From a virus (taxonomy: Duplodnaviria; Caudoviricetes): a DNA stretch of 64,000 bases. The stretch lies in IMG/VR virus record IMGVR_UViG_3300022719_000071, positions 256,001 through 320,000 of that record. One strand, written 5' to 3'. Numbering within the stretch: the stretch's first letter is position 1; every line of letters begins with the position of its first letter. The position numbers were made by a program, and so were the translations under genes. Under the pieces are notes generated by a model. That model made no database searches. It saw only the letters and a program-made list of their open reading frames with translations, and was not told the DNA's origin. This document shows positions 1 to 64,000 of the stretch, piece after piece.

Positions 1-333
1 GAGTGGGACGAGCCGGGTAATGAGGGTGCTGGAATGATTGAGACCATTGCTGTTAAGACAGCATACCAACGTCTTGGATTGGGTACGGCGCTCATCGGAG
101 TAGCCAAGGCTGACTTAATCCTAGGTGGCGCAACGGCCATCTATTGCTACGCTGCCAATTGGTCCGACCTCGATGGGTTTGCTCCGGTTGCCTCGCCACT
201 ACAGAACAATGGCTTTAAGGTGAAGGACTTTCTACCCAGGATGTGGAAGGATGACCCACCCGGCTACAAGTGCCGTGCCTGTGGGTATCCATGTAATTGT
301 GATGCTACTCTGTACGTTTGGAAGCGAGGCTAA
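1..333 (+). CDS. GNAT-family acetyltransferase, 5'-partial, with C-terminal Cys cluster
   Basis: Frame open from base 1; acetyl-CoA motif A (AYQRLGLGTAL); CRACGYPCNC tail. Confidence 0.7.
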   Translation, partial: EWDEPGNEGAGMIETIAVKTAYQRLGLGTALIGVAKADLILGGATAIYCYAANWSDLDGFAPVASPLQNNGFKVKDFLPRMWKDDPPGYKCRACGYPCNCDATLYVWKRG

Positions 334-356
334 ATACATTTAATTGGGGAATGTAA

Positions 357-842
357 ATGCCGGATAAAGAGTTCGATCCAAACAACACCATCATCAAGAA
401 AATCACCCACAACCGTGGGATGAACTGGATGGCCATCCTTGGTGGCATTGGAACTATAGGTGCCGCTCTAGTTGCTATCAACGCTTTCACCGGACTTAAC
501 CTTCGTCCTGCTTGGGGCTTCGAAGTAGACAAATTGATGCAGCAACAAGGTCGTGTGGAAACTATCTTGCAAAAGACTAACGACCAGCTAGAGGGAGCAG
601 CACAACATCTGCTTCGACTTAACAAAGAACAGCTTCAACTGAAAATCAAGCAAATTGAACTGGACCGTAGGGAGGCTCGTCGTGAGCTAACCGAGCTTCA
701 GTTGCAACGAGAAAAGCACAGAACCGCTGGAACATCGGTTCCTAATTTCATCTCTGCTGGAATTTCTGATACTCAGGAACGTATTCGCCAACTAGATGAA
801 GATAAAGCTGACGCCCAAACCAGACTGCTTCAACTACAGTAA
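357..842 (+). CDS. Membrane-anchored coiled-coil protein
   Basis: One hydrophobic helix (WMAILGGIGTIGAALVAI) then heptad-rich tail; TAAATA at 331-336. Confidence 0.6.
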   Translation: MPDKEFDPNNTIIKKITHNRGMNWMAILGGIGTIGAALVAINAFTGLNLRPAWGFEVDKLMQQQGRVETILQKTNDQLEGAAQHLLRLNKEQLQLKIKQIELDRREARRELTELQLQREKHRTAGTSVPNFISAGISDTQERIRQLDEDKADAQTRLLQLQ

Positions 843-1547
843 CCAACGTGGACGACGCAGAAGAACTCTGGTGAGTCCGTTTGGAACATCCTCTTTGATG
901 TCTTCAACCAAACAGAAGTGTTTACAAAGAAACTCGATATCCTCATTTGAATTTACATCAACGAGAACCATCGATCCGCTGTGAAGTGTGGATGCTATGG
1001 CTTTCCAATATTCATCCTTTGCAATCCCGGTCATCCAACTATCCGTGGCAATTACGAAATCGATTGATCTAAAGTTGGCAATGACTTCTGGTGATGGAGC
1101 AATAATGTTCAGGTGTCGGTTCTCAATGCCGTTTCGAAGCATGAAATCAGCTAGGACACGCTGGTCGTTAGTAAATGGAAACTCATCATCTTCACCACGG
1201 ACTGTCAGCATATTATTCATGCCGGTAGGAGAGATACCATCAACTAGGTAAAGGATTGGCTTGTGATATGACTGTCTGTAGATAGACAGCCCGAATAGAC
1301 CAAGCCCACATCCAACATCCAGAATGGTTTTGATGCATGGTTGCCCGCCAAGGTGATCAAACAAAATGCGTGCAGAACGTTCTACATATCCACGGAGCTT
1401 GTCTCGTGTTTGAGCGCAGAACTTTTCGTTCTCCATTACCTCTTTCTTGGTTGTAGGCTTTACATCAAAATAACCGTCACTGGTACCTTGCTGATACCAT
1501 ATGACGGCTGCTTCTCTCGGAAAGAAAAATGGTAACTGTAGAGACAT
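834..1547 (-). CDS. Class I SAM-dependent methyltransferase
   Basis: Motif I ILDVGCGLG; motif II YLVDG. Confidence 0.75.
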   Translation of the reverse strand: MSLQLPFFFPREAAVIWYQQGTSDGYFDVKPTTKKEVMENEKFCAQTRDKLRGYVERSARILFDHLGGQPCIKTILDVGCGLGLFGLSIYRQSYHKPILYLVDGISPTGMNNMLTVRGEDDEFPFTNDQRVLADFMLRNGIENRHLNIIAPSPEVIANFRSIDFVIATDSWMTGIAKDEYWKAIASTLHSGSMVLVDVNSNEDIEFLCKHFCLVEDIKEDVPNGLTRVLLRRPRWLL

Positions 1548-1670
1548 TTACTTTACAGACTTCTTCAGGTTCTTAATCTTGGTTACCGCAGTATTCCAAC
1601 ACTTCTTCCAAAACTCGTTGAATGCGGTACCGACTACGATACCAACAATTAAAAATAGTAGCTCTTCCAT
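1548..1670 (-). CDS. Small single-TM protein (40 aa, MEELLFLIVGIVVGTAFNEFWKK...)
   Basis: Translated by hand; its TAA abuts the ATG of the methyltransferase (TAAATG coupling). Confidence 0.6.
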   Translation of the reverse strand: MEELLFLIVGIVVGTAFNEFWKKCWNTAVTKIKNLKKSVK

Positions 1671-1756
1671 GGTATTCTCAGGTAGGCTTTGATATTTCCA
1701 ATATGGTATGATAACTCCTTGACATCAAGGGGCAATCTTTTATATACCTATTACGA

Positions 1757-1987
1757 TTGGAGCCCAATATGACACACGATGATTTCTTGAAGAAACGTGG
1801 ATTGTTGGTTGAAACTGGTCTGACGCACGACCAGCTTGCTGTGATGATGATTCGAACGGATGGTAGGTGCGTGTGCCAGTCGTGCGGGAAAAAATACCGT
1901 GAACATCCGTACGCTACCGAGGCTAGGAATTGGGATGGTGAAGTCTATCTACATGTGATATGTGGTGGGATGATTGTTAAGTTATGA
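1757..1987 (+). CDS. Hypothetical protein with CxxC...H...H-xxC zinc-finger-like motif
   Basis: CQSCGKKYREH...LHVIC; ATGA overlap with next gene. Confidence 0.55.
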   Translation: MEPNMTHDDFLKKRGLLVETGLTHDQLAVMMIRTDGRCVCQSCGKKYREHPYATEARNWDGEVYLHVICGGMIVKL

Positions 1988-2271
1988 GGTACTTGCATTT
2001 CATCGTTAGAAAAAACAAATATGTCCCGGAGGTTGGCGATCTGTACAGTTTCACCGAAGATGGAGTTATTGGTATTACAACGTTTGCGTTTGTGAAAGAA
2101 CCACCTACTTATATGTCATTACCTACGGGTAGAGAAGGTCTTCTTGACACCATCAACTTCACATTTCAAGCATTGACACAGGCAGAGTTCGAGACCTATA
2201 TTGAGTTTCAATTGTTTCCTCTAAGAGACTCAGACTACTTCGTGATTACGAATGGAACCCCAAGGCCATGA
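1984..2271 (+). CDS. Hypothetical protein
   Basis: ORF coupled by ATGA overlaps on both sides. Confidence 0.55.
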   Translation: MRYLHFIVRKNKYVPEVGDLYSFTEDGVIGITTFAFVKEPPTYMSLPTGREGLLDTINFTFQALTQAEFETYIEFQLFPLRDSDYFVITNGTPRP

Positions 2272-2900
2272 GTTCAACTAACCGTAGTGCTGCTCGAAGT
2301 AAGGAGCGAAAGGTTAATCAGGATTACTATGTTACTCCTAAATGGGCTGTACGTGAATTCATGTTGGCTTGGAATGAAAACACCCAGATCTTGAGCTACC
2401 TCAGAAATCCTCATGCTGAGGCGATGATCATGGACCCGTGTGCGGGTGGTGATATCAACAATGATATGACTTATCCAAAGGTTCTGGGTGAATGGGGTAT
2501 TCAGCCTCTTACCATGGACATCCGTGAAGACTCTCGTGCCATGGTGATTGCCGATTATCTCGTTACCGATGTTGGCGAGCAGTTTGATCTCATTATTACC
2601 AATCCGCCATTCAATATTGCACAGGACATTATCGAGAAGGCACTAACAGATTGTGCTGATGACGGGTTTGTGGTTATGCTTTTGAGGTTGAACTTTCTTG
2701 GTGGTCAGGCTCGTGCCCCGTGGCTAAAGCAATACATGCCGAGTGATATCTACGTACATACAAAGAGGATGGGCTTCAATCCGGAAAAGCCAAGCGCAAC
2801 GGATAGCATCGAATACGCTCACTTCATTTGGATCAAAGGCGAGACTCCGGGATATGCACGAACACATACCATCATCCATGACAGTAAAAATCATTCATGA
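2268..2900 (+). CDS. DNA N6-adenine methyltransferase
   Basis: DYYVTPKW, DPCAGG (motif I), ITNPPF (motif IV), LLRLNFL. Confidence 0.85.
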   Translation: MSSTNRSAARSKERKVNQDYYVTPKWAVREFMLAWNENTQILSYLRNPHAEAMIMDPCAGGDINNDMTYPKVLGEWGIQPLTMDIREDSRAMVIADYLVTDVGEQFDLIITNPPFNIAQDIIEKALTDCADDGFVVMLLRLNFLGGQARAPWLKQYMPSDIYVHTKRMGFNPEKPSATDSIEYAHFIWIKGETPGYARTHTIIHDSKNHS

Positions 2901-3135
2901 AACGGGTGAGATAGGTATCTCTGCGCCTCAACGTGGTGGACCATTCCGTGATCAACTTCTAAAGGGATATCTTGAGAAAAAATTGCTAGAGCAGTTGGTT
3001 CTGAAAATCGATAGCGTGAAGTATGATGTCCCATACACTAGTGACGGAATGACTACTGCTGATTTCTTCAAGCATATTCAGGTTTGTATTGACCTACATG
3101 AAGCATTTTACAAAGATGGATTAAACACCTGTTGA
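2878..3135 (+). CDS. Hypothetical protein
   Basis: ORF track 2743-3135; start moved to the in-frame ATG at 2878 to limit overlap. Confidence 0.5.
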   Translation: MTVKIIHETGEIGISAPQRGGPFRDQLLKGYLEKKLLEQLVLKIDSVKYDVPYTSDGMTTADFFKHIQVCIDLHEAFYKDGLNTC

Positions 3136-3219
3136 TATGAAAGTCATTATCAATGTTCTTGGCACGTCTGGAAAACTACCCACATAAAGAAAATTCTTAA
3201 TATTTCCTCAAGAAAAAGC

Positions 3220-3248
3220 TTGACAGTGGGGTGCGGTTTTGATATACT
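3220..3248 (+). promoter_or_regulatory. Host sigma70-type early promoter
   Basis: TTGACA-17 nt-TATACT upstream of a GC-richer gene block. Confidence 0.75.
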
Positions 3249-3296
3249 GTTTGCGTCTGGTGAAAACTGGACGACGAAATCAACCGGAGATCCTAC

Positions 3297-3527
3297 ATGA
3301 CCCCTAGCGTTGCCGAGATGATTGACCAGATCACCGCCCGCCGCAAGGCTGCGGCTTTTTGGGTTGCCGCTTGCGGAGGTTCCGAAACCCCGTTCACGTG
3401 CCGTGGTCGTCGTCTTCTCTACGTTTGGAACGGTCTCACTGGCGATCTCTGTGAGCATGCCTACCTGGATCTGGACACGGACATGATCCTGTCAGTCGAA
3501 GAAGAGGAAGCTCTGGGGCTCCGGTGA
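3297..3527 (+). CDS. Hypothetical protein
   Basis: ORF downstream of promoter; WVxACGGxETPF...RLLYVW motif. Confidence 0.65.
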   Translation: MTPSVAEMIDQITARRKAAAFWVAACGGSETPFTCRGRRLLYVWNGLTGDLCEHAYLDLDTDMILSVEEEEALGLR

Positions 3528-3646
3528 TGAAGACGGCAAGGAATTTCGTGCATCGAGTCTTGTGAGACCGATTACATGAAATTCTACTGCCCGGACCTGT
3601 ACGTCAGTGCTAACAAGGGTTTCGGCTACAAACTCACGAAGGAGTC

Positions 3647-4204
3647 TTGAACATGGGTGTCTACATCTACTCTCTCCGCAAAAAGCACAAAGAGTGCGAT
3701 CTGATGGGCATCACGCCGATCAAGGTTATCTCTTTCGAGTTCGCCTATCGAGACTCCCACGTGTGGCCCGGTGACCCCGGACATCGTGCGTACGCAGCCC
3801 TGGTGGGTCGTACGAAGTCGAACGCTATTCGTGCACAAGCCTACTACTTCGATGCTGCCCAGGACGAGTATGGAACTTCCGATGTTCCTTACTACATCGT
3901 GTGGGGCGGCTTCGAGGACGGCAACACGGTCTACGAGACTAAGAAGGGTTTCCTGCCCACCATCCAGGCTGACACTCAGGATCTTCGCAACTCCAATGTG
4001 ATCGGAAAGCTTTTCAAGGTGGACCGTCGCTGGACCATCGAGATGAAGTGTCCCGGTCACATCTGGAACTACGAGAGCGTGAAGATGGGCGACTTCCGCA
4101 ATAACCAGGGTCTCAAGAACATGCAGCCGGCTCGTTCCTGCAAGCGATGTGATAAGTTCGAATACGCTGATCGAGAGCTTCAGGCGCTGTACGAGCAGCA
4201 CTAG
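3647..4204 (+). CDS. Hypothetical protein
   Basis: 185-aa ORF, GGAG before TTG, strong C-ending codon bias. Confidence 0.7.
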   Translation: MNMGVYIYSLRKKHKECDLMGITPIKVISFEFAYRDSHVWPGDPGHRAYAALVGRTKSNAIRAQAYYFDAAQDEYGTSDVPYYIVWGGFEDGNTVYETKKGFLPTIQADTQDLRNSNVIGKLFKVDRRWTIEMKCPGHIWNYESVKMGDFRNNQGLKNMQPARSCKRCDKFEYADRELQALYEQH

Positions 4205-4274
4205 AGCAATGACCAAAGGGAAGCAGCATAAGCTTCAAGGTAGCATTTATCATTCGTGAAATGGAATATTAATC

Positions 4275-4895
4275 ATGCAGATGAGAGTTTCCGACGCTAT
4301 TGTTAACATCGTGGAGTTCGCTCTTCCGAAGTTCAGCGACAAAGAGCGTATGCTTCACGTGTGTGTGGACGCAAGAATCGTCATTCATGCATGCGACGAC
4401 GATCTCCCGGAGCAGTACCGTGAAGACCGCTATGCGGATGCCCGCATTCACTTCCTGTTCCAGCGTCCCACCGCCTACACCAAGGTGTTCGTCGCCATCG
4501 AGGGCTACGAGTACGCCAATATCGAAGACGGTTCCGGGTACCCCAGAAAGGCATGGGTGCAGATTGAGGGAATGGACGCCTGTGACCAGCAGGTTTACCA
4601 CGCCTCGGACCTGAATAAGCTGCGTTGGGAGATGACCAGCGACCACGACTCCTGCTGGCGTTCCGATGGAGTGGACAGTGTTCTCTTCCAGATCGAGAGG
4701 CAATTGATTGACCAGATCACCGAGGGCGACGACTTCCTTCTCAAGAAGATGCACTGCCATCACAACTTCGACACCTTCTCCAAGCCCAAGTTCGTCAAGG
4801 GTGAGGTCGTGGTGGACAAGGAGGCTAACGAGCGGGACGGGCGAGTGGGAGACAACTACCGCAAGAAGCCGATGAACATCGAGGAAATCGAATGA
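4275..4895 (+). CDS. Hypothetical protein
   Basis: 206-aa ORF, same codon bias. Confidence 0.7.
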   Translation: MQMRVSDAIVNIVEFALPKFSDKERMLHVCVDARIVIHACDDDLPEQYREDRYADARIHFLFQRPTAYTKVFVAIEGYEYANIEDGSGYPRKAWVQIEGMDACDQQVYHASDLNKLRWEMTSDHDSCWRSDGVDSVLFQIERQLIDQITEGDDFLLKKMHCHHNFDTFSKPKFVKGEVVVDKEANERDGRVGDNYRKKPMNIEEIE

Positions 4896-5107
4896 CCAAC
4901 CGATACCTCGGAAAAGTGAACTCCTTTGACATTTACGTTGACCAAGATGGTGTCGAAGGAGTGTTCATCCCCGTGAATGACGGGTGCACGGTGTTCAACT
5001 TCATGAGCCATCGACCGGTTCCAACGGTCTTGCAATTTCGAGTTACACTTACTACCATTCTCTCTGGAGAAGTTTACACAAGGAAACTCAATCCCGATGA
5101 AACTTAG
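4892..5107 (+). CDS. Hypothetical protein
   Basis: ATGA-coupled ORF. Confidence 0.5.
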   Translation: MTNRYLGKVNSFDIYVDQDGVEGVFIPVNDGCTVFNFMSHRPVPTVLQFRVTLTTILSGEVYTRKLNPDET

Positions 5108-5300
5108 TGAAATGATTGCTGACTTAGAGAGGCTGAAGGCAGAGCATGGTGACCTTGAAGTGATGATTACCACCGACAGCGGTACCTACAGTATGGAGTC
5201 AACCAGTACTGAGTACCGGTGTGCCGAAGATGATGAGTATCCCAAAGAATGGGAGATGCCGGGAGGTTTCGAGTTTATCGAAATCTTGGTCCTCGACTAA
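5097..5300 (+). CDS. Hypothetical protein
   Basis: MKLSEMIADLERLKAEHGDLEV, a common phage N-terminal pattern. Confidence 0.65.
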   Translation: MKLSEMIADLERLKAEHGDLEVMITTDSGTYSMESTSTEYRCAEDDEYPKEWEMPGGFEFIEILVLD

Positions 5301-5335
5301 TGGAACAGAAGTACGACAAGCTGTAAGCTTTCTGC

Positions 5336-5953
5336 ATGAATATCTTTGTCACTGATTATAATCCTGCCTTTTCTGCCGTTTGGCTTGATGACAAACGGCA
5401 GAACAAGATGATCGTGGAAACAGCGCAGATGCTTTGCACTGCCGTTCGTATAATCACGGATAATGATCCAAATGTCTGTGAGGGATTATACCGAAAGACC
5501 CATGCCAATCACGGCTGCAATATCTGGGCTCGTTCTAGTCGTCAAAACTATGAATGGTTAGTTCTTCATGGTTTACACATGGTCATGGACTACATGACTC
5601 GTTCTAGTAAGATCCATAAGTCAGCGGCTGTCATTCGACAGTGTTTGATTCATATGAATCTTTTTCCTGATGACGAATTGCTTCCCTTCACCAATCATGC
5701 TCGCTCCCTTAAGCATGGTATTGACTTCACCCACCTTGAAGACCCACGTTTGGCTTATCGTAAGTATCTCATAGCTCGGTGGACAACCACCGACGTGCAT
5801 CAGCCCAAGTGGACCGGATTCAACCGTTCTTGTCCTGAGTGGGCTCAGGAATCAATACGTGCCAAGTATGGAAATGACTCCGTTGGAGATAGTCGAGAGG
5901 CTATCCCAACTGAAGACAGACAAATCGAAGGAGAAACTGCTTCGAAAGATTGA
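5336..5953 (+). CDS. Pyrimidine-dimer DNA glycosylase-like protein (DenV-related)
   Basis: MNIF...LDDKRQNKMIVETAQML; THANHGCNIWARSSRQNYEWL; AYRKYL. Confidence 0.75.
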   Translation: MNIFVTDYNPAFSAVWLDDKRQNKMIVETAQMLCTAVRIITDNDPNVCEGLYRKTHANHGCNIWARSSRQNYEWLVLHGLHMVMDYMTRSSKIHKSAAVIRQCLIHMNLFPDDELLPFTNHARSLKHGIDFTHLEDPRLAYRKYLIARWTTTDVHQPKWTGFNRSCPEWAQESIRAKYGNDSVGDSREAIPTEDRQIEGETASKD

Positions 5954-7049
5954 ACCGGAACACGAATTCTGGATTTCCTGCTATCACGGTCTACGTCCCT
6001 TTGTTCCTTACAACGTTAAGTTTGGCATTAGCGATCCACATCGCTACGGAGCCGGTGTTCCCCTTGGAGTTTTCTCCAAGATATTGAAGTCCATGGAAGA
6101 TGGATCTCTCAATGATATTACCACCGTCGATGCCATTTCTGCATTCTGCTCTAGATGTACGGAAAAGGAATGGAAATCTTGGTATCGACCCGTGCTCGAT
6201 AAGCGTCTTCGTATCCCCATAAGTCTCTCTCTGTTCAATCAGTTTTGTCCGGAGCAGTACCGGATACAGAACTTCATTCCGTCCGTTATGACGCCTCTGG
6301 AGGACGCTGAGGGCTTCCCAGAGAGCTTCTACCTGGAGCCCTACCCTGTAGTGCCCCGACTGTTCCTATTCCTGAAGAGCAAGCGCAGCTTTGTCTTTCT
6401 GGAAGACGGCACACCAGTGCATCGTTTAATTCCTAAACTATTCGAGAGATTCGTAACCAGGGAGGGAGCAGTCTTGGAGTTATACGACGAGAATGGTCGG
6501 TACACAGTACGTGATATTCTTCTCGAAGTGCAAATGCTTGACACATCTATCAAAACTAGTTTTGTTAACAAGCGTCTAGAGGTCTTGAAGACCATGATTA
6601 GTGAGTCCGAATCCGTTGAAGTCATTGAGCATGAATTCTTGGGCAAAGACAACAAGGAAAGCATTCGTGATGTGATAAGCCTGTACCTGGAAGCTGGATA
6701 TTCTGGTGTTGTGCTAAGACCAGATAGTGTTGGCTACAGACACAATCATGCCAACATTGTGATTCACCCGAACAAGAAAAACACGCTGACTTGTACCGAA
6801 ATTATTCCTGGAGAAAAAGGTAGTAAATGGGAGGGGCGTGTTGAATATTTTCGTGGCGTTGGTGTTCGACAGGGAAAAAAGATAGATACCCTGGTGTTTC
6901 ATGGCTTGACTTTCGATGAGCGAGGAACATCTTTAGAGAAGGCGAATGACCTTATTGGTCAGAAATTTGAGGTTCTATCATGCGGAGTAACCGATGATGG
7001 ATCTCTACTATTCCCTGTATTTCAACGTTGGAAGGAGAACCTTAAATGA
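5868..7049 (+). CDS. ATP-dependent DNA ligase-like protein lacking the KxDG motif (probably inactive)
   Basis: Ligase-like N-terminal domain (WYRPVLDKRLRI) and OB domain (LIGQKFEV...SLLFPVFQRW); motif I reads EPYPVVPR instead of EPKxDGxR. Confidence 0.65.
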   Translation: MEMTPLEIVERLSQLKTDKSKEKLLRKIEPEHEFWISCYHGLRPFVPYNVKFGISDPHRYGAGVPLGVFSKILKSMEDGSLNDITTVDAISAFCSRCTEKEWKSWYRPVLDKRLRIPISLSLFNQFCPEQYRIQNFIPSVMTPLEDAEGFPESFYLEPYPVVPRLFLFLKSKRSFVFLEDGTPVHRLIPKLFERFVTREGAVLELYDENGRYTVRDILLEVQMLDTSIKTSFVNKRLEVLKTMISESESVEVIEHEFLGKDNKESIRDVISLYLEAGYSGVVLRPDSVGYRHNHANIVIHPNKKNTLTCTEIIPGEKGSKWEGRVEYFRGVGVRQGKKIDTLVFHGLTFDERGTSLEKANDLIGQKFEVLSCGVTDDGSLLFPVFQRWKENLK

Positions 7050-7330
7050 GTGCAGAAGCCGCAATGGTTGATACCGAAAATCTGACTGCCACAGTTGATT
7101 CTGGTAAGTCGGAAGAGTTACGTGAGTTAATTCAACGCATCGAGAAACTAGAAAACGAGAAGGCTGCGATTGGTGAAGATATCAAGGCAGTCTACCAGCA
7201 GGCGAAGTCCGATGGCTGGGACACCAAAACGATGCGTAAAATCGTGAAGATTCGCAAGACCGACGAGCGTACCCTTCAGGAAGAAGAACTTCTTCTGGAG
7301 GCATACAAGACTGCTCTTGGGATGGAATGA
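7046..7330 (+). CDS. gapR: GapR-like nucleoid protein (DUF2312)
   Basis: LRELIQRIEKLENEKAAIGEDIKAVYQQAKSDGWDTKTMRKIVKIRK...LEAYKTALGM matches the DUF2312 consensus. Confidence 0.9.
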   Translation: MSAEAAMVDTENLTATVDSGKSEELRELIQRIEKLENEKAAIGEDIKAVYQQAKSDGWDTKTMRKIVKIRKTDERTLQEEELLLEAYKTALGME

Positions 7331-7857
7331 ACGCACTTGTAGTAAACTTGTTTGCAGGCCCCTGTGCTGGTAAGTCAACAACTGCCGCAGGGGTTTTCTG
7401 CAATCTGAAGAAGGCTGGTGTCAATTGTGAGCTAGTAACCGAGTTTACCAAGGAGCTAACCTGGGAGAGTAGGCATCTAGCTTTGGACAATCAGATCTAC
7501 ATCCTCGGTGAGCAATATCATCGTTTCTATCGAGTTGTTAAACAGGTTGATGTGATTATCACGGACACGTCGTTCGTATACGGATGCATGTATGCACCAC
7601 CGGAATACTTCCCATCGTTTAAGCCTCTGGTTGTTGAAATCTTCAACAGCATGTACAACGCAAACTACTTCATCGAGAGGAGACACAGGTATAGTCCTAC
7701 CGGAAGAAATCAGACGGAAGAAGAGGCATGGAAAATCGATCAAGCTCAAATGTATTTTTTACTTGAACTAGGTATAACATATACTCTTGTACCGGGTAAC
7801 GATGAAGGTATCGAAATCATCATCGAAGACGTATTAGGAAAACTCGAACATGGCTGA
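7327..7857 (+). CDS. AAA_28 / NadR-type P-loop ATPase or kinase
   Basis: VNLFAGPCAGKSTT Walker A; VIITDTS. Confidence 0.8.
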   Translation: MNALVVNLFAGPCAGKSTTAAGVFCNLKKAGVNCELVTEFTKELTWESRHLALDNQIYILGEQYHRFYRVVKQVDVIITDTSFVYGCMYAPPEYFPSFKPLVVEIFNSMYNANYFIERRHRYSPTGRNQTEEEAWKIDQAQMYFLLELGITYTLVPGNDEGIEIIIEDVLGKLEHG

Positions 7858-8218
7858 GCGAGTATGGGTTGATGGACCTAACCATCCAGATCTATTCGAT
7901 GGCGAAACTCCAATTCGCACTCGAATTCCAATAGAAGAGGTTGGCCTGAAAGTTTTCAAAGTCAAGCTTACATGGTATGAGACTGTGTTTGTAGTTGCTC
8001 TCAACGAGTCCGATGCTAAAGATAAAGCATGGAAAAAGGTCAGTACTTTCGGTGAAGAGACTTTCCTTGACCATGCCGAGGTAAAGGAACTAGATTGGGA
8101 AGACGAACTCAAGGACTGGCATCGTAATCTCAAGTGCAAGGATGGCAAGACCATGATTGCGAAAGAGTTACTGATGCAGCACCTAGAAGAAACCGAATGT
8201 ACGTTGACGCAAAATTGA
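7850..8218 (+). CDS. Hypothetical protein
   Basis: ORF between kinase and polymerase. Confidence 0.5.
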   Translation: MAERVWVDGPNHPDLFDGETPIRTRIPIEEVGLKVFKVKLTWYETVFVVALNESDAKDKAWKKVSTFGEETFLDHAEVKELDWEDELKDWHRNLKCKDGKTMIAKELLMQHLEETECTLTQN

Positions 8219-11013
8219 TCGATGGACGTGTTCATGTTTCGTCCTACAATAATCAAGGTGAGAGGCAGATAACCACTCATTTACCTCCGTACGTCTTCTA
8301 CTATGAAGATAACAATGGCACTCACAAGTCCATCTACGGTGACTCTCTCAAGCAAAAGAGGTTTACTGATCGCAACAAATTCTACAGGGAACTTGAACGT
8401 ACTAAGGCTAGAAGCTTGGTATTCGAATCCGATGTTAACCCTGTCTTTCGTTTGTTGGAAGAACGCTTTCCAAACAACGACACTCCACCGTTGAATATCT
8501 CGTTCATTGACATCGAGTGTGATAAGGATCCATCACGTGGATGGTCCAACGTATCTGATCCATATGCCATTGTCAATGCCATCACTGTCTACAACAAGTG
8601 GCAAGACCAATACTACACCATCGCCGTTGCCCCACCGACATTGACCCGTGATCAAGGAGAAGCGTTACTTGCTGATGATTCCATTGATGATGGGTTTGGA
8701 TCTATGACTATGGACGAGGGATACTTTGTTGTTCATAGCGAAGCTGATTTGTTATCCGCCTTCCTAGACCTAATCCAAGATGCTGATGTGCTTACAGGGT
8801 GGAACAGCACATTTTTTGATCTACCCTATATCATTCAGCGCATTCGTATTGTTTTGGGTGGTGAGAAAATCGACAAGATACGAAAGGAGGATGGAAGTGA
8901 AAATAATCCATTCCGTCCATCTGACCGTAGCAAACCACATCTGGAAAGGCTGAACCTATTCAAGTGTCAACCAGAGATGCGTATGGTGGAAAGGTTTGGT
9001 AACGCAGAGAAGAGCTTCCTGATTTTCGGTCGGGTGCATTTGGATTATCTGGAGCTATACCGCAAGTTCACCTTCGAGGAACTTCACAGCTACACACTCG
9101 ATGCCATTCTAAAAAAAGAGGTTGACCAGACCAAGGTTGTTTACGAAGGATCGCTTGATCAGCTATACCGCAACGATTTTAGAACATTTGTTGCGTATAA
9201 CCGCCAGGACGTTGCTGGTCTTCATCACATGGATGACAAGCTGAAGATGATTGAACTTGCAAACACGATGGTTCATATGGCTGGAGTAACCTTCGATAAG
9301 GTGTTTGGCTCCGTGGCCATCATCGAGCAAGCCATTCTCAAAGAACTTCATAGACAAAACATGATTTGCTTCGACCGTGATGTGACTGATAAGCACGAAA
9401 CTGTCCCTGGTGCTTTTGTCATTGATCCTGAAAAGGGATTGTACGAATGGGTATGCTCGTTCGATATCAACTCTCTGTACCCATCGGTTATTCGTGCTCT
9501 GAATATTAGTCCGGAGTGTGTAGTAGGTCAGTTAGATTTGTCCGAGACTGAGGAGAAGTTATCACACCACGTCGCATCCGGAATGACAGCAACAGAAGCT
9601 TGGGGTCAGTTTACTGGTGTTTTGGAGTATCATCACATCATTGATGAAACTGATGACATGGTGACGTTGTGTCTCGAAGGAACAGATGGAGAAATCACAG
9701 CTTCGGCTAAAGAATGGAAGAAGAGGATTAGGCAGAACGGATGGGGCATCAGTGCCAATGGCACGGTGTTTGAACTGGACCGTGAAGGCATTGTTCCATA
9801 CTGCTTGACTAAGTGGTACAAGCAACGTGTGGAATGGAAGAACGAGGCCAAGAAGTATGGTATGGCCCAGGTTAATGAGAAGGATAAGGACAAGCTTTCT
9901 GAATTGAAGGCTCAAGAAAAATACTATGACATGATCCAGTTGGTCATGAAGATCTTCTTGAACTCAACGTACGGAGCTTATCTGAACCGGTTCTTCCGCT
10001 TCTACGATCCAAGGCTAGGTAAGAGCGTAACACTCACCGGACGTGTGATCACCAAGCACATGTGTCGATACGCCAGCAAGCTAATGACCGGAAACTATGA
10101 ATTCGATCAAAGAGCAGTTATCTATGGTGACACGGACAGCACGTATTGCACACTCAAGTGGTACATGTCCAAGAATGGAATTGAACCCACTGTAGAAAAC
10201 GCAGTAAAGATTTCCGATTGTATAGGGGAAGAGATCAACTCATCGTTCCCTGACTTCATGGATGAGAGTACCATGATCGGAAGAAGGCGTGGAAAAATCA
10301 TTGAAGCCGGTCGAGAAGTTGTTGGTCGCCGTGGTCTCTTCAAGGACAAGAAGAAGAGATACGCCATTCACGTTGTAGACCTGGAAGGCAAGCCCGTAGA
10401 CAAGATGAAGATCATGGGCATGGAGATGCGTCGAAGTGATACTCCTGTTATCATCCAGGACTTCTTAACGGATTGCGTCACTGCTGTTGTTCGTGATGAT
10501 AAAGACTACGAAGAAATCCGTAGTATGGTTGACGAATTTCGTGAGAATGTATTCCGTAAGCTACCTGAATGGAAACGTGGTACCCCTGGTCGTGTGTCCA
10601 AGCTTGCATTCAACTCCAGGCGTCTACGTGCATACAACGAAGCCAAGGCACAACAAATTGTCAACGTGGCAAAGCCCAATGTACACTACTCAGTGATTGC
10701 GGCTAACAACACAAACCTTCTGATGGAGCAGAACAAAGAGCACCGATGGGACATCATTCGAGACGGTGACAAGATTGAAGTGTTGTATCTAAAGCCTAAT
10801 CCGTTCAACATGAATGCCGTAGCCATCAAAGTGGGAGAGACGTACGTCCCGAAGTGGTTTCAGGAACTTCCCTTTGATAACGAAAGGCATGAGAAAAAGA
10901 TGATCAACCAGAAGATGGACAACGTTCTTGGCAGCATCATGAATTGGTCATTCGAACCTATCACAGATTTTCGTGACGAAGTGTTTAAGGAAGTAGATTT
11001 GCTAGCGCTATAG
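8197..11013 (+). CDS. Family B DNA polymerase with 3'-5' exonuclease
   Basis: Exo I DIE, Exo II GWNSTFFD, Exo III YNRQD; pol motifs SFDINSLYPS, KIFLNSTYG, YGDTDS. Confidence 0.97.
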   Translation: MYVDAKLIDGRVHVSSYNNQGERQITTHLPPYVFYYEDNNGTHKSIYGDSLKQKRFTDRNKFYRELERTKARSLVFESDVNPVFRLLEERFPNNDTPPLNISFIDIECDKDPSRGWSNVSDPYAIVNAITVYNKWQDQYYTIAVAPPTLTRDQGEALLADDSIDDGFGSMTMDEGYFVVHSEADLLSAFLDLIQDADVLTGWNSTFFDLPYIIQRIRIVLGGEKIDKIRKEDGSENNPFRPSDRSKPHLERLNLFKCQPEMRMVERFGNAEKSFLIFGRVHLDYLELYRKFTFEELHSYTLDAILKKEVDQTKVVYEGSLDQLYRNDFRTFVAYNRQDVAGLHHMDDKLKMIELANTMVHMAGVTFDKVFGSVAIIEQAILKELHRQNMICFDRDVTDKHETVPGAFVIDPEKGLYEWVCSFDINSLYPSVIRALNISPECVVGQLDLSETEEKLSHHVASGMTATEAWGQFTGVLEYHHIIDETDDMVTLCLEGTDGEITASAKEWKKRIRQNGWGISANGTVFELDREGIVPYCLTKWYKQRVEWKNEAKKYGMAQVNEKDKDKLSELKAQEKYYDMIQLVMKIFLNSTYGAYLNRFFRFYDPRLGKSVTLTGRVITKHMCRYASKLMTGNYEFDQRAVIYGDTDSTYCTLKWYMSKNGIEPTVENAVKISDCIGEEINSSFPDFMDESTMIGRRRGKIIEAGREVVGRRGLFKDKKKRYAIHVVDLEGKPVDKMKIMGMEMRRSDTPVIIQDFLTDCVTAVVRDDKDYEEIRSMVDEFRENVFRKLPEWKRGTPGRVSKLAFNSRRLRAYNEAKAQQIVNVAKPNVHYSVIAANNTNLLMEQNKEHRWDIIRDGDKIEVLYLKPNPFNMNAVAIKVGETYVPKWFQELPFDNERHEKKMINQKMDNVLGSIMNWSFEPITDFRDEVFKEVDLLAL

Positions 11014-11029
11014 GACTATATTGAACGCT

Positions 11030-11806
11030 ATGAAACTCAAAGACTTACTACCAGACGTTCTTACTGCAACGGAGCGGTTCCGTGATGTTGTCACTCATGT
11101 AATTCTAAAGGACCATGGGGAGAACTCCTTGATCGTCGCAAAGTCGATAGATGGTTCGATTTACATCGGTGGAACCACCACGAGTGAGGTTGAAGACTTT
11201 GAGGACATAGCTTGCCTGGGAAGCCTGGATTTTCTCAAGGCATCTCTTGATGCACCGGCTATGGAGGTTGGCAGCTTGGAGTTGAACATCGACCTATCTG
11301 CTGCTGGGGACGCCAGGGTTGTCCGCTCTATCACTCTATCCGGAAAGGATGGATACAACGTATTCTACCAAGCAGTAGACCCTTTCATCAGTAAGCTGAA
11401 CAAGATTAGTGTAACCAAGGTATCCAGTTGGCCAGTCGTGTTTGCTATTGATCAAACTTTCATGACACGCTTCAACGAAACCATGAAAGTTCACGCTCGT
11501 GCTCCCAAGATTGGCACCGACGAGGACGACATATTTTTGCTCTCTTATGGCGACGGGAAGATTTCTGCTAGCTTCGGTGAGAAGGGACATCAGGTTTCAA
11601 CAACACTGACAGAAGAAGTGGAGATCACTGGAGAAGCCGACAAAGTGACGGCTTTGTTCTCAATCTCGAAGTTCAATTCCATTCTAAAACTGTTGGGTAA
11701 TAAGACTACCATTGGCTATCTAGACAGTAAGGCCATGAAGATAGAGATGAGTACCAAATACGCTGTTTACGAATTCGTTATGACTGCAAAGAGAATGAAG
11801 AAATGA
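11030..11806 (+). CDS. Probable sliding clamp (PCNA/gp45-like)
   Basis: About 258 aa immediately after the polymerase with two-fold beta/alpha pattern; position-based inference. Confidence 0.45.
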   Translation: MKLKDLLPDVLTATERFRDVVTHVILKDHGENSLIVAKSIDGSIYIGGTTTSEVEDFEDIACLGSLDFLKASLDAPAMEVGSLELNIDLSAAGDARVVRSITLSGKDGYNVFYQAVDPFISKLNKISVTKVSSWPVVFAIDQTFMTRFNETMKVHARAPKIGTDEDDIFLLSYGDGKISASFGEKGHQVSTTLTEEVEITGEADKVTALFSISKFNSILKLLGNKTTIGYLDSKAMKIEMSTKYAVYEFVMTAKRMKK

Positions 11807-12300
11807 TGATGTCACTAGAATGGATCATATACAGCGTTTTTCTTCCGGTCGCCTTACTTCTTCTATGTGCGGTAATCCCTCCAATTCGCCGGTTCGTATA
11901 TCAGAAGCCCTGGTTAACAATTCTGATGAAAAACCTGTATACCTTCTTCGGGAAACCATACTTCAAGGTGACCGTATTTCACCATCGTGAGATTGGTCAG
12001 GTTGGGGTAGACGCTCAATACAATATCCACTTTCTCTACCTGTTGGACGGAGCGTATGAAATAGCTGGCGTAGATTACTACAATCGTGGTCTCTCAGAAG
12101 AAGCTAAGATTGCAATCTACATGTATGACACGATGGGTAGCATCGCTGACAATTACATGCCTATGCCCAACATACTACAGGAAGGAATGGATGACGAATA
12201 CATCCCATCAATGTCCATGAGTGATGAATCAATAAAACAAACTGTTGACCTGGGCAAACCAGACAGTAGCGGAACTAGCTTTGATATTGCTAGAGGTTAA
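11803..12300 (+). CDS. Membrane protein
   Basis: N-terminal TM helix. Confidence 0.55.
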   Translation: MMMSLEWIIYSVFLPVALLLLCAVIPPIRRFVYQKPWLTILMKNLYTFFGKPYFKVTVFHHREIGQVGVDAQYNIHFLYLLDGAYEIAGVDYYNRGLSEEAKIAIYMYDTMGSIADNYMPMPNILQEGMDDEYIPSMSMSDESIKQTVDLGKPDSSGTSFDIARG

Positions 12301-12332
12301 TAAATATTCGACAAGGGCTATAGAAAACAACC

Positions 12333-12539
12333 ATGCTGGTATCAAAGAACATTATAAATCGTACACATACTCCACCGCAATCCCTTACTATTGGGGATGC
12401 AGTACGAGTAGTCAATACAAATCAGATTGGCACAGTGGAGTCATATCGTGGGGGTCGCTGGTCAGTTAGGTTGTCCGAAGGAAGCACCATTGAATGCGAT
12501 CTAAGCAATTTAGAAAAAAGGCAACTTCTGGTGGAGTGA
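12333..12539 (+). CDS. Small SH3/KOW-like protein
   Basis: IGDAVRVV...GTV...WSVRL; TAAATA at 12301-12306. Confidence 0.5.
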   Translation: MLVSKNIINRTHTPPQSLTIGDAVRVVNTNQIGTVESYRGGRWSVRLSEGSTIECDLSNLEKRQLLVE

Positions 12540-12586
12540 ACACCCTACCAGGGTGGCGACTTTCCATACACAGAAAGGTACTAAAC

Positions 12587-12949
12587 ATGGCAAGAGAATA
12601 TCATCCATTCCGCTACCAGAACGTCACGTTTATTCGTGCCATTGATGGCGATACAGTAGAGCTTGAAGTTGACCTGGGTTTCAAAACCCGCTATCGTGAT
12701 AACTTTCGCCTAACGGACGTAGATACTCCTGAACGTGGGCGTGAGGGTTTCAGCGAGGCTACTGATTACACTCGTGCTTGGTGCGAGAAGTACCAGGATA
12801 GCGGTATTGAGCTTCATTCTGTTAAGCGTGACAAGTACGGTCGTTGGCTAGCAGTTTTGCGGTCTGTACAGACCGGTGCTGTTCTGAATGATGATCTTAT
12901 CACTGAGGGTCTTGGGGAGGAATACCACGGCGGTAGGCGTTCCTCGTAA
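12587..12949 (+). CDS. Thermonuclease (SNase-like) nuclease
   Basis: RAIDGDT, RLTDVDTPE, DKYGRWLA motifs. Confidence 0.88.
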   Translation: MAREYHPFRYQNVTFIRAIDGDTVELEVDLGFKTRYRDNFRLTDVDTPERGREGFSEATDYTRAWCEKYQDSGIELHSVKRDKYGRWLAVLRSVQTGAVLNDDLITEGLGEEYHGGRRSS

Positions 12950-13008
12950 CTCTTGTCTTGCATTTTTTACCGTGATATATTAGTTTCTTCTAACCAGAGA
13001 AAACTACC

Positions 13009-13164
13009 ATGATGCCTTTGATTTTCGCAATTCTCGGATTTGGAGTAGCCGTTGGCGTGGGGTACCTCATTATCAAGGTTGCCAGTGCTGCGGTGAAACG
13101 GTCTCTGGTTGATCAGGCCAAGAAAGACGCCAAGACCTTCCTGAATAGTCAGAACTTAGAGTAA
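13009..13164 (+). CDS. Small single-TM protein (51 aa)
   Basis: Hand translation MMPLIFAILGFGVAVGVGYLII... Confidence 0.55.
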   Translation: MMPLIFAILGFGVAVGVGYLIIKVASAAVKRSLVDQAKKDAKTFLNSQNLE

Positions 13165-13174
13165 ATAGACATAT

Positions 13175-13251
13175 AGGGGTGTAGCTCAATTAGGCAGAGC
13201 AGCAGTCTCCAAAACTGAAGGTTGGGGGTTCGATTCCCTCCACCCCTGCCA
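13175..13251 (+). tRNA. tRNA-Trp(CCA)
   Basis: Full cloverleaf, loop CT-CCA-AA, TTCGATT, encoded CCA. Confidence 0.95.
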
Positions 13252-13253
13252 AT

Positions 13254-13284
13254 GGGACTCCAAAATGTGTGAATTTGGAGTCCC
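13254..13284 (+). terminator. Hairpin after tRNA-Trp
   Basis: 11-bp perfect stem GGGACTCCAAA/TTTGGAGTCCC. Confidence 0.55.
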
Positions 13285-13539
13285 TTAATAGTAACCTATT
13301 TTCCGCCAACATGCAGGAGTTAACTTTCCTGAAGAAAGTTGATACCATGGTTGCCTTCGTCAGAGGAACCATCCATGATTTGGCATCACCTAGTATGCGG
13401 CCACCGTGGCGCTGGAGAGGCTTGCCGAGGGAGGCTGATCGGAGAGTCTTGACTTCCCTGATTTGCGTACCTACATTGCGTTCTGCAAAGGCTCAATCGA
13501 GTCTTCTTTTTTTGTAAACAATGTAGGAGTAAGACACAC

Positions 13540-13902
13540 ATGCGTTACGTTCTTAATTTCAATCCAGAGGGTTCCGCTACTCTGAGTGAAGGCTATAATG
13601 GCTCTATTGAGTTCAAGAAGCTCCCCAAGGGTCTGAAGAGTGGTGCTGTTACGGCAGTTCGCTTCGCTGACAGCGGCAACGGTGTTGCCCCCCTGACTCC
13701 CCGTGATGAGGTTGGTAACCGTCTGGGTACCGTCATCAACGAGAAGATCGCCCGTGAGGTTGGTCTGAAGGGTCGCAAACGTTACATGCTTAAGCAGGTT
13801 GGTCGCAGTAACTGGTACAACCTCATTCCTCACAGCAACATCGGCAAGAAGGCTCGTCGCATCGATGGCCCTGGCGTGTCCGTGAGCATCATCGAGCGAT
13901 AA
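13540..13902 (+). CDS. Hypothetical basic protein
   Basis: AGGAG SD, highly biased codons, followed by terminator. Confidence 0.75.
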   Translation: MRYVLNFNPEGSATLSEGYNGSIEFKKLPKGLKSGAVTAVRFADSGNGVAPLTPRDEVGNRLGTVINEKIAREVGLKGRKRYMLKQVGRSNWYNLIPHSNIGKKARRIDGPGVSVSIIER

Positions 13903-13929
13903 GCACGTAGTCCACCGGACTATTAGTAC

Positions 13930-13960
13930 GGGACGGGGGCTGCTGCCCCCGTTCTTATTT
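13930..13960 (+). terminator. Intrinsic terminator
   Basis: GGGACGGGGGC-TGCT-GCCCCCGTTCT followed by T-rich tail. Confidence 0.7.
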
Positions 13961-13962
13961 CT

Positions 13963-14229
13963 ATGCCTACAACTGTAGTTCATTGCAAGAAGGAACGCTA
14001 CGATGTCTACATCGGTAGACCATCGAAATGGGGTAATCCTTTCAAAATTGGAAAAGATGGAACCAGAGAACAAGTCATCGAGAAATATCGAGTATGGCTT
14101 GCTGGTCAATGGGATCTCTTGGATAGTATTGACGAGCTAGAAGGAAAGGTGCTAGGTTGTCACTGTAAGCCCCTGGATTGCCATGGGGACGTTCTAGCGG
14201 AGTTGTCCAATGGCAGGCGAAAGGTTTGA
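13963..14229 (+). CDS. DUF4326 domain protein
   Basis: DVYIGRPSKWGNPF...LGCHCKP..CHGDVL consensus. Confidence 0.92.
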   Translation: MPTTVVHCKKERYDVYIGRPSKWGNPFKIGKDGTREQVIEKYRVWLAGQWDLLDSIDELEGKVLGCHCKPLDCHGDVLAELSNGRRKV

Positions 14230-14348
14230 AGTTCGCACATACACTGTGGATGAAGACAGAGACGACAAGACTATAGAAGAGTTCGTTTGTGTCCAAGCCC
14301 AATTCCATTAAGATGAAAAAGTGAGCCGATTACGTCGCAGGAGTTTCA

Positions 14349-15254
14349 ATGAAAAGGCTTCAGTATAACACCACTACAGTCGATGAAGTCCTGGAGTGTG
14401 TCGTGAACGACGGCTACGCTCTCATTGAAAATGTAGCCGATGAGCAAACTCTTGCTGCGATTAAATCAGAGTTGTCCCCACTTCTGAAAAACACTACGGG
14501 GAATAACCCTGAACCATTTCTTGGTGATCACACCAAGAGGTTTGGTCGTTTGGTGTATCGCATGCCTTCGACGCATCCAATCATTCAACATCCGTTGGCT
14601 ATGCATGTATGCGAGGACACCATTGGAAAGTACGCTTGCTCATTCCGTTTGTCTTTTACCGGAATCATGCACGTCATGGCAGGACAGAAAGCACAATCCC
14701 TTCACCGTGATATCACACCGTTCCCGTCTCCAGCACCCACGATGGCAATCGCAACTATGTGGGCTATCACAGATTTCACCCGTGAAAATGGAGCCACTGT
14801 GTTTGTACCTGGAAGCCACAAGTGGGACAATGAGCGTAAGCCAAAAAGAAAAGAGCTTACGTGTGCAGAGATGCCCGCTGGCTCGGTTCTAATCTACGAT
14901 GCCGCTCTCATCCATGGTGCCGGAAAGTGTGTAACCGGAGAGAGAACCGGACTAAGCCTCCAGTACAAGGTTGGCTGGTTACGTCAAGAGGAGAACCAGT
15001 ATCTAGCTACTCCTTTGGAGTTTGCCAAGACACTACCAGAGAGCATGCAACGTCTCATCGGATACGACCTTGCGGCACGTCATTGGGGTGCAGTTGACCA
15101 GCAGCATCCCCTGGACTTCTTGAATGGTGACAATCGAGTTGGTACACTGGAGCCACCTGGATACGATTACGAGAATCGAGTGGTGGAACTAGAAGCCAAG
15201 GAACGTGGATTGTCTACCAAGACACGTTTCGACGTAACTCTTGACAATGAGTAA
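14349..15254 (+). CDS. Phytanoyl-CoA dioxygenase (PhyH) family 2OG-Fe(II) oxygenase
   Basis: LHRD (HxD), WAITDFTRENGATVFVPGSH, IHGAG. Confidence 0.9.
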   Translation: MKRLQYNTTTVDEVLECVVNDGYALIENVADEQTLAAIKSELSPLLKNTTGNNPEPFLGDHTKRFGRLVYRMPSTHPIIQHPLAMHVCEDTIGKYACSFRLSFTGIMHVMAGQKAQSLHRDITPFPSPAPTMAIATMWAITDFTRENGATVFVPGSHKWDNERKPKRKELTCAEMPAGSVLIYDAALIHGAGKCVTGERTGLSLQYKVGWLRQEENQYLATPLEFAKTLPESMQRLIGYDLAARHWGAVDQQHPLDFLNGDNRVGTLEPPGYDYENRVVELEAKERGLSTKTRFDVTLDNE

Positions 15255-15271
15255 AGAATGGTAAATAATAT

Positions 15272-15521
15272 CATTGCTGTAAACGTGGGCAAAAGCAGGA
15301 GCCTGTCGAAAGCGGGGAATAAACCCTAGTCTATCACGAGCACAGGGTGGCCATGCGGTGCGAAGAACACGTGATGATCCAAGCGGTGAACCCGAAGGGT
15401 AGCGTGACCGACCGAGCGGAGCCGGAAAACTATACGTAAGCCCGATGGCGCTGACGGTAGGCAATCGGTAGAATCGTTGCCGGGAATAGTAGATCCGGTA
15501 CAGCAATGTTGCTCCACAGGC
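15272..15521 (+). ncRNA. Candidate structured non-coding RNA of unknown family
   Basis: GC-rich intergenic block after TTGACA (15241); 9-bp long-range helix 15272-80/15500-08 and several internal hairpins. Confidence 0.45.
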
Positions 15522-15544
15522 ATAGATAACGATGTAAAGCCAAT

Positions 15545-15619
15545 GCCGATGTAGTTTAGTTGGTAAAACCGGGCACTCGTAACGCTCAGTCGTCAGTTCG
15601 ATTCTGACCATCGGCTCCA
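15545..15619 (+). tRNA. tRNA-Thr(CGT)
   Basis: GCCGATG/CATCGGC acceptor, CT-CGT-AA loop, encoded CCA. Confidence 0.9.
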
Positions 15620-15800
15620 AGTAGAATTGTTGAAGTCAGCAAAGGCGAATCATGGCACAGGATTGACATGATGTACCTACGTCTCGGTGAACGAGTCCTA
15701 TCCCTACACATATCGCACATCGGATGGTATAAAGATTGTGGACGTTGAAGCGTAACAGACATAAAGCCCAGGTAGTGGAAATTGAATCGTATCTCCTGAC

Positions 15801-16034
15801 ATGCCCAAGATTACCGCATACCTCAGCATCTTCGAGCAAAAGCTTGAAAAGATTCGTCACGATATCAAGAAGGCAGAGAAAGAGAAGAAACCCGACCTTG
15901 AGCGACTTCGTAAAGAAGCCAAGAAGCTAGAAGATCTCGTGGGTGAAATGAAAGAAAAGAATAGGGTCAATATTGAATGTCCGAAGTGTGGTGAGAGATT
16001 CCGTACTCCAATCGAAAATGTGAAAATAAAGTAA
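15801..16034 (+). CDS. Coiled-coil protein with C-terminal zinc ribbon
   Basis: IECPKCGERF. Confidence 0.6.
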   Translation: MPKITAYLSIFEQKLEKIRHDIKKAEKEKKPDLERLRKEAKKLEDLVGEMKEKNRVNIECPKCGERFRTPIENVKIK

Positions 16035-16357
16035 TGTACCCGTATGAATCCCTTGATGTGGAGGACAAAGGTTACGACGGTTCACCTATTCGGTATCTCC
16101 TCTGCCACAGCGAATTCTGGCCATCCACGGACAACATAGATCAAGCAGAGTTTGTGGTCAGGGTGACACCGGAACAGGATTTTTCTTTCCAGGTTTGGGA
16201 AATATCCACATATGTGTTTTTCTCCGAGATACCTGATGTTAAGGATATCCCCTTCTGTGTCACGGAACTAAAAGATTATCAAATAGGTTTAATAGAGGCA
16301 TTCGAATTGTTGACGATCTATGACGTTCGGGCTGATAAGATGCAGGGTAGTGGTTGA
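16034..16357 (+). CDS. Hypothetical protein
   Basis: TAATG-coupled ORF. Confidence 0.55.
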   Translation: MYPYESLDVEDKGYDGSPIRYLLCHSEFWPSTDNIDQAEFVVRVTPEQDFSFQVWEISTYVFFSEIPDVKDIPFCVTELKDYQIGLIEAFELLTIYDVRADKMQGSG

Positions 16358-16442
16358 AATTCTTGACTTCTTTCTGAACCAGTGCTAAATATACTGCACA
16401 GTATTTGCCCTTGTGGCTCAAGTCCATTCATAGCAGGCGTAT

Positions 16443-16528
16443 GGGGTTGTGGTGGAATGGCAGACACGGCGGACTTAAAATCCGTTGACCGCAAGGTCGT
16501 GTGGGTTCGAATCCCTCCAGCCCTACCA
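16443..16528 (+). tRNA. tRNA-Leu(TAA)
   Basis: Class II cloverleaf, CT-TAA-AA loop, CCA. Confidence 0.95.
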
Positions 16529-16595
16529 ATTAGATGATATGGTTTCAGAACCTATTGACATTGGATGTAAATAGAGTTAATATACTAACATATTG

Positions 16596-16657
16596 GGGGT
16601 CGTAGCTCAGTCTGGTAGAGCGATAGGTTGAAGCCCTGTGCGACGGTGGTTCCTACC
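16596..16657 (+). pseudogene. Truncated tRNA-Phe(GAA)-like sequence
   Basis: Good D arm and anticodon arm; T loop reduced to TTC; no 3' acceptor strand. Confidence 0.7.
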
Positions 16658-16669
16658 ATAAAGGAGAAT

Positions 16670-16765
16670 ATGCATGCGGTACTCGGTGGCTTAGAAGATA
16701 TTGAGTATGGTTCATGGATACTGGCCTCATCCGAGGTTAAGTCTGTGAAAGTAGAAGCGGGATAA
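16670..16765 (+). CDS. Possible 31-aa peptide (MHAVLGGLEDIEYGSW...)
   Basis: AAGGAG at 16661-66 then ATG; could instead be part of a structured RNA. Confidence 0.35.
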   Translation: MHAVLGGLEDIEYGSWILASSEVKSVKVEAG

Positions 16766-16963
16766 ACTCCGTGGAATGAGTGATACACAATGGACTACTG
16801 AGTTGCCATCCCGAAAGGGGGAGGAGCATGCCGCTACAGATTGTCTAGATGCAAGTATGACGCCTGTAGTGTTTAGATTAGGACGTGACCAAAATTGAAA
16901 TGCGGTTATCTCTTGAGTATGGATTCACGTTGCTTACAACTATGCTCGGGAGATAATATCTTA

Positions 16964-17039
16964 GCCATCATGGCGCAATTGGAAGCGCAGTTCCCTTGTA
17001 AGGAAAAGGTTGTGGGTTCGACTCCCTCTGATGGCTCCA
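16964..17039 (+). tRNA. tRNA-Thr(TGT)
   Basis: Cloverleaf, CT-TGT-AA, CCA. Confidence 0.93.
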
Positions 17040-17041
17040 AT

Positions 17042-17127
17042 GCCCAGGTGGTGGAAACAGGTAGACACGCTGTCCTCAGAAGGCAGTGCCATATGGCGTG
17101 AAGGTTCGAATCCTTTCCTGGGCACCA
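17042..17127 (+). tRNA. tRNA-Leu(CAG)
   Basis: Class II cloverleaf, CT-CAG-AA, CCA. Confidence 0.95.
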
Positions 17128-17156
17128 TTTCATTTTGAATCGTAGGAAATGAAATT

Positions 17157-17574
17157 ATGGACCCGATTATTATAATGGGTCTTTTGTTGACCAAACACCT
17201 AGTGTTTGATTTCTTCCTTCAAAGTCCATTCCAATACCTCAATAAAGGAACCGACGGGCAATCCGGGCGGGATTCTTCACGCTTCGATGCACGGCTTCTG
17301 GTCGTTTCTTCTACTTGCAAGCATCACGGTACACCTAGATATTCCTTCTGCTATGCCTATGGTTTGGTTTATATGCTTCTTAGAAGGCATCATTCACTAT
17401 CACATGGATTGGTTCAAGATCTGATGGTGCAAACGACAGAACTACAAGCCCCATACTGACCTCGGTTGCAACCTCAAACAAGCTCACTGGTGGTGGGTAG
17501 GAATTGATCAATAAATGCATCTGATGTGCTACTTGGGAATGACCTGGGCTATGGTGAAACTTCTTAGCCCTTGA
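17157..17574 (+). pseudogene. DUF3307-like membrane protein pseudogene
   Basis: KHLVFDFFLQ...GGILHASMH...IHYHMDWFK...WWVGIDQ*MHLMCY; one frameshift near 17255 and in-frame TGA and TAA. Confidence 0.7.
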
Positions 17575-17609
17575 CAATGCGCCCGTAAATAGATAGGTTA
17601 TTAACAATT

Positions 17610-17698
17610 GGAAGAGTGCCGGAGTTGGTCAAACGGGCCTCCCTGCTAAGGAGTGCGTCCTTCGGGGCACGAGAGTTCGAATCTCTCCTCTTCCGCCA
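17610..17698 (+). tRNA. tRNA-Ser(GCT)
   Basis: Long variable arm, CT-GCT-AA, G73-CCA. Confidence 0.95.
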
Positions 17699-17720
17699 CA
17701 TGTGAAGAAAACTACACTGA

Positions 17721-17814
17721 AGTGGGTTGCAGGAGATAGGACAAACTGGCCTCCCTGGAAAGGAGTGCGTCGGTGAAAATCGGCACGAGGGTTCGAATCC
17801 CTCACCCACTGCCA
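17721..17814 (+). tRNA. tRNA-Ser(GGA)
   Basis: Long variable arm, CT-GGA-AA, G73-CCA. Confidence 0.93.
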
Positions 17815-17821
17815 ACAATAA

Positions 17822-17912
17822 GGAAGGGCTACCGGATAGGAGACCGGCGCAGTCTTGAAAACTGTTTGAGCCAGCAACGGCTTTGTGGGTTCGAATCCCA
17901 CCCCTTCCGCCA
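17822..17912 (+). tRNA. tRNA-Ser(TGA)
   Basis: Long variable arm, CT-TGA-AA, G73-CCA. Confidence 0.95.
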
Positions 17913-18000
17913 GATGACTTTCATAGAAGTAACTCGTTGACAAGCTGAACAAGCGTTACTACATTCAAATTGCATTGCGAACGTGACTTGAGCAACGGTA

Positions 18001-18588
18001 ATGACAGTCCATCCATATGACCATCTGACGACTTCCATAGCACAAACTCGTTATGCAATGGCAGCAAACTTTCTTAATGACTGTCGGTTGGTTCTGGAAA
18101 TTGGTGGTAGCAGGTACTGTTCTATTGATTCTTTCATGACCGACGAAAGAGAACGAGTCTTAGTCGTTGGAAATGACATCCTCGATATGGAAGTCTGGGA
18201 AGATGGAGTTCGCTACTTCAACAATTCTGTTGAAGATTTCCCATTCGGCCAACATCTAAACGGATATAATGAGGGTAATATTGGACTCTGTATCCTTGGC
18301 TTAGAACTACTTCCCAAGCAACCTGACACCGATCCTTTAGCGGTACTCATTAGTGAGATCCATCGTTTTGACAAAGTGGTAATAGACTACGTTACAACCA
18401 ACGAACTGGCTTCTCGACAGAGCATTATCTTGTCCGGTGCATTACAAGCTGCGGATATTGAGTTAGTAATCGATATGGTGTTTGAGTGGCAATTCGACCG
18501 TAAGTATTTTGTAACCAAAGAAGCTCAGGGTTTAGAGCCTAGCCCGAGCTTCTTCAGGCAACGCAGGCTCATGGTATTTGAACGATGA
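18001..18588 (+). CDS. Hypothetical protein, possibly methyltransferase fold
   Basis: VLEIGG motif; otherwise unrecognised. Confidence 0.55.
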   Translation: MTVHPYDHLTTSIAQTRYAMAANFLNDCRLVLEIGGSRYCSIDSFMTDERERVLVVGNDILDMEVWEDGVRYFNNSVEDFPFGQHLNGYNEGNIGLCILGLELLPKQPDTDPLAVLISEIHRFDKVVIDYVTTNELASRQSIILSGALQAADIELVIDMVFEWQFDRKYFVTKEAQGLEPSPSFFRQRRLMVFER

Positions 18589-19022
18589 GACATATACTAG
18601 CACTGATACTACTAGCTGCATTTTGTATTCCAGCACAAGCTGATGAACCAAATCTCACAGTCTACGCATTAGGCAATAATCGATGCGAAGGATGTGGAGA
18701 ATTCTCTTTGTTCGTGGGTCGCTTCTACGACGAAACGAAGTGGGCAAAGCTAGCCAAACTGGAGCGTGTGACCATAGACCAAAGAACTCCGCAATTAATC
18801 CCGTCCTGGTACAAAGAAGCATTTCTGGATGGCAGAACTTCGAAACCAGGACATCTACCGATGTTCATGATTTGGGCCAAAACAACCAAGTATCCAGAGA
18901 AAGGACGTGAGATCGGTCGGTTCTATGGATTCGAAGGTGGAGCCGGTGAATGGTACATCAACCTCGAACTTATGTTGGATGCTATCACGACACGGATGAA
19001 GGATGGGGTTTTTCAAGAATGA
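18585..19022 (+). CDS. Secreted thioredoxin-like (CxxC) protein
   Basis: Signal peptide (AQA-DE), RCEGC, REIGRFYGF. Confidence 0.5.
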   Translation: MRHILALILLAAFCIPAQADEPNLTVYALGNNRCEGCGEFSLFVGRFYDETKWAKLAKLERVTIDQRTPQLIPSWYKEAFLDGRTSKPGHLPMFMIWAKTTKYPEKGREIGRFYGFEGGAGEWYINLELMLDAITTRMKDGVFQE

Positions 19023-19474
19023 GTGATGAGCTAAATCTGGAAATTCTTCCAGATAGCGATCCACGACTGCATACTAAGAGCGAGGTCGTGAACATTTACA
19101 AAGAGCCAGATCTTCGAGCTATCATCGAAGAGATGTTCCGTTTGATGCTGAAGCATGATGGCATGGGTCTTGCTGCGCCACAGGTTGGTATCAACAAGCG
19201 ATTCTTCATCATGTTTCATGAGAACAAGCTACACGTATGCATCAACCCATCCATTATCAAGAAAGCACGGGAACTTGAAGTGGACAGAGAAGGGTGTTTG
19301 TCGTTCCCTGGTTTGACCCTAAATATCCAAAGGCCCAAAGATGTCCGTGTAGCTTTTCAGGACATCTTGGGTCACCGACAGAAGAAAAAGTTCACTGGCA
19401 TCTTAGCCCGATGCTTTCAGCATGAACTCGATCATCTGAACGGCATTGTTTTCACGGAGAAAGCGAACGAGTAA
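19019..19474 (+). CDS. def: Peptide deformylase
   Basis: GMGLAAPQVG, EGCLS, QHELDHL. Confidence 0.97.
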   Translation: MSDELNLEILPDSDPRLHTKSEVVNIYKEPDLRAIIEEMFRLMLKHDGMGLAAPQVGINKRFFIMFHENKLHVCINPSIIKKARELEVDREGCLSFPGLTLNIQRPKDVRVAFQDILGHRQKKKFTGILARCFQHELDHLNGIVFTEKANE

Positions 19475-19475
19475 A

Positions 19476-19796
19476 ATGGCTGTGTTCAATATCATAGATG
19501 GACGAACTAATGAATTTAATCCCAACTGTGATGTTGTCTTCGAAGTTTTCGCTGATGATTGGACAGACTACAACCTTCCCGCTAACACAAAAGACTTCAC
19601 CGAATGGGTTACAAACACTAGTATCTACAGCGCACTCATGGTTGGAATGAAGTTCTCTGGATGTGTTACGATCTACTTCTATGACGAAGGTATGGTACCT
19701 CGTGATCATGGATACCTTGCCGCCGTTCATCCCAAGCTCAAGAAACATCAACTGAACATGGTACGGTATGATCCAAAGCTATTGAGAAACTATTGA
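19476..19796 (+). CDS. Hypothetical protein
   Basis: ORF in operon. Confidence 0.55.
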   Translation: MAVFNIIDGRTNEFNPNCDVVFEVFADDWTDYNLPANTKDFTEWVTNTSIYSALMVGMKFSGCVTIYFYDEGMVPRDHGYLAAVHPKLKKHQLNMVRYDPKLLRNY

Positions 19797-20083
19797 TGCT
19801 AACGAAAGTCGAAGTTCATAACGACTGGATGTTCATCGACTCTGTAGCAGAGAGTATCGAAGATTGCCTGGACAACGATTGGGCCTCGGAAGGAGTTGAT
19901 TACACCTGGGTAAACCCTAAAGTTCTACGATTGTTGATTCCTCCGAAGGTATCCTATGCCGAGGTAATCGAGGACATTAGTAGACTAATAGTTCAACACC
20001 AGGATTCTATGACCTTCATTCCCATTCGACTCATTCGACCTTTTTCCATCCAACCCCTTGACATCCTACCCCTGGAATGGTAA
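19793..20083 (+). CDS. Hypothetical protein
   Basis: ORF in operon. Confidence 0.5.
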   Translation: MMLTKVEVHNDWMFIDSVAESIEDCLDNDWASEGVDYTWVNPKVLRLLIPPKVSYAEVIEDISRLIVQHQDSMTFIPIRLIRPFSIQPLDILPLEW

Positions 20084-20121
20084 ATTACCCACGTCGCTCG
20101 GGACAATAACTCTCCTGGGAT

Positions 20122-20161
20122 GACACATAGATTAACCTAGACACGTAGATTAACTTAGACA
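20122..20161. repeat. Tandem 18-bp repeat (GACACRTAGATTAACYTA, about 2.2 copies)
   Basis: Read directly. Confidence 0.8.
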
Positions 20162-20315
20162 AAGATATTAACGGAGACAAAGAGAAACACGACCGGAAAC
20201 ATTGAATTCAAAGCGGTCTCCTATGCGTAGATGATTGGGTAGAGACCGGCCCGTAGAAAATGACAAACAGGTGTTTCCAACAAGGTCGTACCCCGCAATG
20301 GGAGGAGTGGGTGAG

Positions 20316-20472
20316 GAAGCCGGGGGGGTAAAACCCCCGGCGACCTCTAACTGAAACGAAACAGGCAAAAAGCCAAAGGAGGACGCCTTCTAAACGCAAA
20401 GCAACGTGAAAGCCGTTATTTTGATTAAAGAAGTTGTTTGAAACAGGTGAAGCCGGGGGGTAAAACCCCCGG
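20316..20472. repeat. Two dispersed copies of hairpin GAAGCC-G6/7-TAAAA-C5-GG (20316-20340, 20449-20472)
   Basis: Read directly. Confidence 0.85.
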
Positions 20473-20484
20473 TGGATCCAAACC

Positions 20485-20515
20485 TTGACTTTTGAATGAG
20501 AAGGTACTATAAATA
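20485..20515 (+). promoter_or_regulatory. Dual promoter (sigma70 -35/-10 overlapping T4-late TATAAATA) for the tRNA cluster
   Basis: TTGACT-17 nt-TATAAA; TATAAATA at 20508-15. Confidence 0.75.
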
Positions 20516-20520
20516 CTACC

Positions 20521-20571
20521 ATGAACATTCGACGCCACAAATTTCATAATAACCGCATTAGCATCAGCTAA
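20521..20571 (+). CDS. Candidate leaderless leader peptide MNIRRHKFHNNRISIS
   Basis: ATG at the predicted +1; 10 of 15 codons decoded by tRNAs of the downstream cluster. Confidence 0.5.
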   Translation: MNIRRHKFHNNRISIS

Positions 20572-20697
20572 GCCACGGCATCGTCTTGCCCTGGCTCAGC
20601 GAAGTCGGGGAAAGCCCTCACCAACCTCCCTCCCAGACTATAAACCCAACATGGTGACCCCTTTCCGGGGGTAACAGAGTGGTGATGACATAACAAT

Positions 20698-20774
20698 GTC
20701 CCTGTAGCTCAACTGGACAGAGCACCGGTCTACGAAACCGAAGGTTAGAGGTTCGAATCCTCTCAGGGATGCCA
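20698..20774 (+). tRNA. tRNA-Arg(ACG)
   Basis: Cloverleaf, CT-ACG-AA, CCA. Confidence 0.95.
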
Positions 20775-20783
20775 AGAGAAAAG

Positions 20784-20861
20784 CCTGGGGTGGCTCGTCT
20801 GGTAGAAGGCACCCGCCTGATAAGCGGGTACAGGAAGGTTCGATTCCTTCCCCCAGGACCA
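20784..20861 (+). tRNA. tRNA-Ile(GAT)
   Basis: CCTGGGG/CCCCAGG acceptor, CT-GAT-AA, CCA. Confidence 0.92.
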
Positions 20862-20870
20862 AACAAGCAT

Positions 20871-20988
20871 TGCTTGAACTGGGGTTGAAAGTAGGCAAGG
20901 TAAGTGATCATAGCCGTGCTGAGGATAGACCGGGGAATGACCCTCGTTGCAGAGTCGGCGTTGGAAGTACAGAGCCCCCACCCAAGCA
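20871..20988 (+). ncRNA. Candidate ~118-nt structured RNA between tRNAs
   Basis: Ends pair (TGCTTG/CAAGCA, GGGGTT/AGCCCC); distal GCCG/CGGC and GAGG/CCTC stems. Confidence 0.4.
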
Positions 20989-20992
20989 TTAT

Positions 20993-21069
20993 GCCTCCGT
21001 AGCTCAGTTGTATAGAGCGTCTGGCTTCGAACCAGAAGGTCGTGGGTTAGAGTCCTACCGGGGGTGCCA
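20993..21069 (+). tRNA. tRNA-Arg(TCG)
   Basis: Cloverleaf, CT-TCG-AA, T loop TTAGAGT, CCA. Confidence 0.92.
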
Positions 21070-21127
21070 AAACGGCAGGGAACGTCGCCGTAAACAAGAC
21101 GTGACAAGCGGGAGAGACCGCAGCAAT

Positions 21128-21200
21128 GGTGAAGTTAAGATAGCGGTTAATCCTCCGCACTGTGACTGCGGCTACACCGGTTCGAATCCGGTACTTCACC
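21128..21200 (+). tRNA. tRNA-His(GTG)
   Basis: G-1:C73, CT-GTG-AC loop; CCA not encoded (CCG). Confidence 0.9.
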
Positions 21201-21333
21201 CCGAATTTGGGATTGTAGCAAATGTTGGCTTGCTCCCGGCTCTTAACTAGTAAACAGTTTAAGACACAGAGGAATTCGATAGATACAAACGCCAGAGACG
21301 AATAATCGTTCCTGGGAAACAAGTAATAGAAAT

Positions 21334-21409
21334 GGACTCGTAGCTCAATTGGCAGAGCACCCGGCTCTTAACCCGGGGGTTGCAGGATCGTTGCCTGCCG
21401 AGTCCACCA
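21334..21409 (+). tRNA. tRNA-Lys(CTT), atypical T loop
   Basis: CT-CTT-AA; T loop ATCGTTG; CCA. Confidence 0.88.
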
Positions 21410-21414
21410 AACAT

Positions 21415-21489
21415 GGCTCTGTAGCTGAGATGGATTAGCGCCTGTCTGAAGAACAGGAGAGGTTGGTTCGATTCCAACCGGAGCCACCA
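21415..21489 (+). tRNA. tRNA-Phe(GAA)
   Basis: CT-GAA-GA loop, CCA. Confidence 0.92.
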
Positions 21490-21494
21490 AACAT

Positions 21495-21563
21495 GGGTCG
21501 ATTGTGACTGATTATCGTTCTCACAAGGCCGTGGTCGTGGGTTAGAGTCCCACCTTACCTCTA
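21495..21563 (+). pseudogene. Degenerate tRNA
   Basis: Intact T arm GTGGG-TTAGAGT-CCCAC but broken D, anticodon and acceptor pairing. Confidence 0.55.
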
Positions 21564-21623
21564 CAATGGGTAAGGTAGATCACGTAAAAACGTCGGTTAC
21601 GCCCACTTATCCGTGTTTGATTT

Positions 21624-21699
21624 GGGTCCATAGCTCAATTGGCAGAGCTGCTGACTCTTAATCAGTAGGTTGGAGGTTCGAGTCCTCCTGGACCCACCA
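21624..21699 (+). tRNA. tRNA-Lys(CTT)
   Basis: Canonical cloverleaf, CCA. Confidence 0.95.
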
Positions 21700-21751
21700 A
21701 GGAGATGCAATGCTGACTTGATCAATTGGCACTCGGTTATGCAGTGACGAT

Positions 21752-21868
21752 GGGATCGTAGTTCAACGGTAGAATACTGGACTTTTACACTTCGGGGTGG
21801 CAAATTTAATTGGATGCGGCTCCGTCTAATCCAGGAGATGTGGGTTCGAATCCACGCCGGTCCCACCA
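21752..21868 (+). tRNA. tRNA-Lys(TTT) with 41-nt insertion (21788-21828) in the anticodon loop
   Basis: GGGATCG/CGGTCCC acceptor, D arm, CTGGA/TCCAG anticodon stem, CT-TTT-A[insert]A, CCA; T stem slightly irregular. Confidence 0.8.
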
Positions 21869-22142
21869 AAGCTCAATGGGCAAAGTCATGAGACACTAGT
21901 AGGAAACTGCCCGAGAAGCGTATGTGAGTCGTAGCGGTCTCTACGAACAAGCGAGTTGCGCTTGACTTACAATGGTGAACGTAATATGATTTACTTGAAC
22001 AGAATTCGAGCACGCTGAGGTAACATTCAAGCAGGATGTAGAGAAGAAGTTCTACGGTAAGTGCCGCTGTCCTGAAGCTCACATTCCAACCGAGAGGGTA
22101 ATGAAGACGTTGTGTGAGAAGCACAACCTTTAGGAGAGAACG

Positions 22143-22541
22143 ATGGCAAAGAAGACTGTCCGTAGAAAGGCTACCGATCCAAAGATGCTTACCATCAGGA
22201 AGGACATCGATCTCAGCCATTTGAATTCCAGTCCGTTATCCCACGTCATCAAAACACTTCAGGAACTTGCGGACAGCGAGGGTTGCGATCCGGACTTGTC
22301 TCACGTAGAGTTTGAATACGAGCGTGGATACTACGATGAGTTATCCATAACACTAATGGTGCACGCAGTACACGAAAGATTGGAAACTGAGAAGGAAGTG
22401 GAGAAGCGGATCGAACAGGCACGCAAGACTCGTGAGAGTAGGAAGAGAGCCAAGGAGGAGCAAAAGGCCAAGGAGATCATGGAACGTGATCGACTACTGG
22501 AAAGGTATCCATTGGACACTGTGCCACCTGTGATGGACTAA
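22143..22541 (+). CDS. Hypothetical protein
   Basis: AGGAG SD; charged C-terminal coil. Confidence 0.7.
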   Translation: MAKKTVRRKATDPKMLTIRKDIDLSHLNSSPLSHVIKTLQELADSEGCDPDLSHVEFEYERGYYDELSITLMVHAVHERLETEKEVEKRIEQARKTRESRKRAKEEQKAKEIMERDRLLERYPLDTVPPVMD

Positions 22542-22777
22542 TAAATATACATCACACGAATAGGAGGAACCCAGAATGGGAAGTACACGATTACAGATTA
22601 TCTCTGGTGTCTCCTGTTCCACAGGAAGTACCACCGTCGTATTGTATATCATATAATGCCCGGGAAAAAGCTTCGAGTGAGTGAGTGCAAGAAATGTCAT
22701 GCACAGTTCTTGCGTGAACGAGTTGAAGATGTAATCTAATGCGGTGAAAGCATTTAAGTAATTATAAATACAACTGA

Positions 22778-22851
22778 AGGAAGGTAACTCAGTCGGTCAG
22801 AGTTCTCGTCTTATAAGCGAGCGGTCGTGGGTTCGAGTCCCACCCTTCCTA
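22778..22851 (+). tRNA. tRNA-Ile(TAT)
   Basis: AGGAAGG/CCTTCCT acceptor, CTCGT-CT-TAT-AA-GCGAG arm; TATAAATA at 22763-70; CCA not encoded. Confidence 0.88.
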
Positions 22852-22884
22852 CTATTATACTGATTTGCATTCACTCATTTATTT

Positions 22885-22911
22885 GGGTTCGACTCCTCGG
22901 GGGGCGTACCA
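22885..22911 (+). pseudogene. tRNA 3' fragment (T loop to ACCA)
   Basis: GGGTTCGACTCCTCGGGGGGCGTACCA with no 5' half. Confidence 0.55.
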
Positions 22912-22947
22912 CTTGACTGAAGCAATGGAAAAACATATCTTCACGAT

Positions 22948-23199
22948 ATGATAGTCATCAAAATAGAACTGTGGCCTTTAGGATTTGAGTCCCGCAAAAA
23001 GGAACTTGGTCGCATGCACATCATCAACAAGGGCAGTGGGTCACTGATTCGTGGTGACTATAGTGTCAAGGTGATGAGGCGTGGCACCAAAGATAAGGTT
23101 CAGCGAACTGGTGAGGTTACCAGCTATCCTCGTGAATCCTATAGCGTATGGCGTCTTGTCATGCGTGCTTTGAAATCAGCATTCCCGGAAGAGAAATGA
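22948..23199 (+). CDS. Hypothetical protein
   Basis: MIVIKIELWPLG...VWRLVMRAL, a recurrent phage pattern. Confidence 0.7.
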   Translation: MIVIKIELWPLGFESRKKELGRMHIINKGSGSLIRGDYSVKVMRRGTKDKVQRTGEVTSYPRESYSVWRLVMRALKSAFPEEK

Positions 23200-23513
23200 G
23201 CAAAGAAATAACCCGAGTAGAACTACCCGTAGGTAATTACCGGCTGAGTCGTGAAAGAGATGGTGCTGGAGATTCTGGTCTATTCTTGGAAGCGTTCGAT
23301 TGGGACAACCCAACCGCCGATCACGAGAAAAGAGTAATCGAGGTTGGAAAGGGTGTTCGTTGCGGATCGTTGTATACCAGAACGATGCAAGAACAGGATT
23401 GGTGGTTGACCACTGCTGTCAAGGAAATTTTGGAAGTTTCCGATGATGGGAAGATGGTCAAGTTCCTAACCGAAAGCCGAAACAACAGCACATATATCGT
23501 AACGGTAACCTAA
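23196..23513 (+). CDS. Hypothetical protein
   Basis: ATGA-coupled ORF. Confidence 0.65.
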   Translation: MSKEITRVELPVGNYRLSRERDGAGDSGLFLEAFDWDNPTADHEKRVIEVGKGVRCGSLYTRTMQEQDWWLTTAVKEILEVSDDGKMVKFLTESRNNSTYIVTVT

Positions 23514-23688
23514 GATTTACGAGATCGACGAAAAGTACACTACCCAGACTTGTTCGAGTTGCGGAGTGATATCTGACAACAGTTCGAAAGGTAGAGCAGG
23601 TTTAGGAATAAGAGAATGGACCTGTTGTTGTGGAGCGTTGCACTGGCAGTGCTCTGGGCACTGGAGAACGGATACATTATTAACGTAG
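23509..23688 (+). mobile_element. tnpB: IS200/IS605 TnpB C-terminal remnant
   Basis: EIDEKYTTQTCSSCG...KGRAGLGIREWTCCCGALH zinc finger; RuvC-III DRDxNAA and all upstream domains missing. Confidence 0.8.
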
Positions 23689-23701
23689 GAGGATAGACAT
23701 C

Positions 23702-23806
23702 ATGCCAGCACGTGTAGGACTCAAGCCCCGGCATCACGGTCGTCGCAAGAAGGGTTCTCGCAAGCGCCGTCGCAACAGCGCTGCCGCCCGCAAGCGGGGT
23801 CGTTAA
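23702..23806 (+). CDS. 34-aa very basic peptide MPARVGLKPRHHGRRKKGSRKRRRNSAAARKRGR
   Basis: AGGAGG SD at 23687-92; followed by long hairpin and U tract. Confidence 0.7.
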   Translation: MPARVGLKPRHHGRRKKGSRKRRRNSAAARKRGR

Positions 23807-23813
23807 GCCAACC

Positions 23814-23882
23814 GAGATTTTACGAGTTCTCGTAGTAGAACGCATTCGGCTTCGAGGGCTCGTAATCTCCGATTCTCTTTTT
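23814..23882 (+). terminator. Long hairpin/terminator
   Basis: GAGATTTTACGAG/CTCGTAATCTC stem then TTTTT. Confidence 0.5.
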
Positions 23883-23972
23883 CAAGTTCCTTTACTTTCC
23901 TATCGAGTGAATTCCGCTCCGATAAGCATTCCCTGAGTATAGCACCGATTCTTCGCAGACGTTCGTTTTTTG

Positions 23973-25505
23973 TCATTGCGTGTTGCTGCCTGGATCGAAC
24001 CCGGTAACGTGCATTAGGTCTTCCCCGTCAAATTGCGTTAACGGGTGATCTTCTATTGGTACACCATAACCCCCACGTGTACCTCTGCCGATCACGCTAG
24101 CGCTTGCGGTCAGAGGCTCTTCACGCATGCTCTGAAGAGCTTGTACTACGATCTTGTAGATCTTCTTCAAAAACTCCTGACGATATGCATCCGGATTGGT
24201 GGCGATGTGTGTAATTACCAGCATACGCAATACTACATCACGTATCTCTGGTGCACGCTTTTCGTAATCCGCATTTCCAATAGCACGAAACTCGATGTAA
24301 CCAGAAGGCAGTGTGGAAAAGTTGACGGAGTAGGACTTACCGTGTGGGTTGATTTTATCCAGTAGCTTGGTCATTCGTTGGAAGTCGCTTTGGTCAATAT
24401 GAACATGAGATATCAACTTTTGCGTGAACTTGACCAACACTCCAGTAGAATCTGATGATATCGTCTGTAGCTTGCCAGCACGATGAATGCGCTTCTTCAA
24501 TTCACGAAGAGTTGGCTCGGAGAACTCATTCATCTCACGACCGAACTTCTTCACGATGTGCTGGTCTCCGAGAAGAACCAGCATTTTCAGCGCATCAATT
24601 TGCTTGCCCTTGACTCCAATGTTGATGTGCAGTCCTGTATCCATTGTAGTAGCAACATTCAAACCTATGATCTTGCCATTCATGATTTGCAAGAAGTTCA
24701 TCAACTGGTCAACTCCCTCCTGAGCCTGGAAAATTGGAGAAATTGTTTCTACGCCAGCAGCACCGGATTTTGCAGTTTCATCAGCTAGAGATGCATCGTA
24801 TGTAACCGCCCAATTTTGATACTTTTGTGATAGTTCGTATGTTCTAGTTTCATCAGCAGTAGAAACCACATTGCCACTGACTTTTCCCTGAAGGTCTCTA
24901 GCAACCATGTGGTACAAAACATCTTGAGTAGCTATATTCATCGCAAGGTCATACTCCTCTTTCTCGAAGCCAACAGTAGACGTGGAAAACTCCAAATCGT
25001 TTAGCTTTCCGAACGGAGTAATCTCTTTCACATCACCATCATACACAATGTCCTCTAAAGCTTCTTCTTTGCGAGGATCAATGTTCAGGATTCTATCTTT
25101 AGGAAAAGCACGAAGCATTGCCATAAGCTGATGCATTCGATACTTCTCCTTCAAGGAATCCCAAATAGCAGCCGTAGACGTAAACGTTCCATCACCACCA
25201 GTCTCTTGTTCGTACAACTGAATTAGTCTTTCTTGAAGGATTTCGTGGTTGTCTTTTAGATTGTCGCTATCTACACTAAGAGGAACCCAAAAATGGAGCA
25301 GGTCTGAATAGGTTGTGTCACCGATTTTCCTAGTATGGTAATTTCCGTCCGGTGTTTGTCCCATGCCCTGAGTCAGATAGCTCTGAATAGCTTTCTGAGC
25401 CCCGATAAGGAAATACTCAGCCTCGAAGCCGAGTGTCATACCTGGGTCGTTTAGGGCTGCATTGATGAGCCTCTGACTGGCTTTTACGCCTTCGGTGATT
25501 TGCAT
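23973..25505 (-). CDS. Putative amidoligase-2 (phage COOH-NH2 ligase) protein
   Basis: GFEAEYF, DASL, GVETISP, TGLHINI, YSVNF, YIEFRAIG; start MQITEG after minus-strand TAAATA (25529-34). Confidence 0.75.
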   Translation of the reverse strand: MQITEGVKASQRLINAALNDPGMTLGFEAEYFLIGAQKAIQSYLTQGMGQTPDGNYHTRKIGDTTYSDLLHFWVPLSVDSDNLKDNHEILQERLIQLYEQETGGDGTFTSTAAIWDSLKEKYRMHQLMAMLRAFPKDRILNIDPRKEEALEDIVYDGDVKEITPFGKLNDLEFSTSTVGFEKEEYDLAMNIATQDVLYHMVARDLQGKVSGNVVSTADETRTYELSQKYQNWAVTYDASLADETAKSGAAGVETISPIFQAQEGVDQLMNFLQIMNGKIIGLNVATTMDTGLHINIGVKGKQIDALKMLVLLGDQHIVKKFGREMNEFSEPTLRELKKRIHRAGKLQTISSDSTGVLVKFTQKLISHVHIDQSDFQRMTKLLDKINPHGKSYSVNFSTLPSGYIEFRAIGNADYEKRAPEIRDVVLRMLVITHIATNPDAYRQEFLKKIYKIVVQALQSMREEPLTASASVIGRGTRGGYGVPIEDHPLTQFDGEDLMHVTGFDPGSNTQ

Positions 25506-25821
25506 GGGATATCCTCTTGACCTGTCAATATTTACTCCGTACATTGGAAGCACCATGAAATACAAATTCAAGTCGGTCCTGGTTGTATCCCATTCGAAAG
25601 ATGAGGAAACCTACCCCACGAGGAATGGGCGCATCTAACCAACGCTCAAGTTCAAGAGCTATATCAAGAAACCTATGATCGATGGAACTTTGAGACTGGA
25701 ACGAAAGACGACCTTATCTTGATGAAGAGACTGGAGTATGAGCTATATGGTCGTAACTACACGGTCGTTCAGCCAAAGCTTTGGCCGAAAAACTCAATGA
25801 GGAAGTCTTGAGGATGTTCAC

Positions 25822-26223
25822 ATGCCCAAAGAATTAATCTGGTCAGCAACCAAGAAAGACTTTCATGTGGACTGGTTCTCTGGAACTGGTGCCGGTGGCC
25901 AATATCGAAGTAAGCATCAGAACTGTTGTCGTATCACCCACATTGAATCCGGTCTGGTTGCTACCGGACAAGATCATCGTGACCGACCATCTAATCAAAG
26001 GGATGCATTCAACAAGCTGGCGGAAATGCTGGTTGATTACTATAAGCTACGTGACTCTAGGATACAAGTTGAGATTAGCAACGAAACTATTCGTACTTAC
26101 CATGAACCACGCAACGACGTGAAAGACCACGCTTCTAATCTTCGTCAAGAATACAAGTACGTGGTGGAAGCAGCAAATATTGGAGAGATGATCGAAGAAC
26201 GAATGAAGACTAGGGAGAAATAA
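25822..26223 (+). CDS. Stand-alone class I release-factor GGQ domain (peptidyl-tRNA hydrolase; ArfB/PrfH-like)
   Basis: FSGTGAGGQ...CRITHIESG...NQRDAF...TIRTYH. Confidence 0.85.
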   Translation: MPKELIWSATKKDFHVDWFSGTGAGGQYRSKHQNCCRITHIESGLVATGQDHRDRPSNQRDAFNKLAEMLVDYYKLRDSRIQVEISNETIRTYHEPRNDVKDHASNLRQEYKYVVEAANIGEMIEERMKTREK

Positions 26224-26252
26224 GAATCGGAGGCCGACGCTCAGTCTGAGCT

Positions 26253-26290
26253 AGAAGAAAGGGGGGGGGGCGTTACTCCCCTTTCTTCTT
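26253..26290. terminator. Hairpin terminator containing a G10 run
   Basis: AGAAGAAAGGGG/CCCCTTTCTTCT. Confidence 0.6.
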
Positions 26291-26346
26291 GAAAATACTC
26301 CAACACTCTGATATCCTTTGCTCTCGATAAGTGTTAAGGAGACATC

Positions 26347-26529
26347 ATGACCCTGAGTGAAAAGCCTGAGAAATATGTCATTCTGATGTACGACAAGGAG
26401 AGCAAGCGCCGAAAGAGGGTGGATGTTGCCGAGAGCGAGGATTCGGCTGCCTATCTCATGGCAGAGTACCAGCTTGCCTTTGGCAATGGCTCCGAGATTA
26501 CGTACCAGATTGCTCATCCACAGTCGTGA
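26347..26529 (+). CDS. Hypothetical protein
   Basis: AAGGAG SD; VDVAES...AYLMAEYQLAFG. Confidence 0.7.
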   Translation: MTLSEKPEKYVILMYDKESKRRKRVDVAESEDSAAYLMAEYQLAFGNGSEITYQIAHPQS

Positions 26530-26598
26530 TCTGGTTCGCATTCTGAGAGAAAATGCTTGACTGATATAGCATCTGTTGGTACAATGGCATCATTCAAT

Positions 26599-26832
26599 CG
26601 GAGACCACTCATGGCACTCGGAAACAAGACTGGCGTGACGACCGACGTGGACAGCATCACCAACAGCGCCGTGATGGCTTTGGATGCCGTGTTCCGTCGC
26701 AACAACATCCCGTTCGGTCACCGCCACGACGAGGCTCGTGAGATTCTGCGTGCCGTGGTCGCTTCAGTGGTTGCCGACGAGATTGCCGGTCAGGTAATCG
26801 AAGAGACCCGTGACGAGCGTGGTGTGGCATGA
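26599..26832 (+). CDS. Hypothetical protein
   Basis: GC-rich ORF. Confidence 0.5.
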   Translation, partial: RRPLMALGNKTGVTTDVDSITNSAVMALDAVFRRNNIPFGHRHDEAREILRAVVASVVADEIAGQVIEETRDERGVA

Positions 26833-26857
26833 TGATGCGTAGTCCATACACCAAAGG

Positions 26858-27091
26858 GTGAGGAATGATGATGAACGATTTCGTGGTTATCGCCGTGTAA
26901 ATCGTTCGGGTCGTTGGGATTGCAATGACCATGCGTTTGAAGCTCATGTAGATCCCATTGTGGACAACAAGCGTCCCGTGGACAAGGCTGTGCGTGAACT
27001 TATCGAGTGGGCAGACCGTCAGGCCAAAGAGAATGCGGACTGGCTGGAGAATGCTTACATTGGTGAGATGATCAAGGACGAACAACTTTAG
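26858..27091 (+). CDS. Hypothetical protein
   Basis: GC-rich ORF. Confidence 0.55.
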   Translation: MRNDDERFRGYRRVNRSGRWDCNDHAFEAHVDPIVDNKRPVDKAVRELIEWADRQAKENADWLENAYIGEMIKDEQL

Positions 27092-27602
27092 CGACGTGTC
27101 GCTTCCTGATGCACGTCTGCACTCCATCCTTTAGTGCGTCTTTAAAGTCAGGGTCAGCAAATGTAGTGAGAACACGAGCGTGCAACTTGACATTTCGTAA
27201 ATCCTGAGCACCAATCCAATCGGCTGACTCTACTTCATCGTGTGTGTCACCGTTAGCAGACGGAATGCACTCGAATTCTTGAGCCACGGTAAGAAGGAAA
27301 ATGTGATAGCCGCCCAATCCTCTTTTTGGTTCCTTTCCATAGACCGCCAAGGGATACAGGGACTTTTCGTCAATCCAAATACCACCTTCTTCTCCTAGCT
27401 CACGTCTAGCGCCTTGGCGAACATTCTCACCGTCATCCACACCGCCACCGAACCAATCGTGCTGTCCTGGGTCAGTGATGTTTGGCCCTCTTTTCTGAAG
27501 AAGAAATCGTCCCGTGGCTGGACAAAAGATGCAAACACCGGCACCTAGCTTCATGCCTTGCTTCTTCTCGGTAAGCGTGATAAATTCGTGGAGCTTGAGC
27601 AT
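27072..27602 (-). CDS. NUDIX hydrolase
   Basis: Nudix box GGGVDDGENVRQGARRELGEEGG; N-terminal MLKLHEFITLTE; TAAATA at 27608-13 (minus). Confidence 0.92.
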   Translation of the reverse strand: MLKLHEFITLTEKKQGMKLGAGVCIFCPATGRFLLQKRGPNITDPGQHDWFGGGVDDGENVRQGARRELGEEGGIWIDEKSLYPLAVYGKEPKRGLGGYHIFLLTVAQEFECIPSANGDTHDEVESADWIGAQDLRNVKLHARVLTTFADPDFKDALKDGVQTCIRKRHVAKVVRP

Positions 27603-27629
27603 GTTAATATTTACTTAGGAGCAAAATTC

Positions 27630-27929
27630 ATGTATGCAGATAAGTATGTAAACCAGAGCGGGGATATTCCCGAGGAGCCCCATTACATGATTCTCAAGTT
27701 CGAAAGCGTTCACATCCCCGGTGATGAACGCTCCAGAACACATCCTGGTCATGGCTACCCGGCTCACGCAGAAAGTGTTGTCAAGTGCGAAGTCTATAAC
27801 ACCGTCTAAACACTACAAGTGGCTGTGAAAGAACTGGAATCGACCGCTGGTCTCCGCAATGACTATCGAGTATTTCGTGTCACCCCGTTGAAGGTTCAAA
27901 CGGAAATCATGGTGAACTTCACTGAGTAG
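27630..27929 (+). pseudogene. Hypothetical gene interrupted by in-frame TAA (27807-09)
   Basis: Reading frame continues 39 sense codons past the stop (TLQVAVKELE...VNFTE*). Confidence 0.4.
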
Positions 27930-27971
27930 ACCTTGACAATGAATTCGGTTGTGACTATAAATACAGGAGAA

Positions 27972-28047
27972 GCGGGTGTAGCTCAGTTGGTAGAGCATTT
28001 CGTTGCCAACGAAAATGTCAGGGGTTCGAGTCCCCTTACCCGCTCCA
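27972..28047 (+). tRNA. tRNA-Gly(GCC)
   Basis: Canonical cloverleaf; TTGACA (27933) and TATAAATA (27956-63) upstream. Confidence 0.96.
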
Positions 28048-28056
28048 ATCATTCTT

Positions 28057-28953
28057 ATGAATGATATTATTCCATCTCCACAAGCCGAGATTGTTCGAGA
28101 AATCAAATTCGCTACCGGACACTCCAACGTGTCCTTTGTTGGTGACTCCTACGTTCTAGCATTTGAGATAAAGCAAGCTAAGCTCATCAAGGGCTTGAGG
28201 ATGTGCAAAGATGCATTTTCTCTCGACTTCGAGTCCTTTGAAAACCTTCCCATCTCTTTCTTAGTTTCAATCGGTGATGCAGCCCATCAATACTGGACAG
28301 TGAATCGCAGATTGCATCGGGCCGGTGGTCGTCCATCTTACGTTGCTTACGATCCGAAGACCAATCGAGGAATCAGGCGTTGGCATTGGAATGGAATGTT
28401 GCATCGAACCAATGGACCAGCCAAGGAAATGATTACCGGATTCAAAGTAGAAACTGTTCTCCCAACTATGGACCATCATTACAAAGAATCATGGGACAGC
28501 ATGAATTACGAGTGGTGGACCGAGGGGATGTCAGCAAAGTACCCATATCCACAATGCTGCACCATATCGAATGGATGGAGAATAAAGAGGAAGTCTGATA
28601 AGAGACTTGACTCTCCCCGTGAGGATTTGGCATCATTCGGTATGTCCATGTTGGATATGCGGTGGGACATCAGTAATCACGAGGACACTGATACTATACT
28701 GCCAATGCATCTCGAAGCTGGAGATCTGGTTGAATGGTTTCGTGCTGATGAATACCTTGATCGGACTGCTGCCTTCGTTGATATCACATGGTCACGGGGA
28801 GGGAAGAAGCTAGGGGACTTATCACAGCTTAATGAAGTTGTGAGTGAAAGACTAATCAAAGACCTTGGACTATGGAATGCGCCGTTCTACAAGGATGAAG
28901 AAGTGGAGTTCCTAGTGCTATCCGAATATAACAGACTGGAAGTTGAAACATGA
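28057..28953 (+). CDS. Hypothetical protein with LHRxxGPA repeats
   Basis: LHRAGGRPS, LHRTNGPA; C-terminal FYKDEEVEF. Confidence 0.7.
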   Translation: MNDIIPSPQAEIVREIKFATGHSNVSFVGDSYVLAFEIKQAKLIKGLRMCKDAFSLDFESFENLPISFLVSIGDAAHQYWTVNRRLHRAGGRPSYVAYDPKTNRGIRRWHWNGMLHRTNGPAKEMITGFKVETVLPTMDHHYKESWDSMNYEWWTEGMSAKYPYPQCCTISNGWRIKRKSDKRLDSPREDLASFGMSMLDMRWDISNHEDTDTILPMHLEAGDLVEWFRADEYLDRTAAFVDITWSRGGKKLGDLSQLNEVVSERLIKDLGLWNAPFYKDEEVEFLVLSEYNRLEVET

Positions 28954-29723
28954 TAAAAGATTGGATTGATATCATCAGAAGCGCAGACTACTTCAACCTT
29001 GTACCAAAGAACCAAAATATGATGCTTATCACCGACCCTCTGCACGGTGGAAGAGGCGCTGAAGGAGTAGGCACACTCGGAGTTGAAACAGAATACGATA
29101 AGGTGTTTTCTGTTGATAGTATCCCCGAGGAGTTCGAGGGGTTGCCACCCAAGTTCATTGCGATGACTAACGCACAGTCATTGGTAGACAACAACGATCT
29201 TCCGCATGCTGCCGATCCCGCTCCCGCACAGCGCTGTGGTAACGTAGCTTTTGTTTGGGGCACACCCACAAATCGATCTGAAATGACGAGAATCAATCGG
29301 ATTTTTTCGTTTGCAGACCGCATTTATCTTCATCGGGAGGATGGTTTCCCTGCTCTCATAGAAGCGGTTGGACTAGCCAAACATTACTATCACGGTAAGC
29401 TACACCGAAAGGGTCAGCATCCGGCAATCAAGGCTGACTATATTTTTGCTCACTGGTATTACAGTGGAAAGAACTTCCGCAACAATGGTCCAGCAGTGAT
29501 CTGCATCAAAGACTACAAAGAGTATTGGAACGATGGCGTTTTCATTGGCCATAAATGGAGTTCCATTAGTCCCTTCTGGAAATGCCGTGACTTGATAGGA
29601 CCAGCAGATGAGGATACCTTAAGTGTATTCTTGGAAAATATTAGAGGAAAGACAAACCTGTTCTCCAATACATACTTCACAGATCCGGAGGACGAGGTTG
29701 TATACATGACAGACTTTACATGA
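28950..29723 (+). CDS. Hypothetical protein with LHRxxGPA repeats
   Basis: LHREDGFPA, LHRKGQHPA, FRNNGPA; C-terminal YFTDPEDE. Confidence 0.7.
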   Translation: MIKDWIDIIRSADYFNLVPKNQNMMLITDPLHGGRGAEGVGTLGVETEYDKVFSVDSIPEEFEGLPPKFIAMTNAQSLVDNNDLPHAADPAPAQRCGNVAFVWGTPTNRSEMTRINRIFSFADRIYLHREDGFPALIEAVGLAKHYYHGKLHRKGQHPAIKADYIFAHWYYSGKNFRNNGPAVICIKDYKEYWNDGVFIGHKWSSISPFWKCRDLIGPADEDTLSVFLENIRGKTNLFSNTYFTDPEDEVVYMTDFT

Positions 29724-30781
29724 TTTACTCCTACCAAGACATACGCAAGGTACACTTAGAACCATCGACACGGTGCAACGCCGCTTGTCCAATGTGCCCG
29801 AGGTATGTCGATGGTGGTGCTGGATTGAACCAGCACATGCCGCTAACAGAACTGACTCTGAAGGATGTCCAAACCATCTTCCCCAAGTATTTCATTTGGA
29901 GATTGGATGTATTATACTCCTGTGGCAACTTTGGTGATCCGGCAGCATGCCGTGAACTTCTGGACATTTATGATTACTTCCGTACTGAGAACCCGACATT
30001 CCGTCTTGGATTATACACCAATGCATCTTTACGAACCAAGAACTGGTGGGCAGACCTAGCACGAACCATCAAGCGTCGTTCAAATTCACACGGCTGGGTG
30101 ACATTCAGCATCGACGGTCTAGAAGACACCAATCATCTGTATAGAGTTGGTACCAACTGGCAGAAGATCATGGAAAACGCTCAGTCATACATCGATGCTG
30201 GTGGCTATGCGGAATGGGAATTCATCGTATTCCAACACAATGAGCATCAGGTAGAAGAAGCACGTAAGCTGGCACACGAGATGGGTTTCAGGGATTTCAT
30301 AGTCAAGAAAACTCATCGATTTCAGACTCCTGAAATTGCGGTACGAAATCGTAAGGGTGAAACCACACATCATATTTCACCACCATCAACCAAAGACTAT
30401 CAGCATAAGTCGGTCAAGCAAACTAGTCATGTTCCAGTACAAACAGAATCAGTACAGATTGACTGCAAGGTCAAACCGCAGGGCAACATATTCGTATCCG
30501 CCAGTGGTCATGTATTTCCTTGTTGTTATCTGGCTTCCAATTGGTGGACTACACAAGATGAAATGACACCCCTTATCAATTCTGCCGGTGGACCTGATAG
30601 GATTGATGCCAAAAAGTATTCCATACAGGAGATAGTCGAGGGTCCGTTGTTCAGGAGCATCGAACAATCTTGGTTTAAGTATGAAATAAAACCTTGCGGT
30701 CGTCTTGCCACATGCACACAGGTATGTGGTTTGAAGCACCGTGTGACCAGAGTGTCAGAACTGAACCATGACCAAATATGA
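29720..30781 (+). CDS. Radical SAM protein with SPASM/twitch domain
   Basis: CNAACPMC (CxxxCxxC), GNFGDP, FSIDGL, VFPCC, CTQVCG. Confidence 0.93.
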   Translation: MIYSYQDIRKVHLEPSTRCNAACPMCPRYVDGGAGLNQHMPLTELTLKDVQTIFPKYFIWRLDVLYSCGNFGDPAACRELLDIYDYFRTENPTFRLGLYTNASLRTKNWWADLARTIKRRSNSHGWVTFSIDGLEDTNHLYRVGTNWQKIMENAQSYIDAGGYAEWEFIVFQHNEHQVEEARKLAHEMGFRDFIVKKTHRFQTPEIAVRNRKGETTHHISPPSTKDYQHKSVKQTSHVPVQTESVQIDCKVKPQGNIFVSASGHVFPCCYLASNWWTTQDEMTPLINSAGGPDRIDAKKYSIQEIVEGPLFRSIEQSWFKYEIKPCGRLATCTQVCGLKHRVTRVSELNHDQI

Positions 30782-31421
30782 CTTGTTTAACCCCATGAAC
30801 AGAGAATGGAGAATACGAGTCTCTAGAGATGCCAACGATTGGGACACCAGACACATCGGTGTGGCCACTGTCGATGAAGCATTCACGGCAGACAGCAAGA
30901 CAGAGATCGAATACTATTGCGAGCATATCTCTTTCAATCCCCTAGTTGATAGTCCAGTTTATATCAAAGGCTGCATGGATTTCTTACAAACGATCATGGA
31001 TAACGATGAGACGTTTGTTGAACCAGAAAAGTGGAGAGTTCGGCAAGTTGATATGACCGAAGATTCAATTGTCCGCAGATTCGTGGGTGTCCCTCTTCCA
31101 TACTTCTGGAAACTGTGGCGTCGTCCTCTTGAACCAAAAAATATCCAATTCGACCCGGTGTTTGATGGTTCGACTATGCTTAGGTTCTCCTACTACGAAG
31201 ATAATGATCCATTAATGTCTATGAAATTCACAATGTACATCGATTGGATGAATCTATTTGATGATATCAAAAAGCATAAATGTTATCATCTCCAGACCAT
31301 AATGCCTTGGATTCATAAACATTGCCGTGGCAGGTTGTATCTGTATTCTGATTATGATACCATCTTTGAAGATCCCGAGGATGAAGCTACCTACATAGCA
31401 GATCTGGAACTATGCAAGTAA
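30768..31421 (+). CDS. Hypothetical protein, paralog of 31412-32074
   Basis: Shared RRFxGxPL..F..LWR.P and WI..xCxGxLxLxSDYDTIFED. Confidence 0.7.
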   Translation: MTKYDLFNPMNREWRIRVSRDANDWDTRHIGVATVDEAFTADSKTEIEYYCEHISFNPLVDSPVYIKGCMDFLQTIMDNDETFVEPEKWRVRQVDMTEDSIVRRFVGVPLPYFWKLWRRPLEPKNIQFDPVFDGSTMLRFSYYEDNDPLMSMKFTMYIDWMNLFDDIKKHKCYHLQTIMPWIHKHCRGRLYLYSDYDTIFEDPEDEATYIADLELCK

Positions 31422-32074
31422 TACATCAAAAAGTTACTAGGAATAGGACTATCCGTGCCATACCAATAGCTGGAAACTATCCTGTGCGCAGGCCAGATGG
31501 CATCATTGAATGGGCAGAACCCAATGATGCCTGGAGCATCTACCACAACACTGGTGGGAACAGCCAAATCATTTGCAATATTAGACGGGACGATACTGAA
31601 CATTCCGCAGATCTGTTTCTGTATTCCAATCTAACTCTTTCTGACAAGAGAAAACCGAGCACCCAAAACACAGCCAAAAAAATCATTGAGGAAAATCGTC
31701 TGTCATTGGACCCGAATCGCAAGTGGTACATCAGGCAGTTCATGCAAATCGACCGCATTGCATGCCGTAGATTTACTGGCTTGCCTTTAGATTCCTTTTT
31801 CGATCTGTGGCGTGCACCAATCGATCCACAGGACATTCACATGACCATGATGGGAACTGGTCAGTTCAAGTTCTCATATCGACAGCATGAGTTCCCGGTG
31901 TACTTCGTATGGCCAGAGCTTCAGAAGGAGTATATGCTCACGCACAACACATCTCAAAGAGTGCTATCATGGATTCAACAATACTGTAAGGGAAAGCTAT
32001 TCCTATTCTCGGATTATGATACCATCTTCGAGGATGAGTACGACGAGTTCCTGTACATCACAGACAACTGTTGA
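31412..32074 (+). CDS. Hypothetical protein, paralog of 30768-31421
   Basis: As above. Confidence 0.7.
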   Translation: MQVIHQKVTRNRTIRAIPIAGNYPVRRPDGIIEWAEPNDAWSIYHNTGGNSQIICNIRRDDTEHSADLFLYSNLTLSDKRKPSTQNTAKKIIEENRLSLDPNRKWYIRQFMQIDRIACRRFTGLPLDSFFDLWRAPIDPQDIHMTMMGTGQFKFSYRQHEFPVYFVWPELQKEYMLTHNTSQRVLSWIQQYCKGKLFLFSDYDTIFEDEYDEFLYITDNC

Positions 32075-32128
32075 CAGAGTTGTTTTTTCCTGATAAAATT
32101 ACAATACGAATAACTGGGCTTGAATTTC

Positions 32129-32860
32129 ATGATCAACAACATCCTAGAATACGTGGTGACGACAGACGTGTATTACCAGCTTTGGATGGTGGCGCAGGCC
32201 ACCATCCCGGAGAAAGCTGCGCCTTTCAAGAGGGGTATTCGTCACAATAACGACAACTGGCACCCGGCACTGGTGGGCCAGTTCAACGACGTTCGTGATG
32301 TGCCCAGCACCATCGAGATCGAAAATGGCGAGCACCAACTTGACGGCGAAGCCCGATTCCACACCGGCAACAATAAGCCAACGCTGAAGGCTGACCGAAT
32401 CGAGATCGCCTGGGGCAGTAATAACATCAACACTCGTGCCAACGGTCCCTGCAAGATCGTGCTGTCAGGTGTCAAGTTCTGGCATCACCAAGGTGAGCTT
32501 CATCGTCGTCGTGGTGATGCCATCATCATCGAACAGGCCAAGTTCCAATGGAACACTCGAAACTCTGCTGGGCTGTACCGGGAGTTTGGCCCATATCAGA
32601 TCATCATCAGCCGTATCACCGGCAAGGCTCAGGTAAGCGGTACCGAGGGTAACTTGGTGAGCCACATTAAGGGCATGAGCTTCCGCAAGCTCCAGTCGTC
32701 CTGGGCAAACTCCAACGGAGTCAATCTCAGCGAAAGCCGGGTGAAGCAGATTCTCACCAATCACAACATCAAGGTGAACTATCTCCTAGCTGGTGAGTCC
32801 GTATTCGCAGACGAGGGCGAGGAGTTCATCTTCTGGAATGAGCTTGGTGGGGAGCTGTGA
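32129..32860 (+). CDS. Hypothetical protein with LHRxxG-type repeats
   Basis: GELHRRRGDA, TRANGPC, YREFGPY; TTGACA promoter at 32072. Confidence 0.7.
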   Translation: MINNILEYVVTTDVYYQLWMVAQATIPEKAAPFKRGIRHNNDNWHPALVGQFNDVRDVPSTIEIENGEHQLDGEARFHTGNNKPTLKADRIEIAWGSNNINTRANGPCKIVLSGVKFWHHQGELHRRRGDAIIIEQAKFQWNTRNSAGLYREFGPYQIIISRITGKAQVSGTEGNLVSHIKGMSFRKLQSSWANSNGVNLSESRVKQILTNHNIKVNYLLAGESVFADEGEEFIFWNELGGEL

Positions 32861-33237
32861 CAAACGAGTCGTTGGTGATAGAGTCACCAGAAGATGACGG
32901 GGAAATTCTGGGTTGGGTTAAAATACTAACCGATGACCAGCTTGAGGCCACCAAGCAGCACTACTACGATCTGTGGACCTGGGAGAGCGGTGACCCGAGT
33001 CATCGATTTCTCTATGAGGTTTTGGAGCACGAAAAGGAAAGGCGAACAACCCAGCATAGAAATCTGAACGAACATCTCAATCGTATGCTGGAATTCATAG
33101 AGAGTGGAGATTTGTCACATATTGATTTCAATGTTCTTGATATGGATGAAGACATACGTGGCATTGCCACGAAGAGATATTCGAAGAGAACAAGAAAATG
33201 CCAAGTGAGCAGTTCGAGAAAGACATCCGAGAACTGA
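32857..33237 (+). CDS. Hypothetical protein
   Basis: GTGA-coupled ORF. Confidence 0.5.
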   Translation: MTNESLVIESPEDDGEILGWVKILTDDQLEATKQHYYDLWTWESGDPSHRFLYEVLEHEKERRTTQHRNLNEHLNRMLEFIESGDLSHIDFNVLDMDEDIRGIATKRYSKRTRKCQVSSSRKTSEN

Positions 33238-33428
33238 TGAAAGTAACCTTCAGTAAGAAGGCTTTTATTGCCGTGTGTCGTACTTCCAGAGATGTCAACG
33301 ACCTCCATTGGGCTGTTGGATATGTTTACGATTACTGGAATTTCGTCCATCCTCACCCCCTGGCTCGTGAATATATGGAAGGAATCGAAGAGCTTATCGA
33401 GATTGCCAACAAACTTCCTACAGAATGA
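33198..33428 (+). CDS. Hypothetical protein
   Basis: Short ORF. Confidence 0.5.
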   Translation: MPSEQFEKDIRELMKVTFSKKAFIAVCRTSRDVNDLHWAVGYVYDYWNFVHPHPLAREYMEGIEELIEIANKLPTE

Positions 33429-33581
33429 GAACAAAAAAGAAGTCTAAAACTTAATGAAATCAACTAAAATAAGCTGAAGAGGGGAAACAGGCTGCCGGTC
33501 AAGACTATATGTAATCTCAATTCAATTGCGAAATAGATTTGATGCACTCGCTAAATACTTCAATGCTTTAGGAGTATTGAG

Positions 33582-34517
33582 ATGGCACTATCTGCACAGC
33601 AAGCTAATGATTTCACCGCCCTAGCGCTTCAGAATGCGCTAGACCGGGATGTTAACGACGAGATTCGAAACGCCGAGCAACAAATTCGTTCGACAATTTC
33701 TATTCGTCAGGCTTTCAAGACCTCCTTCTTCGGTTCCATTATCGGAAACCCTCCTGGTGATCCAAACTTTGTGACGCTATCGATTCGTCAGCAGCAGTTT
33801 TTCGATCACTACGTGAATCAGGGCTACTTCGTGAACATTGACCCTGAGAATGGCAACTGGCTGCTTGATTGGTCTCAAGTTGGTGGCACTCCATCTACCG
33901 TGCATCTGTACAGCATCCGCACCACTGTATCTCCTGGTGCTGTTTCTGTTGCTACAATCAATGCTATCAATGATTTCTTTGGTTCTCTGATCCCAGCAGC
34001 CATTTCGAACACAGTTCTGTCGGACACCACGCCAACATCCGGTGGTGATATTCCAGAGGCAGACTTTGGAGCACCCGACAGCGTATTCTATGAGTATCTG
34101 AGCGTCGTTCAACAACAAGACGATACTGACCATAGCTTGGCACTGAAGGACGCTATCAGAGCCTCTGGATTGGGCTACGTGGATGACACACGTGTGACTG
34201 GTGTGGGTGGTGCAGGAAACACAACCACCAACACCAATACGTTGGACATCAGCAATGGTGCTACCACCGTTACGGTGGCGGTTGGTGGAACTGGTACAGC
34301 TACGGATTTGGTGACTTCTATCAATAACAACCCAACACTACAAGCGATTAGTATCGTGGGCGACATCAATGGCCCAGATGTTCTAATCAAGAATACTTTG
34401 GGTGGAACACTTACAGTAATCAACAACGTGGGAGATGTCCTTGGTGATATATTCGGTCTCAGTTCTCCGCAAACAGGAGTGGTGACAGATAACACCGAAG
34501 TCTACAAGTTCATATGA
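33582..34517 (+). CDS. Probable virion structural protein
   Basis: TAAATA (33552) and AGGAG; G/T/N-rich C-terminal region resembling flagellin-hook/sheath inserts. Confidence 0.55.
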   Translation: MALSAQQANDFTALALQNALDRDVNDEIRNAEQQIRSTISIRQAFKTSFFGSIIGNPPGDPNFVTLSIRQQQFFDHYVNQGYFVNIDPENGNWLLDWSQVGGTPSTVHLYSIRTTVSPGAVSVATINAINDFFGSLIPAAISNTVLSDTTPTSGGDIPEADFGAPDSVFYEYLSVVQQQDDTDHSLALKDAIRASGLGYVDDTRVTGVGGAGNTTTNTNTLDISNGATTVTVAVGGTGTATDLVTSINNNPTLQAISIVGDINGPDVLIKNTLGGTLTVINNVGDVLGDIFGLSSPQTGVVTDNTEVYKFI

Positions 34518-34975
34518 GATGGTGTAAAACCATAAAGCGATCATTAGAGAAATCGTCTACTGTTATCTGGCTAGTGAACCTTAATCACATACTATGGGGT
34601 GTTTTTTTCTTGATTGAAGAAACACCAATTCCTTCCAACTTCGGTGCCACGATAGCATTCACAAATCCAGAATATCAGTCGTTGTTTGGCCTCATGTTTA
34701 TATTAGTAGCTCTTTGCTCAGTTATATCAGACTTCTTTGATGGTATTCGAGGAACCATATTGTTAATACCACAACAACTTGTTGTCACGTATGGTTGTAC
34801 TGTGCTGATGTCTGCCATATCGAATGGAGCCGTTTTCGGTAGTGAGTTCATCTTGTCTGCGTGTGTGATTTTACCTCTTACAGCTATGCACACCGTAGCA
34901 GTAATAACTAGATATGCACGTGAGCATCACGCAAAGATCATAATTAAACTTGATGAAATGACAGAAAGGATATGA
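34514..34975 (+). CDS. Multi-pass membrane protein
   Basis: About 4 hydrophobic helices. Confidence 0.6.
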   Translation: MRWCKTIKRSLEKSSTVIWLVNLNHILWGVFFLIEETPIPSNFGATIAFTNPEYQSLFGLMFILVALCSVISDFFDGIRGTILLIPQQLVVTYGCTVLMSAISNGAVFGSEFILSACVILPLTAMHTVAVITRYAREHHAKIIIKLDEMTERI

Positions 34976-35017
34976 AATCCTTATGCATTAAAGAGCAATT
35001 CAAAACGCATCTACATT

Positions 35018-35169
35018 TAGACCAAACCATGCAGCCGCAGCACCCCAGATAGTGCTAGCAAATGTCACGTGCTGCGTGGTTACTTGTTACCACTGTTCAC
35101 ATATAGACCAAACCATGCAGCCGCAGCACCCCAGATAGTGCTAGCAAATGTCACGTGCTGCGTGGTTAC
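35018..35169. repeat. Perfect 66-bp direct repeat (35018-35083 and 35104-35169)
   Basis: Read directly; duplicates the 3' end of the minus-strand gene. Confidence 0.9.
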
Positions 35170-35385
35170 CTCTGCACCCAAGCCAGTGAACCATTTGAAA
35201 ACTTCCCAGCAGATGAAAGCGTAAGCGATAAGCATAATGCGAGGAGCTATTCGCAGACGGTTCATGCATTCTGCTATCTTAATACAGGTTATAACTGCCT
35301 TGCTGTTGGAAGCATCGATTTCTGCCAGTTCCCTAGCTCGACGCTTAGCGCACACCGGGCAATCATGAGTTTGATTATCGTCCAT
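35080..35385 (-). CDS. Two-TM membrane protein (holin-like)
   Basis: RIAPRIMLIAY...WF...GAAAAWFGLY pattern. Confidence 0.65.
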   Translation of the reverse strand: MDDNQTHDCPVCAKRRARELAEIDASNSKAVITCIKIAECMNRLRIAPRIMLIAYAFICWEVFKWFTGLGAEVTTQHVTFASTIWGAAAAWFGLYVNSGNK

Positions 35386-35419
35386 ATTGGACCTCACTGT
35401 TGTTATTATGCTGGATAGA

Positions 35420-35429
35420 TAAATATTTA
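35420..35429. promoter_or_regulatory. Palindromic bidirectional late promoter TAAATATTTA
   Basis: TAAATA on both strands between divergent genes. Confidence 0.55.
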
Positions 35430-35431
35430 TC

Positions 35432-35650
35432 ATGAACTGGATAGTAGACGAACTCAACAAGTACCAACTGGACGAGAAAGCTAAAGAAAGCGAGACGACC
35501 GGTACGGTGCACAAATTCGAGGTAAAGGTTAGCCTCGATGGAACCCTCATGAAAACCGCAGTGTTCGCAGAAAACCTATCTCGTGCCACCAAGATTGCCG
35601 AAAAGTTGTACGGTAAGAAAAACGTTAAAAGCAGACCTGTCAAGAAATGA
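35432..35650 (+). CDS. Hypothetical protein
   Basis: Late-promoter ORF; LDE motif. Confidence 0.65.
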   Translation: MNWIVDELNKYQLDEKAKESETTGTVHKFEVKVSLDGTLMKTAVFAENLSRATKIAEKLYGKKNVKSRPVKK

Positions 35651-37017
35651 AGATTACAGAACTCACAAAGGGAGTGAAGAAAGGTAGTCAAAAGCGTGCT
35701 AAGCACCCGACTGCAACCGACGATCCCAGCAAGTACATTGGCAAGTGGGAGGAATATGACGAACCCCAAGGTATAAACTCGCCTGTTGGCAGGAGGGTAA
35801 CTAAGAGCAGTCCTAGTGAATCTGTATATTCAGATAAATCCAAGTTCAAAGCCAAATGGACACCTAGCTTTTTACCTGACCCAAAAGATGCTCCGGGTAT
35901 AGCACCATACAGCGCCCCACGTGAAGGAAAAGACGGGATTCTTCACATCATAGATTTTGGTGTGAAACATGATATGAAGAATAAGGCACACAAGAAGGAC
36001 AACCGAAAGAAGTCCATAGAAATCAACGAATCCTGGGATCATTTGCTAACGGAGAAGTTTCACCCAGTAGAGCTTGAAGGATTATACTGGTTCTGGGCTA
36101 ATCCTAACAAGGGTAAAATTATACATGCTAATAATTCCAGCCACACGTTGACCGCCGTTAATCACTTTGGTCTGGATCCAACCGTTTTTGGCTATGAGCC
36201 CGGAGAACAGATTGATCTGGATGATGAGCAAATCTTGTCGTACATGATTAACAACGGATGGGTTCGTGGTGGTTATCTGGAAGATACCAAGCATATTATT
36301 CTTCAGGGTAGTGATGCCGATCATGTGTTTGATGCGTTACAAGCTTTCAAGGATTCTGGTGTAGAAATCCAAAATGCATCCCTCGGTGGTATAAATGATG
36401 GTTTACAACTAGAGCTAAACCAAAATAACATCAAGCAATACCTCGGTGAAATTGATGGTACTGCTTCTATTCAGGGTGGTACTGGTGTATCAAATGATCT
36501 TCGAGCACGAGATCGTGATGTCATTACTCTGGCCGATTTGGAAAACACAGATCCAAACAGTGCAGAGATAGATAATGCCGAGGCTCCCATAAAGCAGACA
36601 ATTCGAAAGGGGCAGAAGCTCAACACGGATACTCCGGGCTTGAAAGAATCTCGTATGGACGAGATGGTTCGCAGTAATCCTATGCAGTTGATGAATGCTG
36701 AATACGAGCTACGCAATGACGAGGATACCGATACCATTGGTATGGCTATGATCACTGATGGCGTCATTGAGACTCTTGCTGTTCGAAACGATTTCAATAA
36801 GGAATACAATGGGTACATCCTTTCCAGATTGATGAGTGCTATTGTGAACGATGCCGATCTATCAAACTCCAACCTGTCCATTCGATTGGAAGACCAGAAC
36901 GACCTACAACAAAAAAGGTTCCTAGAACGATTTGGGTTCCGTCACATTCAGGATGGAATCATGAAAAGGAATGCTGGGGCTATTCGTCCAACTTCTGTTC
37001 CTAGCGCTCGCATTTGA
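35647..37017 (+). CDS. Multi-module probable internal head protein with GNAT-like C-terminus
   Basis: MKITE start; internal INE/LTE/LKE motifs; C-terminal ...FLERFGF. Confidence 0.6.
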   Translation: MKITELTKGVKKGSQKRAKHPTATDDPSKYIGKWEEYDEPQGINSPVGRRVTKSSPSESVYSDKSKFKAKWTPSFLPDPKDAPGIAPYSAPREGKDGILHIIDFGVKHDMKNKAHKKDNRKKSIEINESWDHLLTEKFHPVELEGLYWFWANPNKGKIIHANNSSHTLTAVNHFGLDPTVFGYEPGEQIDLDDEQILSYMINNGWVRGGYLEDTKHIILQGSDADHVFDALQAFKDSGVEIQNASLGGINDGLQLELNQNNIKQYLGEIDGTASIQGGTGVSNDLRARDRDVITLADLENTDPNSAEIDNAEAPIKQTIRKGQKLNTDTPGLKESRMDEMVRSNPMQLMNAEYELRNDEDTDTIGMAMITDGVIETLAVRNDFNKEYNGYILSRLMSAIVNDADLSNSNLSIRLEDQNDLQQKRFLERFGFRHIQDGIMKRNAGAIRPTSVPSARI

Positions 37018-37020
37018 TTC

Positions 37021-37049
37021 TTGACAAAAGACTTCCGGCGTGATATAGT
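37021..37049 (+). promoter_or_regulatory. Host sigma70-type promoter
   Basis: TTGACA-17 nt-TATAGT with extended TG. Confidence 0.75.
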
Positions 37050-37078
37050 GCTTTCCATCACTAACGTGGAGATTAACC

Positions 37079-37375
37079 ATGCACGTCATCGATGTCAACG
37101 AATTCACAGTAACCACGGGTCTGTATCGTGGCGACACTTACGCTTTCGTTACTCACCGACCTTCGGGCAATCAGTGGGTTGCCAAGCAGCCGTTCGACGG
37201 CGAGCCCGCCAATCTGGGCATGTTGGCACTCGGTATCGAGTGCGGGTACATTACGTTCTACCCCAAGCGAATCATCGCCTCCTGCGATGCTCGTTTCTTC
37301 GAGCGTATCGAGAAGAAGGACACGCCGCCCATGGCTCGCAGCGAGTTCGACTCGCTCTGCTTCATAGGAGACTGA
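37079..37375 (+). CDS. Hypothetical protein
   Basis: GGAG SD; GC-rich codons. Confidence 0.65.
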   Translation: MHVIDVNEFTVTTGLYRGDTYAFVTHRPSGNQWVAKQPFDGEPANLGMLALGIECGYITFYPKRIIASCDARFFERIEKKDTPPMARSEFDSLCFIGD

Positions 37376-37378
37376 ATT

Positions 37379-37603
37379 ATGCTCATCACCTTCGTCACCA
37401 TTCTAGCCTGGATCGGTGCTATCGTCGGCACCCTGATTTCCTTTGCTGGCATGTACCTGGAGAACCAATACAACCAGCCGGATAGCTTGGATCGCATGTT
37501 GGATAAAATCGAAGGGGGTCGCACTGAGTACCACTACGGCAAATATATCATCATCGCTATCGTGTCCTGGGCCTGGGTCATCACCACGTTGGTCGTCAAC
37601 TAA
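37379..37603 (+). CDS. Two-TM membrane protein
   Basis: Two hydrophobic helices. Confidence 0.65.
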   Translation: MLITFVTILAWIGAIVGTLISFAGMYLENQYNQPDSLDRMLDKIEGGRTEYHYGKYIIIAIVSWAWVITTLVVN

Positions 37604-37926
37604 TACCGATACCAAGATCATCCCGAACAAGATATCCAAGTTTGATGACATGATTATAAAAATCGTTTCCCTCCACCCGGTGCACGCACCGTCTATAATT
37701 TCTTGACGAATATTCTTCAAGAGGATGCTGGTGATTTGCATGACAAAATTACCAAGGGCGACATTAATAATAATGTCGTTGTCCTTGATCCGAAGGAAAC
37801 CGAGAAACACATGGTTGATAAACTGAAGATGGGATCGGTGGGCATTTACCGCTATCACTTCGAAGTTGACAGAGACATGAACCAGGGATATCTTGTAGGT
37901 ACCAAGTTATGAAAGGTACTGTCGAG

Positions 37927-38397
37927 ATGTCTAAAAGGATTCTTCTCACCAATGGCGGCTACACAACCGTAGACGACGCTGATTACGAATTTCTGTCGCA
38001 GTTTTCTTGGAGAAAGAAGCGCAGCGATGGCAGCAAGAACTTTCACGCCGTGCGTGACGTTGATCTGGGTCGCACCAAGGTCACCGTACGTATGCATCGT
38101 CTCATCGCCGAGGCTGAAACCGACGAGTTAGTTTTCCACGTCAATGGTGATGGCCTGGATAACCGCCGACGAAATCTTCAGAAGCGTCAGATCAAGCCCT
38201 GGACCGGTAGAGCTGACGAGTCCGGTTTCTTTGGCGTCCACCGCTCTTCTGGTGGCTATGAGGCTCGTATTAGCTTCACCGGTCGCAAGTATCCTCTGGG
38301 CGTCTTCGAGAACGCTACGGACGCTGCTCTTCGCTATGACCGTGCTGCTCGTGAACTATACGGTGAGAACGCCAGAACGAATTTCGGAGCATCCTAA
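37927..38397 (+). CDS. HNH-AP2 endonuclease-like protein
   Basis: RMHRLI...[15 protein letters not shown] plus AP2 domain (FFGV...YEARI...[30 protein letters not shown]). Confidence 0.88.
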
Positions 38398-39227
38398 TGT
38401 CTAAGGATTACTACAAGATCCTTGGAGTGTCAAAAGACGCCGATGAAGGTGAGATTAAGAAGGTATGGCGTAAGGTTCGAACCAAACTCCACCCAGATAA
38501 AGGTGGAGACGAGGCGAAGTTCAAGGAGGCCAAAGAAGCTTATGACGTTCTGACCGATCCTCAGAAGCGTGCCGCTTACGATCAGTTTGGAACTCCTGAT
38601 TTGAATGCTACCAGACAACGACAATATGATCCTAACATTGAGGATATTCTTCGTGCTGCCGCCAGCGCATTCGGTTTTGGAGCAGGGGGAGGTTTTGGTC
38701 CTGCCAACGTAGATATCATCAACGGCGAGATCAGACAGAAGATCAGTGTGCCAGTCGATGTCATGCTAGGCGGCGGAACATTCAACTTCACATACGTGGT
38801 TCCGGTTGCACATGATTCTGTTTCTCTTCAGTTCCGTCATAGCATGGGAAGCATGACCATTGATCCAGATACTCCTCTTGGTCATACTGCTACCAAAGAA
38901 GAGTTCGGACAAAAGATGGTATTGATTTTGATTCCAGAGTCTACTAACAATTATGCTTCGCAGGGTTTGGATGTAGTGACTCAAGCTGAGGTTGATGTTC
39001 TTAGGGCACTTGCGGGTGAGTCATTTGAAATCACTCACCCAAATGGGACAAAGCTCAAAATAAAGCCTCCTGCATCCCTCAACAAGACCAACATGATTCG
39101 TATACCGAACAAGGGATTACGCTCGACGAGGGGGGCACGGGGAGATTTTCTAGTGGCTCTGAAGCTGACAGTTCCATCAATTACTGATGCTCAAAGGAGG
39201 AAGTTACAGGAGTTATTAAAGACTTGA
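38397..39227 (+). CDS. DnaJ/CbpA-like co-chaperone (no zinc finger)
   Basis: [11 protein letters not shown] motif, [10 protein letters not shown]-terminal IPNKGL...GDF. Confidence 0.92.
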
Positions 39228-39382
39228 AGATAAGTTTGTTCGTGTCTATCTTAGCTGTACAAAGGGGGTTATTTAGGGTGGGTGTGACGAGTAGGATCGC
39301 CGTCTAAATACCCACCACTCAAGGGTCACCCGGACCCGACAAAATATCAAATCAGACACGAATAGAATTAGGAGAAACAGAC

Positions 39383-42300
39383 ATGGCTAACCCCCGTGAT
39401 TACCGTCCATTGCATCCTGGAATGGGGCAAGCAGTAGCAGAAAGAACATATCTAAGAAAGAAGGATGATGGAGAGTGGGAGACCTGGGGTGAAGTAGCCG
39501 ACCGTGTAGCACTCGGAAATTCTCTTCTGTGTAAGGACAAGAGTGAGCAAAAAAAAGAGCAAGAAATCCTCCGTCGTCATCTTGCTAATGGATCTTTGCT
39601 AATGAGTGGCCGTCACCTTCAGCACGGTGACGAGAACCAACCCACCCGTAACATGGAAGTCTTTACCAATTGTCTGGATGGGGATACTAAGATTCTCACG
39701 CTAGAACACGGACCTGTGGCTATCTCTGAGGTTGTTGGCGAAACCGTCACTGTTCGAGCACGAGATGGAGAATGGCGTCCTGCGCTCGTATCTTCCCACG
39801 GCGAACAGCAGTTGCAGGAAATTCGATTCGGTGCGTCTAATGGAACTACTGACCAATTCAATTTGGTAGTGCATGCCACCCCGAACCATCGATGGTTCCT
39901 TGAGTCTGGAGAGGTTACAAACGCTATTAGCGTCGGAGACTTTATCGAACCCATTAAACCCGCTTCGGTGGAAGACATGGATGCGGTGCGTCATGGACTG
40001 GTGTATGGTGATGGCACTGCACATAAGTCTCGGGTGCATTCCGCAAGACTGGAAGCCCAAGGTATTCAGAATTGTTCCATTCGGCTATGTGGGAACTCTT
40101 CCGAGTGGGTTTCGCTGTTTGAAGATGACTACACGATTACTCACCCCCCACATGCGAATGGTGACGCTGTGGTGTATGTCGGACGCAAACTATGGAAAGA
40201 CCTTCCGCATACCACTGACCCTGCATACATCGCCGGATTTATTAAAGGGTGGTGGATGGCGGATGGCAGTAAGACGTATAACAGAAGCAACGGAATCGAG
40301 ATTGCTACCACCAACATCGATGCAGTATCGTGGCTAAAGGATTATGCAGCGTATGCCGGATATGTCATAACCGAAATTTCTGAAAAGTTCCGCAAAGAGG
40401 GGGATGGCTCGTTCAACAATGGTCTAGGAAAGACCTTGTATTGTGTTCGGCTGAACAATGCCGAGATTCGACGCAAGGTTCTCTCCATTGTACCCACGGT
40501 CGTGAAGGAGGTCTTCTGTGTCGAAGAGCCGGTAACAACTGGATTCACATTAGCGAATGGTTTAGTGACTGGAAACTGCTCAACTTCCGCATCCAGCTTC
40601 GTGCTATTCTACCTTCTATTAAATGGTAGCGGTGTTGGTCGTTGTTACGATGATGATATGATGCTAGTGAATTGGGACTATGCTCCTAATGTTCGCTGCG
40701 TAATCGATCACGAGCACAAAGACTTCGATTGGTCTGCACACGAATCTCTACGTGATGCCAAACACAAATATGGAACCGGCAAGGATGTGATGTGGTTCGA
40801 GGTACCCGATTCTCGTGAGGGCTGGGCCAAAGCTCTTGAGATTTGGGAGAATGCTGCTTTTCAGAAAGTTCACGCAAACAAGCTCCTCATCCTGGACTTC
40901 ACCAAGGTGCGCTCGAAGGGATCTCCAATCGGTGGTATGCAAGATCGTCCCTCTTCCGGTCCTGTTCCGTTAATGAATGCGTTCCATAAGGCCGCAACTC
41001 TGAAAGGTGCTGGTCTTGAACGCTGGCGTCAATCACTATACATCGATCATTATTTCGCAGAATGCGTGTTAGTGGGTGGTGCCAGACGCAGTGCAAGAAT
41101 GAGCACAAAATCATGGCGTGATACTTCAGTTCTTGATTTCATTACTGTAAAACGTCCAATCGAATATGATGGATTGAACATGGATGAGATTGTGGAACTA
41201 CGTGCTGATAATCCATTTCCACCGACTGGTTTCTTATGGTCATCCAATAATAGCGTAACTGCTGATGAAGAATTTTGGAAACTTGTTAATCTAAAGAGAA
41301 ACGAAAAGGGTTTTCACGATGAATTGGCACAACATGCCCGTCGTGTTATGCGCAAGCTTTCTGAATCTTCATATGCTGATGGCACAGGAGAACCAGGAAT
41401 TATCAATGTTGATAAACTCGTTCAGAAGGAAGACGGTTGGAATACGTTGACCACTGGTGATTACGTCGGATCGGAGAAGTATCAGCTTGAGGAGGAAACC
41501 GAGTTATACATGAGCCGATTGGCACGTAAGGCCAAGCGCAAGAAGCATCACATAATTACTAATCCTTGTGGTGAGATTGCGCTTACTATACTCGGTGGAT
41601 ATTGCACAATTGCTGATGTGGTTCCATTCCATGCAGACACCTTGGATGAAGCCGAGGAAGCCTTCAGAGCCGCTACACGGGCTCTCATCAGGGTAAACAC
41701 CATGGACTGCCTGTACAAGAAGGAAGTCGAGCGTACGAATCGCATAGGCGTCGGTATGACCGGTGTTATGGAATTCGCCTGGAAGTTCTTCAAGCTTGGG
41801 TTCCGTGATTTGATTGATGAGGAGAAGTCCAAGGACTTCTGGTTGACCCTGGCTCGTTTCAATCGTGCAGTCTATGAGGAGGCAGTAGCCTACTCCGAGA
41901 AGATTGGTGTATCGGTGCCTCACACTATGACTACCATTAAACCATCCGGAACGATTTCCAAGCTCTTTGGTTTGTGCGAAGGTTGGCACTTGCCTTCGAT
42001 GAAGTGGTATGTGCGCTGGGTTCAGTTCCGTGATGATGATCCATTGATTGCCAAGTACCGTGCTGCCAAGTATCCAGTGCGTGAGCTAAAGCAATACCGA
42101 GGTCATGTCATCGTCGGTTTCCCAACTCAGCCAGTTGTGTCTACTATCATACCAGAAGATAAGCTGGTCACTGCTGGTGAGGCTACTCCAGAAGAGCAGT
42201 ATAAGTGGCTCATGCTTGGAGAGAAGTATTGGATTCATGGCACCGATGAGGAAGGCAATCCGGTAACTGACCGTAACATCGGAAACCAGATTTCCTATAC

Positions 42301-42583
42301 GCTCAAGTACAACACGGATAACGTTGACTACAAGCTCTTCAGGGAAATGCTGGTGAAGTATCAGAGCCAAATTCGTTGCTGTTCTGTAATGCCTCAATCT
42401 GATACATCTGCTTATGAGTATCAACCAGAACAGCCAGTGAACAAGGCTGAGTATGAAAAGATTGCTCATGCTATTCAGATGGAACTGGAGGAGGATATTG
42501 GTAAGGAGCACGTTGATTGCGATTCTGGTTCTTGTCCAATTGATTTCAATACCGGAAGCAAGGACAACTCCAAGGCCGCATAA
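39383..42583 (+). CDS. nrdJ: Class II (B12-dependent) ribonucleotide reductase with intein
   Basis: TNPCGEI, TIKPSGTIS, C-terminal CDSGSCP; intein at the first active-site Cys. Confidence 0.9.
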   Translation: MANPRDYRPLHPGMGQAVAERTYLRKKDDGEWETWGEVADRVALGNSLLCKDKSEQKKEQEILRRHLANGSLLMSGRHLQHGDENQPTRNMEVFTNCLDGDTKILTLEHGPVAISEVVGETVTVRARDGEWRPALVSSHGEQQLQEIRFGASNGTTDQFNLVVHATPNHRWFLESGEVTNAISVGDFIEPIKPASVEDMDAVRHGLVYGDGTAHKSRVHSARLEAQGIQNCSIRLCGNSSEWVSLFEDDYTITHPPHANGDAVVYVGRKLWKDLPHTTDPAYIAGFIKGWWMADGSKTYNRSNGIEIATTNIDAVSWLKDYAAYAGYVITEISEKFRKEGDGSFNNGLGKTLYCVRLNNAEIRRKVLSIVPTVVKEVFCVEEPVTTGFTLANGLVTGNCSTSASSFVLFYLLLNGSGVGRCYDDDMMLVNWDYAPNVRCVIDHEHKDFDWSAHESLRDAKHKYGTGKDVMWFEVPDSREGWAKALEIWENAAFQKVHANKLLILDFTKVRSKGSPIGGMQDRPSSGPVPLMNAFHKAATLKGAGLERWRQSLYIDHYFAECVLVGGARRSARMSTKSWRDTSVLDFITVKRPIEYDGLNMDEIVELRADNPFPPTGFLWSSNNSVTADEEFWKLVNLKRNEKGFHDELAQHARRVMRKLSESSYADGTGEPGIINVDKLVQKEDGWNTLTTGDYVGSEKYQLEEETELYMSRLARKAKRKKHHIITNPCGEIALTILGGYCTIADVVPFHADTLDEAEEAFRAATRALIRVNTMDCLYKKEVERTNRIGVGMTGVMEFAWKFFKLGFRDLIDEEKSKDFWLTLARFNRAVYEEAVAYSEKIGVSVPHTMTTIKPSGTISKLFGLCEGWHLPSMKWYVRWVQFRDDDPLIAKYRAAKYPVRELKQYRGHVIVGFPTQPVVSTIIPEDKLVTAGEATPEEQYKWLMLGEKYWIHGTDEEGNPVTDRNIGNQISYTLKYNTDNVDYKLFREMLVKYQSQIRCCSVMPQSDTSAYEYQPEQPVNKAEYEKIAHAIQMELEEDIGKEHVDCDSGSCPIDFNTGSKDNSKAA
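39671..40576 (+). mobile_element. Intein (302 aa) with LAGLIDADG homing endonuclease
   Basis: N|CLDGDT start, block B H (HATPNHRW), GLVYGDG and GWWMADGS blocks, end VTGN|C. Confidence 0.92.
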
Positions 42584-42592
42584 GCTATTGCG

Positions 42593-42622
42593 GGGGCGGG
42601 TTTACAGTTGTAAACCCGCCCC
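42593..42622. terminator. Intrinsic terminator after nrdJ
   Basis: 13-bp perfect stem GGGGCGGGTTTAC/GTAAACCCGCCCC. Confidence 0.75.
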
Positions 42623-42662
42623 TTCTGCGGTAAATACTTCTTGTAACGAGAGGTATGACCAT

Positions 42663-43046
42663 ATGGCTGCACCACCAAACATCTATTCCGTTGTTGTTTT
42701 TGACCTAAAGCCAAAGGTCAAGGATTACATTGACAAACTCAATGATGCGGGTCAGATTGACTTAGACGAGAATGGTTATCCATATCTCGTGAAAGTCGAA
42801 CAGCAAGGACCAAATCATGTGTGTCACATCGTACGCAATGGCAAGATGGAAAACTTCATCTTGAACACCCGACGTAAGTCCGATCCTATTACATCGTGGA
42901 ATGGTGCTGACGGATACAAGCGCACTGGTGGTAAGAAAGTTGTGGTTGTTTCGACCAACTCCGAAGAAAAGCCCCGTGGTGAGAGAGCGAAGAGGCGTTC
43001 CTTCGAGTCTTTTCGTCGTTTGACCAATCAGCTTCTACAAGGATAA
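42663..43046 (+). CDS. Hypothetical protein
   Basis: TAAATA (42631) and GAGG SD. Confidence 0.6.
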   Translation: MAAPPNIYSVVVFDLKPKVKDYIDKLNDAGQIDLDENGYPYLVKVEQQGPNHVCHIVRNGKMENFILNTRRKSDPITSWNGADGYKRTGGKKVVVVSTNSEEKPRGERAKRRSFESFRRLTNQLLQG

Positions 43047-43050
43047 CACC

Positions 43051-43374
43051 ATGCACCCCTCCCTGGCTAATCAAGATGAACCACGCATTTTCTTCCAGGT
43101 GATGGTTCAATACGAGAATTGCGAAGCAACCTCAGCGATTCCAGAAGAATCAAGACAGTTAGTATCGGAGGCCATCAGGGATTTGCCTAGAGCCAGTAAG
43201 GTGGCGCAACACACAATTCAGGCTATACAAATGAAGTTCCCCGGTTCAGAGCTAGTAGAGATATCACTTGACCAAGCAAAAGATGGGTATCATCTTGCTA
43301 TTATAGACAATGAAAACTGTTTGGCACGAGTTGGCATCGTAGCTGTAGATTACAGCGAGGAGACTTTACACTAA
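43051..43374 (+). CDS. Hypothetical protein
   Basis: ORF in operon. Confidence 0.55.
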   Translation: MHPSLANQDEPRIFFQVMVQYENCEATSAIPEESRQLVSEAIRDLPRASKVAQHTIQAIQMKFPGSELVEISLDQAKDGYHLAIIDNENCLARVGIVAVDYSEETLH

Positions 43375-43889
43375 TGGCTAAGCGTCGTAAGAAGGTATCA
43401 GAGGAGACATATAATGTCACCAAGCATCGTTCTAATGTAGGTGATATGGATACCGATTCTGAAACTGTTGATGCTGCCAATAGCGCCGAGGCTGCTGAGA
43501 AATCGATTGCGGATGATCCACGTGCTGGCCGTTACCAGAAGGTAGAGATAGAAAAGTCCAAGGGAGGAACGAGTCGAGTTAGAACTGAACCCAGAACGAC
43601 ATCTGCGATTCAGTCCAAAACCGAACCTATGAATACTAGCCTGGAAAGTATTAGCTACCCGTATAACATTGGTCTTCCGAAAGAATTCGAGCCATTGATT
43701 GAAGCTTTAACCAAAAAGACAAAGAAATCTCTTGATATTCGGGAGCGATATTCAAGACTACATATAACAGTGCCAAATGCCTTAGCAATGAAGGAATTGG
43801 TGGAAGAACTAGGCAAGAAGTCTCGTGGCCGCACCAAGGTGAAGTCTATTGCTGGTGTGATATACGAAGGCATAACTAAATCAATTTGA
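43374..43889 (+). CDS. Hypothetical protein
   Basis: TAATG-coupled ORF. Confidence 0.65.
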   Translation: MAKRRKKVSEETYNVTKHRSNVGDMDTDSETVDAANSAEAAEKSIADDPRAGRYQKVEIEKSKGGTSRVRTEPRTTSAIQSKTEPMNTSLESISYPYNIGLPKEFEPLIEALTKKTKKSLDIRERYSRLHITVPNALAMKELVEELGKKSRGRTKVKSIAGVIYEGITKSI

Positions 43890-43890
43890 T

Positions 43891-44610
43891 ATGACAAACC
43901 TAACATTATCTGGATGGAAAAGGTCTGTAGCTGCGGGAGTCGTAGAGACTATCCCGTTGCAAGATTTCGAGTCTGCATTTCTTCTTGCCGAAGATTTCCT
44001 CAGCACGCAGGGAGGATGGAATCCGGATGATGCTGGGGATCCCACCGGACCCGGTGTACCGGTATCGGGGATCACTACCGAAGAAGCCATAATTCTCATT
44101 TTCCAACAACAGACCAATCGCATCTACAAGGTGGTTATTAATGGTACAATGGAGTTCAGTGTCATTCTTAACGAAAACCTTTCAATTGGTCTTTCTGACA
44201 ATGATGTAATAAGCAGCGTTACCACTGTCCTGGAGGATTTTGTAGAAGCTCAGCTAGAGAACACCAATATCGAATTGGTCAGCATCCCGAGCTTCACTGG
44301 AACAGTCACGAGCGGTCCCACAACCGCTTCTGAGCGTGTTTCTCTGCAATCCAGCATCACCGGGGGAGGTAAGTTAATCGATCCCAAGGCAATCGCCCTG
44401 GTGGCTGCACGTGCTAGGTTCAATCTTGACAATACGCACAACGTGCAATATCTATACACTGAGAGTGGAAAGGATATTTTCGTATTGGTAACTAAATATC
44501 TAACAACTCAATACACGACGATTGACACGTCTGCTGACAGTCGTTATGGAATCAAACTTGATACCGATAGTTTCCGAGTTACTACCGGTGTCACTCTCCC
44601 TAACTCGTGA
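43891..44610 (+). CDS. Hypothetical protein (possibly structural)
   Basis: 239-aa ORF. Confidence 0.6.
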   Translation: MTNLTLSGWKRSVAAGVVETIPLQDFESAFLLAEDFLSTQGGWNPDDAGDPTGPGVPVSGITTEEAIILIFQQQTNRIYKVVINGTMEFSVILNENLSIGLSDNDVISSVTTVLEDFVEAQLENTNIELVSIPSFTGTVTSGPTTASERVSLQSSITGGGKLIDPKAIALVAARARFNLDNTHNVQYLYTESGKDIFVLVTKYLTTQYTTIDTSADSRYGIKLDTDSFRVTTGVTLPNS

Positions 44611-44626
44611 TCTGTAGGAGTTCATA

Positions 44627-44914
44627 ATGGATTACAAGAAAATCGTTGAAGGTAAGCAGATACTGTTTCTCATTCCAGTGACCGATATCGATAACGGAAG
44701 TGTATATTTGGACGTGACCCGACTTGCTAAGAATGCAATCAACAAGGATCGTCGCAATTTCTATGACTCAGAGAATGGGCCAAACTTCTTCATTGAAATT
44801 CAACGTGCTAGTGAATACGCCGAATACATTCGGGAGTGTGGCGTCACAAGCTACAACTATCACAAGTTCAACACACGACGTGGGTACTCCCTATTCATTC
44901 AATCCGATGTATAA
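44627..44914 (+). CDS. Hypothetical protein
   Basis: AGGAG SD. Confidence 0.6.
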   Translation: MDYKKIVEGKQILFLIPVTDIDNGSVYLDVTRLAKNAINKDRRNFYDSENGPNFFIEIQRASEYAEYIRECGVTSYNYHKFNTRRGYSLFIQSDV

Positions 44915-45347
44915 CATCATCTACTCTAGTGAAGCTGATCGAAATAGATTGCAGGTATTGCAAGAACTACTTCCTTTAGCTCAAACCGAATACGAACAGA
45001 GTAAGATTCTTCAAGAAATAGAAGAGATCAAAGGCCGTCAGAAGCCATTACACGAATGCACATTAGAGGAATGCACTGAGCTTAGGACTACCATATATAG
45101 TAAGTTCGAGAAGTTAACCCGTATTGGTAAGACTGGACATGCGATAGGTTTCAAGCGAATGATGGGCGAGATCGAACGAAGGATGGCTACGATCCAAATG
45201 GAGATGACGAAGGAAGAGTTAGAGAGGAAGAAGACCAAGGTCGAAACCAAACCTGAACAGCAGGGCAAAGATGAAACCAGCAAACGTAAATCTCCAGCAC
45301 GGACAGGTTCAAGTCGTTGGACCACTGGTGTAGGAAAACTAGACTGA
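44907..45347 (+). CDS. Coiled-coil hypothetical protein
   Basis: ORF; may extend to 45420 through an indel near 45340. Confidence 0.55.
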   Translation: MYNIIYSSEADRNRLQVLQELLPLAQTEYEQSKILQEIEEIKGRQKPLHECTLEECTELRTTIYSKFEKLTRIGKTGHAIGFKRMMGEIERRMATIQMEMTKEELERKKTKVETKPEQQGKDETSKRKSPARTGSSRWTTGVGKLD

Positions 45348-45416
45348 TGAAGATTCAGTTAACCTTGCTGCTTCCGAAGTTCACGATCAAGATTTCATCA
45401 CACTGGATACCGTTGT

Positions 45417-45689
45417 ATGAAACTAGCAAGCATAAAGCTCCAACACGGACAGGTTCAAGTTGTTGGTCCCCCTGAATTGGTAGCTTGGATTAAGTTGTTG
45501 CAAAACACCAAGAAAACACCCGAGGATAAACAGCATATATACAATGAACAGATGGCTAATTGGTACATCATCTGTTCAGTGACCGGTGAGCAAATCCTGC
45601 TGTGTGATCTGCACTACTGGAATGTGGAGACTGGTGCCGTGTACAAGTGTCCGCAAGTCATGCCATTGCATGACCGATACGAAAAGTGA
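45417..45689 (+). CDS. DUF2093-like protein
   Basis: ICSVTGEQILLCDLHYWNVE resembles the CAVTGxxIPLxxLxYWSV pattern of this alphaproteobacterial family. Confidence 0.6.
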   Translation: MKLASIKLQHGQVQVVGPPELVAWIKLLQNTKKTPEDKQHIYNEQMANWYIICSVTGEQILLCDLHYWNVETGAVYKCPQVMPLHDRYEK

Positions 45690-45761
45690 TCACTACATGT
45701 TGTGGCTTGACTTCAAAGTCATACGACATATATTGATTGCATCCCACGATGAGGAGATGCC

Positions 45762-46946
45762 ATGAGCAAGAATACAAAGAACATTCGACATCAGAAACCA
45801 GACATTCCAAGTTTGATCGAGTCGAAGGGTGTCGAGTACAGTGCTCAAGATTGCATCGATGAACTCATTAAACTAGCTGATGACTTCCCTGAAAGAGCTA
45901 TCACCCGTGATTTCTTCCGAAGAAACTCCAACCTGCCAGAATCGGTATACACCGGATTCTTTGGTACTTTCCCCGAGTTTCTTCGTGCTGCTGGATTGCA
46001 ACATTCCCGAGCAGCAAACAAGATTCGTAATCAGATCGCACGTCATGCTGCTATCGATGAACTGAAAGAGGTCAGTTATACCCGAATAGGTCTTGATGAG
46101 CTATATGTTCGTAAGGACAAGAAGCGTTTCAAGACGATGGTTGCTTGTTCTGATTTACACGATGAAGAATGTGACCCATTTTACCTGAGAGTATTGATCG
46201 ATACGATCCGAAATGTCAAACCTGATGTTGTATGTCTGAACGGTGACATCTTCGATGTTCCAGAGTTTGGCAAATACAGCATAGATCCACGTGAGTGGGA
46301 TGTAGTTAGCCGCCTACAGACTGGTCTTGAAATCATTGCACAGATCCGTGAGGCAGCCGGTGAGGCACAGATTGACTTCATCGAGGGTAATCACGAAGCC
46401 CGTGTCATTCGCCATCTACTGGAGGCAGACCCTGGTTTGCGTGCGGTACTATCTGGCTTGCACGAGTTCGATCTACGGAAGCTCTTCAAGCTGGACCAGT
46501 ATGAAGTCAACTACGTTGCCAACTGCGATCTGTTCACGTTCACTGATGCTCAGCAACGCAAAGAAGTTTCCAAGAACTACAAGCTGTATTGGGGATGTGT
46601 GATGGCACATCACTTCCCTCACGGGAAACAGTATGGTACTCCGGGTTTTAACGGACATCACCACAAGCACCAGGTATGGTCTGAGCACAACATGAACTAT
46701 GGTGCATACGAGTGGCATCAGACTGGTGGTGGTCATATTCGTGAGGCAAGCTATTGTGATGGTTCGAAGTGGAACAATGGTTTCCTAGTGGTAGTTGCTG
46801 ATACTCAGAACAAGAGTGTTGTGTTCGATTATTCGTCAGTCGAGGACACATTTGCTATATCTGCCGGAAAGATTTACTCCCGTGAGCCAGATGAGTTCTA
46901 TCCTGCCCTATCCAAAGAGCTTGATTTGCGAAAGGCTAACTCCTGA
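45762..46946 (+). CDS. Calcineurin-like metallophosphoesterase with N-terminal DNA-binding-like region
   Basis: SDLH, NGDIFD, GNHE, GHHH. Confidence 0.88.
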   Translation: MSKNTKNIRHQKPDIPSLIESKGVEYSAQDCIDELIKLADDFPERAITRDFFRRNSNLPESVYTGFFGTFPEFLRAAGLQHSRAANKIRNQIARHAAIDELKEVSYTRIGLDELYVRKDKKRFKTMVACSDLHDEECDPFYLRVLIDTIRNVKPDVVCLNGDIFDVPEFGKYSIDPREWDVVSRLQTGLEIIAQIREAAGEAQIDFIEGNHEARVIRHLLEADPGLRAVLSGLHEFDLRKLFKLDQYEVNYVANCDLFTFTDAQQRKEVSKNYKLYWGCVMAHHFPHGKQYGTPGFNGHHHKHQVWSEHNMNYGAYEWHQTGGGHIREASYCDGSKWNNGFLVVVADTQNKSVVFDYSSVEDTFAISAGKIYSREPDEFYPALSKELDLRKANS

Positions 46947-46965
46947 ACCTGTCTAAATACAGGTC

Positions 46966-49593
46966 ATGAACAAACCAAATCTGCTCTTCGAAGGGCTCAG
47001 GATCCCCAGAAAGGTGTTCGATCAGTTCCTCTCCAAAGTGGAGGATGAGAAACTATTTCGACTTGGGTTCGAGGTCGAGTTCTATGCCGATGATGATTCT
47101 CTGAGTGGTAATCAAGTTGCCGACTTAAGTGAGCTTTCCGTTCGGGAAGCCATGGAATACTTCTATGAGCACGATATCAATATAGATAAGATGTATGAGT
47201 GGGCATCCGACCATGAGGAAGAATTACTAAGAGAAGCCGGATACACCCGTGAAGAGATTGAGAAAGAAATCATTGATGACTGGTTTGATGATAATCCCGA
47301 CTGGTACCAGGAATATCTAGAAGAAGAAGGCGAGTGGGATGACGAGGAGGAAGAGCCTGCTGAGGATGCCACTGATGAAGGGACTGCCAGGGAGGAAGTA
47401 GAGCTTGATATTCGTAACGGCAGAAAGGTCTGGTCTCGATACGATAACTTCGATAGTAAAATCAATGATAGAATTAGCGAGATTTTTGATAACGTTGATA
47501 TCGCTCAGGCATGGTGGGAAGATAACCGCTGGGAACTTATGCGTGAAAATAATTGGGAGCTAAGTGACGAGTATCGCCATGATGAAGTGGACGAGGACAT
47601 CATTCGTGAATATGGTGGCGGTTTAGAAGGCATCGCTAATGATCTGAATGATGTAGTAGATGGTTATGTGTCTTCGGATGAAGGAGGATACTCTTCGAGC
47701 ACCGAGAATTGGGTAGTCAAACCAGACGGCTCGCTTTCTGAAAACGGTGTTGAGATCGCATCTCCGATATTTCCATTCTTTGCTGGCATCGAAGAAATGG
47801 AGAAGGTGTTTGATTGGATTGATCGCAACAGATATTACACTGATGAATCCACGGGACTTCACGTTAGTATGTCCTTCACCGAAGAAAAAGCATTCGATGA
47901 TATCGATTGGGTGAAAGTTGCCTTGCTATCCGGTGAAGAATATATGCTTCAGTTATTCAACCGATCTACTAATCAATATACTACGTCCCAATTAAAGAAC
48001 ATGCAGGTTGCTGCTAAGAAAGGCAAGTTGGGCGATTTGAATAGCATGCGTTCCTTCCAAGAACTCAAAGATAAGTTTGCTGATGGCATCGCAACCGGTG
48101 AAAAATACAGTTCGTTCAATCTATCAGACTATGGAAGCGGTGGTCGTGTGGAGTGGAGAATCATAGGTGGACATCAATACCATCAACTGTTCAATACTGT
48201 AAAGGACAATGTTTTGAAGATGGCATTCGCCATGTACATAGGTTCGGAACCCGAGTTGTTCAAAGAACAATACTTGCGGTCATTAGGGAGACTGCTTTCT
48301 CGTGTTACGGCGACTAAAGATGATCCTTTGAAAAGTAAAAGCGAACTTCTATATGGTAATGATGAAGAGGCTGCAATCCTATCTCGCAATCCATTGTACA
48401 AGTATGCCGTCCAGCTTTTGAAAAGTGACAAATCTATGATGACCGCATACAAAAACGTTACACTGGCTGGTGAGAGAATGCGAGATGAAGATGCTAATGC
48501 AAAACAGAGATTCGAATTCACTAAAGCCATGGGTGTCTTTGCTATGCTAGTCAGTAAAGTTGAAGCTACTGAATATACTAAGAAGCTATTCCCATACTTG
48601 CAAGAAGAAGCGTACACCGAAAACCTAACGGTCCAACGGATAAGAAAAGTAGCTAGAAGAACTGCCAATCACTACGGTTATACTGGTGCGGACTTCAAGG
48701 ATGATTTGCATGTGGATCCCGTAACTGCATTGGCAACTCATTATCCTATAGCTGATCACATATCCGGTCTTAATCTATTAACTCGTGCTGCGGTATTGTT
48801 TGCTGATATGGATGACACTCACCAGCAACGAAAGATGGAGTTCATGAAGTATGTTCCTGGACTTCGAAAGTTCACAGCACAGTCCACCACTGAACTCATT
48901 CTAGCAATTGCTCTTTCTACCAAGAAGGACCAACAAGAACCAATGGCAGGATCTATATCTGACGCTATTGTATCATCAGTTGAATCCAATAATCTGGATG
49001 AGAAGAACTTGCAATTCATCAAACAACTGATGGATGATATTGGTGTTGATGCTCAGGATGTTATGACCAATACGAACTATGACAGAAAGAAGGAAGTTAT
49101 CCGACAGGTACTAGGTTATGACATTGAGAAAGTAGCCGTCACAGCCGATAATGCATTGCAAGCGATCTCTCCTGAGTTGATTCCAGAAGTCAGTCTGGCC
49201 AAGATCATTACCGGACTTCAACATAACGATGCAGACGAACAATCGGTGGCGGCTTCATTGGCTGCTCTTTGGATTGGAAGGATCTCTGATAAATTAGAAC
49301 GTGGAATATTCATCTCAAGTAGAGCCGTAAAAGGATTAAAGATATTCATAGTGACCTATAATCTAATACAACGTTGGAACGAAGCGGGAATCTTCGATGC
49401 ACCTATTGCTAAGAAAGTAATGAAAGTCCTAGATTTCGTAGACCCAGAACTAGCCATAACAGTTTCCCTATCCAGGATTAAGGCTAGATTGGGTCCGGAG
49501 CAACCTGTTTTCCAGACCCCTCCGAGCAATCCTGTGGCCAACGTTACTGCGTGGACTCCGGAAGTGGCAGCACGTGGTACCGAAAACCCTTGA
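46966..49593 (+). CDS. Large amidoligase-2 domain protein with acidic insert
   Basis: GFEVEF, KPDGSL, GVEIASP, STGLHVS, YSSFNL, VEWRIIGG; TAAATA at 46954. Confidence 0.78.
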   Translation: MNKPNLLFEGLRIPRKVFDQFLSKVEDEKLFRLGFEVEFYADDDSLSGNQVADLSELSVREAMEYFYEHDINIDKMYEWASDHEEELLREAGYTREEIEKEIIDDWFDDNPDWYQEYLEEEGEWDDEEEEPAEDATDEGTAREEVELDIRNGRKVWSRYDNFDSKINDRISEIFDNVDIAQAWWEDNRWELMRENNWELSDEYRHDEVDEDIIREYGGGLEGIANDLNDVVDGYVSSDEGGYSSSTENWVVKPDGSLSENGVEIASPIFPFFAGIEEMEKVFDWIDRNRYYTDESTGLHVSMSFTEEKAFDDIDWVKVALLSGEEYMLQLFNRSTNQYTTSQLKNMQVAAKKGKLGDLNSMRSFQELKDKFADGIATGEKYSSFNLSDYGSGGRVEWRIIGGHQYHQLFNTVKDNVLKMAFAMYIGSEPELFKEQYLRSLGRLLSRVTATKDDPLKSKSELLYGNDEEAAILSRNPLYKYAVQLLKSDKSMMTAYKNVTLAGERMRDEDANAKQRFEFTKAMGVFAMLVSKVEATEYTKKLFPYLQEEAYTENLTVQRIRKVARRTANHYGYTGADFKDDLHVDPVTALATHYPIADHISGLNLLTRAAVLFADMDDTHQQRKMEFMKYVPGLRKFTAQSTTELILAIALSTKKDQQEPMAGSISDAIVSSVESNNLDEKNLQFIKQLMDDIGVDAQDVMTNTNYDRKKEVIRQVLGYDIEKVAVTADNALQAISPELIPEVSLAKIITGLQHNDADEQSVAASLAALWIGRISDKLERGIFISSRAVKGLKIFIVTYNLIQRWNEAGIFDAPIAKKVMKVLDFVDPELAITVSLSRIKARLGPEQPVFQTPPSNPVANVTAWTPEVAARGTENP

Positions 49594-49626
49594 CTAACTC
49601 TAAGTGATAGGGTACCTTATAGACCC

Positions 49627-49965
49627 ATGAGCACTGAAAACGAAAATTTAGATGATGACGGATCCCTGGTAGTGGATCGTCCACCGGCAGAAGAGCGCAA
49701 GGATCTTGCGCCCCCGCCGAAGTACGCAGTAATGCTACTAAACGACGACTTCACTCCGATGGACTTCGTAATGGCAGTCCTCGTGAAATTCTTCTCGAAG
49801 TCTCAAGAGGAGGCTGAGAAGATCACCATGGAGGTACACGAGAAGGGGGAGGGGTTGGCCGGTATCTTCCCGAAGGATATCGCAGAGACCAAGGCGTCTC
49901 AGGTGTGTCACATTGCGCAGTCCAATGGACATCCGTTTAGGGCCGACGTGAAAGGTCTCCACTAA
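49627..49965 (+). CDS. clpS: ATP-dependent Clp protease adaptor ClpS
   Basis: PPKYAVMLLNDDFTPMDFV...EVHEKG...DIAETK...GHPF. Confidence 0.96.
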   Translation: MSTENENLDDDGSLVVDRPPAEERKDLAPPPKYAVMLLNDDFTPMDFVMAVLVKFFSKSQEEAEKITMEVHEKGEGLAGIFPKDIAETKASQVCHIAQSNGHPFRADVKGLH

Positions 49966-49970
49966 ACCTA

Positions 49971-50001
49971 TTGACTTTACGGAGAACCTGCCCTATATAA
50001 T
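49971..50001 (+). promoter_or_regulatory. Sigma70-type promoter for the Y RNA/rsr locus
   Basis: TTGACT then TATATAAT at 17-19 nt; +1 falls near 50007. Confidence 0.7.
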
Positions 50002-50006
50002 ACACA

Positions 50007-50086
50007 AGACCTGGGTCGAAGCTGTTTCGTTATCGTAATTGGTACATTAAAAGCGGAACAGCAGAACCTTATCCGGGGCTTAATTT
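50007..50086 (+). ncRNA. Y RNA 1 (YrlB/metazoan-type fold)
   Basis: 5'/3' helix with bulged C50017 (GGGUCGA/UUAUCC), 10-bp upper stem 50021-30/50053-62, AU-rich loop, U tail. Confidence 0.75.
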
Positions 50087-50091
50087 TTGAA

Positions 50092-50207
50092 GGCTGCGAG
50101 CCGAACGACAGATCATTATCGTTCATGTATAAACGGCGAGATGGTTCGATTCCATCATAGGTCTGGCGACACGTTAAAATTGGTCTGGCACCAACTTGTT
50201 CGCAACC
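50092..50207 (+). ncRNA. Y RNA 2 (YrlA-type tRNA mimic)
   Basis: Bulged-C helix GGCTGCGAGC-C-GA/TTGTTCGCAACC; T arm GATGG-TTCGATT-CCATC; D-like arm TTGGT-CTGGC-ACCAA. Confidence 0.78.
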
Positions 50208-50218
50208 AAGAAGAAAAA

Positions 50219-50255
50219 GCCCGGAGGGGACGCCCAGCGCCCCTCCGGGCTTTTT
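50219..50255 (+). terminator. Intrinsic terminator between Y RNAs and rsr
   Basis: 11-bp GC stem, TTTTT tail, A5 on the 5' side. Confidence 0.85.
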
Positions 50256-50299
50256 CGTTTCTACAACATACCCGATTGGACATCGGGGAGGAATACATC

Positions 50300-52084
50300 A
50301 TGGCAAACTACGCAAGAATTTCGGGCAAGACCCGTCGAAACACTCATCAGACTTCACAGACGAAGGCAATCCCTGGTCGTGAAATCGAGATGAAGAAAAA
50401 TCCGGCTGGAGGCGTGAGCTTCAAGTTGGACGACTTCGCTCGTCTACAGCGATTCATCATCCTCGGAGTTGAGGGGAACAGCTACTACCAGAGTCAGAAG
50501 ACCCTGGTGAATCAGAACGTGAGTTCTCTGGAGCGCTGTCTGGACGCTGATCCGTTCCGTGTCATTGACATGGTTGTGGACATTAGTGTGAACGGTCGTG
50601 CCTTCAAGCAGGACGCTGGACTCTTCGTGTTAGCTGCTGCCGCTTCTTTCAAGGGTGGCGTGCGCTCCGGTCGCAAGAGCCCGCCGAACCGCAATCGATT
50701 CCAGTACGAGGAGAACTACCAGCAGGCTCTAGCCGAGTATGAGGCTTCCATCGTCATCGTGGACGAGGAGCACGCAGTCAAGGTTCGTCAGTACGCACTG
50801 GAGAAGCTGCCACAGGTGGCTCGTACCGGTACGGCGCTGTACACGTTCGCTGAGTTTGTACGTGGTCAGCGTGGATTCGGTCGCAGCCTGCGTCGTGCAT
50901 TCGCAAAGTGGATGACTGACAAGCCGCTAGACAAGCTGGCCTATCAGGCATGGAAGTACAAGAGCCGTAACGGCTGGACGTACCGTGACATCATGCGCCT
51001 CACGCACCCGGTAACAGACGAGCGTGCACGTTCAGACGTGTTCGGATATATGGTGAAGGGACAGCTACCGGAAGGTGCTGACCTGAGCAACCCGGCCCTG
51101 GCACAGATCGATGCGGCTGAAAAGCTGCTGAAGATCATGACCAACCGTACTAACGTGACCAAGCCGGTCGTCAAGGAAGCTGTCAAGCTCATCGTTGACC
51201 ATCGCCTGACTCACGAGGCTGTTCCGTCCGAGCTTCGCAAGAGCCCAGAGGTTTGGGAGGCTCTGCTGGAGAACATGCCGCTTCAGGCTGCTGTCAGCAA
51301 CCTGGGTGTCATGACCAGCACTGGTCTGGTCAAGCCACTGTCGAAGGCAGAGCGAAAGATCGTGGAGATGCTTACCAACGTCGAAGCAATCAAGCGTTCT
51401 CGCATGCACCCGATGCGGTTCTACCTTGGTTCCAAGGTCTACGGCAATGGTCGTGGCGTGAAGGGTAGCCTGTCCTGGTCGCCAAGCCAGAACATCATGG
51501 ACGCTCTGGATGGTGCGTACTACGCATCCTTCGGTAACGTCGAGACGACTGGCAAGACACTGGTCATCGCTGTCGATGACTCGGGTTCTATGGACTGGGC
51601 TAACACTTCGGTTCCGAACACTAGTCCATCGGAGATTGCTGCGGCAATGGCGCTGGTCACGTACCGCACTGAGCCGAACAGCGTGCTGATCGGTTATTCT
51701 GATGGTGTTCGTGAGATGAAGGTGTCTCGTACACGTTCTCGCATCGACAGCATCATGAAGCATGTCGGTCATGGCGGTGGAACCAACACCACACTCCCGG
51801 TGCAGTACGCCTGGAACAACAAGCTGGACGTTGATGGCATCGTGTCCTACACAGACAACAACACCTGGGGCGCATGCTCTCGGGGCTGGAACAGTAATGG
51901 ACATGTTACCCAGTGGGTGAATAAGTACGTGGATCGCTTCGGTCCAATGCGCTTCATCAACTGTGCGATGGAGGCAAACAGTATCACTGATACTGATGCC
52001 AAGAATCCGTACATGTTCGAGCTTGTCGGTGTTGACGCCAATACCCCACGCATCATTAGCGAGTTCCTTGCTGGTAACCTGTAA
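50300..52084 (+). CDS. rsr: Ro60 / Rsr (TROVE plus vWA domain) RNA-binding protein
   Basis: NPAGGVSF...RLQRFIILG...SYY; YKSRNGWTYRDIMRLTHP; MPLQAAVSNLG; MHP; AVDDSGSM; GGTNTTLP; YTDN; VGVDANTP; GGAGG SD before ATG 50300. Confidence 0.95.
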   Translation: MANYARISGKTRRNTHQTSQTKAIPGREIEMKKNPAGGVSFKLDDFARLQRFIILGVEGNSYYQSQKTLVNQNVSSLERCLDADPFRVIDMVVDISVNGRAFKQDAGLFVLAAAASFKGGVRSGRKSPPNRNRFQYEENYQQALAEYEASIVIVDEEHAVKVRQYALEKLPQVARTGTALYTFAEFVRGQRGFGRSLRRAFAKWMTDKPLDKLAYQAWKYKSRNGWTYRDIMRLTHPVTDERARSDVFGYMVKGQLPEGADLSNPALAQIDAAEKLLKIMTNRTNVTKPVVKEAVKLIVDHRLTHEAVPSELRKSPEVWEALLENMPLQAAVSNLGVMTSTGLVKPLSKAERKIVEMLTNVEAIKRSRMHPMRFYLGSKVYGNGRGVKGSLSWSPSQNIMDALDGAYYASFGNVETTGKTLVIAVDDSGSMDWANTSVPNTSPSEIAAAMALVTYRTEPNSVLIGYSDGVREMKVSRTRSRIDSIMKHVGHGGGTNTTLPVQYAWNNKLDVDGIVSYTDNNTWGACSRGWNSNGHVTQWVNKYVDRFGPMRFINCAMEANSITDTDAKNPYMFELVGVDANTPRIISEFLAGNL

Positions 52085-52095
52085 CCAGTATCATA

Positions 52096-52128
52096 AAGTA
52101 GAGGGGTAGATTTACTACCCCTCTACTT
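52096..52128. terminator. Terminator hairpin after rsr
   Basis: 14-bp perfect stem. Confidence 0.75.
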
Positions 52129-52131
52129 GGC

Positions 52132-52160
52132 TTGATTTTCCCGAAGAGACATGATATACT
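52132..52160 (+). promoter_or_regulatory. Sigma70-type promoter
   Basis: TTGATT-17 nt-TATACT with extended TG. Confidence 0.65.
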
Positions 52161-52187
52161 ATCATTTCATTCAGAGGAGTGAAAGGT

Positions 52188-52499
52188 ATGTCCAAGAAGA
52201 CCTCGAAAGAAATTGCAGCCGAACTCAAAGCCCTTGCTACCAAGTACGGCTGGACGGTGACGGTTCGTGGTAGCATTCTCACCATTACCAAGCCAATTTC
52301 CGGAAACGATGAATTCGTTACTGCTGACATGGAGTACGGAAGCATCCTGAGCCTTCTCCCGTCAACCAGCCCTGGTAGCATCTGGGGTACAGATGGTGGC
52401 GGAGTTGGAGCACTGTCTGCGATGAAATCTGGCGTGTTCACGATGAACAAGTCGGGCGGTAGCAAGCGAGTCCTGAACGCTCTGAATGTTCTGTCATGA
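52188..52499 (+). CDS. Hypothetical protein
   Basis: ORF after promoter; WGTDG motif. Confidence 0.65.
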   Translation: MSKKTSKEIAAELKALATKYGWTVTVRGSILTITKPISGNDEFVTADMEYGSILSLLPSTSPGSIWGTDGGGVGALSAMKSGVFTMNKSGGSKRVLNALNVLS

Positions 52500-53152
52500 C
52501 TAAGATGCGAAATTTCGATAGCACAGATCCATCGCTACTGGAAACAGCGGCTCACGATCACATCGTGACTGCGTATGCCGTCGTTTACGCCATGGAGGCT
52601 AAGCTGTGGACAATAGCCCACGACTTTGATGCCTGGGAAGACCCCAACGTTCGTGTCGTTCGTGATAAGGTGGTGGCTCGGCTGAAAGCCATCCGCTCCC
52701 TCTACAACACTCGCTTTCCCTGGAAGTGCCACAGCTATAGTATTCGTGGCAACTTCAGCGAGAACTACTACGGTGATCTACACAACCATGACGTGGACCA
52801 CGCCCTTAAGAAAGAGTTTGGTGAGAGTGTGTTCTGCGACAGTGAATCCGGCTGGTTCGTGGTGGATGTGACTCCGACCAAGGTTGAAGAGGTCAAGGAG
52901 TTCATCAAGATCAACTTCCCGGACATGGAATTCACCGTGGACAAACTGGACGAGAACGAACTGAATATTCCAGGAGTCAGTAACTGGCTCAGCGCCAATC
53001 TCTGGTTAAAGGAGCGTGAAATCACGGTGGACATGGAATTTCCCAAGATTCAGCCCAAGACTGGTAAAGAGCTTGAGAAGCTTCTGATGATGGCTCGTAA
53101 GGCTCTTCACAAGACTGGTTTGCCGAAAGAGGAAGCAATCAAGCTACTCTGA
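52496..53152 (+). CDS. Hypothetical protein
   Basis: ATGA-coupled ORF. Confidence 0.65.
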   Translation: MTKMRNFDSTDPSLLETAAHDHIVTAYAVVYAMEAKLWTIAHDFDAWEDPNVRVVRDKVVARLKAIRSLYNTRFPWKCHSYSIRGNFSENYYGDLHNHDVDHALKKEFGESVFCDSESGWFVVDVTPTKVEEVKEFIKINFPDMEFTVDKLDENELNIPGVSNWLSANLWLKEREITVDMEFPKIQPKTGKELEKLLMMARKALHKTGLPKEEAIKLL

Positions 53153-53215
53153 GGATTTGCCCATTATAAATGATAAATATGGGTTTAGTGTTTATCATTG
53201 TAGGGATATAACCAT

Positions 53216-54085
53216 ATGGACATAAAGGATATACGTAACCAATCAGAAAAAACTATGAGAATTCTTGTCGTTCAGGGTGGCACTAGAAGTGAGAACTCTT
53301 GTCCTGGCAGAAATACAAAAATTCGTTCTATGGTTGATTTAATATTAGAGTCTTCTCCGGATTACGTTAATGTTGATGTTCTTGATTTAGCAGTAGAGGG
53401 TGATGGAAAAAGAATTATTCAGCCGTGTAAAGGATGCGTAGGTACAGCAGGAGGTTTTCATTGTCATTGGAAATGCACTTGTTATGGTCCCAAATCAGAT
53501 AGCTCAGACCTTAATGATATAATGCACGATGATAAAGTATATGACAGATTAGAAATGTCGGATGGTATCATGTTTATGACTCCCATTCATTGGTTTAAGC
53601 CCAGTGGTCCAATTTTAGCTATGCTTGATCGATTGGTATGTGCTAGTTTAACTATAACAAGAGAACAAGCAAAACGTCTAACTGATAACGATTTAAAAAA
53701 TCCAGAAAAAACGATGGCATTGGAAAAGTCCGGCAAATACGACAATCTTAAGAAGAATCACTTAGGAGGTAAAGTAGCTGCGGTGTTTGCTCAAGGTGAT
53801 GACGGTGCTGATGACTATTACAACACAATAAACAAGCCAAATACAACACCTGGAAACTTTATGGAAGATGTATATTCTAGTCCCATAGATGCTGTTATTC
53901 CTTTGGTTAAAGCTCTAAGATTTATGGATATCGAAGTTCCTGATGATTTAATCGTAGGGGTTAACCGGGGTAAAGGAAAGGATTACGCTGTAAATGACGA
54001 AACCTATAAGTCAGCCGAAAAGTATATGGCTATTCCCGTGAACCTCTTTTTGAAATTAGTCAACAGAATTAATGATCTTCGTTGA
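53216..54085 (+). CDS. Flavodoxin-fold NAD(P)H-dependent FMN reductase / iron-sulfur flavoprotein
   Basis: ILVVQGGTR, PCKGC...CHWKCTC, DGIMFMTPIHW, LDRL, GKVAAV. Confidence 0.85.
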   Translation: MDIKDIRNQSEKTMRILVVQGGTRSENSCPGRNTKIRSMVDLILESSPDYVNVDVLDLAVEGDGKRIIQPCKGCVGTAGGFHCHWKCTCYGPKSDSSDLNDIMHDDKVYDRLEMSDGIMFMTPIHWFKPSGPILAMLDRLVCASLTITREQAKRLTDNDLKNPEKTMALEKSGKYDNLKKNHLGGKVAAVFAQGDDGADDYYNTINKPNTTPGNFMEDVYSSPIDAVIPLVKALRFMDIEVPDDLIVGVNRGKGKDYAVNDETYKSAEKYMAIPVNLFLKLVNRINDLR

Positions 54086-54169
54086 ATGTTAGGATATCTA
54101 TAAAATCGTTGCCCGCTACCGATGATATACTCCTGAACCGGATAAATACTGGTTCAGGGGTATAAACGT

Positions 54170-55084
54170 ATGACAATTAGAACTTACCTACCTGCTTTTG
54201 GATTGGGCATGCTGCTCCTTACGGCTTTATCCTTAGCAACAATAGCCGCATATCAAAGTATCATAGGTCTAGCAGACCTTTTCGCTGCACGTAAAGAAGT
54301 CGTTGTAATCATGGCTGTCTTTATCGAATGGGCGAAATTGCTATTTGCCGGTTCACTTCATATGTTTTGGAATTCACTTCCCTGGTGGAAGTGGATTGGT
54401 ATAGCTATTGTGGTTATCCATATGGCGGTAACCAATATCGGAATTTACTCCTACCTGTCTTCTGGCTATCTTCTCCAGGAAGCTCCTGTAGCGGCTCTAG
54501 AGCGGCGCATCACTGGGATTGACCAGGACATCAACCAACAGAAGAAAATCGAAGAGGAAGCATCCAGGCAAATCTCAGCTATGGATACAGCCTACCAGCG
54601 GTACGTTGAGGGGCTATACATCCGTCGTGCTGAACAATACAAAGCTACTAATGCAGAATTACGTGCACAGTTGGAAAAGCAACGTGATAAGGCCAGAATG
54701 GTAATTGATGGTCTTGAAGAAAAGAAGCGTGGTCTAACAGAAATTAAGGTTGATAATGCTGCCAAGCTGGGTAGCATTGAGCACATCTCTGCTTTTATTG
54801 GGTCTGACCAAGAGAGCATCATGAAGATGGTTGTTCTGTTCACTATCTTGCTTATGATGGGTCTTGATCCTGCGGCTGTTCTGTTGGTCGTAATGTTCAC
54901 TCATTTATTAAATAAATGGATGGGGGTTAAAAATCCAAAACCGGTTTTAGAAGTGGCTGAGAAGGCCAAAGAAGAGCCTAAGCCACTGGATAAAAAAGCT
55001 GAAGAGCAAGCTTACCAACAACATTTGAAGGACATTGGATACATGGAAGGATCTCCTGGGTGGTACCGTAGAAAGAAGCTATGA
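54170..55084 (+). CDS. Membrane protein with long coiled coil
   Basis: 3 N-terminal TM helices, coil, C-terminal TM pair with DP motif. Confidence 0.7.
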   Translation: MTIRTYLPAFGLGMLLLTALSLATIAAYQSIIGLADLFAARKEVVVIMAVFIEWAKLLFAGSLHMFWNSLPWWKWIGIAIVVIHMAVTNIGIYSYLSSGYLLQEAPVAALERRITGIDQDINQQKKIEEEASRQISAMDTAYQRYVEGLYIRRAEQYKATNAELRAQLEKQRDKARMVIDGLEEKKRGLTEIKVDNAAKLGSIEHISAFIGSDQESIMKMVVLFTILLMMGLDPAAVLLVVMFTHLLNKWMGVKNPKPVLEVAEKAKEEPKPLDKKAEEQAYQQHLKDIGYMEGSPGWYRRKKL

Positions 55085-56796
55085 AACTAGTGCAACTGTT
55101 TGAACAAGTCAGTCTGTTTGAGGCGGCGAAGGATCGCTACATGCAGCCTTTTACTGGTCTATTGTCAATTGCCGAACAACTAGGTTTGGATAACCTATCT
55201 GAAGGAATTGACAACGCTATATCTTGGGCAATGCGAACTTTGAAAAAGGAGGATAAGATTGTCTGGTTTCTTCGATGGATGAAGCTTGAAGCTCTTCGTA
55301 TTCTCAAGCTCAATACTGAAGGTGAAGTGCGGGAACGTGTACACAAAGCATGGGACAAAGCTGCAACTAAAATATCCAAGAATTCTGGCATCTCAAAAGA
55401 ACAGATCGAGTCCTATGCCAATCAATTTGTTAGTGGTGGATTCCGAACTCAGATGAATCATTACATGAGTCTCGGACTACCAGCCATTGATGACTATGTG
55501 TTTACTTGGCAGACTCCAGAGCAAATTTTTAGAGACTTTCAAGTAATTGAGCAGGAATGGCAAAAGAAATTGCAAGAACTTGTCCCAATTGAGCGTGACG
55601 AAGTTGAAACTGTTATTAAGTTCCCTGATGGCTCGGAATGGATTAACCTCAATAAGCCGGCGTGTGATGTTGAAGCAAAAGCCATGGGTCATTGTGGGAA
55701 CGCTGATACCTATCACCCCGATGATACCGTTCTATCGTATCGTACCATCGAAAAGAATAACAAGGGAGAGGAGATGTGGAAGCCACGTCTCACATTTATT
55801 TTGGATACCAAGAATGGTATGCTGGGTGAGATGAAAGGACGTGCTAATCAGAAGCCCGATGCCAAGTATCATGGTGTAATCATAGATCTACTAAAGCACC
55901 CATTGATCAAAGGCATCAAAGGTGGAGGTTACAAGCCTGAGAACAATTTCAGCATCGATGATCTACCAAAAGAAGTTGTCGAAAAACTAATCGATATGAA
56001 ACCTGGATTGGCTGACATTCGATACGATTACAATAAGCGTGGTATAACCCGTGAGTTGCTGACTAGGATGAATCAGAAGTTTGATGATGAAACCGACGGT
56101 GCTCTTGAACTACCAGAATACGATAATAAGCGTAAAGTATTCCTCGGAGAAACCATGGAGGGTTCTGTAGACGACTTCGTTAAGGAGTATGGTGGGGATA
56201 CAGCCAACTGGGTGGTCAATATTCTTTCTGGTGAAGAACACCTTGATATCTATCATACTGCTAATGACCCCGAAGACTTGTGGAATATACTACCAGACAA
56301 GATAACAACCCGAGTTGGTCATTGGTTATTGAAGAACTACTCTGATGCGGTTGAAGAATGGAAAGAAGAGAACGACGAAAACTTTGATCCATCTGACGCT
56401 AATGCTGCTTGGCACATCATTGAAGAGCATAGCATAGATGAAGTGAAGACTGCACTCAATAGTGCTATGCTGGATGCAGAGTATATTGGTACTGAAGCAG
56501 AAATGCTAAACTCCTTGAAAGATTGGCTAAAGAAACTTCCCAACCGAGATGGATTTGATATCTCCTTATACCCAGGACACACAAAATGGGATGCCAAGCA
56601 ATACGTAGTGATATCAGAAAAATCGATGATCGATATTGTGACAGATATGATGGATCAGGTGGCTTGGCATGGAAGCCTGATATCGTTTTTTGAGATTGAA
56701 GACCTTGAATCTCCTTATCATGGATGGCATGGGTTTGATGAACAAGTCGCCATCGAACAGGCGGAAGAAAGGCTATCCGTGGAAGGTATTCTATAA
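55081..56796 (+). CDS. Probable internal head protein with PcfJ-like domain
   Basis: MKLVQLFEQVSLFEA start; EAKAMGHCG...LSYR...PRLT...EMKGRANQKP. Confidence 0.6.
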   Translation: MKLVQLFEQVSLFEAAKDRYMQPFTGLLSIAEQLGLDNLSEGIDNAISWAMRTLKKEDKIVWFLRWMKLEALRILKLNTEGEVRERVHKAWDKAATKISKNSGISKEQIESYANQFVSGGFRTQMNHYMSLGLPAIDDYVFTWQTPEQIFRDFQVIEQEWQKKLQELVPIERDEVETVIKFPDGSEWINLNKPACDVEAKAMGHCGNADTYHPDDTVLSYRTIEKNNKGEEMWKPRLTFILDTKNGMLGEMKGRANQKPDAKYHGVIIDLLKHPLIKGIKGGGYKPENNFSIDDLPKEVVEKLIDMKPGLADIRYDYNKRGITRELLTRMNQKFDDETDGALELPEYDNKRKVFLGETMEGSVDDFVKEYGGDTANWVVNILSGEEHLDIYHTANDPEDLWNILPDKITTRVGHWLLKNYSDAVEEWKEENDENFDPSDANAAWHIIEEHSIDEVKTALNSAMLDAEYIGTEAEMLNSLKDWLKKLPNRDGFDISLYPGHTKWDAKQYVVISEKSMIDIVTDMMDQVAWHGSLISFFEIEDLESPYHGWHGFDEQVAIEQAEERLSVEGIL

Positions 56797-57347
56797 TGCG
56801 CCTTCTTCAGTTTCTCGAAGCTACTAATGACCGTTGGCTGCGATATGCCAAGTCTCATGGCGAGCACAATTTCCCTCAAGGTACTAAAGCTGAGGATTAT
56901 GATTGGCAGTTTATCCCCAAGCTGATGCTCACCACCATGACTAATATCATGAACCCAGAACAATGGGTGGATTTCTTTCGTGACGAACATGATGTAGCAG
57001 TTGATGATGGACGCATGGGATATGAAGACGAACTGAAGAATCCAATACGAGAACCAGTGGTATTGGTGAAAATTGGCAAGGTGTACAATGTGGTCGATGG
57101 ATGGCACAGGATTGGCGCTTCGTTTGCCGGTAATCGCAAATCAATCCCTGCCGTCATTGGTGTGCCGAAGGTTCCAATGCATACTGGCGAGACCGTTGGA
57201 GGCAACGAGGGTGAGGTAAATAGTGATGATGATACGCCACGTCCTCCACCGCAGCATGGTAACGAAGAAGGCAATGCATCCTGGGATTGGACAGATCCAT
57301 ACCATTCCAGTGGTGCAGAAAACGCAGTGATGAGTAGAACACCATGA
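56796..57347 (+). CDS. ParB/Srx N-terminal-like domain protein
   Basis: PVVLV...VVDGWHRI...IPAVI; start MRLLQFLEA. Confidence 0.6.
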   Translation: MRLLQFLEATNDRWLRYAKSHGEHNFPQGTKAEDYDWQFIPKLMLTTMTNIMNPEQWVDFFRDEHDVAVDDGRMGYEDELKNPIREPVVLVKIGKVYNVVDGWHRIGASFAGNRKSIPAVIGVPKVPMHTGETVGGNEGEVNSDDDTPRPPPQHGNEEGNASWDWTDPYHSSGAENAVMSRTP

Positions 57348-58201
57348 AACTAATTGATTTGATGCGACACACACGAATTGATGAGGCACCGCCTCTAAAG
57401 CGTTTTGATGTGTTACCAGATGCATCGAAGCTCCCTGGCCCTAGCAAAAAGTTACAGCATTCTAATATAAAAAATATTCCTAAAGATTTACAAACAGTAG
57501 TTTCTCAACCATTTCAAAAAGCTCTCAAAAAGAAAATGCAGGATATTCCATATCCGATATACATCTATCAAATGGCTATTGCAATAGCAGCAGATAGTTA
57601 CGACAGACATCTACTCAAATTACAACATCAATCTGTTAACCCGGAATTTTATCACATGATTGATAAAAAAGCATTAATTGAATTGTATGGGAGGGATATT
57701 GCTAACAAAATTAAACTGGATCCTGCTGGAGTAACATTGGTTTATAACTACCAAACCGCTTTTCCATCAACTGTGTGGGGATTCATGCATGATTTTGTTC
57801 ACGCCATCACCCTATCTAATATTAAAACAACCGAGGAGTTAGAAAAAGTAGATACGATAATTGAAAACATTGTAATACATGCACAAAAGTCTTTTCCTGA
57901 TTCACCTATTTTGAGAAAAGAAATAGGGAGGCATGGAATAGAGAGAGTAGCATATTCGATGCTAACAATGAAATCTGCTAGGACAGGATTCCTATCCAAC
58001 CGACCAGAAGAAGGTTCAACAGAGTTAATGACTCAATGGCTTTTCTCCAAGAAAATAGAATTCGATTGGAGCAAGATATCTAACAGCGAAAAAATGGATG
58101 AAGTGTTTTCCGAATTGGTTAATAAAGCCATTCCAAAAATTGATGCGATATTTTGGAGAATTTTAATGAGCGCAAAAGGTAAGTCATATTTCACATCATG
58201 A
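57344..58201 (+). CDS. Hypothetical protein, distant paralog of 58198-59058
   Basis: Shared N-terminus MKLxDLMRHTRIDEAP; MHDFVHA versus MAHRIGHA; TMKSAR versus GMRSAR. Confidence 0.7.
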   Translation: MKLIDLMRHTRIDEAPPLKRFDVLPDASKLPGPSKKLQHSNIKNIPKDLQTVVSQPFQKALKKKMQDIPYPIYIYQMAIAIAADSYDRHLLKLQHQSVNPEFYHMIDKKALIELYGRDIANKIKLDPAGVTLVYNYQTAFPSTVWGFMHDFVHAITLSNIKTTEELEKVDTIIENIVIHAQKSFPDSPILRKEIGRHGIERVAYSMLTMKSARTGFLSNRPEEGSTELMTQWLFSKKIEFDWSKISNSEKMDEVFSELVNKAIPKIDAIFWRILMSAKGKSYFTS

Positions 58202-59058
58202 AACTATTAGATTTGATGCGACACACACGAATTGATGAGGCACCACTCGGTGACTATCAGCTTGTTGGTAATTGGGGGGACAAGGAGAAGTCCCACGGAT
58301 TTCGACATGCCGCTGATCGTAAGATACTTCAGAATCCCACTGCTGTTCGAATAGCTCAAAAGAGGTTTGGTAAGACCGAACATATACTCAATCTCTACTT
58401 CGTCAATCTTCCCGGAGCTTCTAAACATTCTGAAACCGGATTCATGGAGCCAGAGCAAATTGCAGCAGCAATGCCCAAGGCATGGCCAGAGATTGCAGCC
58501 CGTGCCGAGGAAGCAAATCACAGAGATGCAATCAATGTCATCTTCGTTGGAAATACTGGATTCCAACGAATGAACATGACCCCATGGATCATGGCACATC
58601 GTATCGGTCACGCACTTCGGGCATCCGAACGATTTGGTCAGCGAGGATACTGGAGAGATTACGAGGAAGATGCAACCGAATTCTTTTCTAACATTCTGCA
58701 AAGTGTTTACGACATGAATATCAGCCCCCGTGAGATCTGGTTCGGACAGAAAGATAAGATCATAGCCAAGTTCTTCGAAGCAATCGGTGGTATGCGTAGC
58801 GCTCGCAAGAGTAAGCTCGGTGGACGACCATACGAGTTCTTGTACGAGATGTTTGCGCAACACGTTGTTACTGGTTCTCTAAAATTTCGTAACCTTCCAC
58901 AGAGCTTCGGAATGCGCAACGGTCCCTACTATCGCATGCAGGATGAAGAGACAGCAGACATGTGGAACCACTCACTAAACAGTGATGTTGCTGACCATCT
59001 TGGATCCCGCATTGATAATACTCTCTACAATGCAGAAGGCAAATTCTTAGTTATGTAA
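58198..59058 (+). CDS. Hypothetical protein with HxxxH motif
   Basis: TPWIMAHRIGHAL; RPYEFLYEMFAQ. Confidence 0.75.
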   Translation: MKLLDLMRHTRIDEAPLGDYQLVGNWGDKEKSHGFRHAADRKILQNPTAVRIAQKRFGKTEHILNLYFVNLPGASKHSETGFMEPEQIAAAMPKAWPEIAARAEEANHRDAINVIFVGNTGFQRMNMTPWIMAHRIGHALRASERFGQRGYWRDYEEDATEFFSNILQSVYDMNISPREIWFGQKDKIIAKFFEAIGGMRSARKSKLGGRPYEFLYEMFAQHVVTGSLKFRNLPQSFGMRNGPYYRMQDEETADMWNHSLNSDVADHLGSRIDNTLYNAEGKFLVM

Positions 59059-59092
59059 CTTGACTTCATTATCTTTCATGACGATATTTTAG

Positions 59093-59113
59093 AAGCCCGG
59101 ACCACCGGGCTTT
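59093..59113 (+). terminator. Small terminator hairpin
   Basis: AAGCCCGG-ACCA-CCGGGCTT-T. Confidence 0.55.
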
Positions 59114-59216
59114 ATCGTTTCTGTGCTCATATTTTCAAGTTCGGAAACTGTACATGGAAAAACTTATATTCCATAAATACTTCCACATCAATTTAGCAAA
59201 TATAGGAGACCCGAAC

Positions 59217-59555
59217 ATGCTAAACGAAGAACAGCTTCAGGAAGAGGTTACTATCACTGGTGGAACCGCACTTATTCTACTACAGGTTGTGGCTCGTGTA
59301 GTCAGTCTTCAGAATGGACTCAAGGACGTTGAGCTAAAGCCAGTTGGCGACGCTCGTGAGAGCGTTGTGGCTGCGCTAGAGGCTGCTACTGGCGTCAACT
59401 TCGACCGTGCTCGTGCTCAGCAGCAGGCAGAGCTACAGCAGCGTATGGCTGCCGCCCGTGCTGCTCAGGCAAGACAGGAAGATGGTGACGAGGAGACCGA
59501 TCCAGCCGCCGCTGCTGAAGAGGCAGGCGATGAAGAGACCGTAACGGTTAAGTAA
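59217..59555 (+). CDS. Hypothetical protein
   Basis: TAAATA (59174), AGGAG SD, biased codons. Confidence 0.7.
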   Translation: MLNEEQLQEEVTITGGTALILLQVVARVVSLQNGLKDVELKPVGDARESVVAALEAATGVNFDRARAQQQAELQQRMAAARAAQARQEDGDEETDPAAAAEEAGDEETVTVK

Positions 59556-59582
59556 GGTTCGATAACCAACGGAGACAAGACA

Positions 59583-60347
59583 ATGATCAATCAAATTCCG
59601 AGGCATTTCGGACAAGTACGAGGAGAGGAGATAATAATCGCTGGTTACCATCGTTCTATGAACTCCTGCCTTATTGTCCGTTTGTCAAATCTACCACAGG
59701 ATGAGGCTGCTAACCTACGTCAGATCGCAATGTCCAGCACGGCACAGAACCTAGACTATTTGGTTCCCACGCTACGAGTGGAGGCGCACAAGTCTGGACA
59801 GGACTGGTTCACCTACCTTGTGACTAGACTTCAACGTGGAGACGGTTCTGTAATGAACATGCCACTGAAGGAAATAGAGGCGATGAATGAGAGCCAGAAG
59901 AGCTTCTTCAAGGGCTATGGCGAAGGAGTCGAGCCGAAGGGCGGTCCATCTCAGCGTGTGGGTAAAGACACCGAGTTCCGTACTCCACTGGTTGATATCA
60001 GAGGACAGCTTGTGACTGCCGAGGAGGAAGAGCAGCGTCCGAGGGCTCCAGCCAATTTGGCAGAAGCCCAACAGATTAATACAGCACCTACACCAGCCAC
60101 GGATTCCGAAATGGCTCGTATGGTTGCTCAGCAAGGCGGTGGATCCTCATCCCAAGATCAGGTGAACCTAGCAATTCTGGAGACTCTGAAGAGTTTACAG
60201 GCTGGAATGCAGGAACTGTCCGCTGAGGTAAAGAAGCGTCCACGTAAGACCATTCGTCGTAAGACTCCAGTGCGTCGTAAAGCGGCTGCTTCTTCTGAGG
60301 AAACCACATCCGAACCACTAGCTGCTTATGGGGCTGAATCTGCTTAA
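59583..60347 (+). CDS. Hypothetical protein
   Basis: GGAG SD; 254-aa ORF. Confidence 0.7.
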   Translation: MINQIPRHFGQVRGEEIIIAGYHRSMNSCLIVRLSNLPQDEAANLRQIAMSSTAQNLDYLVPTLRVEAHKSGQDWFTYLVTRLQRGDGSVMNMPLKEIEAMNESQKSFFKGYGEGVEPKGGPSQRVGKDTEFRTPLVDIRGQLVTAEEEEQRPRAPANLAEAQQINTAPTPATDSEMARMVAQQGGGSSSQDQVNLAILETLKSLQAGMQELSAEVKKRPRKTIRRKTPVRRKAAASSEETTSEPLAAYGAESA

Positions 60348-60360
60348 ATATGGAAATATG

Positions 60361-60400
60361 TTGTGAATAGTGTGTTATTGTAATAACACACTATTCACAA
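60361..60400. terminator. Near-perfect 40-bp palindrome between convergent genes
   Basis: TTGTGAATAGTGTGTTATT-GT-AATAACACACTATTCACAA. Confidence 0.65.
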
Positions 60401-60434
60401 CAATCGAGTAAGTTCAAAAACTTATGCTTTCCAA

Positions 60435-60824
60435 TCATCGATTAATAATAGACTTGTCTAGTTGATTGATTGTGTCAGCACCAGCAACTTGAATGCCGCT
60501 GGTCGCTTGAAGGTATGCCTTCTCGATGCCATCAACTGGCTCGTGAATACCTATCACATGACGAAGATCAAATTTGACCTCATCCTTTGGATGGCTGAAC
60601 GGACCACCGTACGGTGCAGCGTTTAGCTTTTGCTGAATGGGGTTATTTGGGGAAGGTCGAGAAGTTGGATCAGCAGGCTCTGTTACGATTTGAAAAACCA
60701 CTGGTCGGCTCACACTGACCGACCTGTCATCCACGGAGTCTATCTCCGCAGTTACCTGCAAACCAGAAACAAGATCGAGTAGAACGATCTTGCCTTCGTA
60801 CTTCTTTACGTCCGATGAGTACAT
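60435..60824 (-). CDS. Sm/Hfq-like fold hypothetical protein
   Basis: GKIVLLDLVSGLQVTAEI...VSVSRPVV pattern. Confidence 0.5.
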   Translation of the reverse strand: MYSSDVKKYEGKIVLLDLVSGLQVTAEIDSVDDRSVSVSRPVVFQIVTEPADPTSRPSPNNPIQQKLNAAPYGGPFSHPKDEVKFDLRHVIGIHEPVDGIEKAYLQATSGIQVAGADTINQLDKSIINR

Positions 60825-60859
60825 GTTACTATCCTGTCAGTTAGTGGGACAGGGATAAT

Positions 60860-61345
60860 TTAGGACTTCTTGCTTTCGTTTTCAAGGCTTTTGAACAGCT
60901 TGAACATTTCTTCTTCAGGAGATTTTCCGGTATTGATTACCACGGAACGAGCTTTGTCATCCCATATTACTTTCATATCCGGAGTTTTTCTGTTAGTGAT
61001 TTCCAATCCACCTATTCCATGTTTTTCTAACCATTTAGCAATAGGAGGGATGTTTCGTGAGTCATGAGCACGGGCAGTGAAAATTTTAACTGTTTTTCCA
61101 GCATTCAACCAATCTTTGACTTTATTCAGCATATCTGGAACTGGCTCGCCAATAAATTCAGGATCAAAATCTTCTTCGTAATCCATGGCCAGAGTTCCAT
61201 CCAGATCAACAGCGATAGATTCGTCTTCTGTGAGAGATTGTTTATGAAACTCTTTATGATGTGTCATACAAGGTACCATTCTGTTTATAGGTTCGAGCAT
61301 ATAGAGGGAGATATGGCAGAAGCGGATAGCTTCAGTGACATGCAC
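60860..61345 (-). CDS. HAD-family phosphatase (polynucleotide kinase 3'-phosphatase-like)
   Basis: AVDLDGTL, KIFTAR, K...WDDK. Confidence 0.8.
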   Translation of the reverse strand: MHVTEAIRFCHISLYMLEPINRMVPCMTHHKEFHKQSLTEDESIAVDLDGTLAMDYEEDFDPEFIGEPVPDMLNKVKDWLNAGKTVKIFTARAHDSRNIPPIAKWLEKHGIGGLEITNRKTPDMKVIWDDKARSVVINTGKSPEEEMFKLFKSLENESKKS

Positions 61346-61389
61346 ATAATGAATATCAAGTATCAGCTACAGAGACGTTGGCTATGGTC

Positions 61390-62739
61390 TTAACGCTTTA
61401 GGCTAGGACGATACTCAGTAATCTTTTTTGCTGGGATCTTCTGACCATCAACAAATACCTGCACCAAGTCAACACCAAATCCATACTCTTCCTGGATCTT
61501 GTTGCGAACCTGACGAGCAGCCATCATTTTATCTGTTGCCTGAGTGATAATCTCTAGATCAACAATATCCTCGTTCACACGCACACGAGCGCTGCAATCA
61601 AAGAACTCAAGTTTATCGAGATACTTGTTCTCGGCTAACTTCTCAATTTTCTTGAATGCGACACCCACGGTTTGAACGAACTGCTCACGGCTTTCGTATA
61701 GGCGATTGTAGCTCTCACGGCAAAGCTTACCGAAGCGCTGCATGGCAACCTTACGAAATTTCTCTGCTAGCTTAGGAGCGTGATTGTGACGTGCGTGAAT
61801 AGACTCACGCATCAAGTTGATAAACTGACGGTCGCTTTTCCAAGCAACATCAGGAGTACGAGAGAACTCGACCTTGTATCCATGCTGCTCGTAGCTCTCA
61901 GCCATCTTCTGTAGAACGGAACGGCTAACAACCTCGAAGGCTGCCTTCTTCTTGCCATTCAAGGTAACGAGAACACCGGACTCAACTCCCTCGTATACGT
62001 TGGTTGCTCCATGTGTCTCCTTCTTAAACTCATGGGATCCCCACTTCATTGCGTCCTTTGGGGAACTTTCCTTACCTGGGGTACCAATCTGTTGGACCTT
62101 CTGGGAGTCCTTATTCCTAGCACCAACTGCATTGTTATTGGTCTTTGCAGAACGCTTGCCACCAGCACGAGTTGGGCCACCGGCCATCTTATCGTATGAA
62201 CGCTTCTTAGGAGCGGCATCGCCACCTTCTTCATTGGTTGTACCGCCAGCACGACCGTGCTCCATGGAGTCTGTGTATTCTTCTGCGTAGTCTGCCTGTG
62301 GAATAGTAAAGATATCCTGGTTACCATCATCCTCAGTGTTGGCAACCTTACCCCAATTGTCACCAACCTGCTTTAGCTTAGTGGTCTGATTTGGCTTCAT
62401 GCCAACTGAAGATGTAATCTTTGGAGACTTCTGATTTTCACCCTTGCTACCCATACCAGCAGTCTTACCGTGTGGCATAGAGTCAGTGTACTTCTCTGCA
62501 AAGTCTGCCTGTGGGAACAGGTCGTTGTCCTTTGGAGTAGCTACATCAGCGGTAAATTTTGGATCCTGAACAATCTGAGTGATTTGGTCATGGCGCTCGG
62601 AACGAGAAACAGCGGAAGTTGGATTCTTGATTTCCTTCTTCCCCTTGTTTCGTAGCTTGAGCTTTGCTACAGCAGCCTTCTTGACTTCATCAGCCTCCAT
62701 CAGCTTGCTTTGTACTAGTTCTACAGACAGTCGGTTCAC
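61390..62739 (-). CDS. Low-complexity probable prohead core/internal protein
   Basis: KLMEAD start; internal repeat PQADFAEKYTDSMPHG / PQADYAEEYTDSMEHG; TAAATA at 62787-92 (minus). Confidence 0.55.
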   Translation of the reverse strand: MNRLSVELVQSKLMEADEVKKAAVAKLKLRNKGKKEIKNPTSAVSRSERHDQITQIVQDPKFTADVATPKDNDLFPQADFAEKYTDSMPHGKTAGMGSKGENQKSPKITSSVGMKPNQTTKLKQVGDNWGKVANTEDDGNQDIFTIPQADYAEEYTDSMEHGRAGGTTNEEGGDAAPKKRSYDKMAGGPTRAGGKRSAKTNNNAVGARNKDSQKVQQIGTPGKESSPKDAMKWGSHEFKKETHGATNVYEGVESGVLVTLNGKKKAAFEVVSRSVLQKMAESYEQHGYKVEFSRTPDVAWKSDRQFINLMRESIHARHNHAPKLAEKFRKVAMQRFGKLCRESYNRLYESREQFVQTVGVAFKKIEKLAENKYLDKLEFFDCSARVRVNEDIVDLEIITQATDKMMAARQVRNKIQEEYGFGVDLVQVFVDGQKIPAKKITEYRPSLKR

Positions 62740-62820
62740 TTGGATAACTCCCGGATTCGTGCTATGTTACAATAAGCAGTCAATCATATTTACTGCTCAG
62801 TGAATTTCGCCGGAACACCT

Positions 62821-63366
62821 ATGACTACGAAACTGTACGAACTTGAAGACCGCATCGTAACCGATAAAGGTGAAGTAGTCGCCAAGTACGAACTTTTGGT
62901 CAAGAAAGCTTTATCCGGTGAAGTATTTACGGAACTACCAGCAGCACCCCATCCGGATATTGAACGCTACAATTTGCGTTGCCCAGACAATGCCATTCCT
63001 CTGTGGCAAGATACCGGTGAAGACACACTAGAAGGTCCAGATCCAGATACTCATGACTGGACAATTCCTCAAGAATACATGGACCTCGATATCATAGAGT
63101 TAGCATCCGCTTGTTTGATTTCCAGAAAATTGACATCGGATCAATATGTAGAGCGTCTGACATGGGAACTCAACGAAATGGATAAGAGGGATATGTTTCC
63201 TTTCATTCGTTGTCTTTTGTATGTGACAGAAGTGTTCAGACAAAATAACATAGTGTGGGGCATTGGTCGTGGTTCTTCCTGTGCATCTTTGGTGCTATAC
63301 CTGCTAGGGATCAATAGGGTAGACCCCTGTAAATACGATATACCAGCGGAGGAATTCTTCAAATGA
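62821..63366 (+). CDS. DNA polymerase III alpha subunit (DnaE) fragment
   Basis: YVERLTWEL...IVWGIGRGSSCASLVLYLLGINRVDPCKY; no catalytic PDxD in this ORF. Confidence 0.82.
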   Translation: MTTKLYELEDRIVTDKGEVVAKYELLVKKALSGEVFTELPAAPHPDIERYNLRCPDNAIPLWQDTGEDTLEGPDPDTHDWTIPQEYMDLDIIELASACLISRKLTSDQYVERLTWELNEMDKRDMFPFIRCLLYVTEVFRQNNIVWGIGRGSSCASLVLYLLGINRVDPCKYDIPAEEFFK

Positions 63367-63492
63367 ATGGCCATGATTGGATGGTGCAGTTCATGAAATA
63401 ACGGAGATTTTCAACGCCAGATAAAAATTACCAATCTCTGTGATGTTCCAGAGATATACATTGAAGACTTCTTAGAATATGGAGCAAAAACT

Positions 63493-63810
63493 ATGATGAG
63501 CGCAACCCAAGAAGCCAAGATGAAGGCAGCGGAGATTCTAGATAAGAACCCTGGAAAAGTCTTCCGGGTAGCAATTTCTGGAGGGGGGTGTTCCGGTTTC
63601 CGTTACGGCTTTGAACTAACAGATCGTGAGGATGATGATATCATCGTAGCTGAAGACGGTGACCATGCTATCGTAACTGACACCATCTCCATTCTGTATC
63701 TGGAAGGTGCGGTACTTGACTTCAAGAATGACCCATTCATGGCGGCATTCACTATCAATAACCCAAACGTCACGACCACTTGCGGCTGTGGCTCTAGCTT
63801 CGGAGTATGA
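63493..63810 (+). CDS. A-type Fe-S carrier (HesB/IscA/ErpA family)
   Basis: RVAISGGGCSGFRYGF...NPNVTTTCGCGSSF. Confidence 0.95.
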   Translation: MMSATQEAKMKAAEILDKNPGKVFRVAISGGGCSGFRYGFELTDREDDDIIVAEDGDHAIVTDTISILYLEGAVLDFKNDPFMAAFTINNPNVTTTCGCGSSFGV

Positions 63811-63874
63811 AAATATGATTATCGGTGGATGGGAAGACTAAATAAATGGTGCATCAACTCTAGGAGTAAATGAT

Positions 63875-64000
63875 ATGCCACAAGGTTTTGTAACAACGGC
63901 ACGAGGCGAGATCCTTAACATGGATCAATTGAAGACTCAAGCCAATCAACCCCTAATCAAGAAACGTGAAAGGGGAACTACTGTAAAGAAGTCTGTCCCT
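63875..64000 (+). CDS. Hypothetical protein, 3'-partial
   Basis: TAAATA (63839), AGGAG SD, open frame MPQGFVTTARGEILNMDQLK to window end. Confidence 0.6.
   Translation, partial: MPQGFVTTARGEILNMDQLKTQANQPLIKKRERGTTVKKSVP

Follow-up and report, generated by a model that had tools for sequence, protein, structure and literature searches.

A putative structured non-coding RNA gene among the tRNA genes of uncultured jumbo phages

Comparative sequence analysis indicates that a 237-nt segment in the genome of an uncultured jumbo phage is a genuine gene for a structured non-coding RNA. The segment lies within the window, i.e. the whole 64,000-nt stretch of DNA that was analysed (bases 256001-320000 of a 360,469-bp IMG/VR virus record), and the coordinates given below are those of the window. 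A first-pass annotation of this DNA had proposed a new, unassigned phage non-coding RNA of ~250-300 nt. The proposal is borne out by covariation in five phage lineages, by purifying selection and by the absence of the RNA from Rfam 15, and its length estimate is replaced by 237 nt. The RNA family is uncatalogued, new and narrowly distributed, its carriers being uncultured jumbo myoviruses of one small clade, to which RsoM2USA and Atu_ph07 are distantly related; the kind of element, a structured RNA in a phage tRNA operon, is already known.

Genomic setting and distribution of the RNA family

The RNA block is flanked by the gene for a PhyH-family dioxygenase (14349-15254) and a tRNA-Thr(CGU) gene, within a 15-kb region rich in tRNA genes, and has a G+C content of 0.55, compared with ~0.46 for the genome and surroundings. 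In the whole 360-kb record, ARAGORN identified 42 tRNA genes and made one doubtful call of a permuted tmRNA. The family-B DNA polymerase of the phage shares ~35% identity with its counterparts in jumbo myoviruses such as Ralstonia phage RsoM2USA, Agrobacterium phage Atu_ph07 and Salicola phage SCTP-2, and places the phage in the wider T4-like polymerase lineage. The stretch occurs in four DNA sequencing runs, all belonging to one study, and no RNA run is listed as containing it.

Homologues of the RNA were identified in five lineages of related uncultured phages, namely the window and L002, L003, L004/L005, L025, and L026-L028. These relatives were found via synteny with two protein genes, i.e. 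those for PhyH and for a 120-aa protein (13540-13902). The closest PhyH homologues led to L002 (protein 98% identical), L003 (66%) and L004/L005 (57%), all of which carry a clearly alignable copy of the RNA downstream of PhyH, and homologues of the 120-aa protein led to L025 (model score, 121 bits) and L026-L028 (137 bits). Less similar PhyH homologues are non-syntenic and lack the RNA. The predicted structure of the 120-aa protein (mean pLDDT 86) has no fold match in PDB (best E = 0.22), and this syntenic protein thus offers no clue to an RNA-binding partner.

Outside these lineages, no match was obtained by DNA similarity among 50,697 GenBank phages, by scanning IMG/VR for patterns taken from four conserved blocks or in a first scan of JGI metagenomes, and PhyH- or polymerase-based locus searches in IMG/VR returned no syntenic relatives. 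Two matches from a second JGI scan and two from a scan of GTDB genomes are chance matches located inside protein genes, and the covariance model rejects them. Models R1 and R2 found no match in five cultured jumbo phages (RsoM2USA, Atu_ph07, Vibrio phage 2.275.O, SCTP-2 and XaC1). In the 360-kb genome itself, the covariance model detects one copy and no second.

The RNA block has no match in Rfam 15 at the gathering threshold, and the element has none at E values up to 10 in the window, L003, L004 and L025. The families covered include RNase P, tmRNA, SRP, 6S, group I/II introns, GOLLD, ROOL and HEARO, as well as riboswitches and self-cleaving ribozymes. These results agree with the first-pass annotation, which had seen no resemblance to RNase P, tmRNA, SRP or group I/II RNAs and had named a cmscan search against Rfam, a collection of homologues, covariation analysis with R-scape and a conserved reading frame as ways of checking its proposal; the first gave no match and the second yielded the five lineages described above.

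Consensus structure

The positions of the structural elements and of the neighbouring features are listed in Table 1. The two ends of the RNA are joined by helix P1, whose inner four to five pairs are invariant and whose outer pairs show changes in both strands in other lineages. This closing helix (15272-80/15500-08) had already been recognized from the single sequence; it is real and covaries in the five lineages. Helices P2 and P4 each show double changes in three of seven pairs, with 94 and 97% of the cells in the alignment paired, respectively, and P7 shows double changes in two of its six pairs. P7 corresponds to the CCGGG/TCCGG hairpin of the earlier annotation (15479-84/15494-99). The pairs of P5 are invariant G-C pairs and hence uninformative for covariation; P4 and P5 are separated by a conserved asymmetric internal loop.

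The joint at 15306-15313 is identical in four lineages and altered in L025, and the block at 15440-15462 contains an uninterrupted run of nine invariant bases, together with GAC and AGGCA, in all five.

Table 1. Positions of the RNA gene, its structural elements and adjacent features in the window
Feature	Position	Strand	Basis or remark
Promoter-like site: TTGACA, 17-nt spacer, AATAAT	15241-15269	+	Sigma-70-type, 11/12 consensus matches
Putative RNA gene, 237 nt, single copy in genome	15272-15508	+	Covariance model, 293 bits
P1, 5' strand; pairs with 15500-15508, clamps both RNA ends	15272-15280	+	Comparative alignment
P2 hairpin (15284-90 with 15301-08), loop variable	15284-15308	+	Covariation
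Conserved single-stranded joint with CGAA motif	15306-15313	+	Alignment
P3 hairpin (15314-17 with 15324-27)	15314-15327	+	Closing pair G-U, G-C or U-A by lineage
P4, 5' strand; long-range helix with 15456-15462	15329-15335	+	Covariation
Loop A, non-bulged strand (GA then GC)	15336-15341	+	Partner 15448-15455: GC, 3-nt variable bulge, GA, C
P5, 5' strand; pairs with 15440-15443, encloses inner domain	15345-15348	+	Alignment
Variable inner domain, holds kink-turn-like loop B	15349-15439	+	Alignment
Loop B	Stem 15368-72, bulge 15373-75, GA 15376-77, stem 15378-80; opposite strand 15397-15406	+	
Best-conserved block: P5 3' strand, junction, loop A bulged strand, P4 3' strand	15440-15462	+	
P6 hairpin, weakly conserved	15463-15478	+	Pairing kept with bulges; outside consensus model
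P7 hairpin (15479-84 with 15494-99), conserved 9-nt loop, stacks on P1	15479-15499	+	
P1, 3' strand	15500-15508	+	Comparative alignment
Decayed tRNA-Thr(CGU), 5' half: acceptor strand, D arm, anticodon-stem start	15511-15544	+	Outside RNA
tRNA-Thr(CGU), functional; non-orthologous replacement of ancestral copy	15545-15619	+	ARAGORN and Rfam, 59 bits

All of the sequence features quoted in the first-pass annotation are present where it had placed them, and the comparison separates the pairings that are conserved from those that are not. Its GGCAA/TTGCC hairpin is kept in part. Its ACCC-GAA-GGGT hairpin is restricted to the window lineage and lacks conservation, since the G run is part of loop B. 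Two further long-range helices (15285-92/15509-17 and 15301-05/15517-21) have their 3' halves in a decayed tRNA-Thr located outside the RNA, and position 15519, which the second of these helices needs, already differs in L002, the relative with the 98% identical PhyH protein. The 5' halves of both helices instead pair with each other as the covarying local hairpin P2. The pseudoknot or alternative fold that had been suggested on the basis of these helices is thus an artefact of the neighbouring tRNA remnant.

Kink-turn-like internal loops

Two conserved internal loops, designated A and B, have the same arrangement, i.e. a Watson-Crick stem, a 3-nt bulge whose sequence is different in each lineage and an invariant GA, with a GA on the opposite strand adjoining the same stem. 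In loop A, the GA of the non-bulged strand is present in four of the five lineages; three lineages fit the kink-turn consensus exactly, and the other two have one extra base. Loop B follows the pattern stem, NNN, GA, YCC ... GGS, (G/U)A, stem in all five lineages, with an A-U at the second pair in the window, and its flanking stems covary.

At the level of sequence, both loops fit the kink-turn consensus and are putative kink-turns. Kink-turns occur in SAM-I, lysine and T-box RNAs. The stem, the variable 3-nt bulge, the tandem G-A/A-G pairs and the non-canonical stem are features that the RNA shares with T-box leaders, SAM-I and lysine riboswitches and archaeal RNase P, but it matches none of these families and has no expression platform. 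Two such loops would imply a tight tertiary fold. Among the phage genes, none encodes a protein of the L7Ae (kink-turn-binding) family.

Covariation, purifying selection and coding potential

In the model-fitted alignment, 90% of the cells form standard pairs, compared with 33-42% when partners are slid by 1-3 columns, and 20 of 56 pairs show double changes; none of 500 shuffles reaches the observed values. This alignment is biased towards the covariance model, and the analysis was therefore repeated with a structure-blind MAFFT alignment and RNAalifold, whereby the same helices returned with 24 of 60 pairs compensatory. With five lineages only, these statistics are modest and phylogenetically correlated. 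The covariation that had been named as a check is found both with RNAalifold and with the covariance-model alignment. The folding energy of the single sequence in the window does not surpass that of shuffled sequences (z = +0.99), and the z-scores obtained are weak overall (+0.99, +0.15, -1.78 and -2.31), so that the case for structure rests on the comparative data and not on thermodynamics.

No difference was found between the window and L002 in the 237 nt of the RNA, whereas 12.6 would be expected at the synonymous rate (P about 2e-6), taken as the synonymous divergence of the PhyH gene between the two (0.053, i.e. 5.3% of synonymous sites). The functional tRNA-Thr(CGU) downstream is likewise unchanged (0 of 75 positions), and the 36 nt that separate it from the RNA carry five differences, at or above the neutral rate. 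These comparisons point to strong purifying selection on the RNA.

The RNA block contains no plus-strand ORF of >30 codons. The only long open frames lie on the C/U-rich minus strand, the long stop-free stretches being due to this composition, and their phase differs along the alignment of the homologues. Such a frame spans the element in four lineages, L025 has stops in all six frames, and the minus-strand ORF of the window would have to cross a tRNA gene. No conserved reading frame therefore explains the segment.

Promoter-like sequences and neighbouring tRNA genes

The first-pass annotation had assigned the RNA a promoter of its own, which is in keeping with a TTGACA/AATAAT site that matches 11 of 12 consensus positions and abuts P1, where transcription would start. 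A sigma-70 scan of the relatives found no such site, so that it is confined to the window lineage. The site overlaps a TAAATA box (15262-15267), and in all five lineages such a box is located 1-5 nt upstream of the first structured RNA, i.e. the RNA described here or a tRNA-Ile. Nearly all occurrences of ATAAATA in the window are on the gene strand, most of them immediately upstream of a gene or tRNA. The box resembles the core of T4 late promoters. RNA C and RNA D of T4 are classed as late RNAs (PMC9697503).

The tRNA neighbours of the RNA differ between the lineages. In L003 and L004, the CCA of a tRNA-Ile(GAU) ends exactly at the start of the invariant P1 core, and a tRNA-Thr(CGU) begins 3 nt (L003) or 5 nt (L004) after P1. 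In L026, the RNA is preceded by a terminator-like hairpin and the TAAATA box, and a tRNA-Leu(UAA) begins 3 nt after P1. In L025, a 129-codon ORF is inserted between the RNA and tRNA-Thr(CGU), and adjacency to a tRNA is thus not universal. The window lacks the tRNA-Ile, its promoter-like site directly abuts P1, and a tRNA remnant begins 2 nt after P1. This remnant can be aligned with the tRNA-Thr(CGU) found intact immediately downstream of the RNA in L003 and L004; only the 5' half of this ancestral tRNA remains in the window lineage, followed by a different, non-orthologous tRNA-Thr(CGU). The RNA had been described as attached to a tRNA-Thr, and this stands as regards its neighbourhood; the intervening remnant (15511-15544), which had been counted as part of the RNA, is not. 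No terminator-like site was detected between the RNA and the next tRNA in the window and the relatives scanned.

Proposed biogenesis and role

From its conservation, its fold, the purifying selection, the lack of a reading frame and the placement among tRNA genes, we propose, with a probability of roughly 0.6, that the element encodes a stable, compact, trans-acting non-coding RNA of ~237 nt that would be released from a tRNA precursor by tRNA-processing enzymes and would probably bind protein. The RNA would be a module of a tRNA operon, co-transcribed with the tRNAs from the promoter just upstream and set free as a discrete molecule by the tRNA-processing machinery. Its 3' end would result from RNase P processing of the following tRNA, the 5' end of which lies 2-5 nt after P1, and its 5' end either by transcription initiation or by 3' maturation of the abutting upstream tRNA-Ile. 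P1 would clamp the two ends and should shield them from exonucleases, and it encloses a multi-helix junction with sequence-invariant single-stranded joints. During infection the RNA may act in trans, most likely as a protein-binding or scaffold RNA tied to tRNA or RNA metabolism, and would occupy the same niche as RNA C and RNA D of T4. Our confidence is moderate as regards biogenesis and low as regards any specific activity.

One observation on P1 bears on the first alternative. In L004, the outer five pairs of P1 use the last five bases of tRNA-Ile, including CCA, so that the full helix exists only in the precursor; this extension is no less compatible with a function in the precursor than with a released RNA. 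The element might accordingly be a purely cis-acting processing spacer, which would fold in the precursor only, space the tRNAs or present them to RNase P, RNase E and the 3' trimming enzymes, and then be degraded. Its position, wedged between tRNAs with gaps of 0-5 nt, would suit such a role, but the long invariant unpaired joints and the two kink-turn-like loops far exceed what a spacer needs, and tRNA pairs elsewhere in the same genome lie 2-10 nt apart without a comparable element. Moreover, the RNA persists without an upstream tRNA in the window, L025 and L026 and without an adjacent downstream tRNA in L025. We consider a mere spacer unlikely.

Some readings would give the RNA a more active part than the stable, protein-binding molecule proposed above. 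It could be a partner in tRNA maturation or supply, with a ligand- or protein-responsive fold in which P1 gates tRNA release, or it could self-assemble into an RNA-only particle, as has reportedly been observed recently for ROOL and GOLLD; taken together, these possibilities are quite unlikely in our judgement. A riboswitch-type sensor, in which a ligand or protein stabilizes P1 and thereby gates the access of RNase P or the release of the upstream tRNA 3' end, would account for the size, the multi-helix junction, the invariant joints and the kink-turn-like loops, and for the fact that P1 abuts both tRNA processing sites. Against this, no terminator or ribosome-binding-site expression platform is present, the next gene is a tRNA gene, no known riboswitch family matches and L025 has no adjacent tRNA, which together make a sensor of this type distinctly improbable.

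The phage also encodes a full orthologue of Ro60 (50300-52084), which raises the possibility that the RNA is a Y RNA partner of this protein. A 5'/3' stem and a CGAA-containing joint have been described as Y RNA features (PMC4201824, PMC12135203), and the motif GNCGAAN0-1G has been proposed for Rsr binding (PMC4201824). The RNA shares with the YrlA-type Y RNAs (Ro60/Rsr) a closing stem and a CGAA joint near the 5' end, the motif is matched in the window RNA (and in the window only), and the genome contains no canonical YrlA above the Rfam cut-off. However, the RNA is located 35 kb from the Ro60 gene, its 237 nt are twice the usual size of Y RNAs (80-130 nt), the alignment contains no T or D arm and RF02553 has no match on the element. 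In addition, the motif is not conserved, its first G being replaced by U or A in three lineages and L025 having an altered version, and a much better candidate lies within 330 nt directly upstream of Ro60. A Y RNA identity is therefore very improbable. The candidate upstream of Ro60 combines the complete motif with a perfect T arm and a closing stem, and it has a strong terminator.

Equally slight is the probability that the RNA is a ribozyme, i.e. a reduced, RNase P-like catalyst for the phage tRNAs or a self-cleaving element that frees them. The tRNA context, the complex fold and the invariant joints would be compatible with catalysis, and two blocks, read by eye, superficially resemble CR-I and CR-V of RNase P. 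No RNase P or self-cleaving family matches even at E = 10 in the four lineages searched, however, and the P4-like blocks form covarying local hairpins, so that there is no P4 pseudoknot of the RNase P type. The P4-like pairing suggested by eye was rejected because both of its strands belong to such hairpins. Finally, the segment might be no RNA gene but a protein gene that is decayed or on the minus strand, or a GC-rich spacer arisen by chance. The stop-free frame in four lineages and the unremarkable folding energy might be cited for this reading, which is refuted as far as sequence data allow and hardly tenable, since the frames run out of phase and through a tRNA gene, L025 has stops in every frame and neither the compensatory changes nor the lack of divergence in 237 nt would be explained.

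Comparison with known phage RNAs

Structured RNAs that are co-transcribed with phage tRNAs have been known since the description of T4 RNA C and RNA D in the 1970s; to our knowledge, none of them has an assigned function. The GOLLD and ROOL RNAs are elaborate structured RNAs of phages and prophages and are often found beside tRNA genes. The RNA described here shares with them an elaborate fold and a tRNA neighbourhood, but it has no Rfam match, is a third to half of their size and is confined to one narrow phage clade. GOLLD had been offered as a comparison in the first-pass annotation, and the T4-type stable RNAs of tRNA operons fit better.

In T4, rnaC (139 nt) and rnaD (119 nt) are located in the phage tRNA cluster, on the strand of the tRNAs and 1-6 nt from the neighbouring tRNA or RNA (rnaD 1 nt after tRNA-Arg, and rnaC 6 nt after rnaD), much as the present RNA lies beside a tRNA. 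The present RNA differs in being about twice as long, in lying at the start of the operon or within it, where the T4 RNAs are at the tail, and in its kink-turn-like loops. With model R1 and filters off, the best score in the 69.5-74.5 kb region of T4 was 6 bits, and no hit fell on rnaC or rnaD. Both T4 RNAs are non-coding and stable, and 50 years on they still have no assigned function (PMC3014915; PMC9697503).

So far, the family is known from uncultured phages only, and as a kind of element it is not new. It represents a larger and more ornate example of the T4-type stable RNAs, with a fold that is backed by compensatory changes. The lineages also provide a natural experiment in which flanking tRNAs were lost or replaced and the RNA was kept, which suggests that RNAs of this type behave as independent modules and hold a position at tRNA-processing sites despite the turnover of the tRNAs. 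The two putative kink-turn motifs are amenable to test. Should a partner or an activity come to light, this would be relevant to the way in which giant phages that carry near-complete tRNA sets manage their own translation apparatus.

Replacement of tRNA-Thr(CGU) beside the structured RNA

The segment that follows the 237-nt structured RNA is the decayed 5' half of the ancestral tRNA-Thr(CGU) gene and is succeeded by a non-orthologous tRNA-Thr(CGU), an arrangement that represents ongoing tRNA gene replacement. A 7-bp hairpin is still possible in the remnant of L002, the relative with 98% identity; in the window, it is disrupted by two G-to-A changes. A total of 42 tRNA genes, among them one with a CUA anticodon, were identified in the phage genome by ARAGORN, and the one with a four-base anticodon was also assigned as a tRNA by Rfam (57 bits). 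The tRNA-rich region of L026, a relative that also carries the RNA, contains (at 14030-15478 of L026) genes for a WGR/PARP-domain protein similar to poly-ADP-ribose polymerases and for a peptide deformylase.

A TAAATA box is located upstream of the RNA, or of the tRNA preceding it, in all five lineages that carry the RNA. In the window, ATAAATA or TTAAATA, which is similar to the T4 late-promoter core, occurs at 12 sites. Its overall frequency is not above chance, but 11 of these sites lie on the same strand as the genes, and most are immediately 5' of tRNAs or ORFs. The family of the syntenic 120-aa protein comprises 19 homologues, all within the phage clade of the window. Its AlphaFold model (mean pLDDT 86, confident) is largely beta-strand, and a fold search of the PDB with this model yielded no match.

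Features identified in the window and elsewhere in the phage genome (C1, coordinates on the genome record, outside the window)
Feature	Position	Remarks
120-aa protein gene	13540-13902	syntenic with the RNA in 5/5 lineages
tRNA-Thr(CGU) remnant	15511-15544	
tRNA, anticodon CTTA	21334-21409	ARAGORN; 8-nt loop; adjoins tRNA-Phe
ATAAATA/TTAAATA, example sites	22764-22770, 27957-27963, 53173-53179, 54142-54148	
Candidate RNA region	49973-50290	directly upstream of Ro60/Rsr gene
Ro60/Rsr orthologue	50300-52084	full-length, 594 aa; TROVE and Ro60 vWA domains
tRNA, anticodon CUA	C1:22700-22777	ARAGORN; amber suppressor, labelled Pyl
Permuted tmRNA	C1:78941-79376	ARAGORN; doubtful

A candidate Y RNA upstream of the Ro60 gene

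The region preceding the Ro60/Rsr gene contains a promoter-like site and a predicted RNA of ~160 nt, followed by a strong intrinsic terminator. This RNA has the motif proposed for Rsr binding (GNCGAAN0-1G) near its 5' end and a perfect T arm of the tRNA type, and its 5' and 3' ends are joined by a closing stem. We regard it as a probable Y RNA of the YrlA type, one that escapes the Rfam YrlA model.

Follow-up and report, generated by a model that had tools for sequence, protein, structure and literature searches.

The window analysed here is a stretch of 64,000 nucleotides from a 360-kb phage genome, G000. On its + strand, a phage tRNA operon begins with a promoter and a leader of 177 nt, which together occupy positions 20485–20697. 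The promoter (20485–20515) consists of a −35 element TTGACT (20485–20490), a 17-nt spacer and a −10 element TATAAA (20508–20513) followed by TA. Behind it lies a putative leaderless ORF of 16 codons, MNIRRHKFHNNRISIS (20521–20571), which has no Shine-Dalgarno sequence and whose ATG starts at the eighth nucleotide after the −10 hexamer. Its codons are ATG AAC ATT CGA CGC CAC AAA TTT CAT AAT AAC CGC ATT AGC ATC AGC TAA. The stop codon falls into the 5′ arm of a hairpin (hairpin A, 20567–20600), a C-rich, G-poor tract follows at 20615–20650, and positions 20634–20687 are formed by an inter-tRNA spacer and a truncated tRNA-Asn. The latter is represented by its 5′ third (the acceptor and D arm), about 62 nt being deleted relative to the intact copy in contig L084.

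The tRNA genes of the operon lie on the same strand. tRNA-Arg(ACG) and tRNA-Ile(GAU) occupy 20698–20861 and belong to a 167-nt unit that is present twice in the real genome. The rest of the operon (20993–21865) encodes Arg-UCG, His-GUG, a tRNA with an 8-nt anticodon loop (21334–21409), Phe-GAA, an ordinary Lys tRNA with the anticodon CUU (at 21624) and a Lys-UUU with an insert of about 41 nt (21752–21865; 45.5 bits in Rfam). Thus Ile-GAU, Arg-UCG, Arg-ACG, His-GUG and Phe-GAA, which had been listed in a first-pass annotation made by a model from the sequence, were all recovered, while the ordinary Lys tRNA turned out to be CUU and not UUU. The spacers of the operon contain tRNA relics, and the cluster differs between strains.

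The promoter is a member of a genome-wide class TTGACW-N16–18-TAWAWATA (TTGACW-N17-TAWAWA-TA in this case). There are 42 TAWAWATA sites in the genome, and 17 of them have a TTGACW −35 element at a distance of 16–18 nt. Between 11 and 13 of these 17 promoters are located directly 5′ of tRNA or tmRNA genes; one drives a permuted tmRNA (95 bits in Rfam). The related pattern TTGAC-N18-TAnnnA occurs 27 times in the genome, compared with about nine occurrences for scrambled −35 controls. The promoter proposed in the first-pass annotation (TTGACT-17-TATAAA) is real as a class, and this class is a stable-RNA promoter class of this phage. Regarding TATAAATA as a T4-type late promoter class was considered and dropped: the 42 TAWAWATA sites are not an over-representation, the expectation being about 70 by a hand estimate from base composition, and 17 of the 42 carry a −35 element. 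Most tRNA operons of the phage have leaders of 10–18 nt that contain no upstream ORF (uORF).

Leaderless genes are common in this phage. An ATG as the seventh nucleotide after the −10 hexamer is found at 10 promoters (about 1.6 are expected), and eight of the ten ORFs that begin there are 64–266 aa long. It is therefore plausible that an ATG at a predicted transcription start site serves as a start codon. Among the clear leaderless genes the ATG is at +7, while that of the mini-ORF is at +8, a position at which the promoters of the genome have an ATG twice against the same expectation of about 1.6. Since an ATG at +8 or +9 is also present where a tRNA starts within 10–100 nt, the ATG alone proves little. 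The earlier placement of +1 at the ATG of a leaderless uORF is thus correct as regards the ORF and the position of its ATG, and plausible only as regards the predicted start of the transcript. In a strain variant, GCATTA is inserted in frame after 20554, within the mini-ORF.

As the first-pass annotation stated, 10 of the 15 codons of the mini-ORF are read by the tRNAs of the window (binomial P = 1.7e-4); only two of 1,758 short ORFs genome-wide reach an equal score. The window itself is incomplete at about 20863, where a tandem repeat was collapsed in the assembly. The 167-nt Arg/Ile unit makes up a unitig of its own that branches at both ends. Contig L084 and the unitig depths place Lys-UUU and Asn-GUU between two Arg-ACG/Ile-GAU copies in the same operon, and the depth of the Lys/Asn path equals that of the flanks in runs X1 and X2. 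Because the resolved repeat adds Lys-UUU and Asn-GUU, the match rises from 10/15 to 13/15 codons, with a binomial P of 1.4e-6 to 1.7e-6 (at most 2e-5 by mononucleotide shuffling and 6e-4 by dinucleotide shuffling). Within the window AAA is read solely by the insert-bearing Lys-UUU; the true operon has an intact one. The enrichment is specific to the reading frame, the other two frames giving 3/14 and 4/14. Judged from the sequence, the link between the codons of the uORF and the tRNAs of the operon is not a chance one.

A second leader of the same genome, behind a promoter at genome position 253722, has an ATG at +7 that opens MQRRYPVALCLPS. This uORF precedes Leu-UAA and Pro-UGG, three or four of its 12 codons match, and its stop codon lies in a hairpin arm like that of the mini-ORF at 20521. 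The same type of promoter, an ATG at +8, a short ORF and a hairpin at the stop codon were found in two unrelated phage contigs, G011 and G013. In G011, the first uORF, NKNFNILLPLPLLYPLAG, is located 5′ of Pro, Tyr and three Leu tRNAs and its codons follow Pro/Tyr/Leu; the third, rich in Thr, Ser, Cys and Gly, is located 5′ of Gly-UCC, Thr-UGU, Cys-GCA and Ser-UGA. The uORF of G013 has a cluster of E and D residues and stands 5′ of Glu and Asp tRNAs. The layout thus recurs with regulatory codons that track the regulated tRNAs in four further leaders (G000-2, G011-1, G011-3 and G013-1). Several uORFs start with M-N-(K/T/I), and the peptides share nothing past the first two or three residues; neither MNIRRHKFHNNRISIS nor MQRRYPVALCLPS has a paralogue in the same genome.

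We assessed this co-variation by permuting the pairing of uORFs and operons in a small sample of eight cases from four phage contigs. The true pairing ranks in the top 4 of 40,320 permutations, and in the top 4 of 5,040 (about 8e-4) if the discovery case is left out. Combining the seven non-discovery cases by Fisher's method gives P = 3.4e-6 if four-box wobble is allowed and 1.8e-4 if wobble is strict. The match of G011-1 depends on four-box wobble (P of 0.007 versus 0.2), and two of the seven non-discovery cases (G011-2 and L380) show no enrichment. In an unbiased screen of 97 uORFs 5′ of 83 tRNA clusters at the examined loci, the two leaderless uORFs of G000 rank first and second. The first-pass annotation had suggested looking in related phages for uORF codons that co-vary with the tRNA set. 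Such co-variation is present, by the pairing permutation, in the second leader and in the unrelated contigs G011 and G013; an orthologous leader in close relatives was not found.

The in-frame codon signature also drew attention to individual tRNA genes, namely tRNA-Asn in the present assembly and, in G011, tRNA-Thr and tRNA-Ser. The Thr and Ser genes of G011 were found only after the peptide of its third uORF suggested them.

The genome has a third long leader, that of an Asp-Asp operon, where only a GTG is present at +7 and its frame contains no Asp codon. A mini-ORF with a Shine-Dalgarno sequence and three Asp codons was seen in this leader as well; it is only a lead, since it was found by post hoc hunting.

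The searches of the genome's kin that follow revealed no orthologous leader in a close relative. The three neighbouring proteins have no relatives in viral_contigs, the 95-aa upstream protein has no homologues, and a degenerate pattern of the uORF peptide has no match in viral_contigs. Relatives of the peptide deformylase with 70–72% identity are located on contigs of 1.7–1.8 kb that end short of the leader. Distant jumbo relatives (about 41% identity of DNA polymerase) have few promoters of the class and none of them 5′ of tRNAs, and the promoter motif is absent altogether in the cultured relatives RsoM2USA, XaC1, Atu_ph07, SCTP-2 and Vibrio 2.275.O. The ATGAAY promoter pattern gave no tRNA-linked case in bacterial genomes, and no cultured relative of G011 was found. 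Positions 20084–20697 have no match in Rfam at E up to 1. Our literature searches turned up no case, from phages or from other sources, of a tRNA operon preceded by a leader peptide or uORF.

The data may be explained by coincidence: the tRNA promoter would be real, the 177-nt leader would be debris of rearrangements in the tRNA cluster, and the ATG and the codon match would be accidental, having been picked from very many windows. Part of the leader is indeed, to judge by the truncated tRNA-Asn, recent rearrangement debris. The 3′ third of the leader consists of this truncated gene and generic spacer, the cluster abounds in relics and is not the same in all strains, an ATG at +8 is about as frequent as expected, and the leader has no terminator or convincing switch (see below). 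Moreover, a 10/15 match at P of about 2e-4 is expected a few times in a scan this large. However, a coincidence would hardly climb to 13/15 once the collapsed repeat is resolved, nor would it be confined to one frame. It also leaves unexplained that G011 and G013 repeat the layout with different, matching codon sets, and that the pairing test holds when the discovery case is set aside. We consider this explanation unlikely.

Another explanation accepts that the mini-ORF is translated and denies that its codons are a sensor. Translation would then shield the 5′ end and the early part of an untranslated transcript from Rho or RNases, or would make a small peptide. Leaderless translation is common in this phage and, in many phage contigs, also follows TATAAATA promoters, the ORFs there being mostly long. 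The M-N-(K/T/I) starts resemble an initiation context rather than a sensor, and some short leaderless ORFs with a terminator of their own are not located before tRNAs (L377 and L259). Nevertheless, a generic mini-ORF gives no reason for codon content to track the downstream tRNA set, and past their first two or three residues the peptides have nothing in common. We find this explanation quite improbable.

The stop codon of the mini-ORF is embedded in RNA structure. Hairpin A was described in the first-pass annotation as a 12-bp hairpin at 20567–20600, and it is indeed part of the minimum-energy fold (−17.9 kcal/mol). An alternative hairpin B (20588–20610; 20588–20595 paired with 20603–20610; −12.3 kcal/mol) shares bases with the 3′ arm of A and is predicted only if something, such as a ribosome at the stop codon, covers the 5′ arm of A. 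According to the predicted folds, A and B are mutually exclusive and neither is a terminator. The other uORF leaders, too, have a hairpin that lies at the stop codon or covers it, the sole element common to all copies.

Of the 36 nt of the tract at 20615–20650, 19 are C and one is G, as originally counted, and only two such windows exist in the 360-kb genome, both strands included. The tract might serve as a loading site for Rho or as the 3′ strand of a long-range helix. Its earlier reading as a Rho-utilisation site fares worse than the count: the tract is short, about half of it (17 of the 36 nt, 20634–20650) is generic inter-tRNA spacer shared with L084 beside the truncated tRNA-Asn, and the leaders of G011 and G013 have no C-rich tract. 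The predicted mean unpaired probability of the tract is 0.70–0.74 with the ribosome absent or stalled and 0.88 with the ribosome at the stop codon.

A terminator scan detected no intrinsic terminator on the + strand between the uORF and the first tRNA (20521–20697). The sequence after hairpin A is GAAGUCGG and that after the relic hairpin is UAACAGAG. The L380 leader has an intrinsic terminator and no predicted antiterminator. The switch between mutually exclusive stems put forward in the first-pass annotation is weak, with the predicted accessibility of the tract changing only from about 0.72 to 0.88; its 5-bp stem (20558–20562/20567–20571) is complementary, weak (−3.9) and outside the minimum-energy fold. 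The proposed attenuation output is not supported either, given no intrinsic terminator, a weak predicted switch and no shared C-rich module.

The leader might also act as RNA and not via translation, being a structured 5′ precursor or a co-transcribed small RNA. It folds better than shuffled sequences (z = −3.0), yet such a function, which we think very unlikely, leaves the frame-specific codon enrichment and the co-variation in other phages unexplained. In this explanation the C tract (20616–20634) would pair with a G tract (20300–20316) of a transcript from an upstream promoter at 20058 to give a processing stalk bracketing 20317–20615. Positions 20093–20697 do reach z = −3.9 with this long-range helix in the minimum-energy fold, the G/C duplex (−29.8 kcal/mol) is equalled by 2% of random windows and the upstream element is partly conserved in the relative L086, but a strain variant alters G20310 of the helix while its partner stays unchanged, and the proposed stalk has an internal promoter inside it.

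The promoter class, the ORF, its in-frame codon enrichment and the co-variation of other leaders with their tRNA sets are observations. Our preferred reading is that the leader contains an ORF that senses tRNA supply, and we give this reading an even chance, leaving the output step outside the claim. Transcription from the stable-RNA promoter would begin at or next to the A of the ATG, so that the RNA would open with the leaderless 16-codon ORF. The mini-ORF would be a cis-acting leader peptide whose codons are almost only those for Arg, Ile, Lys, Asn, His and Phe of the operon tRNAs. The speed of a ribosome on it could then report the supply of exactly these tRNAs and provide feedback on the yield of the operon. 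We infer that the mini-ORF is translated, that the position of the ribosome is important and that an output step exists. A ribosome that finishes the ORF would melt the hairpin at the stop codon, and a ribosome stalled earlier would leave it intact. In this phage, transcription may end prematurely at the C-rich tract, probably through Rho, with hairpin A versus hairpin B as the gate; this model of the output is weakly supported.

More broadly, and with somewhat less confidence, we tentatively suggest that large phages possess a new class of cis-regulatory leader peptides. In this class, leaderless mini-ORFs at the 5′ end of tRNA operons, written in the codons of the operon's own tRNAs, would sense the supply of several tRNAs together and adjust the output of replacement tRNAs, for instance under a shortage of host tRNAs or their cleavage by anticodon nucleases. 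The current view is that phages use their tRNAs to counter host defences in which tRNAs are destroyed, and to our knowledge nothing is known on how phages regulate their own tRNAs. If true, tRNA genes would have their first feedback device in such a leader ORF, which reads the supply of exactly the tRNAs that follow it. It would also be a leader peptide able to sense several tRNAs simultaneously, and to do so without a classical terminator. The in-frame codon signature provides a simple rule for finding further cases and can predict unannotated tRNA genes.

Among known systems, tnaC, mgtL and toiL (upstream of topAI; PMC12121999) are similar in that a uORF is followed by untranslated C-rich, G-poor RNA and that the position of the ribosome influences alternative hairpins, in the phage by prediction. 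In particular, toiL reacts when ribosomes stall at any of several codons (PMC12121999). In contrast to these systems, the genes downstream of the phage leader are untranslated, which leaves no ribosome-binding-site step. The predicted change in exposure of the phage tract is small, half of the tract is generic inter-tRNA spacer, and other phage leaders with the same uORF layout do without it.

The leaders trpL, hisL, pheL and pheM of pheST likewise have a short ORF with codons cognate to the supply that their operon serves, a hairpin at the end of this ORF, and a ribosome whose speed can report the supply. The phage leader differs in regulating tRNA genes themselves, in using six amino acids instead of a run of one, and in its putatively leaderless ORF, with neither an intrinsic terminator nor a clear antiterminator.

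Attenuators with leaderless short ORFs are known in Actinobacteria: the mycobacterial poly-Cys leaderless ORFs, other leaderless small ORFs, and IlvL of C. glutamicum. As predicted for the phage, the ORF is located at the transcription start site; as in the phage, it has no Shine-Dalgarno sequence and is rich in the relevant codons. These attenuators control bacterial amino-acid pathways, and each responds to a single amino acid or amino-acid family, whereas the leader described here would serve a phage tRNA operon and sense several tRNAs.

The sequence confirmed the promoter and start codon claimed in the first-pass annotation. TTGACT at 20485-90 is followed, after a 17-nt spacer, by TATAAA at 20508-13, and the candidate leaderless uORF MNIRRHKFHNNRISIS runs from the ATG at 20521 to the TAA at 20569-71, all on the + strand. 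The source record is a 360,469-bp IMG/VR phage (GC 47%) that covers the window as bases 256,001-320,000. In its family B DNA polymerase it shares 34-37% identity with jumbo phages such as Ralstonia RsoM2USA, Agrobacterium Atu_ph07 and Xanthomonas XaC1, and by ARAGORN it carries 42 tRNA genes plus a permuted tmRNA.

A listing of all TTGAC-N17-TAnnnW sites in the genome set one group apart, (C)C-TTGACW-N17-TA(T/A)A(A/T)A-TA, in which the last -10 position is A, the usual base being T. With a slightly relaxed -35 it comprises 17 sites, among just 42 TAWAWATA genome-wide. These promoters stand almost only ahead of stable-RNA genes: Met, Ala, Arg-CCU, Cys, Glu, Val/Gln, Leu and Gly tRNAs, the present cluster, an unusual tRNA-Tyr and the permuted tmRNA. 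Class sites lie at 16363, 20485, 27933 and 49971 of the window and at genome positions 11640(-), 27217(-), 32672(-), 37932(-), 43777(-), 48056(-), 79383(-), 244345, 251373 and 253722. In five records of unrelated IMG/VR phages, 12 of 14 sites with this motif precede tRNA operons. The hexamer is 10-18 nt from the tRNA at most class promoters; long leaders (184-231 nt) occur at only three, namely the present one, genome 253722 (Leu-UAA, Pro-UGG) and genome 251373 (Asp, Asp). The 231-nt leader of the Asp-Asp operon contains an SD-preceded GTG mini-ORF, (M)TECEDSDGDL (genome 251,463-251,498), with Asp at three of ten codons; it was found by hunting and its significance is doubtful. Near genome 32,460 (- strand) a class promoter is followed by an SD-led hydrophobic ORF of 43 aa, rich in Gly, then by a hairpin and tRNA-Gly(UCC).

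The phage-encoded tmRNA, a two-piece molecule at genome 78,941-79,376 (- strand; Rfam RF04321, 95 bits), has a promoter of the TTGACW class. The tRNA-like Tyr gene at genome ~47,955-48,040 (- strand) has an acceptor stem, a T arm, CCA and the anticodon loop CUGUAAA (GUA); its D region is aberrant and ARAGORN misses it. An amber suppressor tRNA (anticodon CUA) is located at genome 22,700-22,777 (- strand), and a relative (L101) has one too. The stop codons of 168 long ORFs are TAA in 95 cases, TGA in 66 and TAG in just 7.

In the window the uORF is followed, in order, by Arg-ACG, Ile-GAU, Arg-UCG, His-GUG, a tRNA with an 8-nt anticodon loop, Phe-GAA, Lys-CUU and a Lys-UUU interrupted by ~41 nt. 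Across 2,414 nt, as far as the end of tRNA-Ile, the window overlaps a JGI contig (L084) at 99.96% identity; the contig continues with an uninterrupted tRNA-Lys(UUU), a tRNA-Asn(GUU) (Rfam 55.9 bits; 13-nt extra arm) and a second Arg-ACG. In three public runs the 167-nt unit of Arg-ACG and Ile-GAU forms its own unitig, branched at both ends, and the depth of the Lys/Asn path equals that of the flanks (12.1 vs 12.5-13.7 in one run, 5.1 vs 4.7 in another). The record is thus collapsed at a tandem repeat near window position 20863 and misses Lys-UUU without the insert, Asn-GUU and a second Arg-ACG/Ile-GAU; these data fit one order alone: leader, Arg, Ile, Lys-UUU, Asn, Arg, Ile, with the remainder of the cluster behind. 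The record has no Asn tRNA elsewhere. The cluster has a rapid turnover: tRNA relics lie at 21203-21245 and 21497-21560, inside spacers of ~130 nt, one being a 5' half whose anticodon loop is identical to that of the next tRNA and the other a T arm resembling Arg-UCG. The 8-nt loop, CUCUUAAC, belongs to the tRNA at 21334-21409, for which ARAGORN gives CUUA as a four-base anticodon, complementary to UAAG. The stop of the uORF stands in the context UAA-G, with the +1 frame open for 33 codons beyond it; this correspondence is probably a coincidence.

The claimed match of 10 of the 15 uORF codons to the tRNAs in the window was reproduced (binomial probability 1.7e-4), and only 2 of 1,758 short ORFs genome-wide score as high or higher. 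When Asn is included the match rises to 13/15, the only misfits being the two AGC codons. The binomial probability is then 1.4e-6 to 1.7e-6, mononucleotide shuffles give <=2e-5, and dinucleotide shuffles, a very conservative test, 6e-4. Read in its two other frames, the same 45-nt stretch yields 3/14 and 4/14. When 97 uORFs ahead of 83 tRNA clusters, from all loci under analysis at that stage, were screened without bias, the two leaderless uORFs of this phage ranked first and second.

The first-pass annotation had suggested looking for uORF codons that co-vary with the tRNA set, and such co-variation was found in the second leader of the same phage, in two unrelated phage contigs (G011 and G013) and in permutations of the pairing. 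Behind the promoter at genome 253722, MQRRYPVALCLPS starts with an ATG at +7 and precedes only Leu-UAA and Pro-UGG; its codons TTG, TTA, CCT and CCA fit these two tRNAs, and its stop codon lies within the 5' arm of a hairpin. Replicate cases came from IMG/VR scans for the promoter plus ATG, in which most matches were long leaderless genes and some were tRNA operons headed by short ORFs. G011, a complete phage of 168 kb (GC 36.5%), has just remote polymerase similarity; all three of its TATAAATA promoters are ahead of tRNA operons, with the ATG at +8 or +9. Its first uORF, MNKNFNILLPLPLLYPLAG, has a run of ten Leu/Pro/Tyr codons before Pro-UGG, Tyr-GUA, Leu-UAG, Leu-UAA and Leu-CAA (10/18 fit with four-box wobble). 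The second, MMIVVSNLSFRENEGR, precedes Glu and Asp (2/15). For the third, MNKFLLTFISTTSCFTGTSSTGRCL, ARAGORN calls only Gly and Cys tRNAs; the abundance of Thr and Ser in the peptide prompted a second search of the operon, in which Rfam detected one tRNA bearing UGU as its anticodon (33.8 bits) and another, with a long arm, bearing UGA (31.6 bits). With Gly-UCC, Thr-UGU, Cys-GCA and Ser-UGA, 13/24 codons fit, or 10/24 with strict wobble. In G013 (GC 30%), MSTIHTQPERDTEERFFLR precedes Glu-UUC and Asp-GUC (4/18), and in phage contig L380 a 17-codon ORF is followed by an intrinsic terminator and Lys-UUU (2/16). The phage of the best replicate uORFs (IMGVR_UViG_3300019487_000003, 168 kb) also encodes, adjoining its tRNA operons in locus L284, a tmRNA (1822-2187 of that locus, 132 bits) and an RNase P RNA of bacterial type (8629-8905, 188 bits).

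When every uORF was scored against every operon, the true pairing was within the best 4 of 40,320 permutations, and within the best 4 of 5,040 with the discovery case left out. The other seven cases, combined by Fisher's method, reach P = 3.4e-6 when four-box wobble is allowed and 1.8e-4 under strict wobble. In shuffles that keep the composition, the third G011 uORF scores 1e-4 to 3e-4, the first 0.007 or 0.2, G013 0.016 and the second leader of the source phage 0.03-0.05; the second G011 uORF and L380 show no significant enrichment. The enrichment is restricted to the ORF's own frame in every significant case. Chance is a very improbable source of the codon-to-tRNA link, and we judge a coincidental uORF an unlikely explanation.

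Leaderless translation in the source phage is plausible. Among its sigma-70-like promoters, an ATG as the 7th nt after the hexamer occurs 10 times vs ~1.6 expected, and 8 of these start reading frames 64-266 aa long, one of them (83 aa) at window 22948; other leaderless protein genes include genome 128780(-), 53274(-), 333034(-), 158150 and 33453(-). The uORF ATG is the 8th nt, a position that alone is no commoner than chance, and it fits a transcription start at its A. A strain variant in run X3 carries an in-frame GCATTA insertion after 20554 that adds Ile ATT and Ser AGC; its remaining changes, four SNPs and a duplicated copy of the 64 nt at 20421-84, all lie upstream of the promoter. This variant is compatible with a coding constraint and does not demonstrate one. 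That the uORF is translated in some generic role is a reading that we consider quite improbable. A recurrent small unit in phage contigs (L259, L328/L369/L378, L377, L380) consists of a TATAAATA promoter, a leaderless M-N-(T/K) ORF of 17-31 codons and a canonical intrinsic terminator, with tRNA genes behind some units and none behind others.

The hairpin of the proposed stem switch at 20567-20600, which holds the uORF stop codon, is part of the minimum-energy fold (-17.9 kcal/mol). Masking its 5' arm, as by a terminating ribosome, is predicted to favor pairing of 20588-95 with 20603-10 (-12.3 kcal/mol), which would occupy a G run otherwise touching the C tract; the predicted exposure of that tract rises only from 0.72 to 0.88. 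The tract proposed as a Rho site (20615-50) does contain 19 C and 1 G, and only two such windows exist genome-wide. However, 20634-20687 matches the Lys-Asn spacer plus the initial 25 nt of the JGI contig's intact tRNA-Asn, with ~62 nt deleted, and therefore 17 of the 36 nt belong to a common inter-tRNA spacer. What is left of the acceptor and D arm of that tRNA-Asn forms the hairpin at 20657-72, and the leader is debris in part. A C-rich tract is absent from the leaders of G011 and G013, no intrinsic terminator was found within the present leader, and no antiterminator is predicted for the L380 terminator. The C tract may alternatively pair with a G tract (20300-16) of transcripts from a promoter at 20058 (predicted duplex -29.8 kcal/mol, equalled by 2% of random windows). 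The region 20058-20480 has this promoter (TTGACA-17-TAAATT), then ~400 nt without an ORF that hold three 18-nt direct repeats and two CCGGGGG-loop-CCCCCGG hairpins, the genome's only two; a relative of 70% identity (L086) shows 86% conservation of an SD-like hairpin at 20360-93. The sole feature common to both leaders of the source phage, the first and third of G011 and that of G013 is a hairpin that consists of the final codons and the stop codon or overlaps them. We give little credence to an action of the leader purely at the RNA level.

The observation of the first-pass annotation is upheld and widened, its attenuator reading only in part: the codon-to-tRNA link co-varies across phages, and Rho and the stem switch are not established. 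We regard the sensor as supported, apart from the output step and the sign of regulation, since the leader has no intrinsic terminator, the predicted switch is weak, the C-rich tract is absent from G011 and G013, and only the stop-codon hairpin is shared. A functional leader ORF that senses tRNA supply has, in our judgment, about an even chance of being correct.

Poly-Cys leaderless regulatory ORFs occur in Actinobacteria. Leaderless regulatory ORFs are also known there from PMC4633059. In the literature searched we found no description of a leader peptide for a tRNA operon. Studies of phage tRNAs as a defence against anticodon nucleases (PMC10264068, PMC11555353, PMC12409363) would offer a biological motive, and a motive only, for sensing tRNA supply. 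A resemblance to the Rho-coupled leaders tnaC, mgtL and toiL (PMC12121999) is confined to the source phage and is weak. Leader-peptide attenuators differ from the present leader in their terminator, but are like it in that the regulatory codons are cognate to the product of the operon.

Follow-up and report, generated by a model that had tools for sequence, protein, structure and literature searches.

To our knowledge, bacteria and their viruses are thought to remove introns from their tRNAs only by self-splicing. The locus described here raises the question of what becomes of a phage tRNA whose anticodon loop is interrupted by a short sequence with no predicted capacity to splice itself. The window that we analyzed is a stretch of 64,000 nt corresponding to positions 256001-320000 of a 360,469-bp IMG/VR phage record, estimated to be 91% complete, and window coordinates are used below unless a relative's locus is named. 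ARAGORN detects 43 tRNA genes in the phage genome. The gene in question lies on the plus strand at 21752..21868, has a length of 117 nt and ends in an encoded CCA (21866-21868).

Identity of the interrupted gene

The Rfam tRNA model (RF00005) aligns to 21752-21865 over model positions 1-71 with a score of 45.5 bits, vs. a gathering score of 29, and leaves approximately 42 bases unaligned between positions of the anticodon loop. Once these 41-42 nt are treated as an insertion, 21752-21868 reads as an RF00005 elongator tRNA. The 5′ exon (21752..21787, plus strand), as delimited by splice-register enumeration and ortholog alignment, contains the 5′ strand of the acceptor stem, the D arm, the 5′ strand of the anticodon stem (CUGGA) and C32 U33 U34 U35 U36 A37. 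The 3′ exon (21829..21868, plus strand) consists of A38, the 3′ strand of the anticodon stem (UCCAG), the variable loop GAGAU, the T arm, the 3′ strand of the acceptor stem, A73 and CCA. No sign of decay is visible in the tRNA body: each of the 21 stem pairs is standard, the acceptor stem has 7 bp, the D arm (GUUC/GAAU) encloses the loop AACGGUA with a U at position 20, the T loop reads UUCGAAU, and U8, G18 G19, U33, A73 and CCA are intact. Its sole oddity is a bulged A at 21854 (21854..21854, plus strand) in the 3′ strand of the T stem, where Infernal places an inserted "a." A first-pass annotation of the window had described a complete tRNA body with a 41-nt insertion in the anticodon loop, and both the end-to-end RF00005 alignment and the 41-nt intron reported by ARAGORN bear this description out.

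Automatic callers mislabel the interrupted gene. ARAGORN misses 21752-21868 with default settings and, when introns are allowed, calls it tRNA-Arg(UCU). In an enumeration of splice registers, an exon 1 that ends at U33 or U34 gives the loop CUUCUAA (Arg UCU), as had been anticipated in the first-pass annotation for a junction after base 33/34. An end at U35, U36 or A37 gives CUUUUAA (Lys UUU), and an end at C38 gives CUUUUAC (also Lys UUU). We rejected the ARAGORN call as a register artifact, as the gene has U20 instead of A20 and every ortholog is a tRNA-Lys. All four orthologs (L010 and L094, which are identical in this tRNA, L093 and L096) are uninterrupted tRNA-Lys(UUU) genes. Because the interrupted gene agrees with them in its acceptor stem, D arm, variable loop and bulged T stem, it is a gene for Lys(UUU) and not Arg(UCU), and we consider its identity settled by orthology. 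When the exons are joined, 62-66 of the 76 positions are identical to those of the orthologs. The bulged A is a hallmark common to the whole group, and the pair beside it covaries, occurring as U-G, G-C and C-G.

The main identity element for ArgRS in E. coli is A20, and an A is present at this position in the phage's Arg(ACG), Arg(UCG) and Arg(CCU) genes, vs. the U in the D loop of the interrupted gene. Together with orthology, this upholds the earlier argument that U20 favors Lys over Arg. The same annotation had noted no other Lys(UUU) gene in the window, a statement that extends to the whole 360-kb genome, where ARAGORN counts one such gene, namely the interrupted one. AAA accounts for 34% of the Lys codons in the phage.

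The Arg register could also be taken at face value, as the outcome of a splice that switches the anticodon. Cuts after U33 and after the last base of the hairpin within the insert would join CU to UCUAA, producing the junction CUGGACUUCUAAUCCAG and a tRNA-Arg(UCU) that reads AGA. Such a splice would follow ARAGORN's register, its 3′ cut would coincide with the 3′ end of the hairpin, and its product would serve a genome that has no Arg(UCU) gene and in which AGA is the second commonest Arg codon (9.7 per 1000). However, all orthologs have the anticodon UUU, the phage's own three Arg tRNAs differ from this body at position 20, and a Lys body with C35 should suit neither LysRS nor ArgRS. We therefore regard an anticodon switch as highly improbable.

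The insert: register, distribution, and fold

The insert occupies 21788..21828 (plus strand) in the 37/38 register, as defined by ortholog alignment, searches for further copies and contigs from three samples. Without these 41 nt, the anticodon stem regains its 5 bp (CUGGA/UCCAG) and the loop its 7 nt, and in the Lys register the joined exons (76 nt) would carry the junction ...CUGGACUUUUAAUCCAG.... The first-pass annotation had placed the junction at 37/38; the register is compatible with that position, but the exon end is ambiguous, with 21785, 21786, 21787 and 21788 all giving a Lys product. This ambiguity arises because the two junctions look alike (CU/UUUA and CG/UCUA, with the slash marking the junction), having the common form N/UYUA with three of four bases alike. 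The similarity could stem from a target duplication that has degenerated, from a cleavage signal common to both junctions or from chance. Beyond it, no conserved cleavage motif is seen at the two junctions, and the flanks CUUUUA and CGUCUA do not amount to a target-site duplication, agreeing at only four of six positions.

The insert is covered, with identical sequence, by assembled contigs from three samples of one study, and none of these contigs links its two flanks directly. Record 4 of sample X1 bridges the insert, record 20 of X3 spans 21771-22096, and record 15 of X2 starts at 21785. The first-pass annotation had made the insert contingent on support from sequencing, and this support was found, as contigs of all three samples carry the element and none is without it. 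The contigs are of limited independence, as a single study supplied all runs and the record itself may derive from X1; their agreement excludes an isolated misassembly but little beyond that. Two X2 contigs end at 21785/21786, i.e., at the 5′ junction, at a depth of 6-8. We considered a sequence variant at this point and rejected it, treating the break as a coverage gap at that depth. The same break could be cited for an assembly artifact, with the 41 nt representing a chimeric join. Given that X1 and X3 contigs bridge the insert, that X2 covers it from 21785 onward and that none joins the exons directly, an artifact is the least probable of the readings that we weighed.

Only one copy of the insert was found across the window, the whole genome and every fetched locus. 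No second copy of 13 nt or more exists in the genome, unlike what would be expected of a MITE-like or REP-like mobile repeat. In exact-pattern scans of IMG/VR, whose sensitivity is limited to exact patterns, there were no matches to the hairpin arms or the 5′ exon, and none elsewhere to the T-arm/acceptor pattern; the 78 matches to the D-arm pattern were discarded as other tRNAs or prophage attachment-site fragments. The insert was not found in cultured-phage records, in which the exons give only short chance matches, and its core was not found in a pattern scan of prokaryote genomes. Likewise, the bulged-A Lys(UUU) type, sought by its T-arm pattern, was not found in 185,579 prokaryote genomes, and this tRNA lineage looks phage-specific. 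A likeness to the phage's CRISPR repeat was also rejected, as the array (L098, 15355-15840) has a 36-nt repeat unlike the insert. No promoter or terminator was found inside the insert. No RNA run is listed as matching the 2.4-kb stretch around the gene, and three metatranscriptome runs contain no more than 8% of the words in a query of 301 nt.

Relatives of the phage were reached through homologs of the neighboring amidoligase-like protein (41-64% identity) and through a pattern scan of metagenome contigs. An insert at the same site in related phages, an idea raised in the first-pass annotation, was absent from all four orthologs, and such an absence was one of the two signs that together would, according to that annotation, have refuted its idea. 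The window and L010/L094 have their genes in a common order (Arg, Ile(GAU), Arg(UCG), His, Lys(CUU), Phe, Lys, ..., Ile(UAU), amidoligase-like gene), so the insertion can be assigned to this phage's branch. The relatives each keep one or two Lys(UUU) genes. Since the ortholog-bearing relatives are distant (41-50% identity in the neighboring protein) and phage tRNA inserts are patchy (PMC6784885), the absence of the insert from orthologs weakens the idea of a masked tRNA without refuting it. The closest relative by protein (L007, 64% identity) is represented by a contig of 6 kb that ends short of the tRNA array, and no close relatives were found in IMG/VR through the amidoligase-like protein or DNA polymerase B alone. 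When ARAGORN was run with introns allowed on approximately 90 fetched loci, it called 127 of 430 tRNAs "intron-bearing," but most of these are long variable arms, so the calls are unusable as a background. In a separate observation, one relative (L090, 10142-10259) contains a tRNA frame in which 58 nt replace the anticodon arm, beside a YrlA-like RNA.

Debris of other tRNA genes surrounds the interrupted gene, all of it on the plus strand. It includes the 5′ half of a decayed tRNA of Lys(CUU) type, which stops immediately behind the anticodon loop (21209..21247), an isolated T-arm fragment similar to the 3′ half of the Arg(UCG) gene (21533..21554) and a D-arm-like fragment of repeat family D5 directly after the CCA of the interrupted gene (21869..21885). 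Within 900 bp downstream is an orphan ORF (22143-22541) for which no homolog was found in 5.8 billion proteins. The array debris and the orphan ORF indicate that the locus is in flux.

A single hairpin at 21793..21824 (plus strand) dominates the predicted structure of the insert in the MFE, suboptimal folds and pair probabilities. It is formed by CGGGGU-G-GCA and UGC-G-GCUCCG, i.e., 6 bp, a G.G mismatch and 3 bp that close a 12-nt loop, with pair probabilities of 0.83-0.99, and its 3′ end abuts the UCUAA of the anticodon loop. The first-pass annotation had instead proposed a small hairpin (CACT/GGTG) and an 8-bp hairpin. These are pairable, but the arrangement is 5.3 kcal/mol worse than the single hairpin, and the 8-bp hairpin has a pair probability of about 0. 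Folding of the insert has a z of -2.4 relative to 1000 dinucleotide shuffles, 1.7% of which fold as well. The full-length MFE fold keeps every cloverleaf arm with the insert in place, an outcome that shuffled inserts allow in only 19% of cases.

A weak 3-bp helix between U35 U36 A37 and UAA (probability 0.24) could extend the anticodon stem; the best fold has a 3-nt bulge (C32 U33 U34), this helix and a 5/2 internal loop. The cuts implied by the weak helix do not yield a 7-nt loop, and no bulge-helix-bulge (two 3-nt bulges and a 4-bp helix) that gives such a loop occurs in the predicted folds. A search of 21700-21920 against 4227 Rfam families returned no match other than tRNA at E <= 1; hence no known ribozyme is present, and the insert cannot splice itself. 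The Rfam search and the fold analysis agree with the first-pass annotation, in which the element had been judged too short for a group I intron and devoid of a bulge-helix-bulge. We also rejected excision by RNase P and RNase Z, as cuts at the hairpin base would, judging from the fold, leave approximately eight extra bases in the loop.

Known systems and the repair genes of the phage

Group I introns are found in the anticodon loops of bacterial tRNAs, including cyanobacterial tRNA-Leu(UAA) and tRNA-fMet and the tRNA-Ile of Azoarcus. As in these cases, a bacterial-type tRNA gene is split in its anticodon loop here, but a group I core needs several times more than 41 nt (such introns measure 200 nt or more), and no group I model matches. 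Intervening sequences in bacterial 23S rRNA are excised by RNase III without religation. The insert is comparable to them as a lineage-specific hairpin in a stable-RNA gene that would be removed, if at all, by host nucleases. However, rRNA tolerates being in pieces whereas a tRNA cut in its anticodon loop does not, and the stem here is irregular with approximately 10-12 layers. T4 species 1 (rnaC, 139 nt) and species 2 (rnaD, 119 nt) are likewise stable-RNA genes of similar length within a tRNA cluster, but they score no more than 17.5 bits as tRNA and have no decoding ortholog, whereas the gene studied here scores 45.5 bits and is an ordinary tRNA with one insertion.

Two protein-dependent systems offer closer parallels. 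Archaeal and eukaryal tRNA introns are cut by EndA/Sen at a bulge-helix-bulge and joined by RtcB or Trl1 (PMC4090602, PMC3400036). They are similar to the insert in lying in the anticodon loop, in being short and in needing proteins, but the insert is without a bulge-helix-bulge that would give a 7-nt loop and the phage genome is without EndA and RtcB. In T4 infection, PrrC cuts host tRNA-Lys 5′ of U34, Pnkp heals the ends and Rnl1 seals them (PMC3400036). The tRNA species and the loop are the same as here, and our phage possesses both an Rnl1-family ligase and an end-healing kinase-phosphoesterase. In contrast, T4 mends one nick and removes nothing, whereas two cuts 41 nt apart would be needed here. 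The enzymes differ as well, the phage's combining a kinase with a metallophosphoesterase (Clostridium thermocellum Pnkp type) and that of T4 a kinase with a HAD domain.

The nearest published category is that of the "enigmatic" tRNA introns of Lak megaphages, which measure 79-93 nt in the examples of Table S6, lie at position 37/38 and have no Rfam match (Devoto et al., 2019; PMC6784885). In that table they have a T-arm-like module, "may encode a tRNA" and recur identically across cohorts and in several tRNAs (PMC6784885). Similar intronic sequences are reported in 262 jumbo-phage genomes with alternative genetic codes (PMC13037316). The locus described here resembles the Lak cases in its large tRNA set, its anticodon-loop site, its 37/38-compatible register, its lack of a ribozyme match and its patchy occurrence among related genomes. 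It differs in its insert, which is shorter at 41 nt, folds into a single irregular hairpin lacking a T arm and was found in one copy in one phage. The insert contains no second tRNA-like match, no G53-C61-type closing pair and no CCA, and its loop has 12 nt. Nor does it recur in the manner of the Lak introns, as it is single-copy, absent from four orthologs and without a match among the exact patterns searched in IMG/VR. A stack of approximately 12 layers and the loop letters UUUAAUU are only faintly reminiscent of the Lak type. The insert thus works like nothing that has been demonstrated, and it appears to be a further, shorter and sequence-unrelated "enigmatic" case whose function is unproven.

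The first-pass annotation had pointed to the rest of the genome as a possible source of RtcB, an Rnl ligase or an endonuclease. Ligases are indeed present: the phage encodes an Rnl1-like ligase of 442 aa (approximately 81.8-83.1 kb of the phage record, minus strand), located approximately 3 kb from a 477-aa protein with AAA_33 kinase and metallophosphoesterase domains (bacterial Pnkp type; approximately 84.8-86.2 kb, minus strand), as well as two Rnl2-family ligases, one beside RlaP and the other with a PHA02142 OB fold. RtcB (PF01139) and an EndA-type splicing endonuclease (PF01974) were absent from the 360-kb phage genome in a search in which the controls matched, and the T4-type PNK phosphatase domain (PF08645) was absent from the phage genome as well. 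No candidate was identified in the phage genome for the enzyme that would make the two cuts flanking the insert. The phage also encodes a full RNase P RNA of bacterial type A (168 bits). RNA-repair kits are widespread among jumbo phages and are interpreted there as counter-defense (PMC7824862), so the presence of these genes is not specific to splicing. They permit a cut-and-seal route, but they do not point to one.

We know of no bacterium or phage in which splicing of a tRNA by proteins has been demonstrated. Nevertheless, a protein-dependent mini-intron that yields a working tRNA-Lys(UUU) is a reading that must be weighed. The precursor would fold as a cloverleaf from which the hairpin projects, and a putative endonuclease would cut both N/UYUA junctions. 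The kinase-phosphoesterase would then heal the ends, and the Rnl1-like ligase would seal the halves held together by the cloverleaf, a chemistry that would equal the T4 mending of PrrC-cut tRNA-Lys. Consistent with such a route are the intact body, the structured and self-contained insert and its site in the anticodon loop. In addition, the gene is the only one for Lys(UUU) in the genome while the relatives always keep one; the Rnl1-like, Pnkp-like and two Rnl2-family enzymes, RlaP and the phage's own RNase P RNA are at hand; and the Lak introns offer a precedent (PMC6784885). On the other hand, there is no endonuclease candidate and no cleavage motif beyond the junction similarity, the insert is neither conserved nor repeated, and its shape is not that of a tRNA; RNase P and RNase Z would not restore the loop. 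Moreover, jumbo phages often possess such repair genes on other grounds (PMC7824862). On balance, we consider protein-dependent splicing to be doubtful. It is somewhat less probable again that a nuclease makes the cuts and the phage's own Pnkp-like and Rnl1-like enzymes reseal them, which would amount to true protein-catalysed tRNA splicing in a bacterial system.

Fate of the interrupted transcript

It is also conceivable that the RNA functions without being spliced, as a decoy or inhibitor of host nucleases directed against tRNA-Lys(UUU), i.e., enzymes of the PrrC, RloC or PARIS type, or as some other tRNA mimic. Such an RNA would keep the acceptor, D and T arms and the CCA, and would show a hairpin in place of a readable anticodon. 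The tRNA frame is conserved and processable with an encoded CCA, and the loop still displays CUUUUA. Furthermore, the relative L090 has a non-decoding RNA with a tRNA frame in the same array, the T4 tRNA cluster keeps stable RNAs that have no assigned function, and phage tRNAs have been implicated in the evasion of anticodon nucleases (PMC10264068). However, the gene derives very recently from an ordinary decoding tRNA, the insert is not conserved, and the form is not comparable to that of the low-scoring T4 RNAs. A functional unspliced RNA is accordingly quite unlikely in our estimation. The first-pass annotation had offered a masked tRNA activated by cleavage and ligation or a nuclease decoy, and nothing here supports either idea directly.

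The likeliest single reading, which we hold tentatively, sees the gene as a relic, disabled not long ago and unable to give a working tRNA, in an array that is gaining, losing and fragmenting genes. In this lineage alone, an ordinary phage Lys(UUU) gene has gained a 41-nt hairpin-forming insertion in its anticodon loop. In the transcript, the two strands of the anticodon stem are separated by approximately 48 nt where a 7-nt loop would be normal, so the unspliced RNA cannot read codons. AAA codons would then be read by the tRNA of the host. We infer that no mature tRNA is made. In favor of a relic are the four orthologs without the insert, an insert that has no relatives, copies or known excision signal, the debris in the array and the lack of EndA or RtcB in the genome.

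Several observations are harder to reconcile with a disabled gene. The body carries no damage, the structure of the insert exceeds what chance would give, and the cloverleaf is kept. The anticodon loop is the classic site of introns, and the gene that was hit is the genome's only one for Lys(UUU), while every relative keeps one or two. A non-duplicative insertion of 41 nt with no donor in the collections searched would be an unusual spontaneous mutation. Finally, short tRNA inserts that do not self-splice have been documented in megaphages and are patchy among relatives (PMC6784885, PMC13037316). What probability is not taken up by the relic and the alternatives above falls to something else.

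Inserts in megaphage tRNAs that are unable to self-splice have been reported since 2019 and are unexplained. The case described here is small and clean, comprising one ordinary tRNA, one 41-nt hairpin, uninterrupted orthologs and a phage with a ligase, an end-healing enzyme and RNase P RNA. Sequence alone cannot separate a broken gene from a rare protein-spliced tRNA intron of a phage, and the locus has a meaning in either case. If the gene is merely broken, it documents the fast turnover of tRNA arrays in giant phages. If the tRNA is spliced by proteins, then splicing could keep it from lysine-anticodon nucleases until it is needed.

Genes and tRNA remnants around the interrupted tRNA-Lys(UUU)

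The array holding the interrupted tRNA-Lys(UUU) gene contains tRNA debris of several kinds, namely the decayed 5' half of a Lys(CUU) tRNA, broken off directly 3' of the anticodon loop (window 21209-21247), an orphan T arm like that of Arg(UCG) (21533-21554), and a D-arm-like stub abutting the 3' end of the interrupted gene (21869-21885). A Lys(CUU)-type tRNA also occurs at 21334-21409 (+). Either its anticodon loop has 8 nt (called as 'ctta' by ARAGORN) or its anticodon stem contains a C.C mismatch; its T loop, AUCGUUG, is odd. The ortholog in the related contig L010 (15702-15778, -) has a normal 7-nt loop and the T loop AUCGUGG. Between the interrupted gene and tRNA-Ile(UAU) lies a Lys/Glu-rich ORF of 132 aa (22143-22541, +), preceded by a promoter-like site, TTGACT-17-TATGAT, at 21962-21990; zero homologs of this ORF were found among 5.8 billion proteins. 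An amidoligase-like protein (PF12224; 510-530 aa; 23973-25571, -) is conserved in the phage group, and in the window and the relatives' contigs L008-L010, L089, and L090 its neighbor alongside the tRNA array is always a small protein with an RF-1 domain.

Elsewhere in the whole phage record (G000) are an amber-suppressor-type tRNA with anticodon CUA, labeled 'Pyl' by ARAGORN (22700-22777, -), and an 82-nt tRNA(CAU) whose variable arm is a hairpin (11343-11424, -; same coordinates in stretch L098). Both Asn and Tyr tRNAs are wholly absent from this phage.

RNase P RNA and RNA-repair genes of the phage

A full-length RNase P RNA of bacterial type A (Rfam RF00010; 168 bits vs. a gathering score of 100; model positions 1-367) is encoded by the phage beyond the window, at L099:14600-14957 (-; G000 34400-34757). 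Possession by a virus of its own tRNA 5'-processing ribozyme, alongside 43 tRNA genes, seems unusual, and a quick literature search turned up no report. The RNA-repair set is rich, comprising a bacterial Pnkp-type healing protein with kinase and metallophosphoesterase domains (G000 ~84785-86218, -) near an Rnl1-like ligase (~81806-83134, -), an Rnl2-like ligase adjoining RlaP (~173.8 kb), and one more ligase (~42.2 kb), the third, which has a PHA02142 OB fold. At L097:2009-2647 (+; G000 ~86.3-86.9 kb), endonuclease VII and cytidine/dCMP deaminase domains are fused in an ORF of 212 aa.

Unusual tRNA genes in related phages

At the head of the relatives' arrays, besides a normal Asn gene, is an 84-86-nt tRNA-Asn(GUU) whose variable arm is long and class II-like (L010 16427-16512, -; L093 8403-8488; L096 619-704; L089 15676-15761, -; L090 11605-11688, -). 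The L090 array also carries a tRNA frame (10142-10259, -; 43 bits) in which 58 structured bases replace the anticodon arm, immediately upstream of a YrlA-like Y RNA (10001-10119, -) whose score, 47.6 bits, falls short of the gathering score (69). Possibly the two form a Ro60-linked tRNA-mimic pair.

A bulged A in the phage tRNA-Lys(UUU) lineage

Across the phage tRNA-Lys(UUU) lineage, the T stem's 3' strand carries a conserved bulged A, and the neighboring pair covaries. The bulge falls at window 21854 in this phage and is shared by the genes of L010 (15380-15455, -), L093 (8932-9009), and L096 (868-944). A pattern search of 185,579 prokaryote genomes did not find such a tRNA-Lys(UUU), and the lineage appears to be phage-only. 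The bulged A might provide escape from nucleases or modification enzymes directed at tRNA-Lys.

What the first reader, a model, noticed from the sequence alone, without database searches (positions are those of the whole stretch)
50007..50086. Y RNA 1 has a strikingly metazoan-like compact fold
Seen: pairs C50010-G50077 through T50016-A50071, bulged C50017, G-T and A-T pairs, an asymmetric internal loop, a 10-bp upper stem, a 22-nt AU-rich loop and a 3' U run. It has no tRNA-like arms. Inference: a YrlB-type gate for the Ro cavity.
Basis: partly seen in the sequence, partly recalled or inferred. Interest (0 to 1): 0.65.

Follow-up and report, generated by a model that had tools for sequence, protein, structure and literature searches.

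The report
Short Y RNA beside phage Ro60
An 82-base hairpin just upstream of a giant phage's Ro60 gene is a genuine short Y RNA: an ordinary member of a large family of Ro60 partner RNAs in phages whose docking stem and UUAUC motif closely match those of animal Y RNAs.

Summary
The described fold is in the sequence at the stated coordinates. Energy alone supports it weakly (z -2.2); comparative evidence supports it strongly. The window lies in a 360-kb uncultured phage. The hairpin (50007-50088) sits between clpS and a Ro60/TROVE gene, on their strand. The nearest relative whose DNA I could fetch (376-kb phage, Ro 46% identical) has the same clpS-RNA-Ro60 layout and keeps both stems through seven two-sided changes. 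A covariance model seeded from this hairpin found 171 matches near Ro60 genes in 83 loci. All were on the Ro60 strand and none lay inside Ro60; 88% of cells were paired, against about 40% in slid controls. The 89 distinct short forms share GGGYCGAAG, an upper stem, UUAUC 13 nt after the bulged C, and CUURYCC. Sequence and spacing match the Rfam nematode stem-bulge (Y RNA homologue) consensus, which relatives nearly reach (37.0 bits against a cut-off of 38). The window's own copy does not match it. So "Y RNA, no tRNA arms, animal-like" holds, but this copy is typical, not exceptional. The "gate" role is untested. Follow-up reports in this scan describe the same family on other DNA. Verdict: new member of a known kind.

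The parts
49627..49965 (+). clpS-like gene upstream (context; same neighbour in the nearest relative)
   Evidence: Pfam ClpS E 4e-30. L064 also has a ClpS-like ORF just upstream of its Y RNA and Ro60.
49971..49999 (+). Promoter-like site: TTGACT, 17 nt, TATATA, ending 7 nt before 50007 (inferred)
   Evidence: Read directly. The consensus scan did not call it because its -10 rule needs T at position 6. L064 has TTGACC, 17 nt, TATATT ending 7 nt before base 2224, three bases ahead of its lower stem, as here.
50007..50088 (+). Y RNA 1, short form (whole element; ends not mapped)
   Evidence: Fold. Model R2 scores it 80.4 bits, E 1e-18.
50010..50016 (+). Lower (Ro-docking) stem, 5' strand, paired with 50071-50077
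   Evidence: helix 1 is 92% paired across 126 distinct rows, and 7 of 9 pairs show two-sided changes. Against L064 there are 3 two-sided and 2 one-sided changes, and all 7 pairs are kept.
50015..50021 (+). GUCGAAG, the GNCGAAN0-1G Ro-recognition motif, with unpaired C50017
   Evidence: Motif defined by Chen 2014 (PMC4201824) and found here. In 76 short forms the unpaired C is kept in 72 and the next G in 73.
50021..50030 (+). Upper stem, 5' strand, paired with 50053-50062
   Evidence: in helix 2 all 10 pairs show two-sided changes. There are 4 two-sided changes against L064.
50030..50034 (+). UUAUC motif at the top of the upper stem, 13 nt after the bulged C
   Evidence: Present in 72 of 89 short and 56 of 66 long forms, against 8 of 155 reverse-complement controls. 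The spacing is 13 nt in 64 of 95. The RF01656 consensus has the same motif at the same spacing.
50031..50044 (+). Apical mini-hairpin (50031-35 with 50040-44). Its sequence is nearly the same in L064 although the stems differ.
   Evidence: Covariation does not support this helix (helix 3), so the conservation is of sequence.
50053..50062 (+). Upper stem, 3' strand
50069..50077 (+). UU (partners of G50018 and A50019) and the lower stem 3' strand; part of the family's CUURYCC block
50084..50088 (+). U5 run, 6 nt after the stem
   Evidence: A U4 run within 15 nt 3' of the stem occurs in 32 of 89 short forms, against 17 of 89 on the 5' side. It is common but not defining.
50092..50215 (+). Y RNA 2, long form with a T arm at 50139-50155 (context; a separate finding)
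   Evidence: R2 matches it end to end with a large insert, 23.6 bits, E 0.004. Alignment.
50213..50256 (+). Strong hairpin with a U run after Y RNA 2; probable terminator of the Y1-Y2 unit
   Evidence: 17-nt perfect inverted repeat; hairpin energy -39.6 kcal/mol.
50300..52084 (+). Ro60 orthologue (TROVE + Ro60 vWA), the presumed protein partner
   Evidence: Pfam TROVE 2e-27 and vWA_Ro60 1e-27. Closest solved structures: D. radiodurans Rsr 9e-76 and Xenopus Ro60 1e-67.

Best explanation
Bases 50007-50088 encode a short Y RNA, the small RNA partner of the Ro60 protein encoded 212 nt downstream. Shown: the 5' and 3' ends pair into a helix that carries the Ro-recognition motif with an unpaired C. 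A second helix stacks above it. UUAUC sits at its top at a fixed 13-nt distance. Both helices are kept by compensatory changes in relatives, and such RNAs occur only beside Ro60 genes, on the Ro60 strand. Inferred from Xenopus Ro60-Y RNA, D. radiodurans Rsr-Yrn1 and Thermus phage phiLo Ro60-Yrl2: the lower helix docks on the outer face of the Ro60 ring. The rest of the RNA lies over the entrance to the central hole and so limits access of other RNAs (the gate). The apical part (UUAUC plus a loop conserved with the nearest relative) offers a second binding surface. That surface could recruit a host factor such as the exoribonuclease PNPase. Also inferred: Y1 is transcribed from its own promoter together with Y RNA 2, stops at the strong terminator at 50213-50256, and is then cut out, as YrlA and YrlB of M. 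smegmatis are cut from one precursor.
For: Location and strand. Fold. Motif definition. Nearest relative L064 has the same clpS-RNA-Ro60 layout, a promoter-like site at the same distance, and 7 two-sided stem changes with pairing kept. A model built from this hairpin alone found same-strand hairpins beside Ro60 in eight other loci (nine hairpins). The rebuilt model gave 171 matches, all on the Ro60 strand, 151 upstream, 20 downstream and none inside Ro60. Covariation: 87.8% of cells paired against 38-43% with slid partners, and 702 two-sided-change cells against 222 in shuffles. The model also finds unannotated short and long elements beside Ro60 in cultured phages HyRo, Sparky and Enygma, and its long matches in HyRo and Sparky coincide with sub-threshold Rfam YrlA matches. 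In phiLo, Yrl1 and Yrl2 lie upstream of Ro60 and bind it; each CGAA base of Yrl2 contributes to binding; both RNAs also bind host PNPase.
Against: There is no expression or binding data for this RNA, and its ends are inferred. The energy z-score is only -2.2. In the unprocessed 256-nt transcript the predicted MFE (-95.0) uses another closing stem (50007-12 with 50159-64). The two-module fold is 1.8 kcal/mol worse, with about 5% ensemble probability. The covariation alignment was fitted to the model, which inflates pairing somewhat. The gate and tether roles are borrowed from other systems. The U run is 6 nt from the stem, so Y1 is not an obvious self-terminating unit.
Confidence: 0.85

Rival explanations
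1. Y1 is not a separate RNA. It is the 5' part of one composite Y-RNA/tRNA hybrid spanning about 50007-50165, closed by an acceptor-like stem (50007-12 with 50159-64) stacked on the T arm.
For: That stem appears in the MFE of the long transcript: -95.0 against -93.2 kcal/mol for the two-module fold.
Against: The nearest relative keeps the Y1 hairpin with compensatory changes but has no T arm or partner strand. Y1 and Y2 each match the family model end to end with their own closing stems. Free-standing short forms occur in most of the 83 loci with matches. Y1 alone folds into the hairpin.
Confidence: 0.06
2. The 3' strand of Y1 is an antiterminator. It pairs with the 5' arm of the terminator at 50213-50229, so that Ro60 binding to Y1 controls read-through into ro60.
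For: The two segments are partly complementary: duplex -17.6 kcal/mol. A strong terminator lies between the RNAs and ro60. This was proposed in e1-5401662.
Against: The terminator hairpin is far more stable (-39.6 kcal/mol) and forms locally. In L064 I saw no hairpin followed by a U run between its Y RNA and Ro60; this rests on my reading of the sequence and of a single fold. Short Y RNAs also lie downstream of Ro60 or in arrays, where this logic cannot apply.
Confidence: 0.04
3. It is only the terminator or 3' stabiliser of clpS, or a chance hairpin, and has nothing to do with Ro60.
For: It starts 42 nt after the clpS stop codon and is followed by a U run. The folding z-score is modest.
Against: It carries the complete Y RNA motif set at the right spacing. 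A promoter-like site lies between clpS and the hairpin, here and in L064. All 171 model matches are on the Ro60 strand.
Confidence: 0.03

Closest known systems
Short second Y RNAs of bacteria and phages: YrlB of S. Typhimurium and M. smegmatis, Yrn2 of D. radiodurans, Yrl1/Yrl2 of Thermus phage phiLo (PMC4201824, PMC12135203)
   Same: Encoded beside Ro60 on the same strand, next to a longer tRNA-like Y RNA. They carry the CGAA-containing motif near the 5' end and a terminal stem made by the two ends, and they are hairpin-shaped.
   Different: Those RNAs were shown to bind Ro60; this one was not tested. Chen 2014 found YrlB relatives only within Salmonella, whereas this RNA belongs to a family found across many phage and metagenome loci. 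M. smegmatis YrlB may carry a T arm; this RNA has none.
YrlA, the tRNA-like bacterial Y RNA (Rfam RF02553; Chen 2014; Wang 2018, bioRxiv 10.1101/312249)
   Same: Same frame: terminal stem, GNCGAA motif, upper stem, then a YUAY/UUAUC block where the variable part begins. Y RNA 2, next door, is of this type.
   Different: Y1 lacks the T, acceptor-like and D arms. In the alignment it looks like Y2 with the roughly 60-nt tRNA-like insert removed between two shared short blocks. Y1 has no RF02553 match.
Nematode stem-bulge RNAs and vertebrate Y RNAs (Rfam RF01656, RF00019; Kowalski 2015 PMC4450293; Kowalski and Krude 2015 PMC4726728)
   Same: Ends paired; lower stem with a single unpaired C in a GGNCCGA-like block; upper stem; UUAUC at the 5' edge of the loop, 13 nt after the unpaired C; CA...CUUG on the 3' side; a U run near the 3' end. 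Relatives of Y1 match RF01656 end to end at 24-37 bits.
   Different: Y1 itself does not match RF01656 or RF00019 at E<=10. It lacks the GUG/CAC upper-stem motif. It has a small apical hairpin in place of the large internal loop. It is a phage gene with a bacterial-type promoter, not a Pol III gene. The review states that bacterial Y RNAs are not homologous to vertebrate ones.

Membership tests
Bacterial/phage Y RNA, short form (YrlB-like) | Encoded within a few kb of a Ro60 orthologue, on the same strand | tested here: met
   The RNA ends 212 nt upstream of the TROVE + vWA_Ro60 gene, on the + strand.
Bacterial/phage Y RNA, short form (YrlB-like) | GNCGAAN0-1G motif near the 5' end | tested here: met
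   GUCGAAG at 50015-50021, 9 nt from the predicted start.
Bacterial/phage Y RNA, short form (YrlB-like) | Long stem formed by the 5' and 3' ends, supported by covariation | tested here: met
   Helix 1 is 92% paired and 7 of 9 pairs show two-sided changes. All 7 pairs are kept against L064.
Bacterial/phage Y RNA, short form (YrlB-like) | Bound and stabilised by the Ro60 orthologue | not testable with these tools
   Needs pull-down or gel shift. The precedent is phiLo Yrl1/Yrl2.
YrlA (Rfam RF02553) | tRNA-like domain with T arm, acceptor-like stem-loop and D arm | tested here: not met
   No T loop in 50007-50088, no tRNA call, no RF02553 match at E<=10.
Animal Y RNA / nematode sbRNA | Lower stem with a single unpaired C in the conserved Ro-binding block | tested here: met
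   C50017 is unpaired between U50016-A50071 and G50018-U50070. The features are as listed in PMC4450293.
Animal Y RNA / nematode sbRNA | UUAUC at the 5' end of the loop | tested here: met
   50030-50034, 13 nt after the unpaired C, as in the RF01656 consensus.
Animal Y RNA / nematode sbRNA | A/GUG-CAC/U motif in the upper stem | tested here: not met
   The upper stem 50021-30 with 50053-62 has no such block. L064 does have GUG/CAC.
Animal Y RNA / nematode sbRNA | Score at or above the Rfam gathering cut-off of RF00019 or RF01656 | tested here: not met
   No match at E<=10, even in a 106-nt search. Relatives reach 24-37 bits against a cut-off of 38.
Animal Y RNA / nematode sbRNA | Pol III transcript ending in an oligo-U tail directly after the stem | tested here: inconclusive
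   A U5 run is present but lies 6 nt after the stem. Pol III does not apply to a phage. The ends are unmapped.

The most novel reading that the evidence does not exclude
The short Y RNAs beside phage and bacterial Ro60 genes, this one included, are true homologues of animal Y RNAs and nematode stem-bulge RNAs. They share the bulged docking helix, an upper stem of fixed length, UUAUC 13 nt after the bulge, and CA...CUUG. If so, UUAUC is an ancient part of the Ro60-Y RNA particle, and its known role in animal DNA replication came later. Its function could then be studied in a phage-bacterium system. I found no paper that states this. One review says bacterial Y RNAs are not homologous to vertebrate ones.
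Probability: 0.45. Interest if true: 0.75.

Novelty: new member of a known kind. Interest (0 to 1): 0.45.

Why it matters
For this locus, it gives the phage Ro60 a credible RNA partner and shows that the clpS-ro60 spacer holds two RNA genes. More broadly, the hairpin is an entry point to a large set of short Y RNAs that Rfam has no model for. These RNAs carry the animal UUAUC motif at the animal spacing. That bears on where Y RNAs came from and on what UUAUC does. Both questions could be tested with a purified phage Ro60 and an 82-nt RNA.

Tried and rejected
1. DNA search of the spacer against cultured phages found no match.
Their DNA could not be fetched, and close-range covariation is missing.
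3. MAFFT misaligned the window and L064 hairpins, so I used model-based alignment instead.
4. A pattern scan for the apical motif in viral contigs returned L064 plus two GC-rich loci without Ro60 in the DNA held for them. I treated those two as chance.
5. Rfam gave no match for Y1 at the gathering or E<=10 level.
6. The promoter scan did not call the site I read by eye.
7. Anticodon-loop display, a lead from e1-5379467: several relatives show 7-nt CU-NNN-AA loops after UUAUC. Y1's apical loop is 4-6 nt and does not fit.
8. I considered a D-loop reading of the apical AAUUGGU. No D stem can form, so I dropped it.
9. The composite-RNA and attenuator models were tested and judged unlikely.

Full report
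**Setting.** The window is bases 256001-320000 of a 360,469-bp uncultured virus record. It carries 17 tRNA genes. Around the finding, a ClpS-like gene (49627-49965) is followed by a 334-nt spacer and then a 594-aa protein with TROVE and Ro60-type vWA domains (50300-52084). The closest solved structures are D. radiodurans Rsr, human Ro60 and Xenopus Ro60.

**Observation.**
- a 7-bp lower stem, 50010-16 with 50071-77;
- unpaired C50017;
- possible G50018-U50070 and A50019-U50069 pairs;
- a 1-by-6 internal loop;
- a 10-bp upper stem, 50021-30 with 50053-62;
- 22 A+U-rich bases between the upper-stem strands;
- a U5 run at 50084-88.

No tRNA-like arm is found. RNAfold gives -22.5 kcal/mol with z = -2.16, and 6 of 200 shuffles fold as well. 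Energy alone therefore does not establish the fold.

**What it is.** Chen et al. [quoted passage not shown] It occurs at 50015-21, and again at 50100-07 in a second element that carries a perfect T arm.

No cultured phage matches the spacer at the DNA level, and cultured-phage Ro60 proteins are at most 35% identical. Closer Ro60 proteins (72-78% identical) exist in metagenomes.

The nearest relative with DNA is L064, a 376-kb viral contig whose Ro60 is 46% identical. It has the same ClpS-spacer-Ro60 order. It has a promoter-like site ending 7 nt before base 2224, three bases ahead of its lower stem, as here. It also has a hairpin of the same design. Between the two hairpins the lower stem keeps all 7 pairs through 3 two-sided and 2 one-sided changes, and the upper stem shows 4 more two-sided changes. 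The apical sequence after UUAUC is nearly unchanged. L064 has no T arm in the spacer.

**Family.** A covariance model built from the window hairpin alone found same-strand hairpins beside Ro60 in eight other loci. I rebuilt the model from ten rows and ran it over 144 Ro60 loci:
- It gave 171 matches. All were on the Ro60 strand: 151 upstream (median gap 410 nt), 20 downstream, none inside Ro60. They lie in 83 loci, up to seven per locus.
- 89 distinct matches are short (100 nt or less; 5 have a T loop). 66 are long, and 56 of those have a T loop, so they are of the YrlA type.
- On the 139-row alignment, 87.8% of cells pair, against 38-43% when partners are slid. There are 702 cells with two-sided changes, against 222 in shuffles. 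17 of the 19 pairs in the lower and upper helices show two-sided changes. The apical helix does not covary. The alignment is fitted to the model, which inflates these figures, but the margin is large.

The model also finds unannotated short and long elements beside Ro60 in Mycobacterium phages HyRo and Sparky and in Streptomyces phage Enygma. Its long matches in HyRo and Sparky coincide with sub-threshold Rfam YrlA matches. In the window, the model matches Y RNA 2 (50092-50215) end to end with a large insert. It also matches a third, T-arm-bearing element at 21489-21624 inside the tRNA array.

**The animal likeness.** The short-form consensus runs as follows: variable stem, GGGYCGAAG, about 5 variable bases, GGGUUAUC, loop, CCCA, variable bases, CA, a few bases, CUURYCC, variable stem.

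UUAUC is present in 72 of 89 short and 56 of 66 long forms, against 8 of 155 reverse-complement controls. It lies 13 nt after the unpaired C in 64 of 95 cases, as in the window (C50017 to U50030).

Rfam has no family that Y1 matches. Its relatives, however, repeatedly match RF01656 end to end. RF01656 is a nematode stem-bulge RNA family, and these RNAs are homologues of Y RNAs. The scores are 37.0 bits for L034 (cut-off 38), 28.8 for L064, and 24-32 for eleven more; one relative also matches RF00019. The printed RF01656 consensus has the same blocks at the same 13-nt spacing.

Kowalski et al. describe the features of sbRNAs and vertebrate Y RNAs: a bulged C in the lower stem, paired ends, a U tail, and UUAUC at the 5' end of the loop. 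The same review states that bacterial Y RNAs are not homologous to vertebrate ones.

It is a property of the whole family, though. The window copy is a weaker example: it has CG instead of GG before UUAUC, no GUG/CAC motif, and no Rfam match.

**Mechanism.** Shown: the anatomy, its conservation, and its exclusive association with Ro60 genes.

Inferred from Xenopus Ro60-Y RNA, D. radiodurans RYPER and phiLo Ro60-Yrl2:
- the lower helix docks on the Ro60 ring;
- the RNA restricts access to the central hole;
- the apical part can bind a second factor such as host PNPase.

Also inferred: Y1 and Y2 are transcribed together from the promoter-like site at 49971-49999 to the hairpin at 50213-56 and are then processed, as in M. 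smegmatis.

**Rivals.**
- *Composite RNA.* In the 256-nt precursor the MFE uses another closing stem (50007-12 with 50159-64), at -95.0 against -93.2 kcal/mol for the two-module fold. That stem has no counterpart in L064, and each module matches the family model on its own.
- *Attenuator.* The proposed antiterminator duplex (-17.6 kcal/mol) cannot compete with the terminator (-39.6), and I saw no equivalent terminator in L064.
- *clpS terminator or chance hairpin.* The motif set and the strand statistics exclude these.

**Earlier notes of this scan.** After reaching these results I looked up the scan's notes. Follow-up reports on other genomes describe the same short family with the animal-like UUAUC motif (e1-5914499, e1-5758126) and say that arrays of Y RNAs beside Ro60 are common (e1-5353260, e1-5801694). 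My results agree with them. The anticodon-loop display reported in e1-5379467 is visible in several relatives but not in Y1.

**Verdict.** This is a real short Y RNA and a typical new member of a known kind. It has no experimental support yet, and the gate role is untested.

Noticed in passing
window 21489-21624 (+): A third Y RNA-like element of the long type lies between tRNA-Phe and tRNA-Lys in the tRNA array, 28 kb from Ro60. Its docking helix core matches that of Y1. It also has UUAUC, a T-arm-like hairpin and a 7-bp closed acceptor-like stem. R2 scores it 21.6-22.6 bits.
   Followed up: partly
window 50092-50215 compared with 50007-50088: Y RNA 2 aligns with Y1 over the whole frame. The roughly 60-nt tRNA-like part of Y2 sits between two short blocks shared with Y1 (UUAUCGU and AAUUGGU). 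Y1 therefore looks like Y2 without the insert, or Y2 like Y1 with one.
   Followed up: partly
L008:1648-1725, L016:1593-1669, L020:1447-1523, L087:1804-1885, L090:2155-2233 and others: In many short relatives UUAUC is the 5' strand of a small apical hairpin with a 7-nt loop of the form CU-NNN-AA, which resembles a tRNA anticodon loop (Asn, Ser, Lys, Ile triplets). Seen in the list. Y1 does not have this.
   Followed up: partly
L064:1866-4123: The clpS-Y RNA-ro60 gene order is shared by the two giant phages (360 and 376 kb), although Ro60 is only 46% and ClpS 31% identical. This hints at a functional link between the Clp adaptor and the Ro60 module.
   Followed up: no
window 21334-21409 (+): ARAGORN reports a tRNA with a four-base anticodon (ctta) and no amino-acid assignment; Rfam scores the same region as tRNA at 57 bits. 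It may be a tRNA with an 8-nt anticodon loop.
   Followed up: no
window 21752-21865 (+): Rfam calls a 114-nt tRNA match (45.5 bits) that ARAGORN does not report. It may be a tRNA with an insertion or intron.
   Followed up: no
L012:6342-6644: A bacterial class A RNase P RNA (189 bits, cut by the locus end) lies 2 kb from the Ro60 gene of this 70-kb metagenome contig. Some of the Ro60 loci used here are therefore probably bacterial, not viral.
   Followed up: no
L149:2082-2439 (Mycobacterium phage HyRo), L151:2092-2320 (Sparky), L152:1883-2085 (Streptomyces phage Enygma): Cultured, annotated phages carry two or three unannotated Y RNA elements (short and long) in the gap upstream of their Ro-like genes.
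   Followed up: partly
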